A DNA stretch of 64,000 nt from Callorhinchus milii (taxonomy: Eukaryota), in the NCBI RefSeq assembly GCF_018977255.1, contig NW_024704742.1, positions 95,234,001 to 95,298,000 on the forward strand, given 5' to 3'. Below the pieces are notes generated by a model that searched no databases, had not been told where the DNA came from, and saw only the letters and a program-made list of their open reading frames with translations. Position numbers and translations under genes: made by a program. How positions within the stretch are numbered: the stretch's first letter is position 1; every line of letters begins with the position of its first letter. Positions 1 through 64,000 of the stretch are shown here, one piece after another.

Positions 1-548
1 GAAAAGCGCTATATCAAATGCAAGGATTATTATTATTATTAAATAAGGCTCTAGAACACAAGAAGTGTTAGGTAGCATTCTAGCCAAATGTAGAGCATAA
101 AAACTCCACTTTGCCCTAAATAATGATCTCTTAACTCAGTTATTTTGTAAGTTTATTTTCTCCCATCTTTGAATTTTGTCTCCCATGTTATCTGTCATTC
201 TATGACCAAGTCGAGAAGCATTGTTGTTCTGATTACTGTGCCAGTCCCACACTTGACTTATTGGCTATGTGATGTGAATGTTGATTATTCCTTACATTTT
301 CTTTGAGCCAGAAAAAGTGTCTTGCCTTCCCTCATTACCTTTATCCAGATAGCTCAGTTGAAATTGATAAAACCAAAATTATAGTGTTGTCCATTTATAC
401 AACAGTTATCTCTCTACAGGTTATCTCTATTAGTTCTTCACACATTGCTAAGGATTAAAACTAGTCATGTGTATCCTTAAATCTTTCAGTCTATCAAAAT
501 ACTGTGTATTGAATCTTTTTTCCACCTCTTTTGCTTGACTGTATTTAG

Positions 549-722
549 GCCCACAGCGGAATCCCTCTTCAGAGGCCGAGCGACTACGTCAGAGTCAAGT
601 ACTAAACATACAGAAGTTGAAGGCTACAGAGTTGGATGTGGCTTATTCCAAACGGAAGATTGGGGAGCTTGCCGTCAACATTCGTATGAAGGAAGAGCTC
701 ATCAAAGAATTGGTCAAAACAG
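549..722 (+). CDS. KIF27: KIF27 kinesin, internal coding exon
   Basis: tttag|..|gttaga; encodes ...LAVNIRMKEELIKELVKT(G), KIF7/KIF27 stalk motif; phase 1-1. Confidence 0.9.
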
Positions 723-1059
723 GTTAGAAGTGGTAAAAGGCACAAACATAATTGTATTGCTTGTGAGATTTCCAATTTGCTGACATCCTACTCCTCTACC
801 CCTTTGCTCAGCTGGCTCAGGTCTGCTACATGTCCCTCATCCCCTCCGTTCCACTATAGTTGGTTGTGTTTTCAGCCACGATGCCCCAAACCTCTGATCT
901 CCCTGCCTCAATCCCTCCTCTCTGCCCACCTTCAAATCACACCTGAAATTTTCTCTCTGTGATCCGTGCCTTCATTATCTTCCCACCTCCTTTTGGGCTC
1001 GGCATCAAGCCACGCCACTGTTAAGCGCTGTGAGAAAGTACCCACATGAAGGACCCTGT

Positions 1060-1570
1060 ATAATAACAATGACAAATTGTATTTATATGCACTTGTCACT
1101 TTGGGAGGTCATTGGGAGAGTTGGATAGTGAAATGTTTGGACCTGAGCTCGGGGATGGAATCGAGAGGAGTGAAGGGCAATGAGGGTGGGGTGGGAAGAT
1201 CACCAAAGGCACGGTCGAAAAGGACGATCTTGAGATGGGCTTTGAAGGAGGGAAGGGAGAGGTCGAGGAGGAGGTCCGGGATGGAGTTCCAGAGGACGGA
1301 GGCAGAAAGGCTGAAGGCCCCACCATTGATGGTGGAGGGGGCAGGGCATGGAGCAGGGCAGTGCCTGCCGAGCGGAGGAAGCGAACAGTTAAATAACCTT
1401 CTCGTAGGTTGCAGAGGTAGGGAGGAGCAAGACCATGGAGGGCTTTAAAGGTGAGGATGAGGATCTTGAACTCAATCCTCTGAAGGATGGAGAGTCAGTG
1501 AAGCCAGGCGAGGATGGGGGTAATTGGGTCACAGAGCTTAGTGCCGGAGAGGACACAAGCTGCAGAGTTC
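1060..1570 (-). mobile_element. L2 LINE 3' fragment
   Basis: Reverse-complement similarity to the other L2 3' ends. Confidence 0.75.
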
Positions 1571-1959
1571 TGAATAAATGCAAGTTGTTGTTGTTGATCT
1601 TACATTGAACCACAGTTACAGGTCTGCTTTGATGCAAAAATATTCAGGAATAACCAGGAATACTTGGAAAAGCTTTTTTGTTCCTTTAGTTTCTGGTTAC
1701 TATTATGACTAATAATAATTCTAGCTCATTCATTAATCATTAGATCACAAATTATCTTCTTTCAACCCTCCCCACTCCAGAAACGGGATTATCTAACTAA
1801 TGGGGGTGGGTGTTCTGAGAAGAATGTAGAGATAATGTTCCTTTTGTTTTAAGATCACTTTGTCCTTTGCATTTTTTTAACTTTTGTTTGGTTAATGATA
1901 AATTTGAGGTGACTTGATGTCTTCCTCTGCCGGACTCACCGTGACACTCGGTGTTGGCT

Positions 1960-3270
1960 GTCCAGCAGCAGCCACACTGACTACTCCCCCCTCCTAGCTT
2001 CCCTCTGCCTCCATTCTGAATACCTCCTCATCCTCGGCAACTTGAACCTTCACTTCACCTCCTCCTGCTCCACCTCCTCTCTCCTCTTCTCTCACAACCT
2101 CTCCCAAGTTCAGGCTACCCACTCGACCTGGTGATTACCCCGGACCTCGGTGTCTCGGATATCACAGTCACAGACAAGCCATCTCTGATCACCATTTCAT
2201 CTCCTTTAACTCCCCAATCCCTAGCCCCACCACCACCAAACGCACCTACATCTCGTACCGCTCCTGAAAAAAAATCTCCACGTAATCTCTCTCCGCTGCC
2301 CTACCATCAACTGAACTCCTCCCGCTCTGGCCTACGTCCCGCACTGATTTATTCTTCCACATATACGCGGATGACACCCAACGCTATCTCTCTGCCTCCA
2401 CCCTCGATTCCAGGACAACGACGTCCTGATAGACTATCTGTCAGACATCAAGTCCAGGATGAGAGCCAACTTTCTACAGCTGAATGTCAGCAAGACCGAG
2501 GCCCTCCTGATTAGATCTCACCAGCACCTCCACACCTCAGGCACTGGCAGCATCAGCATCCACGGATGCACACTGCATCTCACCAATCCAGTCAAGAACC
2601 TGGGTGTTTTGTTCAACCTTCAACATCCTCCCCCACATCAGTACCATGACTCTCTCTGCCTTCCCCCATCTCTGCAACATTGCCCGACTCCACCACTGCC
2701 TCATCCCTCAGGCCACTGTAACCCTCATTCATCACCTCAAGGCTCGACTATGATCAGATCATCCAGAACTCTGCAACTCTTGTCGTCTCCCGCACCAGAC
2801 TCCATGACCTCCTCACCCCCGCCCTTGCCTGGCTCCACTGGCTCCCCATTCTGCCAAGGATAGAATTCAAAATCCTCTACCTCATTTTCAAGGCCCTCCA
2901 TGGCCTTGACCCCTCCTACATCTCTGACCTGCTGACCCCCATCAACCTGTCCGCTCCCTCCGTTCAGCAGGCTCCAGCCTGCTCCATGTCCAATGGTAGG
3001 GCGGCCACGCTGTCAGCCTCTCTGCCCCACCCTTTGGAACTCCATCCCACAATCCCTTCACCTTACTCCCTCCCTTAACTCCTTCAAGGCATGACTCAAA
3101 ACCCTCCTTTTCGACCATGCCTACAGCTGCCCTCCAACCCCTCTGCCCTCCCTCATCCCAGCCCTGCCCCCGCCCTCAGGCTTGGGTCCTGATCCCCGAT
3201 TGTTCAGAGTCTTGAGTCGTCTTCCCAACGTGAAAGCCGCTTTACAAATGTCATTTTGTTGTTGTTATTG
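1960..3270 (+). mobile_element. L2 LINE degenerate, internally deleted copy
   Basis: NFLQLNVSKTE peptide; similar to 33177-36410 copy; (TTG)n tail. Confidence 0.85.
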
Positions 3271-3277
3271 TCTTCAG

Positions 3278-3474
3278 GTAAGGATGCCCAGGCTGTAAAC
3301 CGACAGTATTACCACAAAATCACTCAGTTAGAACAAGAAGCTGAGCAGGCCAAAACGGAGCTAGCAGAAACTCAGAAACAACTGGAGAACAAAGAACTTA
3401 GGGATGTTGCTGAAAAAGTAAAACTGCAAAAAGACTTCCGCAAGAAAATGGAAGCAACCAAGCTTAAAGTGGAG
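3278..3474 (+). CDS. KIF27: KIF27 coding exon
   Basis: ttcag|..|gttagt; KDAQAVNRQY...KLKVE; phase matches previous exon. Confidence 0.92.
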
Positions 3475-3912
3475 GTTAGTCATTACAGCTCAGTAGCTTG
3501 TCTTACTGCATCAGAAACTGATCAAATATTTTTCTTTTGATCAGCTGGGTGTCTGACACTTGTGGAAACCCATCACCACGCTTAAGAGTATCCAAACAAA
3601 TAACAAATTACATTTATATGCATTTGCATTTGTGCCAAGTTATCCTGATTTACAACATTCCTCCTCCGAATTCAGTATTAATTTGTATACCGTTTTTCAC
3701 CGTTCTTAAAAAGAACTACAGAAAACTGGCTTCCAAGCGGAGACTGAATTTAGGAATGATTTAAAATGTAGCCATTTTGCTTTGGTTTGATTAGTTAACA
3801 TTATTTGAAGAAAAGTGATATACAATACCAGCACAATACAATACCAGCACAATATTTCTGCCTATAAACAAACCCATAAACATTTTTGAAATTCTGGTCC
3901 TGTTTCCTTTAG

Positions 3913-4110
3913 TCTTTGGAGAAGAAACAACTGGACACAAAGAAGTTGGTTTCTTTGTCAGCGCAGAATGAAAAGCGGGTTACTCAGTTGAACCAAAACG
4001 TTGAAAACATGAAACAGCAGCAGCAACTGCTTCAAAGAAAACTACATGAAGAAAGTGATAAGAAGAGGAAACTGGAAAGTGAGATTCAGAGAGATCAGCA
4101 ACGAATCAAA
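3913..4110 (+). CDS. KIF27: KIF27 coding exon
   Basis: tttag|..|gtaaga; SLEKKQLDTKKL...DQQRIK coiled coil. Confidence 0.92.
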
Positions 4111-5693
4111 GTAAGAACATTTCCCAATTAAAATTACAATTGAATGGAAACCATTTTGTGTTCTTTGATATGAGCGATGCCTATATAGATACTGCACAAC
4201 TTATGGAAAACTCACTGTACATTCACATGCCTAAACTCTCTGCAAGATGATCTTACTCTCATTTCCTTACTCTTTAATTCTGGACTAATGCATTCATCAT
4301 TAGAATACATCAGAATATACAGCACAGAAACAGGCCATTCGGCCCAACTGGTCTTTGCTGGTGTTTATCTCCACATGAGCTTCCTCCTGCCCTTCCTCAA
4401 CTAAGCCTTCAAGCATGTCCAGGCGAGACAACATGAAGTCTCTGTTAGGGTTCTACAAAGCAATGATAAGTCCACACTTGAAGTACTGACCACAAAATAT
4501 ATAGTCAATTGACTTCAGAGTATATTCTGTGAAACGCTTTTAGACGTCTCGAAGACTTGATAAAGTTCTGTATCAAATGCAATGATTATTATTATTACTA
4601 TATTCAGTTCTGCTTATTGAACCAGAAAATATATCTACAAGTTTTAAAAAGTAGTTGCAGAAAAGAACAAGGTTGATCCCGGTTCAAAGATATTGAGTTT
4701 CAAGGAAAGACTAGAGAAACAGCTCTACAATCTACAAATGAATCTTCAAAGGCTTTTACTTGCTTGCCTTTCCTTCACTTTTGCAACATCCCCTGCCTTT
4801 GCCACTGCCTCTCCATCTTAGACCCTCTTCTGCCTTCATCCAGATTTCTGAGGCCAGCCTATCCTCGCTTGCTGCACTGGCTCACCAGCCCCCAGCAGAT
4901 TGAATTCAGAATCCTTATCCTTACTTTGAAATGCATCCCCTGCCTTGCTCCATTGAGCGTTCTACACCAGATGGTGCTGCTGCACTTAATCCTCATCACT
5001 CTTGCTGTTTCCTGCTTAAAGATAATTCTACTTATTCCTCTTGTATATAGTTAATGAATACCAATGATAGAGATTCATTATTATTTTGGTCCTTGTTACA
5101 CGTTACTGCTCTATTATTTGTCAGATTGTTGTCTTGCGTGTTTACAAATGAATTGTTTCCCATGATCCTTCAAAAATCTGATTTAAAAGAGTCACTTTTT
5201 TAAAAAATAAAATCACAAGTCTTCTTTTTCATGAATTGAATAAGCTGGACGCATTATTGGATCTCCAGAATAGATGATATTAATATCTATATTTCAAAAT
5301 AATGAATCCCTATGGAAAGGATCAGGCAGATTCAGTGCAAAGTTATTCAGCTTATTTAAAGATTTAAAGACTATTTTTTCTCTTTACAGGAAATGTGAAT
5401 GTTCTAGACACATTTTTATGTATATGAAATGTTTTTGGAATGTTTAGTTTCACCCACAAAATACAGTCAATCTACTTTACGGTATATTCTTTGAATGCAT
5501 TTGAGACATCTCAACGACTTGATAAGGCACTATTTCAAATGCAAGGATTATTATTATTAATGCTGTGTAACGCTGGTGGAGGTTTATTTCCAGAACTTCC
5601 TATGATCCTTCACAATAAAATATGAACAATCATAAAAAGTGAAAATCAGTTTCTAAATAGAATGTCTAAGTCATGGATGTTTCATCTTACCAG

Positions 5694-5804
5694 GAGCTTG
5701 AACTGAAACAAGAGCAACAGCAGAAAATACTGAAAAGAAAAACTGAGGAAATTGCCCACTTCAAGAGAATGAAGCGCTTCCCTGTTATCACAGAGGAACA
5801 GCAG
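5694..5804 (+). CDS. KIF27: KIF27 coding exon
   Basis: accag|..|gtatgg; ELELKQEQQQKILKRKTEEIAHFKR...EEQQ. Confidence 0.9.
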
Positions 5805-6981
5805 GTATGGCTTAGACTACTGTGATAGCACCTGTCAATTGTCTCTTCTTGTGATTAGTGAAGCATTTGTGCCACTTAAATTGAGTAACCAGTACGCCTG
5901 TGTGGATTCTTTAGTTTCTTTAACTGTTCTCAAGATTTCAGATAGGACAGTAATAAAGAAACAATACAATTTACCTCAATGTGCTTAACTAAGCAGGTGA
6001 ACAATCAGTCAGGATTTCTGCACCAGATTGTTATTAAGAGAGAACAGCTGGAAGGTATATGTGTCTGTACATTATGTCAGGACAAGATTAGGCTTATCTG
6101 AAGTTCCCCACAGTTGTACAGCTGCTGGCACTCACTATCCAGGTTAACATATTCGCTCATAAATACAGTGTCTACACTTAACAGTACATCTTGTACTCGC
6201 TTTGAGACGTTCTTCCAACATAAAAGGTCTAACCCAAGTGAAAATATTATTATTATATGAAAAATAACCAATTGATCAAGTTAGTGGAGTATATGAAATT
6301 CTATTGTAGTATTCAGGACAGAAGGAGAGAAAACTATAGTGATGGGGTTGAGTGAAGTTTCTTATGAGGTTACTTCTGTAATATAATAGTTTAAGCTCAT
6401 AGTCTAGGCTGACACTCCATGCAGTTCTTTGGCAGAGGTGCTTACCATTGGATGACATTAAAGCAAGGTAGATCGCACATGGATCCAAATCCAGAACCAT
6501 TCTTCTAAGACCCAGGGTTCCACTTTACTTAATTTATTTCTCATAAGAATTTAGAAAGCATCCAAGGAGAAAAGGACAATTGGCCATCAAAGATGCTCCA
6601 TCCACACTCCAAATTTAATCTAGCATTGTCATAGACTCTGCACCCCTAATATGATCACTTGAGGAAACTTTCTCCATAAATACGCCCCAAAACAACCCCT
6701 TAAAAATATTGAAATAAACCTCCTTTCTCATGACTACACTATTGAAGTCTGGCCTTCTGCACTCCTCAGATGTCATTCACACATGAGCTCTTTGATACAA
6801 ACAGCAGGCCTTTCAACAAATGAATAGAAATCCTAGGTAAGTATTGTACAGCTTCCGGCACTAACTTTATATTGTGTTCTCCTGTACAAATGACTTGGTA
6901 TTGCCATAAATGTGTACAACAGTTGCACGTATTTTACATTTTTTACATTACCTATACACGTCTCAATTTCTTTCTTTCCAG

Positions 6982-7158
6982 AAGATAGATGAGCAGCGGA
7001 AATGGTTAGACGAGGAAGTAGAAAATGTTTTGCAGCAAAGACAAGCCCTGGCTGATCTGGAGGAGGATTTGAAGAAAAGAGAAGCTATTGTAGATAAAAA
7101 GGAGGCACTGTTGCGGGAGAAAAGCCAACTGGAAATCAAAAAGCTACGTTCCAGCCAG
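6982..7158 (+). CDS. KIF27: KIF27 coding exon
   Basis: tccag|..|gtgaga; [14 protein letters not shown]...KKLRSSQ. Confidence 0.93.
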
Positions 7159-8121
7159 GTGAGAGTGATATGTAATTAAAGATCTTACATGCAGACAACA
7201 GTTTGGTGTTCCAAAGAATTGTGTACAGAGATTATACATTTCTAGCAGTGATTTTCTTTTGTTGCAAAGATCCAAACCCCTTCTCATTTTCTCAGTGTTT
7301 TTGTTCTTTCATCCTGTCCCAGACACCACTTGCAATCAAGAGAGTAAGTAAGACAGGTGATATATTCCAAGGCTCCTGCTCATGTTGTTCCATGCTGGAA
7401 GTGTTCAAAAGTAGTCTGGAAACCAATAACTGCCTCTCTTTTCTTCACCGATCATTCATTTGGGCACTAATCAGGGTTTCCCATTAAAAAGTTGAAATCA
7501 GCAAGATGGAATTTGATATATCCCACTCTTACTCACTGCTCCAGCACACTGTTGCCATGTCGTTCCACACACTGGATTCCTGGTCTGAGCCCTAACATCA
7601 GTTTGAGGCTGGGGGTGTGTGGATGGAGATAGAAAGCACAGGGTGGAACAGGTGAATGAATCACTGCAGCCTGTGTTTCTGCACCACCTACTGGCCACAT
7701 TAAGAGCATTGACAAAGACTCTGAACATACTTTTGGTTAAGGAGAACTATTTATCATGAGGTACCTGAAAGCTGAGCCCAAAAGGTTACGTTTTTAAAAA
7801 AATGCTATTGGGCCGCAACTTGAGAACCCCTTTTCAGTAGTTGTTATGAATGTCATCATATTTGTTGTGAAATCATGATGTTGCAGCACTTTGTGTATAA
7901 AATGTCACATCATTAATTGTGCCTGGTTTTGCAGACAAAGCCAACGACAACAACAATTTGCATTTATATAGCGCCAAGGGGTAATGTCCTGGAGCACTTC
8001 ACGGAGTCTGACAACGAGCCATGGGAAAGGGGAGGTGACCCTAAGCCTCCCGTATTATGAATTATAATACTGTATTACCATGACATAGCGCCTCACCAAA
8101 AAATTGTGGAATTATTTGCAG

Positions 8122-8337
8122 GCTTTGAACAAAGATATTTTAAATGTGTCCACTCGTTTGAGCTCAATAGAAAATGCATTGTCAACTAAAAGTATCCTAC
8201 TAGAGAACAGCACAACAGAGGAAAAGGAAGCTATTTCAGAAGAGATGCAAATGCTTCAACAGGAACGAGATCAGTTACTGATAAGAAGGCACTGCTTGGA
8301 TGAAAAACTGCAGCTTGGAAATGTTCTATCTTCTGAG
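8122..8337 (+). CDS. KIF27: KIF27 coding exon
   Basis: tgcag|..|gtaccg; ALNKDILNVSTRL...VLSSE. Confidence 0.92.
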
Positions 8338-8517
8338 GTACCGTGGCTTTTGGTGCTAGAGATATTAATATAATTTGTGTTTTTTTTGTGCAATCATTTT
8401 GTTTAATAATAATCCTTGGGGGGGGCTGAGAGAGAGAAAAAGCTACAATCAAAAGAGCAAGCTAGAATTCAAAGACCCCCAAGGGGAAGTAAAAATATAC
8501 AAGGAAGATGGAAGACT

Positions 8518-8815
8518 TATTAATACATAATAATCCTTGAAATTGATATAGTGCCTTTTTACATCTTCTAGACGTCTCAAAGCGCTCCACAGAATATACT
8601 GTAAAGTGAATCGACTGTACATTTTGTGGATGAAACCCAGCACACAGTAGTGTCCCACAAACATTTGTGGATTGAGTGACCAATTTTTTAAATTTATTTA
8701 TTGATTTTTGAAGAGATTATTACCCCAGAAAAACGATCCGCTAATTGACTAACAACCAGGTTCCTACTTACTACTAAGTAAACAGAGGTGTGTGGAATAA
8801 GGAAACTTACCCAAC
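8518..8815 (-). mobile_element. Truncated SINE
   Basis: Family body and tail in reverse complement. Confidence 0.75.
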
Positions 8816-9894
8816 GTTCACCCTAATGTTCAGTCAAAACATAAGGAAATATTCACTAACCGGAAGCCTATTACAATAACTACAACTTGCATTTATATAG
8901 CGTCCTTCATACGGGGAAGTGTCTTGGAGCGTTACAAGTCCAACACAGCGGAAGATTTAGGTGGTATGCACCATAAAATCAACATGAGCAGTTCTTCTAG
9001 ACAGAATTTAGCTGGTTAAACTCCAACAGTACCCAAACACATGCTCTGAGATCCCAAGACTTGGCTCTTGTCAACTTGCCCCTAATACTTCCGAAATTCG
9101 GTAAGCAGGTTGCTTCCCCTAGGGAGAGAGTGCGCATTCCATTTAAGACACAGAAATTTCCATGTGTACATACGTGGAATTCTGTCTAGTTTGGATATTC
9201 TTAAGCATAGCACTGAATTTCTCAACGGTCAGATATTTGGGTGACCAAAATCAAAATGGAGTAAAACAATAAGTTTAAATGCTGTAGAGCGCAGAGTGCA
9301 GTGGCTGTATAGTGTAATGATTGAAATGGCAGCCAGTTTGTGCACAACAATGTCCCACAAATAGCCATGAAGTGAACTGCTAATTTTACCAGGGGGTTAT
9401 TGGCGAGGAAACCAAGAAGAAACTTTCCTTGTCTATTTGAATTGTGCCATGGATTTTAATGCCTACAGGAAGATAGGGATCTTAGGTTAATGTCTTACCA
9501 AAGAGATATGGGGCAAAGGCTATTTGCGGTAAATTTCCATATAAAAATAAAAAAAATAAAAAAATTGGAGTTGAGGTACAGATCAGCCATCATTTTATAG
9601 AATGGTGGAACAGGCTAGAGGACGTCCTCCGTTCTTGCGTTGCAAAGAACGGTACCTCTGACAATGCAGTGGTCAAGCACTGCGTTTAGACTGTCAGCCT
9701 AGACTATGAGCTCAGTGTCTCAAAGTGACTCAGAGGCAAGAGTGCTATCCACTGAGTCAGGCTGACAAAATCTCAATTTAGGATTGGGAGGAAGGCACTA
9801 AGTTATTTCCAAATCTAAATGTTGTCCACAATGGTCCAAGAATAGTGAGACTTGTAAATAGTCGGGATGTAATTCAAGTTGTTTTACTTTTCAG

Positions 9895-10101
9895 GAAGAG
9901 CGGATACTTTACCGGTTGGAAGAGGGCATTGAAGCTCTGGATGTGGCTATAGAATACAAAAATGAAAGCATTCATTGTCGCCAACATTCACTGAGAGCCT
10001 CAGCCAACAACCTTACCCAGAGTGAGGCTAATGTTATGTTTAGACTCAGTGCTTTAACAGCTGCTGAAACAAGAGCCCTCCTCTGCAGATACTTTAATAA
10101 G
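9895..10101 (+). CDS. KIF27: KIF27 coding exon
   Basis: ttcag|..|gtgaag; [24 protein letters not shown]...RYFNK. Confidence 0.93.
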
Positions 10102-10845
10102 GTGAAGTTTTATTACTCAGTTATGGACAATAGTTACATTTGTAATGTTGGGAAAAGAAAAGCAAAAAAGAACTTTTATAGTGGCTTATTGTGTTGATCA
10201 TCTTAAAGTGCAGCACATGTAATTACTGTCAGTTGTAGTAACTGTCTTTTGCAGGAAAAAATCATTAGCTATTTGCAGTAAATTTCCATGAACAGACATG
10301 AAGTAAATGATCTATCTATCTGGAGGATTTCAACTTAGAGGAATCTTGGTCTGGACACTGGTGGAAACTCCCTTCTCTTTTCAAATACAGTGGTATTGTA
10401 GGATTTTTAATGACTATTTGAGCAGACAGGACCTTGGCTTAATGTCTCTCATGAGACACTGCATGTCAGGCAATGCAGCGTTCACCAGTACTACGCTGAA
10501 GTATTATTTTAGATTTTTAGTTCAAGTTCCTATTTCTGAATTAAGTCTTTCAATTAGGATGTTCTATTAGAAACTACTTTTGCCTGAATTTGAGCAACAT
10601 TTGCAATTATTGCTAATCATAGAACTGATTTCCACTGAAAATCTTACATGATTCTTGGGCCAATTTCAGTGTTGTAACATTCTGAAATTGTGTGAAAATA
10701 GGGTCCATCCCTTTCAAACAAAATCTATTGATTTAAAGCAATGAGATAGCAGATCATGGAAGAATTTTGCTGCTTGTCTTTTTAAAACAAAGTGAGGAGC
10801 TTTCTCCATTGTTCATATTTCAATGTTATGCATTTTATTTGGAAG

Positions 10846-11044
10846 GTGATTAGCCTACGAGAGACTGAACACAGCTTGCAGCTTCAGTGTGCAGAGATGT
10901 CTATGAAGATAACTGAGCAGGAGAATGTGGTTCATGAATTAGAATCTGCACTGGAGCGTTTTACACTGGAGATAGATCGACGCCTGACAGTACAGCAGAA
11001 GGAGCATGAACAGAAGATCCAACTATTGTTACAGCAGTTTAAGG
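10846..11044 (+). CDS. KIF27: KIF27 coding exon
   Basis: ggaag|..|gtaaaa; VISLRE...DRRLTVQQKEHEQKIQLLLQQFK. Confidence 0.92.
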
Positions 11045-11380
11045 GTAAAAGAGTGTATTGTCTCCTGGTGATGTGTAATTGTTTGAGAAGATACTGTGAG
11101 GTTATTCCTTCGGAAAGTGACTTTAGCAGCGCTTCCTGCACGTGAGCAGTGCTCTGGGGGGTAACATTAGTGTTACTGGGTATAGATAGTATGTGCAGTT
11201 TTCAAAAAGTGACATTTGTGGTGCTTCCTAACAACTTGCAAAAAGTGATGCCAATGATGATAAATGGCCATTTATTGGTGTGGGAAGCTGACTCGTCAAC
11301 ACTGGAAGCCGGATAACCATGCTTCTGGTTCAGTCAATAGACTTGCACTATAAGTGAGACAAGGCTCTCTTGAAGGACAT

Positions 11381-11750
11381 TATAATAATAATAATCCTTG
11401 CTTTTTGATATAGCGCTATTCACGTCTTCTCGACGTCCCAAAGCTCTTCACAGAATATACTGTAAAGTGAATTGACTGTATATTTGTGGGCGAACGCGGC
11501 AGCCAATTGCGCACAGCAGTGTCCCACAAACAGTCGTAGATTGAAAATGACCAATTTATTGTTTTTTGTTTTGGAGGGATTATTATCAGGCGTGTGGAGT
11601 AAGGAATATAACTACTGTGCGCAATTGGCTGCTGCATTTCGCCCACAAAATATACAGTCAATTCACTTTGCAGTATGTTCTGTGAAGTGCTTTGAGATGT
11701 CTCGAAGATGTGGTAAGACATTGTATCAAAATGCAAGGATGATTATTACA
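11381..11750. mobile_element. Two truncated SINE copies in inverted orientation
   Basis: Minus copy ~11381-11603 followed by plus copy ~11615-11748. Confidence 0.8.
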
Positions 11751-13631
11751 GGGTTCCCTTGGGACGTCCTCCCAACGTGAAAGGCGCTCAATAAATGGAA
11801 TCTTGTTGTTGTTGTATTTATCGGCAAATGCAACTGCCAATTCGCGCACAATCATTTTCTGCAAATAGCCATAGAGTAAATGACCAATTTATCTGGAAGT
11901 TCGTTAGCTAAGCCACCTGGAGAAACTCATGCAGCACCATAGTTTATTTTTAAAAAGCAAATAAATGGTAGGGTTTGTACAGTACACAACAAAACCGATA
12001 GTCCAACAAAACATCAGTTGGATTCTAGTCTAAATGTGTGAACAGCTGTGTGTGGGGGTGGTGCTTTGAAGAATTAGAGCCATGTCTGATCCCGTCTCAC
12101 TCAACATCCTCTCACTAACATACACAGTAGCAGATGGCTCCCCGAAAGAACTTGGGATTGTCACGTAAAATGGGGGCGCTGATTTGTGCGGGGGAGGTGT
12201 TGTCACTGATTTGTGGGATCGCTGATTTGTGTGAAGCGCCAAAAAGCATAAGTTCGTGAAAAGTGTATTCGGAACTCATGAACCAAGCTACACAGGATGG
12301 TAAGCATCGGGAGCCATTCACGGAGGCACTCAAGAACCATTCATGGGGGCATTCAGGAAATTTCCTGATTTCCCATATAGCCATTCCACCCAGTCATTAC
12401 ATAGCAATTAATCAAGATTGGAAACCATGAGTGATTTTCTTTTCCTACCCTTGCCCAAGAGCATTAATGTCAGTTGTATCACCAACTGCTGCCTTAGCAC
12501 TGATCAGCTAAAGGGTATTGGAATCAAACCTATGATTTCTAAACTGTACGGCTTTGTCATACACCTGGGGATCCAGTGGAATGCTAAAGTGTGATCTTAA
12601 TTTGTAAATGTAAATTAACAATTATTTTAAAAATACTATTTAGGAAACCTTTAAGAGATGATATTTATTATTTAGTAAATTTGAAGCATATTAATTTAAT
12701 TTACAAATCTGTGATGTTGCAGTTTGGAAGTTTCTGTTAAATTCTGTGACTTTTATTTCAAAGTTCTGCAATCCATCAAGTATTTACTCAGTACTGTTTT
12801 TTGGATGGTCAGTCTGTGGAAGTCTAAGATCTTGAGAGTCTAAGATCTTGTGAAATTATTTTATACTTAGCACCAGTTTTATCAGTTTACCAGCAGCAGT
12901 TTTAAAAGAATACTGCTGAAGAGCTTAGTTTATTTTATTGTATTAAGTTGTTCCTGAAAGATGAATGAGCAAAAAGTGCATTGAATGGAGCCCTAGAAAT
13001 GGTGGAATCTCCAAATTGTGAGTCATGTACTATAGAGAGTAAACCCTGAAAACAAATGTTGGGAACAATTTTAACGTTTTTTTAAAATTTGTGTTACAAT
13101 CCATTAAGTACTATTCAAATCCAGTGAAATAAAAAAAAGTGGTAGAATGCAAGCAGGAAACCTAGGAGCAAAGTAATTTAGCTAATGGTTCCTGACCTCA
13201 GTAACCTTTTCTTAAATGATAATTAAATCCGTAATTGGCTACAATTTTGTATGTTTAGGTTTGTTTTAAATACACTAGCCAGTCCACAAGGAAATATACT
13301 TCAACGATATACAGAGAAACTTCAGCATTCCTGATCAGTTTTCCATTCTTCTTCCAAGTAGTTCCACCATATAGTAAATGTACTGCCTGTGGAAAGCTCA
13401 AGCATGAATGTCATTTTGACTGGGATCTGAACTCAGTGCTCATGATTTGGAAGTAGAATATTGTAAAGTTGTAGACTGGAACAAACCTTCTGAAATAATT
13501 TGGGAAAGTGCTGAAAGTGTAGATTGTGCACAATATAATTTGTAAACATTTGCATTGTATGATGCTCCACAGAGATACTGTGGTACATTTTCTGAGGGAG
13601 ACTGATGAATAAAAAAATTATGTGGTTCCAG

Positions 13632-13799
13632 ACAAAGATGGTGAGGGCCTTGCAGACCTTAAGCTTTACCAGTCAAAGGTCCAAGAGCTGGAAAAGGACC
13701 TGTTCTTCTACAAAACGACAAGCAGAGAACTAAAGAAGAAACTTCGGGAGGTGGTGGCAGAGTCTCTTAATCAGAATCAAGTGGCAGCAACTTCACAAA
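13632..13799 (+). CDS. KIF27: KIF27 coding exon
   Basis: tccag|..|gtaatt; ...KVQELEKDLFFYKTTSRELKKKLRE; phase 1-1. Confidence 0.9.
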
Positions 13800-14434
13800 G
13801 TAATTGACCTTCCTGCTTTACCATTCATGATTTTCTGAACTAGTCATTTAGTTTATTTGCTGTATATCTTATTTCTTACAGATTGTTTTTCTCTGTAACT
13901 CCCTACACCATACATCTTGTGAATTAGCTACTTCCAAGTTTTCTCTTATGGCACTTCTTATATTTAGTTGATTTTACTCATCCAGAGAAGCAGCCTCTGA
14001 TATTTCCCTCCCTTGTTTGGTCTATGCTTGACCCTTCGAGATGGGTATATCTGAGAGATCAGAAGATTATCAATTGGGGCATTATGCCTGCAGAACTAAA
14101 GCTTCAGTAAATTGCATTAATGTTCTTTTGATCCTTGTTATTTTTTAACAGTGATTAAACACCTTCACTTGGGGGGTTGGGACTATTTGGACTACTAAAC
14201 GATAAGAGTTTGTACTTTTTGGTCCTGCAAAACCTGCATTTCTAAATTAGATTTAGATCATCCCAAAAGTGAGGTACCCCATCCATTAGCCTGGGCAAGA
14301 ATTTTTTTTCAAATGGTAGTCAGACAGCTGAAGTGAATTCATCTTTTAATTAAATACTGTACATGTATTAAAGGATTTAGAAATTAGAAATGTTCCTGAA
14401 AGCAGGAGGATATAAATATTTATTTTGCTTGCAG

Positions 14435-14904
14435 GTAATAGTGCTGGTGATACAGTGTTAAGCCAGGGAGGGACAGAAGCTTTGACAAAGGAACAAAAGT
14501 GGGCTTCAAGACCATCCAAAATTATCCGAGAAGGAACTGATGGTCTTCCAACAACCTGTAAGGCACATAAGAACCAGGTGTCTTGGGAGGAGATTTCTGA
14601 AATGACACAAACCCCCACCCGTTTGACAGGTGAACCTAGGTGTGCATTCAGTTCTGAAGAGGTCTGGGAGGTAGATGGAGCACAGCCATCAAAAGCACGA
14701 GCTTTATTATCCAAGCCTTCTCAGGTAAGTGAGAAGGCATCGCAACGCCAGGGCATTACCCCTGTGAGAGTATCCCGCAGGGAACTGCGACAGATGTCTG
14801 CCACAGAGGTATCCATGCGGCGCTCCAGTTTCAGCAGCAGTGTGCATTCCATCCCACCAGATTCCATTGAAATCACTAGGAAATCTCTCGACCTGAAGAT
14901 GTAG
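14435..14904 (+). CDS. KIF27: KIF27 terminal coding exon
   Basis: tgcag acceptor in phase; ends ITPVRVSRRELRQMS...DSIEITRKSLDLKM*; AATAAA candidates at 15163 and 16146. Confidence 0.88.
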
Positions 14905-17834
14905 AACGAGCATTTAACTGCTTGAAATCTTTGCACCGTGTTCTTGTACTGGAACCACAAGAGTAAATTCATTATTGAGCTAAGAAAAGCCAGTTTAATG
15001 AACCTGGTTTGATTGCTGCAGTGACTGGCAAAGAAGCAATTGGTCCCATGTTCTAAGAATGTAAGTGTTGAAAGTGGTAGATTTGCAATCGGCCATAATT
15101 ACGCTACTATCACTTCATGCTCTCTGACCCAATTTCTGTGTCCCAGATGACACTATAGTCATAATAAAAGATACTTAATATCCTTACTGCATACATTCTA
15201 TCCTTGATTCAAACATGTCAGCTTGGTTCAATTGATTATTTTTATCATTATAACATTCTGATCTCTGGTCAATCGATTCTAGGTTCAAGTCCTTTTTGGA
15301 CTTGAGTTCATAATCCAATGCAGTACTGGTAGAGTTGTTACACTGTCGACGGTGCCATCCTTTGGATGAGATGTTCAAACAATGTCCTGTCTGCCTGTTC
15401 AGTTGAACCTTAATGATCCTATTCAAAAGGAAAAGGGAGTATTTCCCAGTATCCTGGCCAAACATCCTTCAGATAAATTCACTTTTGATTGTTTCTAGAG
15501 TGGTGCCCACAAATATATAGTCACTTGATAACAATTAATTGGACAATATTGCACTGGACAGTTTATCTTCCCAAAGTGGTGTCTCTTTAAGTGCTCTGGG
15601 GCATGATCCCACATGAAAGGCGCTGTATAAATGCAAGTTGTTGTTTTCTCTTCAGTATTCAGCCCTTTGACTAAGTTTGATGTTACAAACACACTTATCA
15701 AGCCAAGGATTGTATTTTGTATTATTTGTAACAAAACTTAATGTATGCATTGCTGAGAACTTTCCCTAATATGATTGAAATAATAAGAATCTAAAATAAA
15801 AACAATTTTGGGAAAGTTTTTATGACTGTTTTAAAAGCAAATGTCAGCAAATATCAATGCGTGACCAAAAAGACACTGAACTTTTTTTTGACAAATGTAC
15901 TGCGACTACTAAAGTTTTCTACTTTTGTGAAATGTTTCACTTATGATGCATTTAGGTATCTCTGTGAAATTGAGTTAGGTGTAACGGAGGTTAAAAAATT
16001 AAGGCATTCTATATTTGGGTTGAAAACTCTAAATGTTATTAGTGTTCTACACTTTTTTGTACTTTTATGATTGTGTTTTAGATTTTTTGTTTTAATAGTT
16101 TGTTATCTTGTAGATATATTTTATATGATTGCACTTGTTAACTTTAATAAAATTGAGATTTCTGTATTTTTGTACTTTTTAAAAGTGCAATTGCATAACA
16201 CTGAAAATTGTCTTGATGTGTTTAATCAATGCTTAAGAAGCAGATCTCGATACAAACCTATTTTAAGCAGTTAAAATTGCTATAAATAGCTTTGACATCT
16301 TCGTGATGAGATATTCCATTTGCCTTTTTAAGTAAAGCAACGTTGACGATGTGCAATTCCTGTTATAAGTGCATTTTATTTAAACAAACTGGCTATGCCT
16401 AATGGGAAGAGGAATATCTTGTTCATTCATCTTTTAACTTTCTAAAAAAAAACAGCCAAAATGGAAAGAGAAATGGATATTAAAGCTAATAATTATTTTT
16501 AATTCTTTAAATCTCAAAACAATTCTGAGAGTGGGACTCCTTTAAACACATCTTAAGAACTAATTTGTGGTGACTTTTTTCTACACTATACAAAATTCAT
16601 CTACAGTAACTATCTTTTTAATTGTGTATATATTTTAAATTATTATAATCTCAGTTTTCTAATAAATTCTAAATGATAAGCAATTCATCAAGTAATTTTA
16701 TTCATTCACTTTAGATTCATAACTAACACAGTTCAGGCTAATGCTCCAGAGCAGTGCTGGGAGGATCCTGCATTGTTGGAGGTGCTATCCTTTGGAACAG
16801 ACGTTAAACCAAAGTCGGCTCTTCCTGTTCAGGTGGTCGTACAAGATCCCATGGAACTGTTTGAAAGAGAAGAACTTCTCTTGTTGTCCTGGCCAACAGA
16901 TAGAATTGGTTGTTCACTTCATGACTCTTTGTGGTACATTTCTGTATGCAAATCGGCTGCCATATTCACCTACATATCCAGTCACAAAACTTTACAGTAA
17001 ACCTGTAAAGCTCTTTGAAGTGTCACAACTATTTGAAAAGCACAATATCAAATGCATTATTATTATGACTTAATTCTGCAAAGGAACCACCTATACACAA
17101 GTTATCCGGAATGACACTTCCAATGCTTATTGATGATGTCAGTACCCCCAGGCTACTTAACACTTTTTGACAATGGCCTGGCTCTAACCAAGTATCTTAA
17201 TATCTTTTTTATTATCAGCAGCATTATTAACTTATAACTTCCTGTTACTTTGCCTTTATATATAAAGTAAACAAGTCATTGATAGTGTAAATATAATTTG
17301 TGGCAATTTAGTGTGAACATAAATTATGTCACCTACATTTGACTTTGTCTCAATATTTATCGAATGGTTAAGGTTCAAATGTAAGAATACTAGAAGAGGT
17401 TGGGAAATTGTGACTTAGTTATGCATGTATATAGGGTGTTTATCTCTTAATACTGAGGGATGGTGGCAACAAAATAGCAGAGAAACAAACTAATCAAAAA
17501 TTTTGGAAATGGAATGGGGTTGGAATATTCCAAATTGAAATGTCTCAAGCACTTACAGGACACACTGTAAAGTGGTTTGACTGTATTTTGTGGACAAAAC
17601 ACAGCAGCCAGTTGGCACAGCAATGTCCCACAAACCGTGGAGTGAGTGACCAATTTAATTTGGGAGATTATTAGTTAGGACACCGGGGGGAAATCCCACT
17701 CTTTTTAAATAATGCCATGGGATCTTTAATGTCCACCGGAACAGGTAGATTGCTCTCATCTGAAGGTTGGCACCAACAACAATGCCACACATCCCCAGTA
17801 CTGGAGTATCATTTTAGATTAGAATAAATAATAT

Positions 17835-18004
17835 TAATTTGGTCACTCAATCCAATACTGTTTGTGGGACACTGCTGTGCACAATTGGCTGCCGTGTTTC
17901 ACCCACAAAATATACAATCAATTCACTTTACAGTATATTCCGTGAAGGGCTTTGAGACGTCTGGAAGACGTGATAAGGCGCTATATCAAATGCAAGGATT
18001 ATTA
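17835..18004 (+). mobile_element. Truncated SINE
   Basis: Family 3' half ending caaatgcaaggattatta. Confidence 0.78.
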
Positions 18005-18599
18005 TGATGTGATTCTAAGTTCCGACATGAACCCACAACCTTCTGATGCTATTATTATTATTATTATTACCCTGACACAATTTGAGTGATTATCGGCCCC
18101 CCTCAGCATCTATGTCTGGGTTACTGCCTCAGTATGTCTGTGTGTGTTCCTCTGTCAAGTGTCTCGAGTTTCTGTGCCAGTGTCTCTGTGTTTATCTCTT
18201 TGTGTCTATGTGTGAGGTTAGTCTCCGTGTTAGTGTGTATGTATGTTTCAGTGTGAGTGGGTGCTGCTATGTTCTGCTCACTGTGTTGCTGCCTGTGTGT
18301 GCGTCTCAGTGTGTTAGTCAGTGTGTGTGTGAGACAGTGTATGTGACGGTGTTAATGTCAGTTTCTGTATATGTGAGACTGTAAATGTCAGTTTCAGTGT
18401 GTTAATGTGTGTGTGTCAGGCTGTATGAGTTTCAGTGTGCTATGCTAGTGTGCTGTGTGTGTGTCAGTCTGGTGCGAGTTAGTGTCAGGCCGTCTCAGTG
18501 TCAATCTCAGTGTAGTGTGTGCTATGTGTGTTAGTGTGGTGCATGTCAGTGTGCTGCGTGTGTGTCAGTGTGGTATGCGTCAGTGTCAGACTGTCTCGG

Positions 18600-19668
18600 T
18601 GTCAATCAACTCTGCGCCCACCTCTCCTCCCACTCCCTCTTCGAACCCCTCCAGTCCGGTTTCCGCCCTGACCACAGTACAGAGAGACTGCGCTTGTGAA
18701 AGTCTCAAACGACATCCTCTCTATCTGTGACCAGGGCTCCCTCTGCCTCCTTGTCTTCCTGGATCTCTCCGCCGCTTTCAACACAGTCGATCACGCCATC
18801 CTCCTCCACCACCTTTCCTCCGTCATCCACCTCAGTGGGACCGCATTCACCCGGTTCAAGTCCTGCTTCACGAACCGCCAGCAGTACATCTGCACAAACA
18901 GCTTTTCCTCCTGCTCTCACCTGTGGGGTACCCCAAGGATCCATCCTTGGTCCCCTCCTCTTTCTGATCTATATGCTCCCTCTTGCGGATGTCATCCGCA
19001 GACATGGGGTACACTTCCACATGTATGTGGACGACACCCAACTCTACTTTTCAACCTCACTTTGCGACCCTCAGTCCCCTGATGTTCTGTCAGCCTGCCT
19101 GTCTGACATCAGGAGCTGGATGAGCGCAAATTTCCTTCAGCTAAATGTTGACAAGACGGAAGCCATACTCCTTGGCTCTCGTCAACGTTTTAAATCGCAC
19201 GGTTCTCACCTCTTCCACCTACCCGACCTCCCCCTAAACTCTCCGAACCTGAATGCAACCGAGGCGACAGGTTCGACCCCCAATTATCCTTCCCCACATC
19301 CAGTCCCTCACCAGCACCACTTTCTTCCAACTCCGAAGCATCGATCGTCTCCGCCAATATCTCACCCCAAAAGCCGCTGAAACCCTGATTCATGGCCTCA
19401 TCCTTGTCCCCCGAATCCTCAGCTCCACATTCGGTGGCTGTGTCTTAAGCCGCTATGTCCCGAGGCTCTGGAAATCCTTTCTTCACTCCCTTTGCCTCAC
19501 CCCTCTTCCTATTTTCAGGTCTCGGCTAAAGACCTTTCTTTTCGACCGCGCCATTGGTCACCTTCCTCCCCCACCCCCTGGGCTCGGCCCCGGGATCTGT
19601 TATTGTGAAGCGCTCTGAGACGCCGTCCGGCGTGGAGGGCGCTATATAAATCCAAGTTGTTGTTGTTA
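18600..19668 (+). mobile_element. L2 LINE 3' fragment
   Basis: LDLSAAFNTVDH, GVPQGSILGPLLF, YVDDTQLY; (TTG)n tail. Confidence 0.9.
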
Positions 19669-19757
19669 TCAGTCTCAGTGTGGTGTGTGTCAGTTTGCTA
19701 TGTGTTATATGTCAGGCAGTGTGTGGTGTGTGTTAATGTCAGGCAGCCTCATTGTGC

Positions 19758-22700
19758 TGTGTGTTAGTGTCAGGCTGTGTGTGTTAGTGTCAGGCTGTGT
19801 GTGTGTGTGTTAGTGTCAGGCTGTGTGTTAGTGTCAGGCTGTGTGTGTTAGTGTCAGGCTGTGTGTTAGTGTCAGGCTGTGTGTGTTAGTGTCAGGCTGT
19901 GTGTGTTAGTGTCAGGCTGTGTGTTAGTGTCAGGCTGTGTGTTAGTGTCAGGCTGTGTGTTAGTGTCAGGCTGTGTGTGTTAGTGTCAGGCTGTGTGTGT
20001 TAGTGTCAGGCTGTGTGTTAGTGTCAGGCTGTGTGTGTTAGTGTCAGGCTGTGTGTGTTAGTGTCAGGCTGTGTGTGTTAGTGTCAGGCTGTGTGTGTTA
20101 GTGTCAGGCTGTGTGTTAGTGTCAGGCTGTGTGTTAGTGTCAGGCTGTGTGTGTTAGTGTCAGGCTGTGTGTGTTAGTGTCAGGCTGTGTGTTAGTGTCA
20201 GGCTGTGTGTTAGTGTCAGGCTGTGTGTGTTAGTGTCAGGCTGTGTGTTAGTGTCAGGCAGTGTGTGTTAGTGTCAGGCTGTGTGTGTTAGTGTCAGTGT
20301 GGCAGTGTGTGTTAGTGTCAGTGTGTGTTAGTGTCAGTGTGTGTTAGTGTCAGTGTGTGTTAGTGTCAGGCTGTGTGTGTTAGTGTCAGGCTGTGTGTGT
20401 TAGTGTCAGGCTGTGTGTTAGTGTCAGGCTGTGTGTGTTAGTGTCAGGCTGTGTGTTAGTGTCAGGCTGTGTGTTAGTGTCAGGCTGTGTGTTAGTGTCA
20501 GGCTGTGTGTTAGTGTCAGGCTGTGTGTTAGTGTCAGGCTGTGTGTTAGTGTCAGGCTGTGTGTTAGTGTCAGGCTGTGTGTTAGTGTCAGGCTGTGTGT
20601 TAGTGTCAGGCTGTGTGTTAGTGTCAGGCTGTGTGTTAGTGTCAGGCTGTGTGTTAGTGTCAGGCTGTGTGTTAGTGTCAGGCTGTGTGTTAGTGTCAGG
20701 CTGTGTGTTAGTGTCAGGCTGTGTGTGTTAGTGTCAGGCTGTGTGTTAGTGTCAGGCTGTGTGTTAGTGTCAGGCTGTGTGTTAGTGTCAGGCTGTGTGT
20801 TAGTGTCAGGCTGTGTGTGTTAGTGTCAGGCTGTGTGTTAGTGTCAGGCTGTGTGTTAGTGTCAGGCTGTGTGTTAGTGTCAGGCTGTGTGTGTTAGTGT
20901 CAGGCTGTGTGTTAGTGTCAGGCTGTGTGTTAGTGTCAGGCTGTGTGTGTGTGTGTGTTAGTGTCAGGCTGTGTGTTAGTGTCAGGCTGTGTGTTAGTGT
21001 CAGGCTGTGTGTGTGTGTTAGTGTCAGGCTGTGTGTTAGTGTCAGGCTGTGTGTTAGTGTCAGGCTGTGTGTGTTGTGTCAGGCTGTGTGTGTGTGTGTT
21101 AGTGTCAGGCTGTGTGTTAGTGTCAGGCTGTGTGTTAGTGTCAGGCTGTGTGTGTTAGTGTCAGGCAGTGTGTTAGTGTCAGGCTGTGTGTTAGTGTCAG
21201 GCTGTGTGTTAGTGTCAGGCTGTGTGTGTTAGTGTCAGGCTGTGTGTTAGTGTCAGGCTGTGTGTTAGTGTCAGGCTGTGTGTTAGTGTCAGGCTGTGTG
21301 TGTTAGTGTCAGGCAGTGTGTTAGTGTCAGGCTGTGTGTTAGTGTCAGGCTGTGTGTTAGTGTCAGGCTGTGTGTTAGTGTCAGGCTGTGTGTGTTAGTG
21401 TCAGGCTGTGTGTCAGTGTCAGGCTGTGTGTTAGTGTCAGGCTGTGTGTTAGTGTCAGGCTGTGTGTTAGTGTCAGGCTGTGTGTCAGTGTCAGGCTGTG
21501 TGTTAGTGTCAGGCTGTGTGTTAGTGTCAGGCTGTGTGTGTTAGTGTCAGGCTGTGTGTTAGTGTCAGGCTGTGTGTGTTAGTGTCAGGCTGTGTGTTAG
21601 TGTCAGGCTGTGTGTGTGTGTGTGTTAGTGTCAGGCTGTGTGTTAGTGTCAGGCTGTGTGTTAGTGTCAGGCTGTGTGTGTGTGTGTTAGTGTCAGGCTG
21701 TGTGTTAGTGTCAGGCTGTGTGTTAGTGTCAGGCTGTGTGTGTTTGTGTCAGGCTGTGTGTGTGTGTGTTAGTGTCAGGCTGTGTGTTAGTGTCAGGCTG
21801 TGTGTTAGTGTCAGGCTGTGTGTGTTAGTGTCAGGCAGTGTGTTAGTGTCAGGCTGTGTGTGTTAGTGTCAGGCTGTGTGTTAGTGTCAGGCTGTGTGTT
21901 AGTGTCAGGCTGTGTGTGTGTGTGTGTTAGTGTCAGGCTGTGTGTTAGTGTCAGGCTGTGTGTTAGTGTCAGGCTGTGTGTGTGTGTGTGTTAGTGTCAG
22001 GCTGTGGTGTTAGTGTCAGGCTGTGTGTTAGTGTCAGGCTGTGTGTGTTAGTGTCAGGCTGTGTGTTAGTGTCAGGCTGTGTGTGTTAGTGTCAAGCAAC
22101 GTGTGCTAGTGTCAGGTGTCGTGAGTTAGTGTCAGGCGGTGTGTGCTAGTGTCAGGCGGTGTGTGTCAGTGTCAGGCGGTGTGTGTTAGTGTCAGGCTGT
22201 GTGTGTGTGCTTTAGTGTCAGGCTGTGTGTGTGTTAGTGTCAGGCGGTGTGTGTTAGTGTCAGGCTGTGTGTGTGTGTGTTAGTGTCAGGCGGTGTGTGT
22301 TAGTGTCAGGCTGTGTGTGTGTGTGTTAGTGTCAGGCTGTGTGTGTTAGTGTCAGGCTGTGTGTGTGTGGGGGGGAGTGGGTGTGTGTGTGTGTGTTAGT
22401 GTCAGGCTGTGTGTGTGTGTTAGTGTCAGGCTGCGTGTGTGTGTGTGTGTTAGTGTCAGGCTGTGTGTGTGTGTGTGTTAGTGTCAGGCTGTGTGTGTGT
22501 GTGTTAGTGTCAGGCTGTGTGTGTTAGTGTCAGGCTGTGTGTGTGTGTGTGTTAGTGTCAGGCTGTGTGTTAGTGTCAGGCTGTGTGTTAGTGTCAGGCT
22601 GTGTGTGTGTGTGTTAGTGTCAGGCTGTGTGTGTGTGTGTGTTAGTGTCAGGCTGTGTGTGTGTGTGTGTGTTAGTGTCAGGCTGTGTGTGTTAGTGTCA

Positions 22701-23620
22701 GGCTGTGTGTGTGTGTGTTAGTGTCAGGCTGTGTGTGTTAGTGTCAGGCTGTGTGTGTGTGTTTGTGTCAGGCTGTGTGTGTGTGTTTGTGTCAGGCTGT
22801 GTGTGTGAGTGTCAGGCTGTGTGTGTGTGTGTTAGTGTCAGGCTGTGTGTGTGTGTGTGTTAGTGTCAGGCTGTGTGTGTGTTAGTGTCAGGCTGTGTGT
22901 GTGTGTGTTAGTGTCAGGCTGTGTGTGTGTGTGTTAGTGTCAGGCTGTGTGTGTGTGTGTTAGTGTCAGGCTGTGTGTGTGTGTTAGTGTCAGGCTGTGT
23001 GTGTGTGTTAGTGTCAGGCTGTGTGTGTGTGTGTTAGTGTCAGGCTGTGTGTGTTAGTGTCAGGCTGTGTGTGTGTGTGTTAGTGTCAGGCTGTGTGTGT
23101 GTGTTAGTGTCAGGCTGTGTGTGTGTGTTAGTGTCAGGCTGTGTGTGTGTGTGTTAGTGTCAGGCTGTGTGTGTTAGTGTCAGGCTGTGTGTGTGTGTTA
23201 GTGTCAGGCTGTGTGTGTGTGTGTGTTAGTGTCAGGCTGGTGTGTGTTAGTGTCAGGCTGTGTGTGTGTGTGTTAGTGTCAGGCTGTGTGTGTGTGTTAG
23301 TGTCAGGCTGTGTGTGTGTGTTAGTGTCAGGCTGTGTGTGTGTGTGTTAGTGTCAGGCTGTGTGTGTGTGTTAGTGTCAGGCTGTGTGTGTGTGTGTTAG
23401 TGTCAGGCTGTGTGTGTGTGTTAGTGTCAGGCTGTGTGTGTGTGTGTTAGTGTCAGGCTGTGTGTGGTGTGTTAGTGTCAGGCTGTGTGTGTGTGTGTTA
23501 GTGTCAGGCTGTGTGTGTGTGGGGGGGAGTGGGTGTGTGTGTGTGTGTGTTAGTGTCAGGCTGTGTGTGTGTGGGGGGGAGTGGGTGTGTGTGTGTGTGT
23601 GTTAGTGTCAGGCTGTGTGT
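19758..23620. repeat. Minisatellite (GT)n-TAGTGTCAGGCT, 18-bp core unit
   Basis: Tandem copies over ~3.9 kb with variable GT spacer. Confidence 0.97.
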
Positions 23621-23939
23621 GGGGGGGGTGGGTGTGTGTGTGTGTGAGGGGTGTGTGTGGGGGGTGTGTGTGTGTGTGTTGGTGTATGAGTGTGTGTGAG
23701 GGGGGGGGGAGGGGGTGTGTGTGAGGGGGTGTTGGGTGTGTGTGAGGGGTGTGTGTGTGAGGGGTGTGTGTTGGTGTGTTGGTGTGTGTGTGAGGGGTGT
23801 GTGTGTGTGTTGGTGTGTGTGTGGGGGTGTGTTGGTGTGTGGGGGTGTGTGGGTGTGTTGGTGTGTGTGTGAGGGGGTGTGTTGGTGTGTGTGAGGGGTG
23901 TGTGTGTGTGTGTGAGTGTGAGGGGGGGGGAGGGGAGGG

Positions 23940-24500
23940 CTCAGTCTCGGGTGGTCAGACCCGGTGTTGCTGTTGGTGTTTGTTGCTCCGCCTCGTGTCC
24001 TCAGTTGGGCTTCTCCTCGTTTCCCAACAGCCCGCAGTCCAGCCCGAGAGCGGCCGCACTCCCTGTGCCCCCGTCCCCGGGTTTTATAACTGTCATTAGA
24101 TTTTGTTTTAAAATCCCTCTCTGTCCCTCTCTCTGTGTCTGTGTCTGTGTCTCTGTGCCGCGGCCTCGTGTGTGAGGAGGTAAGTGAAGCCTCGGTGTCT
24201 CCCGACTGATGGCGGCCGCCGTGGGCTCGGCCTCGCTCGGCGTCAGCGCCTCTCGCTTCGCGCTGCTCCGGGTGGAGGACGATTCGTCCGCCTCGGACTC
24301 GGACTCGAGCCACAAGCGGCGCGGGGCCAACCGGCCCGGCAAGAGCGGGGCCCCGGGGGGCGGGGGGGCCGCCGGCCAAGAAAAACAACAACTACAGCCA
24401 CAGCGGCGGCGGCGGCGCCTCCGGTAACAACGAGAGGAAGAAAGAGAAGAGGAAGAAAAGGAAAGAACAGCAGCAGAGCGAAGCCAACCAGGTGACAGGG
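23940..24500 (+). promoter_or_regulatory. CpG island at GKAP1 5' end
   Basis: GC/CpG-rich tract covering the first coding exon. Confidence 0.65.
24209..24491 (+). CDS. GKAP1: GKAP1 (G kinase-anchoring protein 1) first coding exon, apparent +1 frameshift
   Basis: MAAAVGSASLGVSASRFALLRV in one frame; NERKKEKRKKRKEQQQSEANQ|gtgaca in the +1 frame; 283 nt, shift maps to G runs 24355-24368. Confidence 0.88.
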
Positions 24501-24559
24501 GGAGGCCATCACTCTCACTCACTCCTTTATTATCACATACAACTCTCGCTCTCTCTGTC

Positions 24560-25265
24560 TCTCTGTCTCTCTCATCTTTTATTATTGAATAAAACTCTTA
24601 TTGTCCCTTTATCTTTCAATAAAACTCTCACTCTCTCTCTCATCTTTTATTATTGAATAAAACTGATTGTCCCTTTATCTTTCAATAAAACTCTCACTCT
24701 CTCTTAACCTTTTATTATTAAATAAAACTTATTATCCTTTATCTTTAAATAAAACTCACTCTCACTCTCTCTTATCCTTTATTATTAAATAATACTTATT
24801 ATTATCCTTTATTATTAGATAATACTTATTATTATCCTTTATTATTAAATAAAACTCTTATTCTCCTTTATCTTTAAATAAAACTCACTCTCTCTTATCC
24901 TTTATTATTAAAGAATAGTTATTATTATCCTTTATTATAAAATAATACTTGTTATTATCCTTTATTATTAAATAATACTTATTATTATCCTTTATTATAA
25001 AATAATACTTGTTATTATCCTTTATTATTAAATAATACTTATTATTATCCTTTATTATTAAATAATACTTATTATTATCCTTTATTATTAAATAATACTT
25101 ATCCTTTATTATTAAATACAACTCTTATCCTTTCTCTTTAAATAAAACTCTTATCCTTTATTATTAAATAATACTCTTATTCTTTATTGGTTAAATAAAA
25201 CTCTTACCATTTATTATTAAATAAAACTCTTATTTTTATTTATTAAATAAAACTTATTATTATCT
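24560..25265. repeat. AT-rich ~30-bp minisatellite
   Basis: tcctttattattaaataatacttattatta repeats. Confidence 0.9.
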
Positions 25266-26091
25266 CCTTAATCTTTAATTTTTTAAATAATTTTTTTTGT
25301 TACCAACACAAAACAAACACCTCCTGCCCTCCCCCCCCCTCCTTTTACAACAACAACAACCTCTTTCTGCTTCTTTTCATGGTTTATTATTTCTCGTCTT
25401 TTTCGTGTACATTTCAAAATGTATTTATCTTTTAGATTTTTTGAACCATTAAAATACAATCAAAAACAGTTAAAATATCAATCAGAGAGAGAGAAAAACT
25501 CCCTCCCGCGTTTTTGTTACTTTCGACTTATTTTAAATTTTAAAAAAATCTCCCGAAACTGCTGTCATTATTTATTCGTGTTTATTTATAGTTTTAATGT
25601 ATTTACTGGTGGGTTATGTGTTTAGCTGTGGATGCTTTTATTTTATTATATATTTATTTATTGCTGGGTTATTTATTTAGTTATTGGTGTTTTTATTTAT
25701 TCATTTTATTAAGTTTATTTTTTGGGGGGAAAGGATTAGCTTTCAGTCCCACCAGCTTTTGGTCAGTTTACTTCTTGCACAGATTTCTTTCCACACATCC
25801 TCCTTTCCTGAACACATACAACACGTTTCTTAAGGATAGAAATGAACTGATTTTTTGTAGTTGATTTTTGTTTTGGGAGTGAGATTTTATATATTTCAAG
25901 AAGGGACATTTGAGCACACTTGTTATCAGATGTTTTAGCCTTGAGTTTTTTTTTCTTAAAACATTTGCTTTATGTGAGAATGTTTTCCTTTCAATTTGAA
26001 TGATAATTTATTAACATTGTTTCAGATTGTAAACATCCCTGGATTTGCTGTTTCATTTGTTATCTTAAATTTGCTATGGTTTTAAAGATAA

Positions 26092-26350
26092 GTAATAATC
26101 CTTGCATTTGATATAGCGCCTTATCACGTCTTCGAGGCGTCTCAAAGTCTCAAAGATGTGATAACGGAATATACTGTAAAGTGAATTGACGGTATATTTT
26201 GTGGGCAAAACACGGCAGCCAATTGCACACAGCAGTGCCCCACAAACATGTGCATCGAGTAATAGTTGAAGGAATTATTACCTCTGAGAAAGCGATCTGC
26301 CAATTGACTAACAACCTGGTTCTTACTTACTGCTCGATAAACTGAGGTGT
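26092..26350 (-). mobile_element. Truncated SINE
   Basis: Family body and tail in reverse complement. Confidence 0.78.
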
Positions 26351-26799
26351 TTTGATAGTGGTAAACTACTGCATTTATATTTGTTGGACATTTAGTGGAA
26401 TCAAATCACTAGTTTTACCCCTTTGGCTGCCAACTCCACTGGCTCCTGTATCTGAGCCGATTTGACTTTAAAATCTTTGTCCTGATCTTCAGATTCCTCT
26501 GGAGTCTTGCCCCTCCTATCTCGTGTTCCCTAATTCAAGTGCTACTCCGCACGAAGGGCGCTATATAAGTATTATTGCCCCCACCCTCCAATCCAATTCT
26601 GGCATATTGCTCATACTCACTCCAAGCCTTCAGTTACTATGTCTCCTTTGGAGCTCACTTCCAAAATATCTGTTATACTTTCTCCTTTCCTGCCTTCAAA
26701 ATGCTCATAAATATATGCCTTAAATCTCCCTGTTCCATGCTCTCCATTACAATTTGCCAATAATTTTGAAGCATTCATTTCATTGTCAAATATGTTATA

Positions 26800-27085
26800 C
26801 AACAACAACAACTTGGATTTATATAGCGCCCTCCACGCCGGATGGCATCTCGGAGCGCTTTACAGTAACGGATCCCGGGGCCGAGCCCAGGGGGAGGGGG
26901 AGGAAGGTGACCAAAGGCGCGGTTGAAAAGAAAGGGGTGGAGCGGAGGACTCGGGGGACGAGGAGGAAGCCAGACCCGGAGGAACGAAGGCAACGGTTAC
27001 TGTTTTGAGGAGAGGAGGTCAGAGAGGTTGGGGGGTGCAGAGGAGTACAGGGACTTGAATACAAGGGTGAGGGTCTTGAAATCGA
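26800..27085 (-). mobile_element. L2 LINE 3' end
   Basis: Close to reverse complement of 19530-19668; (CAA)n tail. Confidence 0.8.
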
Positions 27086-28287
27086 GTGCAAGTGCAAGTT
27101 GTTGTTATTGCAGGAACCACCTGCAACAGAAGACTTATTTAAATTTTGTCTTAGATCCAATCAAATAGAACTCTGTTTCTGATTCTGTTTAAGGGCTTTG
27201 GGATGTCCTTCCATCATGAAAGCTGCTATTTTTAGTTAGCATTGTAGCCAAATTGTATTTTGGGTGAAGCCCAATTGTCCGCTCAGGGGCAGGTCCCAAG
27301 TAATGTGGATAATTGGAAGTGAACCTATTTTATTTAGCGTTTTGTTTTTCCCTTCGTCTCTTCTTCTGAAGGCATTTTGACATCTTTCTGTTTTAGTGTG
27401 GTTCTGTTCATACTGCACTTGTTTTGCTTCAATTCCAAATGATCAAAACAAAAATTATGGCCCGTCCTTAAGCTTTTTAATATTTTTAATTAGGCAAGTT
27501 TTCACTAAATGGTATTTGTCAGTGGATAGTAATCTTTTCATTAAGTGTCTGTAATTCACCGTTTTCTGTATTTAAATACATGAAGTATTTGAATTACATT
27601 TTCCACAATGTTTGTAACAAAATTGAGTTTGAGCAAAGGTTCTTTTTGATACTAGAAATCTCTTGAAGGCTGTGGATTCCTGCCCCGCATTGGATCTTTG
27701 AACTCTTATACAGTCTAAAGATGACACACCAATGCAATGCTGGGGGTGTGCAACTTTGTTGGAGGTGCCATCATTTGGATGAGATGTTAAACTGAGCCCC
27801 CCGTCTGCCTCTTTAGGTGGATGTTAAAGATCCTATGGCACTATTGGAAAATAGAAGTGAGTTTCTCCCGATGTCCTGGCAAACATCCCCCAAATAAAAT
27901 TGTTCATTCACTTCTTTAATGTTTGTGGGACATTGCTTTGTGTAACTTGACTGCTGGTTCACCCATAAATCACACAGTCGCTGGACTTTACAGTGCTTTG
28001 AGAAGTCCTGCTAAGGTTAAATGTGCTGTACCAAATGAAAGGATTATTATGGAGGCTTTGTTTATATTCTGGACATTTTTTGCTGTTGCCTCTTATCGCC
28101 TGTCTTTGAAACTGTAAATTGTTCCTTCCCAGTGACAGCAAAACCTTCAACCAGAGAATTTGAGGTTTTCTGAATGAGTACAACATTACAAATTAAAACA
28201 ATCTTTTGAGTTTCATGCTATATGCAGAGTTTGGTGTTCTTGAGCTTAGTATCGAGATTCTACTAGTAAGAGGTGCTCCTTGTGATA

Positions 28288-28610
28288 AGTCCTGTAGCTC
28301 AGTGGTTAGAGCACTCGCTTTGCAAGTGAGAGACCTGAGTTCAATTCCAGGCAGAGGGCGAAACCCTGGGCAAGTTTCCTTACTCCACACAGAGCCTAAT
28401 AATAATCCCTCCAAAACCCAAAACAATAATAAATTGGTCATTTTCAATCTGCGACTGTTTGTGGGACATTGCTGTGCACAATTGGCTGCCGCGTTCGCCC
28501 ACAAATATACAGTCAATTCACTTTACAGTGTGTTCTGTGAAGCGCTTTGGGACGTCCTCCCGACGTGAAAAGCCCTATATCAAATGCAAGGATTATTATT
28601 ATTATTATTA
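28288..28610 (+). mobile_element. Full-length tRNA-derived SINE
   Basis: A box tagctcagtgg, B box gttcaattcc, family body, L2-like 3' end, (ATT)n tail. Confidence 0.9.
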
Positions 28611-29449
28611 AGTCAATGTAGGCTGGAGAAAGGGCTACATCCGCAATGTTCAGTCACTGATTGGAGCCAAAGACAAAGTTTAACACCTATAACACCTATT
28701 GTTTATCCTGTGTATGGTCTCCTATCTTTTCCTGCATCATAATCAGGGATAATCAACTAATAGAAAATTGTGAAAATGTTTGCCAAACAATTTGGAGTTG
28801 GAATTTGACAAATTTTGCGGAAAATTGCAGGGAGTTGATTGGTGCTATTGAGGTAAATTTTACTGCCAACCTACATTTTTTTACTTTATTGATAAAAGCT
28901 ACACATGAAGAAATAACACATTCGATTGTTGCAAAAAAAATTACTGATTATTTCTTTTAACAAAAACTGGGCGGCCCATTGCGGAGTGGGCCTGTAGATC
29001 CGCCAACAAACAGCGTTGCTCGCCAAGCTCACCAGTGTCCTGACTGCGGGGCTAAAGAGGCTCACCACCTTCTGCCTCTCAGGGCCTGTCACCGCACACA
29101 CACACACAGACCGAGAGACCCAGAGAGAGGCACACGCACACACAGAGAGACAAACATACAGACACACAGACACAGAGACACACGTTCTCAGAGAGAGATA
29201 GACACACACTCATAGACACAGAGACACACACTCAGACACGAAGATACATACAGAGAGACACGGACACATTCACACAGAGACACTCATAAACTCACACACA
29301 TATAGAAGAAATACACACACGGATACATTCACAAACAGACACACATACAGAGGAGAGAGAGACACACAGACAATCTCAACAGGAGGGTCCCAGAGTGGAG
29401 CGAAGCCCATTTCCCGCTCGCACCGCACCGCGCATGTGTGCCTGGAGAC

Positions 29450-29900
29450 GCCCCGCCCCCGGCAGCGGCTCAGCCCCGCCCCCCGCAGCGGCTCAGCCCC
29501 GCCCCCCGCAGCGGCTCAGCCCCGCCCCCGGCAGCGGCTCAGCCCCGCCCCCCGCAGCGGCTCAGCCCCGCCCCCCGCAGCGGCTCAGCCCCGCCCCCCG
29601 CAGCGGCTCAGCCCCGCCCCCCGGCAGCGGCTCAGCCCCGCCCCCGCAGCGGCTCAGCCCCGCCCCGTCGCAGCGGCTCAGCCCCGCCCCCCGCAGCGGC
29701 TCAGCCCCGCCCGTCCGCAGCGGCTCAGCCCCGCCCCCCGCAGCGGCTCAGCCCCGCCCCCCCCCCGCAGCGGCTCAGCCCCGCCCCCCGCAGCGGCTCA
29801 GCCCGCCCCCCCAGCGGCTCAGCCCCGCCCCCCGCAGCGGCTCAGCCCCGCCCCCCGCCAGCGGCTCAGCCCCGCCCCCCGCAGCGGCTCAGCCCCGCCC
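29450..29900. repeat. GC-rich ~23-bp minisatellite
   Basis: (gcagcggctcagccccgcccccc)n, about 19 copies. Confidence 0.95.
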
Positions 29901-30287
29901 ACAGCAGCGTTGGGTTAAGAATCAACAGCAGCAACGCACAGAGGATGGGCTCCAGAAACTTCATTTTATAGCGGAGGGCGTTGTTTATTGCGGCGGGTGC
30001 TGAAAAATTGAGGCCATGCTTTTCTATTGGCCCAGATCATAATACTCCAGGATCACCGTTGGTCTGTTTTCCAAGGAGACAGACAAACTGGCTGGAAGAA
30101 ATAACAGATTACATATGGTTAACCTACTGCATTGCCTCTGTGCCACTGCAATATTTGTTTTAAGTCACTGTACAGGTGTAGAATAAATCACAAATACTGA
30201 GTTCTCATTTAGTTTAGCACAGCACTATATGAACATGTTGTAGATTCTACTCTAATTGTCTTTTTTTTCCTCAACCTCATCTTAAAG

Positions 30288-30443
30288 CTAAGAAGTCTAG
30301 CCTTTGGGAAAATTCCTCCGAAGTCGCATTCTGGTGTAAATGCTGGCGTGAACTCGGGATCAAGTCAGCCTGAGCCTCACAGCCAGAGACCAGCAGGAGC
30401 ACAGGGCGAGAAATGGCAGGAGTGGAGAGAAAAAGACGAACAG
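30288..30443 (+). CDS. GKAP1: GKAP1 coding exon 2
   Basis: taaag|..|gtcaga; LRSLAFGKIPPK...WQEWREKDEQ. Confidence 0.92.
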
Positions 30444-32362
30444 GTCAGAGCTGTTGATGCAAATACAATAGTGGTCACAATTTTACAATTCAATTGTGTT
30501 GGATAGTTGAATGTTGCATGAAATGGGAAAACAATGCAGGTTCATAATTATCTTTAGTCTTAACTAAAACATTTAATTGTGGATCTCCACAATAGAATAC
30601 TATTAATGAGCACTAAGACCAGCCACAACTGTTGTCTTTTTCACAAAGTTGTAAAACGTTTGTAGGAGTTGACCATTAAGAAGAGATAAACTTGCATAAC
30701 AATGCTAATTTTCAAACCAGATTATTAGACTCAACAAACCCAGCCCCTTTTGCTAGTTCTCAGGTGCCTGCTTTCTCACCATATTCCTCGATCCTTTCTC
30801 CAGAATATTTATAGTTACTTCTTGATCCCATTTGCAGAATCGGTTTCTTACACTGTAATTTTATTCTACAATCCTTTGAGTCGTGTAATCCTGTATATTC
30901 TTTTTACATTTAACATTTTAGTTAGCGATAAGACAGGGATAAGATATTCTCTTTTGATGTACATTTAACCTAACTTGCCTTCTTTGTGTATAGACATTTC
31001 CACAATGGCATTGAAAATGTGGTGTGTTTGCAATGGGATTTGCCAATGGTGGCAAGATTCTCCACTCACGATTCTCAATCGCTATCAATGAATCCTATTG
31101 TGAATTGTTCAAATAGCTGCTTGATTTTCTTCCTGATCATGAAAATCTTCTCCACATAATATTCTTTTGGTACCCTGCTCCCACAATAATTTACTTTACA
31201 CACATTGAACCAGATTTGCCACCTCTCAGCTCAGCTACACAAAATATCAGAATGGTTCTAAATCATACTGCATTCTTCCTTTCATTTACTATGCCTTCGG
31301 TTTTGATATTTTCTGTAAACTTGAAGATTTAATTTAGAAAAACTTTATGCAAGTAGCTTTTTTTAAATACAATCACAAATGTGGCAGCCAATCCGTGCAC
31401 AGCAATAACTCAAAACAGCATGACTAATTTTATCTTGAGGAATTTTAGCACCAGGAGAAACTCCCTTCTCTTTTTAAATATAAGCACAAGATCTTTAATG
31501 TCCACCGAAATAGACAGGTGAGAACTTGGATTAACTTTTCATTTGAGAAACGACACCTCTGACAATGCAGCGCTCCCCCAGCATTGCATTGTATTGTATT
31601 GCCATCCTACTTTATGGATTCAACAGACCTGATGTGGGATCCTGAATTACACCCTGCTTATTTGTTGGACATTGCTATGCACAAATTGACTGCCACATTC
31701 ATCTACAAATATTCACTACACTTAACGGGAATTACTGTAAACTGTTTTGAGACATTTCAGGATTATTACATGTTTGTTACTCTTCAGTCCTCCATACAAG
31801 AAGAACATCTTTATTGGTGAAACTTTGTCTGGAACTGTTGCCCCTGATTCATACTGTTCCGGCCACAACATTATTGCTATTTGCATAGCACTTATTCAGA
31901 TTAATTAATTTATATATTTATTTTGTCCTTCCCGCCCTTTACTTCTATTCTCAGCCTCCAGAACTCACTGTTCTTCAGCTGAGTTTGTAGCCAGTCCAGC
32001 TGCTCTCACAAAAAGGCTCCCAAAATACCACAAACCAAAGAATATTTGCTGAATTTCATGATGAATATATTTTTAATAAAATTTTTATATTTTTAAAAAT
32101 GCTTTTGCAGACGAGAGGACCTGGGTTTGATTCAGGAAACTGGTTCTTAGTCGATTGGCGGATTGCTGTCCAGGAGTAATAATCCTTCCACCCCATATCA
32201 AATGCAATGATTATTATTATAAAACACTTTTAAAGATATTGTAAAAAAATGCTTTGCTTAATTCCAGAGCCCAGTCAATACAGACTATGTTGTAGTTGGA
32301 TTCTCTGGATGATTTCTGCTGTAGTTTCTCTCAATGTTTATTCGATTCTTTTCTGCGTACAG

Positions 32363-32440
32363 CTGACGACTGAACTGTATGAAGCGGACCTCCAGAAAGC
32401 ATTGCTGATCAGTAAGCTGGAGTATGAAGAGCATAAGAAT
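32363..32440 (+). CDS. GKAP1: GKAP1 coding exon 3
   Basis: tacag|..|gtatgt; [26 protein letters not shown]. Confidence 0.93.
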
Positions 32441-32754
32441 GTATGTACCACTTTGTGTGGCATTTGAAATTTAAAAAAATATTGAGAGTCATTGTGGAAG
32501 AGTTTGTGACTAAATTAATCATGTTAATGGCAAGCCAAATGAGTGAAAGAAAAATATGAAAAACTGACATTATATGAGGGCAATAGAAGAGTGTTGCAAG
32601 AAGAGGGCCTGGCAAATTAATATGAACATCTTTTATTTTCATGTAGTTATAAAATACAGAAATAGCTCTACTGTGAGGAATTTTGTCATTGGTGTCATAG
32701 TAGGAATTTCTTTTATCTATTTCGGTTGATGCGATGATTATATGTGATGATTGC

Positions 32755-33077
32755 GGAGTCCTGTAGCTTAGTGGTTAGAGCACTCACCTTGCAAGTGAGA
32801 CACCTGGGTTCAATTTCAGGCAGGGCGAAACCTTGGGAAAGTTTCCTTACTGCACATGCCTATAATATATATAATAATCCCTCCAAAACAAAACAATAAT
32901 AAATTTGTCATTTTCAATCCACGACTGTTTGTGGGACACTGCTGTGCGCAATTGGTTGCTCGCATTTCGCCCGCAAATATTCGGTCAATTCACTTTACAG
33001 TATATTCCTAGAAGCGCTTTGAGATGTCGAGAAGACATGAAAAGCGCTATATCAAATGCAAGGATTATTATTATTAT
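32755..33077 (+). mobile_element. Full-length tRNA-derived SINE
   Basis: Same family as 28288-28610. Confidence 0.88.
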
Positions 33078-33176
33078 CCCTTTCAGAATGTCCCAATTTT
33101 TATTTTCAATGTCAGTAGAATTACATTTTCAGCATTTTGACTTATCTGCCCCTTCCAAGTCCTGCTAGTCTGTCAT

Positions 33177-36100
33177 CAACAACAACAACAAAATTACAAT
33201 TACGCCTTTCATGTCGGGAGGACGTCCCAAAGCAGGGGCTCGAGCATGGGGGAGGGGTGGTCTAGGGGTGAGGGAAGGCAGAGAGGTGGGAGATCGACCA
33301 AAAAGGCACGATCGAAGAGAAGGGTCTTGAGACCGTCCTTGAAGGAGGCAAGGGAGGAAGCGAGGCGAAGGGACCGTGGTATGGAGTTCCAAAGTGTGGG
33401 GGCAGAGAGGCTGAAAGCCCGGCCACCGATGGTAGGGCAGGTTGGGTGGGAGACATGGAGCAGATCAGAGCCCGCTGAACGGAATGAGCAGGCAGGTTGG
33501 TAGGGAGTCAGCAAGTCAGAGGGGTAGGAGGGGGCAAGGCCATGGATGGCATTGAAAGTGAGGACGAGGATCTTGAACTCGATCCTCTGGGGGATGGGGA
33601 GCCAGTGGAGTCGGGTGAGGGTGGGAGTGAAGGGGTCACGGAGCCTGGTGCGTGAGAGTATGAGGATGATCAGCAGCTTGTGAAGGGAAAAGTTGGGAAG
33701 GCCGATGAGGGAGTTTCCGTAGTTGAGCCTTGATGTGATGAATGCGTGGGTGAGGGTTTTGGCAGCCTGAGGGGTGAGGCATTGGCGGAGTCTGGCAATG
33801 ATGCGGAGGTGGTGGTAGGCAGTGCCGGTCATGGCGCAGATGTGGGGGAGAAAGGACAGTTCAGGGTCAAACAAGACACCCAGGTTCCTGACTGGCTTAG
33901 TGAGGTTGAGTGTGCAGCCGTGGAGGCTGATGCTGCCAGTGCCCGAGGTACGGAGGCGCTGGCGTGAGCCAATCAGGAGGGCCTCGGTCTTGCTGATGTT
34001 GAGTTGGAGAAAGTTGTCCCTTGTCCAGGACTTGATGTCGGACAGGCAGTGGGTCAGGATGCCAATAGTCCTGGAGTTGAGGGTGGAGGCAGAGAGATAG
34101 AGTTGGGTGTCATCCGCATACATGTGGAAATTTACCCTATGTTTGTGGATGACGTCACCGAGGGGGAGCACGTAAAGTGTGAAAAGGAGGGGACCGAGGA
34201 CAGATCCCTGAGGAGCACGAGAAGGTGCGGGGGCTGGAGGAGAAGCCATTTGCTTCGACAAAGTGGAGGCGGTGTGAAAGGTAGGACCTTGAAGGTTGAG
34301 GTGGGAGGAGAAACAGTGGAGGGGGATTGAAAGGTCCACGGTGTTAAAAGGCAGCGGAGAGGTCGAGGAGGACAAGGAGGCAGAGGGAGCCCTGGTCGCA
34401 CATGGTCAGGATGTCGTTTGTGACCTTGACCAGAACAGTTTCTGTGCTGTGGGTGGCACGGAAACCCGATTGGAAGGTTTCATGGAGAGAGTGGGAGGAG
34501 AGGAAAGAGCGAAGCTGGGAGGCAACGGCTCTCTCAAGGACTTTGGATAGGAAAGGGAGGTTTGAGATGGGCCGGTAGCTGGATAGCTATGATGGGTCAA
34601 GGGAAGGTTTCTTCAAGGTGGGGGTGATAATGACCGTTTTGAGGGGGGGGAAGAAACAGTGCCAGATGACAGGGAGAGGTTGATGATGTCGGCGAGAAGC
34701 GGGGCAAGGAGTTTGAGCTGGGATTTAAGGATGGGGTTCAGGGAGCAGGTGGTGGGCTTCATTGAGGATATGGTGGTGAAGACAGAGGAGGGGTTGACAG
34801 GTTCAAAGGTGTGGAAGGAGGGATGGGTAATTTTCGGAGTGTGAGATGGGGGTAGGGAGGGGGTGGAAGTTGGGAGGGCAGTGGTAGCTGAGCGGATTCC
34901 CTCGATTTTGGGCTCGAGGAAATCCAGAATTTTCTTGCAGTGAGAGTCGGAGGAAAAATCTGGCAGGCGTGTCGGGGAGGGCGAAGGAGCCGGTTGGTTA
35001 TGGAGAACAGGAGCCTGGGGTTGCCTTTCGCCTCCAGGATTAACCTGGAATACAAGGATGATTTGGCCGAGGCGAGAGCGGAGCGGTACGTTTTGATGAG
35101 GTCCAGTCAGATGTGACGATGGACCGTTAGGCCGGATTTGAGCCAAGTGCGTTCGGGAGCCCGCACCTGGCCCTTAAGCGAGCAGAGGTGGCTGGTGAAC
35201 CACGCTGAGGATCGGGAATAGTTCAGGAGGTGAGGGGAGGCAAGGGCGTCGAGTGTGGTGGAGAGGGTGCTGTGGAGAAGAGTAAGCGCAGAGAGTTGGT
35301 TGGTGTGAGAGGTGGACCAGAAGGGGGGGAGTCAGAGGACTCCAGGGCAGCGGAGAGGGACTGCGGGGAGATCTTCTTTCATGGGCGATAGAAGATGGTG
35401 GTAGGTTTGAAGGCAGTGAGGAGAGGGATATGGGAGTTGAGGGAGATGAAATGGTAGTCAGAGATGACTTTGTCAGTGATGGTGACATCCAAGACGCTGA
35501 GGCCCCGGGTGATCACCAGGTCGAGAGGGTGACCGTGGTTGTGGGTAGCAGAGTGGATGTGGAGATAGAGGTTGAGAGAGGAGAATTCTGAGGAGGTGGA
35601 GCAGGAGGGGGTGAAGTGGAGGTTGAAGTCGCCTAGGATGATGAGACTGTCGGAGCAGAGGCAACGGGAAACGAGGATGGAGATGTCAGAGATGAAGGTG
35701 GGGGAGGATTTTGGGGGGCGGTAAACTAGGAGGATTTTTAGAGAGAGGTGGGAGGGATGGCAGAGGGTAAGGTGTTCAAAAGAGGGAAATGAGCCGGTGG
35801 AGTAGGGGGATAGGGCAAGTGACGCCCTGAATATAAGGGCTACCCTGCCGCCATGGCAGTTGGGGCGTGGGGCATGGTGTTAGGTATAGCCGGGTAGTGT
35901 GGCCTCAGTGAGGGGGGGAAGGTGTCACCTGGGGTGATCCAGGTTTCAGTGAGGGCCATAATGTCAATGTCCTCATCGAGGATGAGTTCATTGACGACCA
36001 GGGTCTTGTTGGCGATGGAGTGGACGTTTTAAAGGCCAATGCATAGTGGACAGTTGGCAGGGGGATGTGTGGGATGGGAGGGGGTACTGGATTGGTTGGC

Positions 36101-36410
36101 AGGGAGGATGGGGATGCGGATGAGGGAGGAGAGGTTAGCCCCTGGGGTCTGGGTCCGGGGTGGCTTGCGGTGGTAGTGGGGAATGGGGCAGTCGGTGTGG
36201 CTGCTGCTGGACAGCCAACACCGAATGCCGCGATGAGCCCGGCGAGGGATTCCCAGGCTGGAGCAGAGGGAAGCAGTGGGAGATAGGAGGTGGGGAGAGC
36301 GGAGTGAGAGCAGGACAGAGCGGGAGAGTTGCAGGGAGTGGGGCATTTTGAGGGAGGGCCAGCTCGGGTCGGGGGCGGCAGCCAAGATGCGCACGCTGAG
36401 ACGAGAGGCG
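33177..36410 (-). mobile_element. L2-clade LINE, long degenerate copy (endonuclease and RT regions)
   Basis: [11 protein letters not shown]...[10 protein letters not shown] motifs in 388-aa ORF; upstream frameshifted endonuclease-like sequence; (TTG)n 3' tail. Confidence 0.9.
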
Positions 36411-36429
36411 GCGAATTAGTGGGACATTA

Positions 36430-36744
36430 TAATAATAATCCTTGCATTTGATATAGGGCTTTTCACGTTCTAGACGTCCCAAAGCGCTTCACAGAATATA
36501 CTGTAAAGTGAATTGACTGTATATTTGGGGGCGAACGCGGCAGCCAATTGCGCACAGCAATGTCCCGCAAACAGTCATGGATTGAAAATCACCAATTTAT
36601 TATTGTTTTGTTTTTTTGGAGGGATTATTATTAGGCGTGTGGAGTAAGGAAACTTGCCCAAGGTTTCGCCCTGACCTGCCTGGAATTGAACTCAGGTCTC
36701 TCACTAGTAAAGTGAGTGCTCTAACCACTGAGCTACAGGACTCC
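36430..36744 (-). mobile_element. Full-length tRNA-derived SINE
   Basis: Reverse complement of same family. Confidence 0.88.
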
Positions 36745-37042
36745 ACGGGGCCGGGGTCTCTTGGACCCTGAGGTGGGGTGGGTGTCTCAGGGTCTTGGTA
36801 ATTGAGTTTGTATGAGGCTAAACTCATACACTCACTGCACTCACTACACTTACCTCACTGCCAATTCCATTTGTTATATAAAACTGGACACTTGTGACAG
36901 GCTGTTAACTATTTTAATTCTCCCTCAGAATTAGTCTGTCTATACTACATTTAAAATTTTGTTTTGAAGAAGAAAATCTGTTGTGTTTTGCCTATGTGAA
37001 AGGCGATATACAAATGTAATTTTGCTATTCTTGTTGTTGCAG

Positions 37043-37166
37043 CTGCACGATGATCCAAACAACATTTCTCTCAAATCAAAAGGGCAGAGTCGGAAAGAGA
37101 AAAGAAAACACCTTCAGGGAAAAGATAAACCAGCCAGAGTATCGTTAAAAGATTTTCAGACTGATG
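37043..37166 (+). CDS. GKAP1: GKAP1 coding exon 4
   Basis: tgcag|; ...KEKRKHLQGKDKPARVSLKDFQTD; donor after 37166 or in-phase alternative after 37175. Confidence 0.88.
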
Positions 37167-37690
37167 GTAGTGCAGGTAATGTTGGGGTAAAGCTTGTAAT
37201 ATTAAAAAACCTTGTGACAGCATTTTCTGTGCAACATTGGGGTAAAAAAAACAGTAGTTTGCGACAGGGTTGACTAATGGCAACTCAGAGGCACAAATGA
37301 TGAATCCTGCTGGTAAGTACATTGCTGCTATTATAACAATAACAAAGCTTGCTTTTGATATTGATTTAGTGTATGTAGAAATACAGTCACTACACTTCAC
37401 AGCAAAACCCTGTGAAACACTTTGAGATATTCCAACCACTTGATAAGGAGCATATCAAAAGCAAGGATTGCCATTATTATAATCAGCAGCAATGCCTTAG
37501 TAGTAAATTTTCAAAAGATTACATCTTTAATCTAAAGTACTGTGTGATAGTTTGCAAAAAAAGTTTGTCAAACACTGATTCAGAGTTAAACCACCATGTT
37601 ATTTGGATTTCTAGCCTCATACAAACTAATGCATGAAACATCTTGTTGGCCTTTTGATTCAGTGTAACAACTTTTTTTCCTTCTCTGCAG

Positions 37691-37713
37691 ATCAAATGAA
37701 CAAAAAACATGAG
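37691..37713 (+). CDS. GKAP1: GKAP1 23-nt coding micro-exon 5
   Basis: ttctctgcag|atcaaatgaacaaaaaacatgag|gtatgg; (D)QMNKKHE; restores phase. Confidence 0.87.
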
Positions 37714-38007
37714 GTATGGAACTTCAGGTGTACTTATGGCTGTAGATCTGTGTTGATGAGTTGGGTAATCTGTTTCAGGTTCTTTGTGAAAGAATCTCAG
37801 TATAATACATGGCCTGAAATTTAATCTGAGTTTCAAAGTAAATGTTTAATCAATACCTGAATATTTTGTCTATTCAGAAGACGTTTTGAAGTGAAATATT
37901 ACTTAATTGAATCCTATTTTTAACAAAAGATTTTGTGTAGTAGTAAACGTTTTCCTAATTGCTCTTTTACCAATTATCTGTTTAATTGAAGTATTTGCTA
38001 TTTGCAG

Positions 38008-38157
38008 GAACCAAAATCCTTACTTGCGACTGTAGAAGAGGATGGCTTCTTTAATAAACTCGAGGAAGACACAAACAAAATATTGCTGATGGAGAAAAGG
38101 AAAAAGTTGTTGAATTCTAATGGGCTGGAGAACAACATGTCTGCGCAGGAGAGCCAA
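38008..38157 (+). CDS. GKAP1: GKAP1 coding exon 6
   Basis: tgcag|..|gtatga; ...DGFFNKLEEDTNKILLMEKRK... Confidence 0.92.
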
Positions 38158-39031
38158 GTATGAATTTGTTGAATATATATTTACATGTGTTGTGTACAGG
38201 ATTGGTCCTTCCTTGGATCACCTCGTTTCAGTGAACGATGAAAAGATAATTGGAATTCACTTTCAGTCTCGTTTTATGATTTTAAACAAGTAGTGTTGAT
38301 GTTTGGGAGGATGGTAGTGGCTTGGATGTGTTGAGCTCAGTGGCATGAATCACAGAATGAACACAGCATTATCAGATCTGCCAAGCCAGATCTGTAGCAA
38401 CACAGCAATCCATGTTTAAATAGTTTTATTTTTAAGCCAGTGAAAGAGATTCAGTTGGAGGTTCCATGTAAACACAATTCTTCTACAATGCTTTGATTTC
38501 CCTTGCAAAAATGAATTGGAATGACATCCAGATTGGGGGGAGGGGGTTTCCTGCTTTAAGATTTCTAGTGTTTCTTTGTGACTTAGATATTTATTTATTT
38601 TCATATTTGGGAATATTGTTCTTTGGTTACTAGCTCAGGTTCCTCTGCAGTGCAAGAATGCATGAATCGAGGTATGTGTGGATGGGTGAGTGTGAAGGAG
38701 GGAAGAGAGATTGAAAAGAGAAAATGAGTGTGATGGACAGTGTTCAGCAGACAAAGAACTTGCAGGGAAAAACTGATGTGAAAGAAACACAGAAAGAAGA
38801 AACCCACGCGGAGACATATTAGGTACAGAGAGAGGAACAGAGATGGGAAGTGAGGGAGAAAAAGGCAGAGGCACAGAGACTCCCTCACAAAATATATTGT
38901 TCCAAACAGCTTTCTCCTACAGCCCTTAGATTTCAAGTAAGCCTTCCTCGCTATTGTTTGTTCTGGAAATGGTCACAAAATGCAAAGGAATGACTGAATT
39001 TTTCTTTTCTTTTTCACTGCCTTTCTCGCAG

Positions 39032-39133
39032 GAAGCTATCTGTAATAATGTAAGAACTGAACACTTAAAAGAAAAACTCGAAAAGAAAGACACTAAAATC
39101 CTTCAGTTGAAACAAACAATTGAACAGTGGGAG
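39032..39133 (+). CDS. GKAP1: GKAP1 coding exon 7
   Basis: cgcag|..|gtgagt; ...LEKKDTKILQLKQTIEQWE. Confidence 0.92.
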
Positions 39134-39237
39134 GTGAGTGGCCAGATGTGATTTTTAATCTTTTTGTGGCAGAGTCCAAGAAACCTGGTCTTATTGGCTT
39201 TTCATTATTTTACCACCTCCCTTTCTTTTTAAAATAG

Positions 39238-39301
39238 GCAAAATATAAAGAGGTAAAAGCGAGAAATGCTCAGCTTTTAAAGATGCTGCAAGAAGGTGAA
39301 A
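39238..39301 (+). CDS. GKAP1: GKAP1 coding exon 8
   Basis: aatag|..|gtaagt; AKYKEVKARNAQLLKMLQEGE. Confidence 0.95.
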
Positions 39302-39454
39302 GTAAGTATTTGTTAATATTTAGGAATATCACAGGTGAGGTGTACAGAGGGACTTTCTGTATCGTACGGCAGTATCGAGCTGTAGAGCCCTGGGTTTTTC
39401 GGGATCCAATTTACTTTTGTTCTTTCTCTCTCATACTTCTGAAAATGTGTTAAG

Positions 39455-39870
39455 TTTTAGCCTGGCTCGGTTGGCAGCATTCTTGCTTCTTGAGTCAGAA
39501 GGTTGTGGGTTGTAGTTGGGACTGTGAGCTCACAGTATCAACTGATACTGCAGTGTGGTGCTGGGGGGTCTGCTACACTGTCGGGAGTACGATCCTTCAG
39601 AGGAGATGTTAAACAAGGTCCCATTTGCCTGTCTGGTAGACAATAAACGATCCCACCGTATTAATTGAAAAGAAAAGGGAGTAATCTCCCAGTCTCCTGG
39701 CTGACAGTCTTTAGATAAATTGATCATTTACTTCTTGCCTGTTTTGGGACATTGCTGTGGGCAAATTAGCTGCCCTGTTCACCTACCAGTACAACCGCTT
39801 TCCTTTACATTAAATCCTGTGGAGAGCTTTGAGGTGTGTCAACAATGTGATGAGGTGCTATATCACATAC
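39455..39870 (+). mobile_element. Older Deu-domain-like SINE
   Basis: tgagtcagaaggttgtgggtt head and gagatgttaaac core; related copies at ~15290, ~16740, ~27730, ~46020. Confidence 0.6.
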
Positions 39871-41430
39871 AGTGAATATATTATCATCTTGGCTGCACTG
39901 TGATGGAAGCAAAGGATGTTTCTGCTGGATTCCTTTGATGTGTCTTCTTACAGTAGGTCTGGGAGCATTTGTCAGTCTTGTGTGTACTGAGGAGGGAAGG
40001 GCATGCCATACCTACAATACCATTTCTGTTTCAGTGTGTATTTTACCATTTACCTAATGTAACAATTCCAGCGTGATAACTGAAGACCAGTATCTTTGCA
40101 TTCCCACGTATCTTCGACCCAGCATAGCACGTCATACGTAGCACATCCCAACCGAGGCATTATTCAAAGAGATTGAAATCATTTTAGGGCATTATTTAAT
40201 TTTAATACAGTGAGTACTGAAGTCAGCTCAGTGAGCGGTTCTCTTTGTGAGCCAGAGTATTTTGAAATGTGAGCTGTGTTACTATTGTGTGAAAAGCTCT
40301 TCTGATTGATCCACTTATTGTTGAATTCTCATCACAGCCTTTATTACTTCAAAGTGCAAGGAAATGTCTGACTTCTGGATAGTTAGTTCATCAATGATGT
40401 CGCTGACGACATTTCCTGCACATTGAGCCATGGCAACTCGGTGACGCTAGAAGTCAGACGCATTTTAGCACAGGTAACCAGTCAGCACTGGAAGCCGGAT
40501 GTAACACCCTTCCAGTGTAGTGTAAGTCCTCAGTAGCTTTGTCTCCTAACCTGGATCACCAAGGAGCTGAACACTGAGACTAACATATTTGATTCAACAT
40601 AGTCATTCTCTTTTAAAAGCCAATCCTTTTGTGCTCTTTAAACAGCAACAAATTGCATTTTTGCATTTTTTGTTGTTAAAGTACATTTATGGCAGAAATA
40701 GTGTTAAATGTTGATCTGTTTGATGTGATGTTTATTGAACTCCACCTGTTCTTCTTTTATCCCCTTTCTCTTCCCCATCAGCGCCCCATGACAAGCCAGC
40801 TGATACTGCTGGCTGGATTCCACATGAAGAATGGGCACTTTGATTAATTTACACCTTCAGGAGAGAAGGGAAGAAAACTAAATTATGAGTTTCACACATG
40901 TATCCCACTTAAACATGAACATTTCCCTGTGTCTGGAATGGAATGTGCACACTATCGGAGAAACGTAACCTAATGCAGGATAGTATCAGGTGCAGGTTGG
41001 TAGGAGCCAAGGCTTTGGGACCCCAGAGTATACGTTGGGGTACTGCTGGAGTTTAACCTGCTAAAACCGCACAACTTGCCATTGAGAGCATTAACTGACT
41101 GGGATCACCCTGCCCGTTAGGGTTTTGGTTTACAGGGATACCAGGAGCTGAGTGGGAAGATTTCCTGGTCTATTCCTTAAAGTCCTGCTCTGGCATATCT
41201 GTTATCAGCAATGCCCTGGAGTACTGCGGACCTGCCTGATATAGGAACCAGATTATGAGCTTGCCAAGGATGGTTGTCTCGAAAAATGTTTAGTGAATCC
41301 TTTTGAATTTGAATGAAGATCAGAATACCTCTAGGAGCAACTTCTGAACGTTCATAACACTTGGTGTTATTCCAATATACTGTAGTATTATTTCTCTTAA
41401 TGTAATAATTTTATTTGTTTTACATTATAG

Positions 41431-41501
41431 TGAAGGATAAAGCAGACATACTGCTGCAAGTCGATGACTTAATAAGCATCAAGAATGAACTAACTTTACA
41501 G
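41431..41501 (+). CDS. GKAP1: GKAP1 coding exon 9
   Basis: tatag|..|gtaaga; (M)KDKADILLQVDDLISIKNELTLQ. Confidence 0.94.
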
Positions 41502-42423
41502 GTAAGAGGAAATGGTCGCAGTTTCCGCAACCAGAAACTTATTTTACATTTCAGTCTTTACCAAACTATGATACTTGAAAGTCGTACTCTTACCTCGCAT
41601 TAATCAACCACTTGTTGAAGTTGAAAGGACAATAAAATGTGTTCCTCAATTGCACAGCTATTATGTATTCTGAGGAAGGGAGGATCAGTTAAACTATACA
41701 ATGGTAATCTGGCGCTGGAAAGAATTTCTTTAGCCGAATGGTCATTTATCATGTTTCTACTCCGCCACCTCTTTACACTTTGCCATTCAACAACCAGACG
41801 ATCTTCCCTCACACTTCTTCCAAGGTTGCTCTGTAATTGGTTATCTCTGAAAGTGCTATCCCTTACATATTTTGTTAGTAAACATGATATAGTATCCTGA
41901 ATAAGCTTGGTCCCCCCCCTTTTTTGTTAAAAAAGAGGAGGGCCTGTTTTTCAGATGGAAAATTGTGCTGCCGATTAGCAAAATACTAGCTGAAGGAACT
42001 GAGGCCGCAATCCCAGTCTGTTGGTGGGTGGGGCTGCAAGTTAAGGCAAGATTTTCACTGACCAAGTGACCAGTTGCAGAGTGACATCAGACCTGTAAAA
42101 TGAGTACTTTGCCTTCTGTCTTGTTTGAGTAGGATTTTATAACGGGGGCTGCTTGAAACCAAAAGTCAGCTTTTCAAAGGACATTAATTATGCAGTGGAC
42201 TTTTCTGTGCTGCAAATGTTCTATAATCTATGGAAAGCAAGTAAGAAAAACACTACAGATATAGGAGATTGTATGGAACGAATAGAGGAGGTCAGTATAA
42301 TTGGGCTATCAGGGTTCACCTCCACATTTTGTAAGTGTATATTATCTAGATGTTTCAGGGAATCAGCACATTCACAATGTAGTTATTGTATGTCCTGAAT
42401 AGTCTTGATTCTCTTCTCTCTAG

Positions 42424-42501
42424 GTTACAGGTCTGCACGCAGCCCTGGAACAAGAAAAATCTAAAGTAAAACAACTGCAAGCAGAATTAACAAAATATCA
42501 G
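42424..42501 (+). CDS. GKAP1: GKAP1 coding exon 10
   Basis: tctag|..|gtaaat; VTGLHAALEQEKSKVKQLQAELTKYQ. Confidence 0.94.
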
Positions 42502-43756
42502 GTAAATCATTTTGCCTTTTTAGGCATTTCAGACTAGTAGAACAGGTGACCTTTTAAATTTAGCAGCATGAATATTTGGTCATTTTATAGATCTAGGCGA
42601 CTATGAGATTCCGTTTTTTGAGGTTTTTCCCTGATCGACATTGTAGGATGAAGTGGATGCATCAGCAAGCTGCTAGGTCAAGTGTTTTTCCACTTCCCCA
42701 TTGATTACCTGGTGCTTTACTTATTTGTCAAACATGCAGACTGTGAGATATCCAAACAAGTTATTTTATTTTTCTCTCTCGTTACTGAGTAACGAGAGAG
42801 AAAAATAATAGGAGTGAGATATTTCAAACAATTCCCCATCTTCAGTTAGTAGCCTATGTTGGGAGATTGTGAGAGAGGCAAAGAAAGGGAAAAACTGCAG
42901 AGGGCAACAAGAAGCAGAAAAGGGATAAAGAGAAACCAAAACTCAAAAGGAGACAGCAGGAGAAAAGTGCGGAAATAACCAATAAAAACAAGCCTCTTTA
43001 ATTGCCTAATTGGGAGAAATCTTTACCTTTAGGAAAGTGAAAAGCATTTGTACCACAAGATGGAAGCACTTACACTAGTTTCAAGCCACCAGAGGAGGCC
43101 CTGAGTGAAGGCTTTATCTTAGCAAAATAACATGAAAATACTGTATTGCAAAGAATTATTACATAAATAACAGATTCAGAGAAGAGGGATATGAACATTT
43201 TTGAGACTTGAGGCTCTATAGGTTTTACAGATGTTTGTTGGACAAGAGAAGATGAGACGGATGTGATCCAAGTTGTTATTCTGAGAGGCAGATGATATAG
43301 ATGTCAGCAAATTATGTGACTCAGCACCTGACAGCAAACAACACAGAACAGATTTTCTTTTTCTTCGAAAACCATTTTGTCTTCTGTTCAGGGCAGGTCC
43401 TACTGGTACTGGCTCTTAGGCATTTGAACAAGTGATTGTTATTCACCTGTCTGTGAGTTTCAGCAGGACAGGCTAACGGACAATGAGATCAGTCCACCTA
43501 TCTAAACCTTCCAGAAGGTGGATAATGAACTAGTCTTGATTTTTTTCCCCTCCCTATTTTAGGGGCACTGAGGCCAAATGTGTCCAACCGAGATGAGGTA
43601 ACAGCACAGACAAAGGGTTGAAATGGGGGGGACTTCCCCATTGTGTATGAATCACTGAACAACTGTTGAGCCACCAGCAGTTCTAGTTAATCCAGTCCTC
43701 TGAATTAGCACATGTTGGGTTGCACGTAGTTGCTGATGCGTTCCTGTTTGTAACTA

Positions 43757-44157
43757 CAGTGGAACCCTGATTAGTTCACATATTAGAGAAGACACCTTAC
43801 CTTCACCCTCCCCCCACTCCTGATATTCAAAATCACTACATAATTAGGATCTCTATTTCAAGATTAAATCTGTTAATTCCTCTCTGAAAGATGAGTTTCA
43901 AACCTGCATTATGCCCATTTACATACCAATCTGCACCTCTGAGGAGCTGAGTGAAGATGATCCTTGGATAAATTGGTAGAGTCAGGGTGGTGAGCAGATT
44001 ATATGTAGATTATTACATAGGAACAGGAGGAGGTCATTCAGCCCTTCAAGCCTGTTCCGCCATTTAATTAGATCATGGCTGATCTGTATCTCAACTAATT
44101 CTTTCAATTCCAATTTCAGCATGTTTCTAACTATGGTGGATAACTAAGGTTCCACTA
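43757..44157. mobile_element. Tigger/pogo-like MITE remnant
   Basis: ta|cagtggaacc ... ggttccacta|ta: terminal inverted repeats with TA target duplication. Confidence 0.55.
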
Positions 44158-44814
44158 TACCTTGTTTTTCCATCCCTGGTTGAGATAGGTGGTATGATCA
44201 CCTATCTAAACCATTTTACCCTGGATTTGAAAATACAATAGAACCTCATTGTAACATGCTTTGTTATAACAGGGGTACACTTATAATGGATTGGGTTATT
44301 GATCCTGATATTACTCAGAAAATCCAAAATGCATTCACTGGCATTTCAAAGGCTAAGTGACTGCTCAGATGGATGGATTCACTACACATGCACATAGCCA
44401 GCCGAGCTGCTTCCTGTGCACTGGGCAGCTCTCATGCGAAACAAAAAATGACTTCCAGGTCACAAGATCTCCAACAATATCACTTCCTGTGTGCTGCGCG
44501 GGGACATTCAGTTAATGATGTCAGTGGTGACCTAATGAACCACAGAAAGTAATGCTGGTGGCAAATTAATGACCCATAAATTGGTCAGTTTTAGTGTGGC
44601 AAGCCAGCTGGGTGGCTGCACGCTTGTACAGTGATGGGGTGTTTGTGCTATAAAAAACAGTGCTAGAACGAAGGGCATTATAACGGACGGAGCTTCACTT
44701 TTATTTCTTTGAGATCATTTGTAGCAAAAAGGAATCCAGACTGAATTGTTAACATTATGAATGTATTGAATAAATTTAATTGATTTTTGTTTATATTTCT
44801 TTTGGAACCTGCAG

Positions 44815-44856
44815 GGAGGCAAGAAAGGAAAGAAAATGTCAGAATCTGATCATTGA
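44815..44856 (+). CDS. GKAP1: GKAP1 terminal coding exon
   Basis: tgcag|GGKKGKKMSESDH*; resembles the vertebrate GKAP1 C-terminus. Confidence 0.9.
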   Translation, partial: GGKKGKKMSESDH

Positions 44857-46019
44857 AGATAAAAATGGTGTACGTAGGTACATACTGTGAAGCCCAGGGC
44901 AAAAAAAAACACTTTCTTCAGGGTGCCATCAATGGATATGTCTAGTTAATGTATAGCTGTTGGATTATGCAGTTGGTTTGATTTGGAGTTTAGCTTTCTC
45001 AAACACTCCACCACACCTCTTCCTTCTGAGGGTGGTGGGGAGGGGAAAGGGCTGTGAAATTGTACTCTCATGATAAACTGAAGAGATTTCCTTGTGCTGA
45101 CAACTCGATGACATCTTAGGTCAATTAACCTTTCCGGCTTCTCTTTCTGTGCCGGAGAGGTTTGAAGGAATGAATGAAAATTTCTGCTCTTCAGTTATTT
45201 TGTTTTGAGACCGATAATACTGAATCAGAATAGCCTGCTAATGAAGAAGCAAATTTTTCCGCACAAGTCTGCTTAATTTGGCCTGCCAGGTGTCACGTGT
45301 GACAAAGCAATAAGGTACTGGAAAAAAAGAGGAATGGTTTGAGTAAAATATTTTGTGTTGCTGTTCATTTACCTTGTTAGAGCTGGGTTTGAAGCTGCCC
45401 TGCACCAGAATGGTGGGGTGGGGTGACATAATCCTTGGGAAAATATGTTTGGATAGTCATTTTCCTATTGGAAGTGAATCTACAACGCAAAAGCTATCCT
45501 TGGATATTGAACTGATTTGACAATGTCACTCTGAGCCCGTGAATTTAAAGTGCAAAGGGAAGGAATTAAGTTATGCTTATTCAGTCCAAGAGTGATGTTA
45601 AGAAATATTTTCAGGAGAATCTGTGCACATTAAATGTGGGTTAGGAACAAAGTGGAAAAGTGTTGATTTACTCTCATTCCTTTACCTTGTGTATGATTTG
45701 AGCACACCTGCAGGGGAAGTAGCTTGTAAGGAACTAGGGTGTTATTTTTGTAACACAAGATTCCCATTTCGGCGAGCACTGTTAAAACGCCAAACTTTCA
45801 TATTTTCCTTGAATTACAATAAAATTCAGTTCAACTGGGATATTTCCCCACATTATATGTATGTGTCCTTCTTTCCCCCTTAATATTGGGTATCTGCTTT
45901 TCGCAAACTTTAAAAGGAATATATATTCATTATGTTGGCTGTACTCAAGGTGATCTTCAGCACTTTGATTGTACTTCACATCATGTGGCAACTACAGTGT
46001 TACTTGTCTCTTGAAATGT

Positions 46020-46392
46020 CAGCCCGACTCAGTTGGTAGCATGTGAACCTCTGAGGCAGAAGGTTGGGGTGGGGGTTCAAGTCCCATGAAGGGACACTGA
46101 ACTCCCATCTAGCATGACACTCCAATACAGTTTGTTGCATTGTCAGAGGTTCATCCTTTGAATGTGATGTTAAACACATATCACAATTGCCTGCCAGACT
46201 TTAAACATTGGCCTTGGCCTTGCCAACAATCTCCCAAATAAAATTGATCAGACTTCATGTGCACATTTTTGTGTGCAAATTGGCTGTTGTGTTCATCAAC
46301 AAATAGTCACAACACTCTACAGTAAATGCAGTTAATTGCTTTGAAACATTTTGATGATGTGGTAAGGTACTTATCAAATGCAAGGATTCTTA
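46020..46392 (+). mobile_element. Older Deu-domain-like SINE
   Basis: Similar to 39455-39870. Confidence 0.55.
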
Positions 46393-46765
46393 TAAAGTAC
46401 TCTGTATAGACTTTTTTTAAATTTGGATTTTAAATTTACATGACAATCAAGTTTAAATTTGATTCCTGTGTCCATTGTTAAAATATCAAATGTTACTATT
46501 TCGCACAAATTCCAATAAATTTCAGTACATGATTTTAAATTCTCAACATTCACGGTTGCATCTTTTGATGAAATTATTGTGTTCTGCACATTAATGTTCA
46601 GTTTGCTGGCGTAATCCATATTCCCATTGAATGAGAAAGTGTTTGAATGCCCTCAACCTTATATAAAGGATTGCATAAACATGAAACAACATCGTACAAA
46701 GGTATAAAATGAACAATTTTATTTACAAATATTTACAACACACCTTAATACTTCTAATGAGTGTC

Positions 46766-48045
46766 TTACATTTTACCCTTTCTTGTCCTCTTACTCTTGG
46801 TCATGCGTGTGCTCAATGGCCTCAATGTTGCAGGATGTTTTCTTTTACCTCTGTGTGACCCTACTCCTGCAGTGCTGAAACTCGCTAGTGTAGAAAAAAG
46901 TGGCTGTGTGGTGGTTGACAGCTCAGAATCAAAGTTGCCTGAAGCTTCAACAGAATCTGTGAGCTCTAAACCACTTGGTTGTATGTCCAAAAGCAGATCC
47001 CTGTGTGATTGTTGGCATTCTGTGGTTGTTAAATTAGGGGTTGAGGGATCGTTGGCAGGTGTGTTTGTATTGAAACTCCCTTCGGTTTGTGGGCCCAATG
47101 ACCCAAGGTTTCGGACAACCTCCTGGTACCTCTGCTCAGCTATCTGCTTGAGGATGGACTTCTGTGTTTCAGCTATCTGGAGGAAGCCAGCTGCCATCGA
47201 TCTATTCATCTGCTCGCTCAATGTGGCAAAGGCACTAGCTATGGCCTGGGAGATGCCAGTATTCATGGTTGCAGCTGCTAATGCAGTGGCACCATGTATA
47301 GCCTCCACCACAAGCTGTGTGTCCACACCAGCTGATTGTTGTTCTGCACAAGTCTCAGAGTTCATTCTTTGCTCGACATTCCTGCAGACACATCTCATCT
47401 CACGACGCAGAAGTCTTATTGCCTTCACAAGGTCCTGCCTTAACTGTCTTATGGTGTCTGGAAGCTGCTCTGCACATTGCTGCACAGGAGCCAGACCACT
47501 ACGTATAGTTGAACTCATGTCTGTCAGCAACTGAATGGTGTCATCTCCCTGCCTTAACATTTGCCTACGAAATAGGGGACCTATACCCCTCTCATCCACA
47601 GCCCTGCCAGACAGGGATCTTAGATGCACCCGGCTCATTTGTGGTTGTCTCATTGGTGGGCCTGTGTAGATTTGGGAGACTCCATCCTCCAAATCTTCAT
47701 CATCTGAGATTATCTTCACTTGTATCTCCTCACCTTCATCACCTTCCTCACATTTGACAGTAATTAATTGTGAAGCACTTTGAGTTGATTCATCCCGATA
47801 AGCCGATGTAAAAACACTGGCTTTTTCTTTCTGTCTGTCCAACTCCTGCCCCTCACTTGAGTGCTGTGCTACCAACATGTCTCCTACATTACCCAAAGTG
47901 CCAATAGCTGAGCTGGAATGTGCAAGTGATAATGCTGGTTGCGATATTTCACTTGGATCAGAGATTGATGAAGGGCTGTTTCCTTCTTCTAGGACATCAT
48001 CCCCTCCAGATATGACTCCGTGCTGGGGTGAAATGAATTGTAAGT
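46766..48045 (-). CDS. Myb/SANT-like gene terminal coding exon 3
   Basis: tttgtttaccag acceptor, phase 1, in frame with the 376-aa ORF; 1280 nt open; minus-strand AATAAA at 46718-46723. Confidence 0.8.
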
Positions 48046-48159
48046 CTGGTAAACAAATAAAGGGACCAAATCAGCACAAGGACCTTAAATCACACCTATT
48101 TTCCATTCTTAAAAATAAAAAAACTCCTAATCTGGGATTTAAATACTAAAAACTGGGAT

Positions 48160-50550
48160 TATGAATTTGGACAAACATGAGGTAATTGATTCAACATAGA
48201 TTTCTGAAAGTTAGGTAATGCTTAACACAGTATTTTTGAAATTAAGTGTGGTTTATGTGGATTTTGACATAGCATTTGACAAGAGACATATTGCAAAGAT
48301 TATGTCACATAATAGTAGGTATGAAGGCGAATATACCCACATGGATAGAGATGGTTGGAGGGCAGAAAGCAAAGTCTGCAAAAAGGAAAATTCTTGTTCA
48401 CAGGGAACATGTAGTCAATCGTGTTGCACAATGTTCTGCGCTGATTATTTACTATATATATAAATGATCTGGACTTAGGAATTGAAGTAACAATATTAAA
48501 ACTATGCTTCCCCCAAACTGGTGCTAATGATACAAATTGCGGGGAGGGGAGACATGGCAAATTATGCCAAAGTTTGTGGAAGACTGAATCTGCCATAGAA
48601 AAGCTAGAGAATGGACAAATAGGTGAAGCATTTTAATATATTTTAATGCACAATTGGCTGCTGCGTTTCGCCCACTTTACAGTATATTCTGTGAAGCACT
48701 ATGAGACATCTCGACGACGTGATAAGACCCTATATCAAATGCAAGGATTATTATTATTTTAGTACAAAGAGTAAGGAAAGTAAATATACCTTAAACAATA
48801 AGTTTTTTGAGTTAGAGATACAGCTACTTTGGTGTGTTGGTAAAAAGCTCATGAACAGTCACAGCACAGCTAGATAGATAAGGTCAAAAAATGGCAAAGA
48901 GAATATTTTTTATATCTAAAGGCATAAATGCAACATCAACTTGCATTTAAAAATTGCCCTTCACACAGGATAGCATCTCGGAGAGCTGCATCATGGTGGG
49001 TATCAATGCCAGAGGGGAGGGAACCATAGGGACAGTCAAAGAGGTAGGTCTTCAAAAGTAAGGAGGTAATATATAATAATCCTTGCATTTAATATAGTGC
49101 CTTATCACATCTTCAAGACGTCTCAAAGCGCTTCACAAAATATAGTGTAAAGACTCTATATTTTGTGGGCAAAACGTGACAGCCAATTGCGCACAGCAGT
49201 GTCCCAAGAACAGTCATGGTTTCAGTGACAATTTTTGTTTAAATGAATTATTACCCCCAGAAAAGTAATCCACCAATGGACTAATGATGGGTTTCTACTT
49301 ACTGCTAGGTAAACAGAGGCGTGTGGAGTAAGGAACCATGCCCAACATTTCGCCCTGCTGTGAGCCGAACCCAGATTTCTCACTTGCGAGGCGAGTGCTC
49401 TAACAACTGAGCTACACGACCCCACAATATTGAACTTGTTCGAGACCTTTGTTAAGCCAGCAATAGTTGGATGCTGTACAAGATGTGTACAGTTTTAAGC
49501 ATGCTTTATAGTAAAGATACAAAAGAAATAAAACATGCCCATCTGTATTCACTAGATTTTTGCTAGGAATGATGGTTTTCAGTTGTGAAGAGTGACTTTA
49601 AAGTCTTCATCCTTTAAAGTCAAGAAGGCTAACACCCTAACTGCATTTCAGAATATAGTACTGTTGATTTTTATTAGGCAATAAGAACATAAGAATTTGC
49701 TAGGCAAAAGACCCAGGTCCATCCAGTTCTCCTTCTACCATCCTGGCAGTCACACACACATCATGTCCGAAACTATATATTGTATCCCGAGATATTATTT
49801 CCTAACAGAAATCTATCTAATTTGTTCTTGAAAGAATCAACACTTTCTGTTTCCACTGTCTCGCGAGGGAGCCTGTTCCATATGTTTGCTACTTGCTCAC
49901 TAAAGTAGTATTTCCGCAGATTTATTCTGAATTTACCCCCTTCAATCGCAGGCCGTGTCCTCTGGTTCTACTGATCAGTACAAGATAATACAGCTTACCA
50001 CGCCCTACATTACCTGGGCCCTTCAGAATCTTATCGAGTCCCTTAAGAATCTTTGAGAGAGCATATATTTAAAAGAATTACAGAAAGAATTAAGAGGGAG
50101 TTTAGAAAAAATGCTTTACATGGAGGATGATTAGAATGAAATTCTCTCACAAATCACAGCTGAAGCAGAGTCCATAAATTATTTAAAGAGAATACTAAAA
50201 GTTCATTCTAAAGAAAACGTTATTCTATTTAGAGAATACTAAATTCTCTAAATTCTCAGCGCCTTGGGACGTCCTCCTGACGTGAAAGGCGCTTTATAAA
50301 TGGAATCTTGTTGTTGTTGTTGTTGTTGTACTTAAGGATATTAATAATCATTATTCTTAGATTTGGTTTAGCACTTTCCTTGTCAGGAGGATGTCCCATA
50401 GCGCTGTTGTGAAGAGGGAAAAGAGTAATAAGGGTTAAGTGGTGCAAGCAGGAAAGTCAGATTAGATGGGTCACATGAGGAAAAACAGCAATGCAGGCTT
50501 GATGGGCTGAATGGCAATTTTCTGTGCTATAAAATCTATGATTCTATAGA
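48160..50550 (+). mobile_element. Highly decayed CR1 LINE split by later insertions
   Basis: VYVDFDIAFDK RT remnant at ~48250; CR1-like 3' end gatgggctgaatgg..ttctgtgct at ~50500. Confidence 0.6.
49073..49423 (-). mobile_element. Full-length tRNA-derived SINE, longer variant
   Basis: Same head and tail with an extra internal segment. Confidence 0.85.
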
Positions 50551-50633
50551 TTATCATATTGCTCATCTTGTAAACTTTTAGCGATTAAAATTTAACCAAA
50601 AACAAATTATCTTTACTTACAGGTACTACATAC

Positions 50634-50784
50634 CTCGTCGTTCAAAGTCCAATCCAATATTCCCTTCTTCTACTCTCATCGTTGGCTCAGGCCCAAATAT
50701 CTCCAAAACCCTCTCCTCATGTAGTGAAAGTTCCTTCTGGGTCGATGGACCAGCACTGGTCGCATTGTTATACGGCACTTTATT
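50634..50784 (-). CDS. Myb/SANT-like gene coding exon 2
   Basis: ttgcag|..|gtatgt; NKVPYNNATSAGPSTQKELSLHEERVLEIFG, like the post-Myb LTxxEERVL segment of Harbinger-type Myb proteins; phase 0-1. Confidence 0.82.
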
Positions 50785-50984
50785 CTGCAAGACAAGTGTG
50801 TGATAGGAATTAAGACGCTCGTGTCGATGCTTTGGTTCTCTGTTCATTCAGTGCCACCTGAGACCTGTGCCATGGTGTGCCGCCTACCCTCACGCTCACC
50901 CATTACACGGCAGTCTTCAGTGTGTACCTCAGCCTCTCGCGTTCCTGCTCTGCACATTTCTGTGTGATTGCCCGAGAAACTCAC

Positions 50985-51212
50985 CCTTGCGCTCTTCTTC
51001 AGGTCATGGACCTTCTTCCTGCACTCCTCCCAGGTCCTCTGGGTTCTCTCCACGCCATTGACCAGCGTGACTACCTCCTGCCACGCCCTCAGCCTTGCCT
51101 GGGTCTGGGCAGGGAACCCTCCGGGGGAGAAGAGGATCTGCTGCCTGACCGTCACAGCATCTATGAGGACACTCAGCCCCTTCTCTGAAAACTTGGACTT
51201 GCGCTGCAACAT
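50985..51212 (-). CDS. Myb/SANT-like DNA-binding protein (Harbinger-type, NAIF1/MSANTD-like), coding exon 1
   Basis: MLQRKSKFSEKGLSVLIDAV...ILF...AWQEVVTLVNGV..RTWEECRKKVHDLKKSAR fits the Myb_DNA-bind_5 pattern; 228 nt, donor agg|gtgagt; acceptor T-run-aag 6 nt before the ATG. Confidence 0.85.
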
Positions 51213-51399
51213 CTCAACCTTAAAAAAAAAAGACCTTTCCCCGCAAAACCCTCAGCTGCCTTCCTCCCCCGTTACATATTTCCTCATCTGTTTGGAGCCC
51301 AAGCGGACCCTCCCTCCCTCCCTCCCCCCCCCTTCACATGCTCATTTGGCTCCTTAAGCAATCAAACAACAGCACCATTTTGCGTTTGACTGAATTGCA

Positions 51400-52560
51400 C
51401 TCTCAATGCATTTGAAGGCTCAGCCCCGGGCGGAGGATTTCAGTGCATGTTTTTGTGTCTTGACATTGCTGAGCTCCTCGGGCACATGGGGAGAGGGAGA
51501 GGGCAGAGAGAGAGCAGAGAGCGGGAGCAGCTCAGAGCAGACAGACAACAATGCAGAGCCCACCACCACCATCGTACGCGCTGCGCCTGCGCAGCGCTCA
51601 GCCCCGCCCCTCCCCGGATCCCGTCAGCGAGCATGCGCAGTAGCCACCACCCACCCGCCACACTCCTCGATGCTCTGACGCGTACATCGGCCCCCTCCCC
51701 CCACTCTCTCTCTCAGTGAGCATGCGCAGTGAGCTGGGAGCGGCCTCGCCCTCTCTTCGGTGCGCGTGCGCGGCCGCCGGCCTCTCTTCGGGTGCGCTTG
51801 CGCGGCGGGCGGGCGGGTGAGCGAGAGAGAGAGAGAGAGAGAGCGGCGTTGGCGAGAGGCAAAGTTTGGCTTCTAGCAACTTCCCTCCTAATCTACGTCA
51901 TCCCTTTATCCGCCGCCTGCGTTTTTACACCGAAAAAAAAACGGGCGACAGAGAGAGACAGAGACAGAGAGGGGCGGAGGCGGAGCGCGCGAGCGAAACC
52001 GTCGACGGTAAAAAAAAAAATCAGTGCCTTTATCAAACGCCGATAAAGACAACCGATCGTTTTTTTTTATTGAACGCCGAACCGAGCGGGAGGGGCGTGT
52101 AAATAACCGGCAAAAAGGGTGACCATTTTGTATTACAAACAGATCGCTCGTGGGTGGGCACCGGCGGCTGCGCGGATTACCCACACAGTGCGGCGGGGCG
52201 ATGAGGAAGCTCTGACCGACCGACCGACCGACCGAGTGACCGACTGACGAGTGACACGAGAGCGAGGAGGGACGGCCTGTGCGAGCGAGGCCGCCCCAGC
52301 CCAGGCCCCACTGCCAGCCCAGGGCAGCACACACCAGCACAGGCTCCGCCCCGCCCCGGCCCGGCCCGGCCCGGCAGCACCGAGAGCGGCCGAGTCGGTC
52401 GGTCAGCGACAGGGAGTGAGGGAGGGGAGTGACTGACTGACTGACTGACTGACTGGGAGCGGCGATGGCGGAGAGCGCGGCCACCAGAACCATCCGGGTC
52501 ACCGTCAAGACGCCGAAGGACAAAGAGGAGTTCGAGCTCGGACCCGAGAGTAACATCAGG
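51400..52560. promoter_or_regulatory. CpG island / bidirectional promoter between the Myb/SANT gene and UBQLN1
   Basis: CpG dense; GC boxes; NRF1-like GCATGCGCA at ~51631 and ~51720; divergent ATGs at 51212 and 52465. Confidence 0.75.
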
Positions 52561-52563
52561 GAG
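52465..52563 (+). CDS. UBQLN1: Ubiquilin-1 first coding exon (start of UBL domain)
   Basis: gcgATGG; MAESAATRTIRVTVKTPKDKEEFELGPESNIRE|gtcagt; VTVKTPK-KEEF ubiquilin motif; paralogue assigned by KIF27-GKAP1 synteny. Confidence 0.88.
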
Positions 52564-53735
52564 GTCAGTGTGTGCCCTCAGGGCCGGAGAGTAACATCAG
52601 GGAGGTCAGTGTGTGCCCTCAGGGCCGGAGAGTAACATCAGGGAGGTCAGTGTGTGCCCTCAGGGCCGAGAGTAACATCAGGGAGGTCAGTGTGTGCCCT
52701 CAGGACACAGAGAGTAACATCAGGGAGGTCAGTGTGTGCCCTCAGGGCCGGAGAGTAACATCAGGGAGGTCAGTGTGTGCCCTCAGGGCCGGAGAGTAAC
52801 ATCAGGGAGGTCAGTGTGTGCCCTCGGACACAGAGAGTAACATCAGGGAGGTCAGTGTGTGCCCTCAGGGCCGGAGAGTAACATCAGGGAGGTCAGTGTG
52901 TGCCCTCAGGGCCGGAGAGTAACATCAGGGAGGTCAGTGTGTGCCCTCAGGGCCAGAGAGTAACATCAGGGAGGTCAGTGTGTGCCCTCAGGGACACAGA
53001 GAGTAACATCAGGGAGGTCAGTGTGTGCCCTCAGGGCCGGAGAGTAACATCAGGGAGGTCAGTGTGTGCCCTCAGGGCCGGAGAGTAACATCAGGGAGGT
53101 CAGTGTGTGCCCTCAGGGCCGGAGAGTAACATCAGGGAGGTCAATGTGTGCCCTCGGACACAGAGAGTAACATCAGGGAGGTCAGTGTGTGCCCTCAGGG
53201 ACACAGAGAGTAACATCAGGGAGGTCAGTGTGTGCCCTCGGAGCCCGAGAGTAACATCAGGGAGGTCAGTGTGTGCCCTCGGACACAGAGAGTAACATCA
53301 GGGAGGTCAGTGTGTGCCCTCAGGGACACAGAGAGTAACATCAGGGAGGTCAGTGTGTGCCCTCAGGGCCGGAGAGTAACATCAGGGAGGTCAGTGTGTG
53401 CCCTCAGGGACACAGAGAGTAACATCAGGGAGATCAGTGTGTGCCCTCAGGGACACAGAGAGTAACATCAGGGAGGTCAGTGTGTGCCCTCAGGGCCGGA
53501 GAGTAACATCAGGGAGGTCAGTGTGTGCCCTCAGGGACACAGAGAGAGAGTAACACCAGGGAGGTCAGTGTGTGCCCTCAGGGCCGGAGAGTAACATCAG
53601 GGAGGTCAGTGTGTGCCCTCAGGGACACAGAGTAACATCAGGGAGGTCAGTGTGTGCCCTCAGGGACACAGAGAGTAACATCAGGGAGGTCAGTGTGTGC
53701 CCTCAGGGACACAGAGAGTAACATGAGGGAGGTGA
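52546..53735 (+). repeat. ~41-bp minisatellite containing UBQLN1 exon-1 end and splice donor
   Basis: gagagtaacatcagggag|gtcagtgtgtgccctcagggccg, about 28-29 copies. Confidence 0.95.
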
Positions 53736-56710
53736 GTGTCTGCCGTCAGGGAGATAGAGAGAGAGTAACATCAGGGAGATATAGAGAGAGTAACATCAGG
53801 GAGATATAGAGAGAGTAACATCAGGGAGTTGAGTGTCTGCCATTGGGGAGATAGAGAGAGAGAGTAACATCCCGGAGATAGAGAGAGTAACATCAGGGAG
53901 ATAGAGAGAGAGTAACATCAGTGATGTGAGTGTCTGCCGTCAGGGAGATAGAGAGAGAGTAACATCAGGGAGATAGAGAGAGAGTAACATCAGGGAGATA
54001 TAGAGAGAGTAACATCAGGGAGATAGAGAATGAGGGTAACATCAGGGAGATAGAGAATGAGAGTAACATCAGTGAGATAGAGAGAGAGTAACATGAGGGA
54101 GGTGAGTGTCTGCCATCAGGGAGATAGAGAGAGAGTAACATCAGTGATGTGAGTGTCTGCCATCAGAGAGATAGAGAGAGAGTAACATCCCGGAGATAGA
54201 GAGAGTAACATCAGGGAGATAGAGAGAGAGTAACATCAGTGATGTGAGTGTCTGCCGTCAGGGAGATATAGAGAGAGTAACATCAGGGAGATAGAGAATG
54301 AGGGTAACATCAGGGAGATAGAGAGAGAGTAACATCAGTGATGTGAGTGTCTGCCGTCAGGGAGATATAGAGAGAGTAACATCAGGGAGATAGAGAATGA
54401 GGGTAACATCAGGGAGATAGAGAATGAGGGTAACATCAGTGAGATAGAGAGCGAGTAACATGAGGGAGGTGAGTGTCTGCCATTGGGGAGATAGAGAGAG
54501 AGTAGCGTCAGGGAGATAGAGAGAGAGTAACATCAGGGAGGTTAATGTCTGCCATCAGGGAGATAGAGAGAGAGTAACATCCCGGAGATAGAGAGAGTAA
54601 CATCAGGGAGATAGAGAGAGAGTAACATCAGTGATGTGAGTGTCTGCCGTCAGGGAGATAGAGAGAGAGTAACATCAGGGAGATAGAGAATGAGAGTAAC
54701 ATGAGGGAGGTGAGTGTCTGCCATCAGAGAGATAGAGAGAGAGTAACATCAGTGATGTGAGTGTCTGCCATCAGAGCGATAGAGAGTAACATCAGGGAGA
54801 TAGAGAGAGTAACTTCAGGGAGGTATTTGTCTGCCGTCAGGGAAATAGAGAGAGAGTAACATCAGGGCGGTGAGTGTCTGCCGTCAGGGAGATAGAGAGA
54901 GAGTAACATCAGGGAGATAGAGAGAGAGTACCATCAGGGAGGTGAGTGTCTGCCGTCAGGGAGATAGAGAGAGAGTAACATCAGGGAGGTGAGTGTCTGC
55001 CGTCAGGGAGATAGAGAGAGAGTAACATCAGGGAGATAGAGAGAGAGTAACATCAGGGAGGTGAGTGTCTGCCATCAGGGAGATAGAGAGAGAGTAACAT
55101 CCCGGAGATAGAGAGAGTAACATCAGGGAGATAGAGAGAGAGTAACATCAGTGATGTGAGTGTCTGCCGTCAGGGAGATATAGAGAGAGTAACATCAGGG
55201 AGATAGAGAATGAGGGTAACATCAGGGAGATAGAGAGAGAGTAACATGAGGGAGATAGAGAGAGAGTAGCATCAGTGATGTGAGTGTGCCATCAGAGAGA
55301 TAGAGAGTAACATCAGGGAGGTGAGTGTCTGCCATCAGGGAGATAGAGAGAGAGTAACATCCCGGAGATAGAGAGAGTAACATCAGGGAGATAGAGAGAG
55401 AGTAACATGAGGGAGGTGAGTGTCTGCCATCAGGGAGATAGAGAGAGAGTAGCGTCAGGGAGATAGAGAGAGAGTAACATCAGGGCGGTGAGTGTCTGCC
55501 ATCAGGGAGATAGAGAGAGAGTAACATCCCGGAGATAGAGAGAGTAACATCAGGGAGATAGAGAGAGAGTAACATCAGGGAGATAGAGAATGAGGGTAAC
55601 ATCAGGGAGATAGAGAATGAGAGTAACATCAGTGAGATAGAGAGAGAGTAACATGAGGGAGGTGAGTGTCTGCCATCAGAGAGATAGAGAGAGAGTAACA
55701 TCAGTGATGTGAGTGTCTGCCATCAGAGCGATAGAGAGAGAGTAACATCAGGGAGATAGAGAGAGTAACTTCAGGGAGGTATTTGTCTGCCGTCAGGGAA
55801 ATAGAGAGAGAGTAACATCAGGGCGGTGAGTGTCTGCCGTCAGGGAGATAGAGAGAGATTAACGTCAGGGAGATAGAGAGAGAGTAACATCAGGGAGTTG
55901 AGTGTCTGCCATCAGGGAGATAGAGAGAGAGTAACATCCCGGAGATAGAGAGAGAGTAACATCAGGGAGATAGAGAGAGAGTAACATCAGGGAGATAGAG
56001 AATGAGGGTAACATCAAGGAGATAGAGAGAGAGTAACATCCCGGAGATAGAGAGAGAGTAACATCAGGGAGATAGGGAGAGAGTAACATCAGGGAGATAG
56101 AGAATGAGAGTAACATCAAGGAGATAGAGAGAGAGTAACATCAGGGAGATATAGAGAGAGTAACATCAGTGATGTGAGTGTCTGCCATCAGGGAGGTAGA
56201 GAGAGAGTAACATCAGGGAGGTGAGTGTCTGCCATCACGGAGATAGACACAGAGTAACATCAGGGAGATAGAGAGAGAGTAACATCAGGGAGATAGAGAG
56301 AGAGTAACATCCCGGAGATAGAGAGAGTAACGTCAGGGAGATAGAGAGAGAGTAACATCAGGGAGTTGAGTGTCTGCCATTGGGGAGATAGAGAGAGAGT
56401 AACGTCAGGGAGATAGAGAGAGAGTAACATCAGGGAGATAGAGAGAGAGTAATATCAGGGAGGTTGGTGTGTAACATTGGAGAGAGAGTAACATTAGGGA
56501 GAGAGATATAGAGAGTAACATCAGGGAGGTGATCGTATAACATCAGAGTGTAACATCGGCGAGATGAGTGCAGAGCAACATCAGCGATATGACTGCACAG
56601 AGTAACGTCAGGGAGTAATATCAAGAGACGTGAGTGCAGAGAGTATCATCAGGGAGGTGAGTGTGCAGAGAGAGAGTAATATCAGAGAGATATAGAGAGT
56701 AATATCAGAG
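53736..56710 (+). repeat. Derived satellite gagagtaacatcagggagataga with gtgagtgtctgcc variants
   Basis: Continuation of the same core, more heterogeneous. Confidence 0.93.
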
Positions 56711-57874
56711 GGAACATAGGAACAGGAGTGGGTCATTCAGCCCCTCAAGCCTGTTTTGTCATTCTGTAAGATTGTGGGTTATCTTTACCTCAACCCCACT
56801 TCCCTCCCCGGGCCCCCATATCCCTTGGTGCCCTTACCTAACGAATATCCACCTCAGTCTTGGAAATTTGAATGGAGCGAGAGAGAGTAACATCAGGGAG
56901 GTGTGTGCAGAGCGAGTAATATAATAATAAATAATGCTTGCATTTGATATAGTGCCTTATCGAGTCTTCGAGACGTCCCAAAGCGCTTCACAGAATACAC
57001 TGAAGTGAATTGACTGTATATCTTATATTGGACAGAGACAGACATGAATCAGGTAGGCCGACACAGAGAGAATCTCACGCGCACACAGAGACGGGCAGAG
57101 AGAGAGTAAGAGTGACATCAGAGACGTGAGAGCAGAGGGAGAGTAACATCAGAGTGGTCAGTCTAGAGAGAGAGGGATATTAGTGAGGTGAATGTGGAGA
57201 GGGGAACATCAGAGAGGTGAGTGCAGAAAGGGAGAGAGAGACGAACGGAGAGAGAAACACACGCGCGCTGACAGAGAAAGGCACACACACATACAGACAA
57301 AGAGACACAGACAGACAGGAAGAGACACACACACGCTGACAGAGACAGACTAGAGAGAGACGAACACGCAGAGTGAGACACACAGACATTCGGAAGAGAG
57401 AGACAGACACGCGCAGACGGACAGAGAGAGAGGAGTCAGCCAGAAAGCGGGAGTGAGGGACGGGAGAGGGATCGGAAGGAGGAGAGGGAGTAGAGAAATG
57501 AGAGAATTAAAGAGTGTGTAGGCGAGAGTGAGGGGGAGGCCTGCACAGGGAGCACGTGAGGGGGAGGTGGACACAGAGAGGGAGAGAAGTAGGGAGAAGA
57601 GAAGAGCAGTAGGGGACACAGATAGAGAGGGGGGAGACGACAGACAGACATGCATCGGTCAGCCGACAGAGAAACGCGCGCACACACAGCGACAGGCAGA
57701 CAGACGTGCACTCAGATATGGAGTCAGGCAGGGAGACAATATAATTAGGCAGTCGGGGGTGGGGCGGACATGCGACATGTAGGCAAATGCACACACAGAC
57801 ACACACACACCCTAAGACAGAGAAACACAGGCGCACAGTGAAAGAGAGAAAAGGCCTGAGCCAGAAACAAAAAG

Positions 57875-60800
57875 AGACAGCCAGAGAGAGCCTCACACAC
57901 ACCCACAGCCAGAGAGAAACTAATACACACACAACCAAAGAGACCGTCTCACGCACGTACACACACATAACCAGAGAGACCTCACACACGTACAGCCAGA
58001 GAGAGTCTCGCACATATACAGCCAGAGAGAGTCTCGCACATACACAGCCAGAGAGAGCCTCACACACATACAGCCAGAGAGTCTTGCACATATACAGCCA
58101 GAGAGAGTCTCGCACATATACAGCCAGAGAGAGTCTCGCACATATACAGCCAGAGAGAGTCTCGCACATACACAGCCAGAGAGAGTCTCGCACATACACA
58201 GCCAGAGAGAGTCTCGCACATACACAGCCAGAGAGAGTCTCGCACATACACAGCCAGAGAGAGCCTCGCACATACACAGCCAGAGAGAGTCTCGCACATA
58301 CACAGCCAGAGGGAGTCTCGCACATACACAGCCAGAGAGAGCCTCGCACATACACAGCCAGAGAGAGTCTCGCACATACACAGCCAGAGAGAGCCTCGCA
58401 CATACACAGCCAGAGAGAGCCTCACACACACAGCCAGAGAGAGCCTCACACACACAGCCAGGGAGAGCCTCACAGACACAGCCAGGGAGAGCCTCACACA
58501 CACAGCCAGGGAGAGCCTCACACACATACACAGCCGTGGAGAGCCTCGCACATACACAGCCAGGGAGAGCCTCACACACATACACAGCCAGGGAGAGCCT
58601 CACACACACAGCTAGGGAGAGCCTCACACACACACACAGCCAGAGAGAGCCCTCACACACATACACAGCCAGAGAGAGCCCTCACACACACAGCCAGAGA
58701 GAGCCCTCACACACACACACAGCCAGAGAGAGCCCTCACACACACAGCCAGGAGAGCCCTCACACACACACACAGCCAGGGAGAGCCGCGCACATACACA
58801 GCCAGGGAGAGCCCTCACACACATACACAGCCAGAGAGAGCCCTCACACACACAGCCAGAGAGAGCCCTCACACACACACACAGCCAGAGAGAGCCCTCA
58901 CACACACAGCCAGGGAGAGCCCTCACACACACACACAGCCAGGGAGAGCCGCGCACATACACAGCCAGGGAGAGCCTCACACACATACACAGCCATGGAG
59001 AGCCTCACACACATACACAGCCATGGAGAGCCTCACACACACACAGCCAGGGAGAGCCTCACACACACAGCCAGAGAGAGCCTCACACACACACAGCCAG
59101 AGAGAGCCTCACAAATACACAGCCAGAGAGAGCCTCACACACACACAGCCAGAGAGAGCCGCGCACACACAGCCAGTGAGAGCCTCTCACACACACACAG
59201 CCAGTGAGAGCCTCACACACACACACACAGCCAGAGAGAGCCCTCACACGCACAGCCAGAGAGAGCCCTCACACACACACACAGCCAGGGAGAGCCTCAC
59301 ACACATACACAGCTATGGAGAGCCTCACACATACACAGCCAGAGAGAGCCTCGCACATACACAGCCAGAGAGAGCCTCGTACATACACAGCCAGAGAGAG
59401 CCTCACACACAGCCAGAGAGAGCCGCGCACATACACAGCCAGAGAGAGCCTCGCACATACACAGCCAGTGAGAGCCGCGCACACACACACACAGCCAGAG
59501 AGAGCCTCACACACAGCCAGAGAGAGCCTCGCACATACACAGCCAGAGAGAGCCTCGCACATACACAGCCAGAGAGAGCCGCGCACATACACAGCCAGAG
59601 AGAGCCTCGCACATACACAGCCAGTGAGAGCCGCGCACACACACACACAGCCAGAGAGAGCCTCACACACAGCCAGGGAGAGCCGCGCACACACAGCCAG
59701 GGAGAGCCTCACACACAGCCAGGGAGAGCCTCACACACAGCCAGGGAGAGCCGCGCACACACAGCCAGGGAGAGCCTCTCACACACAGCCAGAGAGAGCC
59801 CTCACACACAGCCAGGGAGAGCTGCGCACACACAGCCAGGGAGAGCCGCGCACACACAGCCAGAGAGAGCCTCACACACACAGCCATGGAGAGCCTCTCA
59901 CACACACACAGCCAGTGAGAGCCTCTCACACACACACACACACAGCCAGGGAGAGCCTCACACACACACACAGCCAGGGAGAGCCTCACACACAGCCAGT
60001 GAGAGCCTCTCACACACACACACAGCCAGTGAGAGCCTCTCACACACACACACAGCCAGAGAGAGCCCTCACACACACACAGCCAGTGACACGCACACAC
60101 AGCCAGAGAGGCTCACTCACACACACATAGCCAGAGAGAGGCTCACTCACACACACACAGCCAGAGAGAGGCTCACTCACACACACATAGCCAGAGAGAG
60201 GCTCACTCACACACACACAGCCAGAGAGAGGCTCACTCACACACACACAGCCAGAGAGAGCCCTCACACGCACAGCCAGAGAGAGCCCTCACACACACAC
60301 ACAGCCATGGAGAGCCTCGCACATACACAGCCAGAGAGAGCCCTCACACACAGCCAGAGAGAGCCTCACACACACAGCCAGAGAGAGCCTCACACACACA
60401 GCCAGGGAGAGCCTCACACACATACACAGCCAGAGAGAGCCCTCACACACACAGCCAGGGAGAGCCTCACACACATACACAGCCAGGGAGAGCCTCGCAC
60501 ATACACAGCCAGGGAGAGCCTCACACACATACACAGCCATGGAGAGCCTCACACATACACAGCCAGAGAGAGCCGCGCACACACAGCCAGTGAGAGCCTC
60601 ACACACACACACACAGCCAGAGAGAGCCCTCACACGCACAGCCAGAGAGAGCCTCGCACATACACAGCCAGAGAGAGCCGCGCACATACACAGCCAGAGA
60701 GAGCCTCGCACATACACAGCCAGTGAGAGCCGCGCACACACACACAGCCAGAGAGAGCCTCACACACAGCCAGGGAGAGCCTCACACACATACACAGCCA

Positions 60801-62400
60801 GAGAGAGCCTCGCACATACACAGCCAGAGAGAGCCTCGCACATACACAGCCAGAGAGAGCCGCGCACATACACAGCCAGAGAGAGCCTCGCACATACACA
60901 GCCAGTGAGAGCCGCGCACACACACACAGCCAGAGAGAGCCTCACACACAGCCAGGGAGAGCCTCACACACAGCCAGGGAGAGCCTCACACACAGCCAGG
61001 GAGAGCCTCTCACACAGCCAGGGAGAGCCGCGCACACAGCCAGGGAGAGCCGCGCACACACAGCCAGGGAGAGACTCACACACACAGCCAGAGAGAGCCT
61101 CACACACACAGCCATGGAGAGCCTCTCACACACACACAGCCAGGGAGAGCCTCACACACAGCCAGGGAGAGTCTCACACACATACACAGCCAGGGAGAGC
61201 CTCACACATACACAGCCAGTGAGAGCCTCTCACACACACACACAGCCAGTGAGAGCCTCTCACACACACACACACACACAGCCAGGGAGAGCCTCACACA
61301 CAGCCAGGGAGAGCCTCACACACACAGCCAGAGAGAGCCTCACACACACACAGCCAGAGAGAGCCTCACAAATACACAGCCAGAGAGAGCCTCACACACA
61401 CACACACCCAGGGAGAGCCTCACACATACACAGCCAGAGAGAGCCTCACACACACACAGCCATGGAGAGCCTCACACACACACACAGCCAGGGAGAGCCT
61501 CACACACACACACAGCCAGGGAGAGCCTCACACACACACAGCCAGGGAGAGTCTCACACACACACAGCCAGGGAGAGCCTCTCACACACACACAGCCAGG
61601 GAGAGCCTCTCACATACACAGCCAGGGATAGCCTCACACATACACAGCCAGGGAGAGCCTCACACACACACAGCCAGGGAGAGTCTCACACACACACAGC
61701 CAGGGAGAGCCGCGCACACACAGCCAGTGAGAGCCTCTCACACGCACACACAGCCAGGGAGAGCCCTCACACACACACAGCCAGTGACACGCACACACAG
61801 CCAGAGAGGCTCACTCACACACACATAGCCAGAGAGAGGCTCACTCACATACACAGCCAGAGAGAGCCCTCACACACACACAGCCAGTGACACGCACACA
61901 CAGCCAGAGAGGCTCACTCACACACACATAGCCAGAGAGAGGCTCATTCACACACACACAGCCAGAGAGAGGCTCACTCACACACACATAGCCAGAGAGA
62001 CACGCACGCACACACAGCCAGTGACACGCACACACAGCCAGAGAGGCTCACTCACACACACATAGCCAGAGAGAGGCTCACTCACACACACATAGCCAGA
62101 GAGAGGCTCACTCACACACACATAGCCAGAGAGAGGCTCACTCACACACACATAGCCAGAGAGAGGCTCACTCACACACACACAGCCAGAGAGACACGCA
62201 CGCACACACAGCCAGAGAGACACGCACACACACAGCCAGTGACACGCACACACAGCCAGAGAGGCTCACACACACACATAGCCAGAGAGAGGCTCACACA
62301 CACACAGCCAGAAAGAGCCTCACATGCACACACAGCCAGAGAGAGCCTCACACACACACACACACACACAGCCAGAAAGAGCCTCTCGCATACACACTCA
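57875..62400. repeat. Complex (CA)n-GCCA-(GA)n-GCCT satellite
   Basis: cacacagccagagagagcct units over ~4.5 kb. Confidence 0.96.
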
Positions 62401-62685
62401 GCTAGAGAGAGCGTGACACAAAACAAAAATGTAGAGCCAGAGAGAGAGACGCCACACACAAGCTGACAGAGCCAGAGAGAACTTAAGACATGCACACCCA
62501 GATAAATAAAGACAGAGCCTCACATACACACACACAGAGCCAGAGAGCCTGACGAACACACACACACAGTTAGAGACAGCCTGACACAAGAACCTGTTTG
62601 AAATGCGTAGGATACTATGCAGATACATCACTAACTTTCTTGAATCTGTAAATAATAATCCTTGCATTTGATACAGCACCTTATC

Positions 62686-62894
62686 ATAATAATAATAATA
62701 ATAATCCTTGCATTTGATATAGCGCTTTTCACGTCGGGAGGGCGTCCCAAAGCGCTTCACAGAACACACTGTAAAGTGAATTGACTGTATATTTGTGGGC
62801 GAACGCGGCAGCCAATTGCGCACAGCAATGTCCCACAAACAGTCGTAGATTGAAAATGACCAATTTATTATTGTTTTTGGTGGGACTATTATTA
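62686..62894 (-). mobile_element. 5'-truncated SINE
   Basis: Near identical to the 3' half of 28288-28610. Confidence 0.85.
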
Positions 62895-63634
62895 TGTAGT
62901 CGAGACATATCAAAGCGCTTCAATGGAAATCCTGTGAAGTGGTGTGACTTGTATATTTTGTACACGATCGTGTGAATTACAGTGTCTGATTACAATATGG
63001 TGTATTTTGTCAGGTGGGGTAGGTTGGGAAAAGAAAGATGATCTGATTTTATTTTGTTAGCAGAGATCAAAAATGTAAGTATGTATACCATGGATGCATA
63101 CTTTATAATAATCCTTGCGTTCAGTATAGCACCTTATCACACTCAAAATGTTTCAAAGTGCTTAACAGGAATTTATGGTGAACTGTAGTGACTGTGTGTT
63201 TAACTTTACAGGGAGAAGGAAGTTTCTTATTTCTGATAGATGTTAGGGTAGTTAGAATGAGTTGGGAATATGCTATAGCTGTATAACTGTTTTTCTCTTA
63301 GATGTTTTGGAATTTGCAATTATTGTCTGGTTATTGAATTTTTTGCAACAGAATAGATCAAGTCACTGCATACTGTCTCACAATTTCCTTTTGAAAGTGA
63401 GTTTACAGTTAGAATATGTTCAAATGGGTGAGTGCTGTTGAGACTTTTGGAGCTGAAGTATTTGAAACTGTGTGCCGCAACTAAACCATGTTGGTTTGCT
63501 GATTGACACTTGCCAATAGTGTTATGAACAGGGCTCAGGTGGTGTAAATGCTCATCTTGTTGCTTTAAAAAGCTCAGAAATCTGCTTGGGGAATATTTAT
63601 ACCACACCTGTGCTATAGGCAATGTATTTAACCT

Positions 63635-64000
63635 CAGCCAATCTTCCAGTTAAATTTGAAGTTCACTTACTACTGAGAATCCCCCAGTGGATCAAGTTCA
63701 AAATCCCTGTTCTCAATTTTAAATCTCTCCAAGGCCTGCCTGCCCACGCGACCTTCTTCAACTCTACCATCCTGGCTGCTCCTTTCACCCAACGAGCAGC
63801 AGTCTGCTTTATACCCCCTACCCCATCATCAGCAGACGGGCTTTCAACCATTCTGCCCCGTTCTATTGAATGGAATCCCTCCTGCTTTCTCCCTCCCTAC
63901 CTCTTTCAAGGCTTGTTTCAAATCATACCCCTTTGACCACACTTTTAATCGTCTTTACCACATCTAAGGCCCGTGAAGGTGCTTCGAGACATTGTCCAGA
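63635..64000 (+). mobile_element. Degenerate L2 3' fragment
   Basis: IPQWIKFKIPVLNFKSLQGL resembles the L2 ORF2 C-terminus. Confidence 0.6.

Follow-up and report, generated by a model that had tools for sequence, protein, structure and literature searches.

A gene of the Myb/SANT type found in PIF/Harbinger transposons lies in a 64,000-nt stretch of elephant shark (Callorhinchus milii) DNA, hereafter the window, and raises the question of whether it is a domesticated host gene, a copy of the transposon itself, or a vertebrate gene that already has a name. A sequence-only reading had proposed three minus-strand exons that join through GT-AG sites with matching phases into a 552-aa ORF free of stops; the sequence, a script, and RNA contigs all agreed with this structure (Table 1). 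Together, the three exons give a CDS of 1659 nt that encodes 552 aa with a single terminal stop, the intron phases being 0 and 1. Sequence reading and the script gave AGG/GTGAGT as the exon 1 donor, ttgcag/ and GAG/GTATGT as the acceptor and donor of exon 2, and accag/ as the exon 3 acceptor; the TAA stop occupies 46768-46766, and the AATAAA expected soon after it was present. The spliced translation is identical in every letter to RefSeq XP_007905016.2 (Callorhinchus milii, 552 aa; LOC103187365), which NCBI automatically named "nuclear apoptosis-inducing factor 1". Thus, the gene is not unannotated, contrary to what had been implied: RefSeq already lists it under an automatically assigned name, and it adds a member to a known family. 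When the exon 3 protein was searched against a protein collection, the only match among 7601 candidates was an older 441-aa model of the same gene.

Table 1 Features of the Harbinger-type Myb gene and its surroundings (positions in the window).
Feature	Position	Strand	Description
Coding exon 1	51212-50985	minus	228 nt, 76 codons; ATG at 51212; encodes the Myb_DNA-bind_5 trihelix domain
Intron 1	50785-50984	minus	200 nt, phase 0, GT-AG
Coding exon 2	50784-50634	minus	151 nt; short conserved helix, residues 97-106
Intron 2	48046-50633	minus	2588 nt, phase 1, GT-AG; high-copy repeats
Coding exon 3	48045-46766	minus	1280 nt including TAA; disordered linker, C-terminal helical region, basic tail
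Two long helices, conserved C-terminal core of the family	47102-47578	minus	residues 283-356 and 369-441; no named domain
Basic C-terminal tail	46769-46855	minus	last 29 residues, K/R-rich; putative nuclear localization signal
AATAAA polyadenylation signal	46723-46718	minus	42 nt past the stop; RNA contigs end short of it; use putative
CpG island	51300-52464		separates the Myb gene from the divergent ubiquilin gene; putative shared bidirectional promoter

Transcription was assessed using contigs from four sequencing runs. None of these runs is registered as RNA, and their RNA status is a guess; the contigs were treated as RNA because they skip introns. Both junctions predicted from the sequence were found in contigs from three studies: 50784/50985 (intron 1) was skipped exactly in contigs of all four runs and 48045/50634 (intron 2) in those of three. 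The skipped segments have CT..AC ends on the plus strand, i.e., GT..AG on the minus strand, and two single contigs each carry all three exons together. The transcript leader extends to at least 51299 in a contig of run X4 and to 51255 in one of run X3. At the other end, contigs from all four runs stop at 46775-46782, about 10 nt short of the stop codon, and the mRNA is therefore unconfirmed at its 3′ end. An alternative donor at 46776/46775 was considered as the cause of these contig ends and was rejected as the principal coding form, since two paralogues (A and B, described below) terminate where this ORF does in the alignment.

The gene had been placed between GKAP1 and UBQLN1. Exons that we take to be GKAP1-like occur at about 24.2, 30.4, and 37.1 kb on the plus strand, and what is presumably the first coding exon of a ubiquilin gene begins at 52465 on the plus strand. 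Both neighbors were recognized through peptide motifs. Pfam scans gave no relevant family among 57 ORFs at 51.3-64 kb, and the only three matching ORFs among 150 at 32.8-46.7 kb all came from a LINE relic. The Myb gene and GKAP1 are arranged tail-to-tail; on the other side, a CpG island separates the Myb gene from the ubiquilin gene, which lies head-to-head with it. At 51300-52600, the CpG observed/expected ratio is 0.92 and the GC content 62%, compared with 0.37 and 41% in the gene body. RNA contigs of the ubiquilin neighbor start at 51855-52338. The island probably acts as a bidirectional promoter common to the two genes.

The N-terminal 76 aa had been assigned to the Myb_DNA-bind_5 family, and exon 1 indeed scored 48.6 bits against Pfam PF13873 (cut-off, 21.7; E 8e-13), with residues 4-76 on profile positions 1-73 of 78. 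A genome search with PF13873 also recovered exon 1 (48.4 bits). In the AF2 model, helices at residues 10-27, 34-55, and 61-83 (pLDDT ~90) form a three-helix fold, and F28 and W44 are invariant across seven aligned shark loci. Foldseek returned no PDB match at E ≤ 0.001; its top weak rows (best E 0.44, range 0.4-2; TM by target 0.54-0.68) were the Myb/trihelix DNA-binding domains of Sap1, NgTRF, Zeste, and GT-1. The Atlas look-alikes of residues 1-130 were Myb_DNA-bind_5 clusters.

The mean pLDDT of the whole AF2 model was 56.6. The exon 2 helix was modeled at a pLDDT of ~80 and aligns with the paralogues and with elasmobranch proteins, while the two long C-terminal helices reached only moderate confidence (pLDDT 60-89). 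This C-terminal core is conserved in the paralogues and matched an elasmobranch profile over 44 columns in hhalign (probability 80%, E 1.4e-5). Neither exon 3 nor the core had a match in Pfam or, by sequence, in the PDB, and an Atlas search with residues 275-460 gave generic long-helix rows only (best feature score, 0.81). A HMMER search of 1.84 billion proteins (representatives) with a C-terminal profile of the four paralogues gave two matches, both from Callorhinchus; since this search missed the known elasmobranch relatives, it is no proof that the domain is absent elsewhere. Paralogues A and B retain the basic tail, and their proteins end in the same alignment columns as this one.

The absence of a transposase and of terminal inverted repeats (TIRs) noted in the sequence-only reading was borne out around the gene. 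DDE_Tnp_4 gave 11 matches among 45 candidates genome-wide, none of which is in the window, the nearest being 1.5 Mb away. Among 23 inverted pairs in 43-55 kb, only one straddles the gene, with a length of 16 nt and 88% complementarity, and no convincing bracketing repeats were found. Exon 3 DNA matched itself and eight short segments of 35-86 nt in the genome, and the exon 3 protein gave four matches among eight candidates: its own locus and the three paralogues (51, 35, and 29% identity). The closest other copy is 64% identical in the Myb domain and 51% in exon 3. The gene is thus single copy by exon DNA and protein searches, and it is immobile in that it has neither TIRs nor an adjacent transposase; the DDE_Tnp_4 ORF, TIRs, and near-identical copies that mark an active PIF/Harbinger transposon are all missing here. 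A published survey detected no Harbinger elements in elephant shark (PMC9179366). In intron 2, word depth ranges from ~140 to 71,000, compared with 12-57 in exon 3; very high-copy repeats therefore sit beside an open 552-codon frame, as had been noticed from the letters. Intron 2 also contains an inverted pair of 80-nt repeats at 48675-48754 and 49073-49152.

The gene had been regarded as standing alone, a view that did not survive. Four intact paralogues (this gene and A, B, and C) with identical intron positions and phases exist in the elephant shark genome, two of them absent from the protein collections searched, and a highly conserved relative is also present in sharks and rays. Paralogues A and B have intact ORFs of 502 and 506 aa with GT-AG introns. 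In a comparison of cow shark, carpet shark, and electric ray, identity among the elasmobranch proteins is 92% and 84%; the Carcharodon relative is automatically named "nuclear apoptosis-inducing factor 1" and the Pristis relative "MYPOP-like". Searches of the large protein collection gave hits from chondrichthyans only; one of them, with exon 1 in the "longer" mode, retained none of 51 candidates. At E ≤ 0.01, there are 15 Myb_DNA-bind_5 loci in 991 Mb, and several dispersed Myb matches in the genome carry 1-5 stops. The middle or C-terminal part of the elasmobranch protein matched the genome in 11 rows at 10 loci, nine of these rows with stops. One decayed but compact copy, at 16.68 Mb on C1, retains both the Myb and C-terminal parts. 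No transposase match was found beside the decayed copies within the 3-kb loci examined. The Myb-only tree was poorly resolved, with one of 15 inner branches starred; in it, the loci with the highest Pfam scores (C4:64.63 Mb, C2:95.97 Mb, and C326) fell outside the group of this family (92/87, not starred).

Selection was estimated from paralogue pairs within the elephant shark genome. Against the paralogues, dN/dS (NG86) of the Myb domain of this gene was 0.25-0.32 and that of its C-terminal core 0.23, values that are rough because dS is saturated and GC3 differs strongly (0.47 vs. 0.88-0.90). Between A and B, it was 0.39 in the Myb domain, 0.28 in exon 2, 0.81 in the linker, and 0.59 overall. 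These values roughly suggest purifying selection on this copy. The two introns at positions common to paralogues with saturated dS indicate that the gene is old.

Taken together, these results favor, with a probability of about 0.7, an elephant shark host gene, now immobile, whose ancestor was the Myb-like second ORF of a PIF/Harbinger transposon. The domesticated Harbinger Myb gene proposed from the sequence alone is in good part supported, through its intact, spliced, and transcribed frame, its Myb domain, and its immobility, and selection on this copy stands as a rough estimate. A Harbinger source of the family is suggested by its decayed, stop-bearing relatives dispersed in the genome; kinship was judged from these copies, the Pfam family, and the Atlas look-alikes. 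A published survey describes the Harbinger Myb-like protein as binding the transposon ends and the transposase and importing the latter into the nucleus, and names this protein as the source of NAIF1, of the MSANTD genes, and, tentatively, of MYPOP (PMC9392472). In the elephant shark protein, the N-terminal trihelix Myb_DNA-bind_5 domain would bind DNA; it is followed by the short conserved helix and a disordered linker of ~165 residues, after which the pair of long C-terminal helices may contact proteins, either itself or a partner, and the basic tail may direct nuclear import. Transcription would start from the CpG island, head-to-head with the ubiquilin gene and possibly shared with it, and the family would have spread via duplication of a gene already containing introns. 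Most likely, the protein acts in the nucleus as a DNA-binding adaptor or as a regulator of transcription, in the manner of NAIF1, MYPOP, or MSANTD.

The RefSeq name would instead make the gene the elephant shark orthologue of NAIF1, a named jawed-vertebrate gene moved to a new position, which we regard as improbable. NAIF1 is reported from cartilaginous fishes (PMC9392472). NCBI gives the name to both XP_007905016.2 and the Carcharodon relative, and the Atlas structure rows for residues 1-130 include chordate NAIF1 clusters (TM 0.74-0.78). However, the name on XP_007905016.2 is automatic, the elephant shark has four paralogues instead of one, and the only two proteins found with the C-terminal profile among the 1.84 billion representatives are from Callorhinchus. 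In addition, the gene lies between GKAP1 and ubiquilin, whereas COQ4, which we take to adjoin the NAIF1 region in human, maps to a different chromosome (C8:17.89 Mb), which is a weak test. A paralogue or co-orthologue of MYPOP, and hence an old vertebrate family instead of a chondrichthyan-specific domestication, also appears rather unlikely. The automatic name of the Pristis relative points to it, as does the layout of human MYPOP, which presumably begins with a Myb_DNA-bind_5 domain and a short conserved helix, continues with a long stretch of low complexity, and closes with a basic tail. On the other hand, the presumed synteny markers of the MYPOP or NAIF1 locus are near none of the four paralogues: symplekin and IRF2BP, which we assume to mark the human MYPOP neighborhood, were found on the unplaced contig C394 and at two loci on C3 and C9, respectively. 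Moreover, no MYPOP-named cluster was listed among the Atlas rows. The MYPOP reading is compatible with a Harbinger origin because MYPOP itself is a suspected Harbinger derivative, being listed among the further putative Harbinger-derived genes (PMC9392472).

The gene could also be a young transposon copy, either mobile or recently immobilized, or a transcribed relic without selection. The decayed relatives across the genome and the dN/dS between A and B, both overall and in the linker, are what such an origin would lead one to expect. Against it are the single copy, whose nearest relative is far from identical even in the Myb domain; the lack of TIRs and transposase; the two spliced introns common to paralogues with saturated dS; the frame of 552 codons that stayed open while repeats filled intron 2; the probable CpG-island promoter; and expression in runs of three studies. 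We consider this origin very improbable. Returning to the host gene of Harbinger descent, a more specific version is put forward here tentatively, as less likely than not: the four chimaera genes and the shark/ray gene may represent a separate chondrichthyan domestication of the Harbinger Myb-like ORF, apart from NAIF1, MYPOP, and MSANTD1-4, in which the two-helix module at the C-terminus would represent a new domain for protein contacts. The lineage would have captured this copy next to the CpG-island promoter of ubiquilin and later lost its Harbinger elements.

Compared with an active PIF/Harbinger Myb-like ORF, the elephant shark gene has the same order of a trihelix DNA-binding domain and a helical part, and its decayed dispersed relatives point to such a source, whereas an adjacent DDE transposase, TIRs, and near-identical copies are lacking. 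The resemblance to MYPOP lies in the presumed layout, and the presumed markers of the MYPOP neighborhood are away from the elephant shark loci. With NAIF1, the gene has in common an N-terminal Myb_DNA-bind_5 domain, a helical C-terminal part, single-copy status, introns, and expression; it differs in its 552-aa length, long disordered linker, GKAP1/ubiquilin locus, four paralogues, and a C-terminal core whose relatives were found only within chondrichthyans. MYPOP acts as a DNA-binding repressor in the nucleus and restricts papillomavirus (PMC6265261, PMC13187161). NAIF1 is the Harbinger Myb-like-derived partner of HARBI1, and by analogy DNA binding, partner binding, and nuclear entry may be expected of the elephant shark protein (PMC9392472). 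A complex predicted for the whole protein with a HARBI1-like ORF on C19 scored 0.07 against a mark of 0.34 without controls, a value uninformative either way on binding.

MSANTD1-4 are vertebrate genes that arose by repeated domestication of Harbinger Myb-like ORFs, and MSANTD3, MSANTD4, and NAIF1 have a related Myb type in common (PMC9392472). The present gene resembles them in the kind of event, domain class, three coding exons, and probable purifying selection, the last as a rough estimate, and is a different gene; its family is absent from that survey, in which "elephant shark" and "Callorhinchus" occur zero times. The survey started from human genes, and chondrichthyan-only members are outside its scope (PMC9392472). 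Our literature searches on Harbinger with elephant shark and on the locus names found no paper describing the gene. Vertebrates owe NAIF1 and MSANTD1-4, and probably also MYPOP, TSNARE1, and further genes, to the domestication of Harbinger Myb-like ORFs, and the present finding leaves the knowledge of how such genes arise unchanged. For annotation, the RefSeq name "NAIF1" at LOC103187365 is to be treated as unverified. If the separate origin is true, a further domestication event would have occurred at the base of, or within, the cartilaginous fishes, and it would offer a conserved, uncharacterized C-terminal module for study.

Three minus-strand ORF pieces were found in the window at the positions listed in the table, and their joined coding sequence of 1659 nt encoded 552 residues with a single, terminal stop and intron phases of 0 and 1. 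We placed contigs from four public runs of three studies, whose RNA type is a guess (label 'RNA?'), on 45.5–53.5 kb. Junction 50784/50985 was present in contigs of all four runs and junction 48045/50634 in those of three of the four. The plus-strand ends of both were CT..AC, corresponding to GT..AG on the minus strand, and single contigs of 1717 nt (X3) and 1770 nt (X4) contained all three exons and no intron sequence. The spliced 552-aa ORF with matching phases, which had been proposed from the sequence alone, is thus borne out by RNA-type contigs. When exon 3 was compared with a protein collection, the one match was an older 441-aa model of Callorhinchus milii, whose cluster includes XP_007905016.2 (552 aa, 'nuclear apoptosis-inducing factor 1'). 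The spliced translation of this gene (hereafter the window gene, LOC103187365) was identical to XP_007905016.2; therefore, the proposed gene model is correct but already exists in RefSeq, and the gene is not new to annotation.

Table. Features of the window gene and of three paralogues in the elephant shark genome. Bare positions are those of the window.
Feature	Position	Strand	Remarks
Start codon ATG	51212	-	read from sequence and by script
Exon 1	51212-50985	-	donor AGG/GTGAGT
Exon 2	50784-50634	-	acceptor ttgcag/, donor GAG/GTATGT
Exon 3	48045-46766	-	acceptor accag/, stop TAA at 46768-46766
AATAAA	46723-46718	-	read from sequence
Paralogue A	C1:135,808,080-135,798,854	-	502 aa; intact three-exon ORF, GT-AG introns
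Paralogue B	C1:135,778,333-135,787,049	+	506 aa; intact three-exon ORF, GT-AG introns
Paralogue C	C2, 91.16 Mb		annotated 'uncharacterized LOC103184966', P0005, 414 aa

Exon 3 contigs ended at 46775–46782 in all four runs from the three studies, about 10 nt short of the stop codon, and read depth was low past this point. A GT follows AGG at 46776/46775, where these contigs end. Possible causes are use of this GT as an alternative donor, early polyadenylation, and an assembly effect. The stop at 46766–46768 was kept because paralogues A and B terminate in the same alignment column.

The window gene is not a mobile copy. In the searched genome of 991.5 Mb, of which the window is C1:95,234,001–95,298,000, exon 3 DNA matched itself and eight short pieces of 35–86 nt, and nothing else. 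At the protein level, exon 1 gave nine matches among 30 candidates (best non-self identities, 64, 61, and 54%), and exon 3 gave four among eight, namely itself and three at 51, 35, and 29%. Only 15 Myb_DNA-bind_5 loci were found in the genome at E ≤ 0.01. The transposase family DDE_Tnp_4 had 11 matches among 45 candidates across the whole genome; none of the 11 lay inside the window, and the nearest was 1.5 Mb off. Among 23 inverted-repeat pairs in 43–55 kb, the sole pair straddling the gene was 16 nt long with 88% complementarity. Word depth reached 71,000 in intron 2 compared with 12–57 in exon 3, indicating that intron 2 is full of high-copy repeats. The sequence-only reading had described an intact frame with a repeat-filled intron and with no transposase ORF or terminal inverted repeats nearby, and each of these points held.

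The eight short matches of exon 3 DNA (76–94% identity, dispersed) all concern 47749–47836 in the exon 3 linker, and part of this disordered linker may derive from a small repeat. Only two intact DDE_Tnp_4 ORFs were found in the genome, at C19:2537621–2538097 (+; L021) and C21:6291976–6292467 (−; L022), of 405 aa (counted from the first ATG) and 371 aa, respectively; the former presumably resembles HARBI1. Both are candidate partners for Myb-like proteins. A complex prediction of the window protein with the HARBI1-like ORF gave no verdict and counts neither for nor against.

The three top relatives of exon 1 and those of exon 3 were paired, by mapping exons and reading splice sites, into three further genes, paralogues A, B, and C. 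A and B (loci L043–L046) are neighbours in tail-to-tail orientation near the chromosome end, with 11.8 kb between them. Intron 1 interrupts all four genes in phase 0 after one and the same codon, at the end of the Myb domain, and intron 2 interrupts them in phase 1 at a shared alignment position. These shared positions and phases point to duplication of a gene already carrying introns. The window gene is intact, as had been claimed, but does not stand alone. A and B have 73% GC and a GC3 of 0.88–0.90, compared with 0.47 in the window gene. Neither was returned from a library of 1.84 billion proteins, though the search profile contained both, and so they appear to be unannotated.

We calculated dN/dS by NG86 for paralogue pairs only. 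The Myb domain, exon 2, and C-terminal core of the window gene gave 0.32, 0.23, and 0.23 against A, and its Myb domain gave 0.25 against B, with dS saturated in most window-gene pairs and base composition strongly different. Between A and B, the overall ratio was 0.59, with 0.39 for the Myb domain, 0.28 for exon 2, and 0.81 for the linker. These values show that the domains were constrained at some time in the history of the family, not that the window copy is under selection now.

Seven shark Myb segments were combined into a profile, which, with 8000 candidates scored, retrieved seven proteins: P0005, the protein of C, and six elasmobranch proteins from Carcharodon, Heptranchias, Chiloscyllium, Narcine, Pristis, and one further source. 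The latter were 51–54% identical to exon 1, and their database labels were 'uncharacterized', 'NAIF1', or 'MYPOP-like' only. The three full-length ones (423–440 aa) share their whole layout with the window protein, and their C-terminal homology to it is supported by hhalign (probability 80%, E 1.4e-5, 44 columns). Identity among these three was 92% and 84%. Over some 425 residues, the proteins of these sharks and an electric ray (P0010, P0012, and P0013 from Heptranchias, Chiloscyllium, and Narcine) are far closer to one another than the elephant shark paralogues are. In the full-length tree, the four elephant shark genes formed one side (100/100), branching in the order C, the window gene, and A+B (99/98), and the elasmobranch genes formed the other with very short branches. 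The top match of the elasmobranch protein in the elephant shark genome was window exon 1 (48%), with no closer copy. The elasmobranch gene would therefore either be co-orthologous to all four paralogues or represent a fifth lineage lost in the chimaera.

The Myb_DNA-bind_5 domain read from exon 1 was recovered by Pfam PF13873 (E 8e-13; 48.6 bits, cut-off 21.7). No Pfam family was matched by exons 2 and 3, and no PDB chain by the sequence of exon 3. In an AlphaFold2 model from a 10-row alignment (mean pLDDT 56.6), residues 10–83 formed a three-helix domain with high confidence (pLDDT about 90), residues 97–106 a short helix (about 80), and residues 283–356 and 369–441 two long helices (60–89), with residues 112–278 disordered and a basic, disordered tail. 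Foldseek returned no match to this model at E ≤ 0.001, and its best weak rows were DNA-binding Myb/trihelix domains. Atlas look-alikes of residues 1–130 were Myb_DNA-bind_5 clusters named MSANTD4, NAIF1-like, and PRDM11; residues 275–460 had no meaningful match in the Atlas.

A published study describes the Harbinger Myb-like protein as binding transposon ends through its trihelix and as importing the transposase, to which it also binds, into the nucleus, and NAIF1 as acting likewise with HARBI1 (PMC9392472). By analogy, residues 4–83 of the window protein would bind DNA, the two C-terminal helices would contact a partner or the window protein itself, and the basic tail would bring the protein into the nucleus, where it would act as an adaptor or transcription regulator. 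The same study lists NAIF1 and MSANTD1–4 as domesticated Harbinger Myb-like genes, with MYPOP, TSNARE1, PRDM11, and ZSCAN20 as further candidates (PMC9392472). The reading of the window gene as a domesticated Harbinger Myb gene is sound in its observation and largely right in its interpretation, though it concerns a gene of a known kind that annotation already includes.

Its RefSeq name, NAIF1, is automatic. The one tested marker of the NAIF1 neighbourhood lies on another chromosome than the window gene. The locus also differs from what we take to be the position of NAIF1, and the layout of the window protein is presumably at least as close to that of MYPOP as to that of NAIF1. In a literature search, no paper was found that names this locus or describes this Myb family in the elephant shark. 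A separate intact ORF at C2:95972748–95972984 (−; L026) scored 72 bits on Myb_DNA-bind_5 and may resemble MSANTD3 more closely than the other family members. MSANTD3 is reported as absent from cartilaginous fishes in PMC9392472.

Several genomic Myb matches carried 1–5 stops each. When the elasmobranch protein was searched against the genome, its middle or C-terminal part was matched by 11 rows from 10 dispersed loci, nine of these rows with stops. The locus at C1:16.68 Mb combines a decayed Myb part with a C-terminal one about 1 kb away. A Myb-only tree of poor resolution (1 of 15 inner branches starred) grouped the family with the elasmobranch gene and six relics (92/87), and the three top-scoring Pfam-model loci fell outside this group. 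No transposase match was found in the 3-kb relic loci examined. The dispersed copies may be ancient remnants of the source transposon. Mostly stop-bearing relatives of the Myb or C-terminal parts include C7:22880881, C6:10203336–10203887, C7:19930770, C3:51484661, C2:10744110, C1:16676719, and others; they occur in a genome in which Harbinger elements went undetected according to a published survey (PMC9179366).

Peptides that we take to be those of GKAP1 lie on the plus strand at about 24.2, 30.4, and 37.1 kb, and RNA contigs at the 3′ end of this GKAP1-like gene extend to 46246–46426. What is presumably the start of a ubiquilin UBL domain marks a first coding exon from 52465, also on the plus strand. 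The order is thus GKAP1-like gene (+), Myb gene (−), and ubiquilin-like gene (+), and the Myb gene is tail-to-tail with the former and head-to-head with the latter. Pfam scans of 57 and 150 neighbouring ORFs did not help to identify the neighbours. Between the Myb gene and the ubiquilin-like exon lies a CpG island (observed/expected 0.92, GC 62%), compared with 0.37 and 41% in the window-gene body.

The end of the ubiquilin-like first coding exon and its donor site make up unit one of a tandem array (period about 41 nt), and the peptide and GT reappear from unit to unit, at 52552, 52593, 52634, and 52674 (window 52552–52700). The 10 kb beyond this array, to about 62000, show extreme strand skews and contain spurious ORFs of up to 993 codons (57745–60723). 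The GKAP1-like gene contains a decayed LINE at 33212–35879 (−), in which two ORFs match reverse transcriptase and one an endonuclease.
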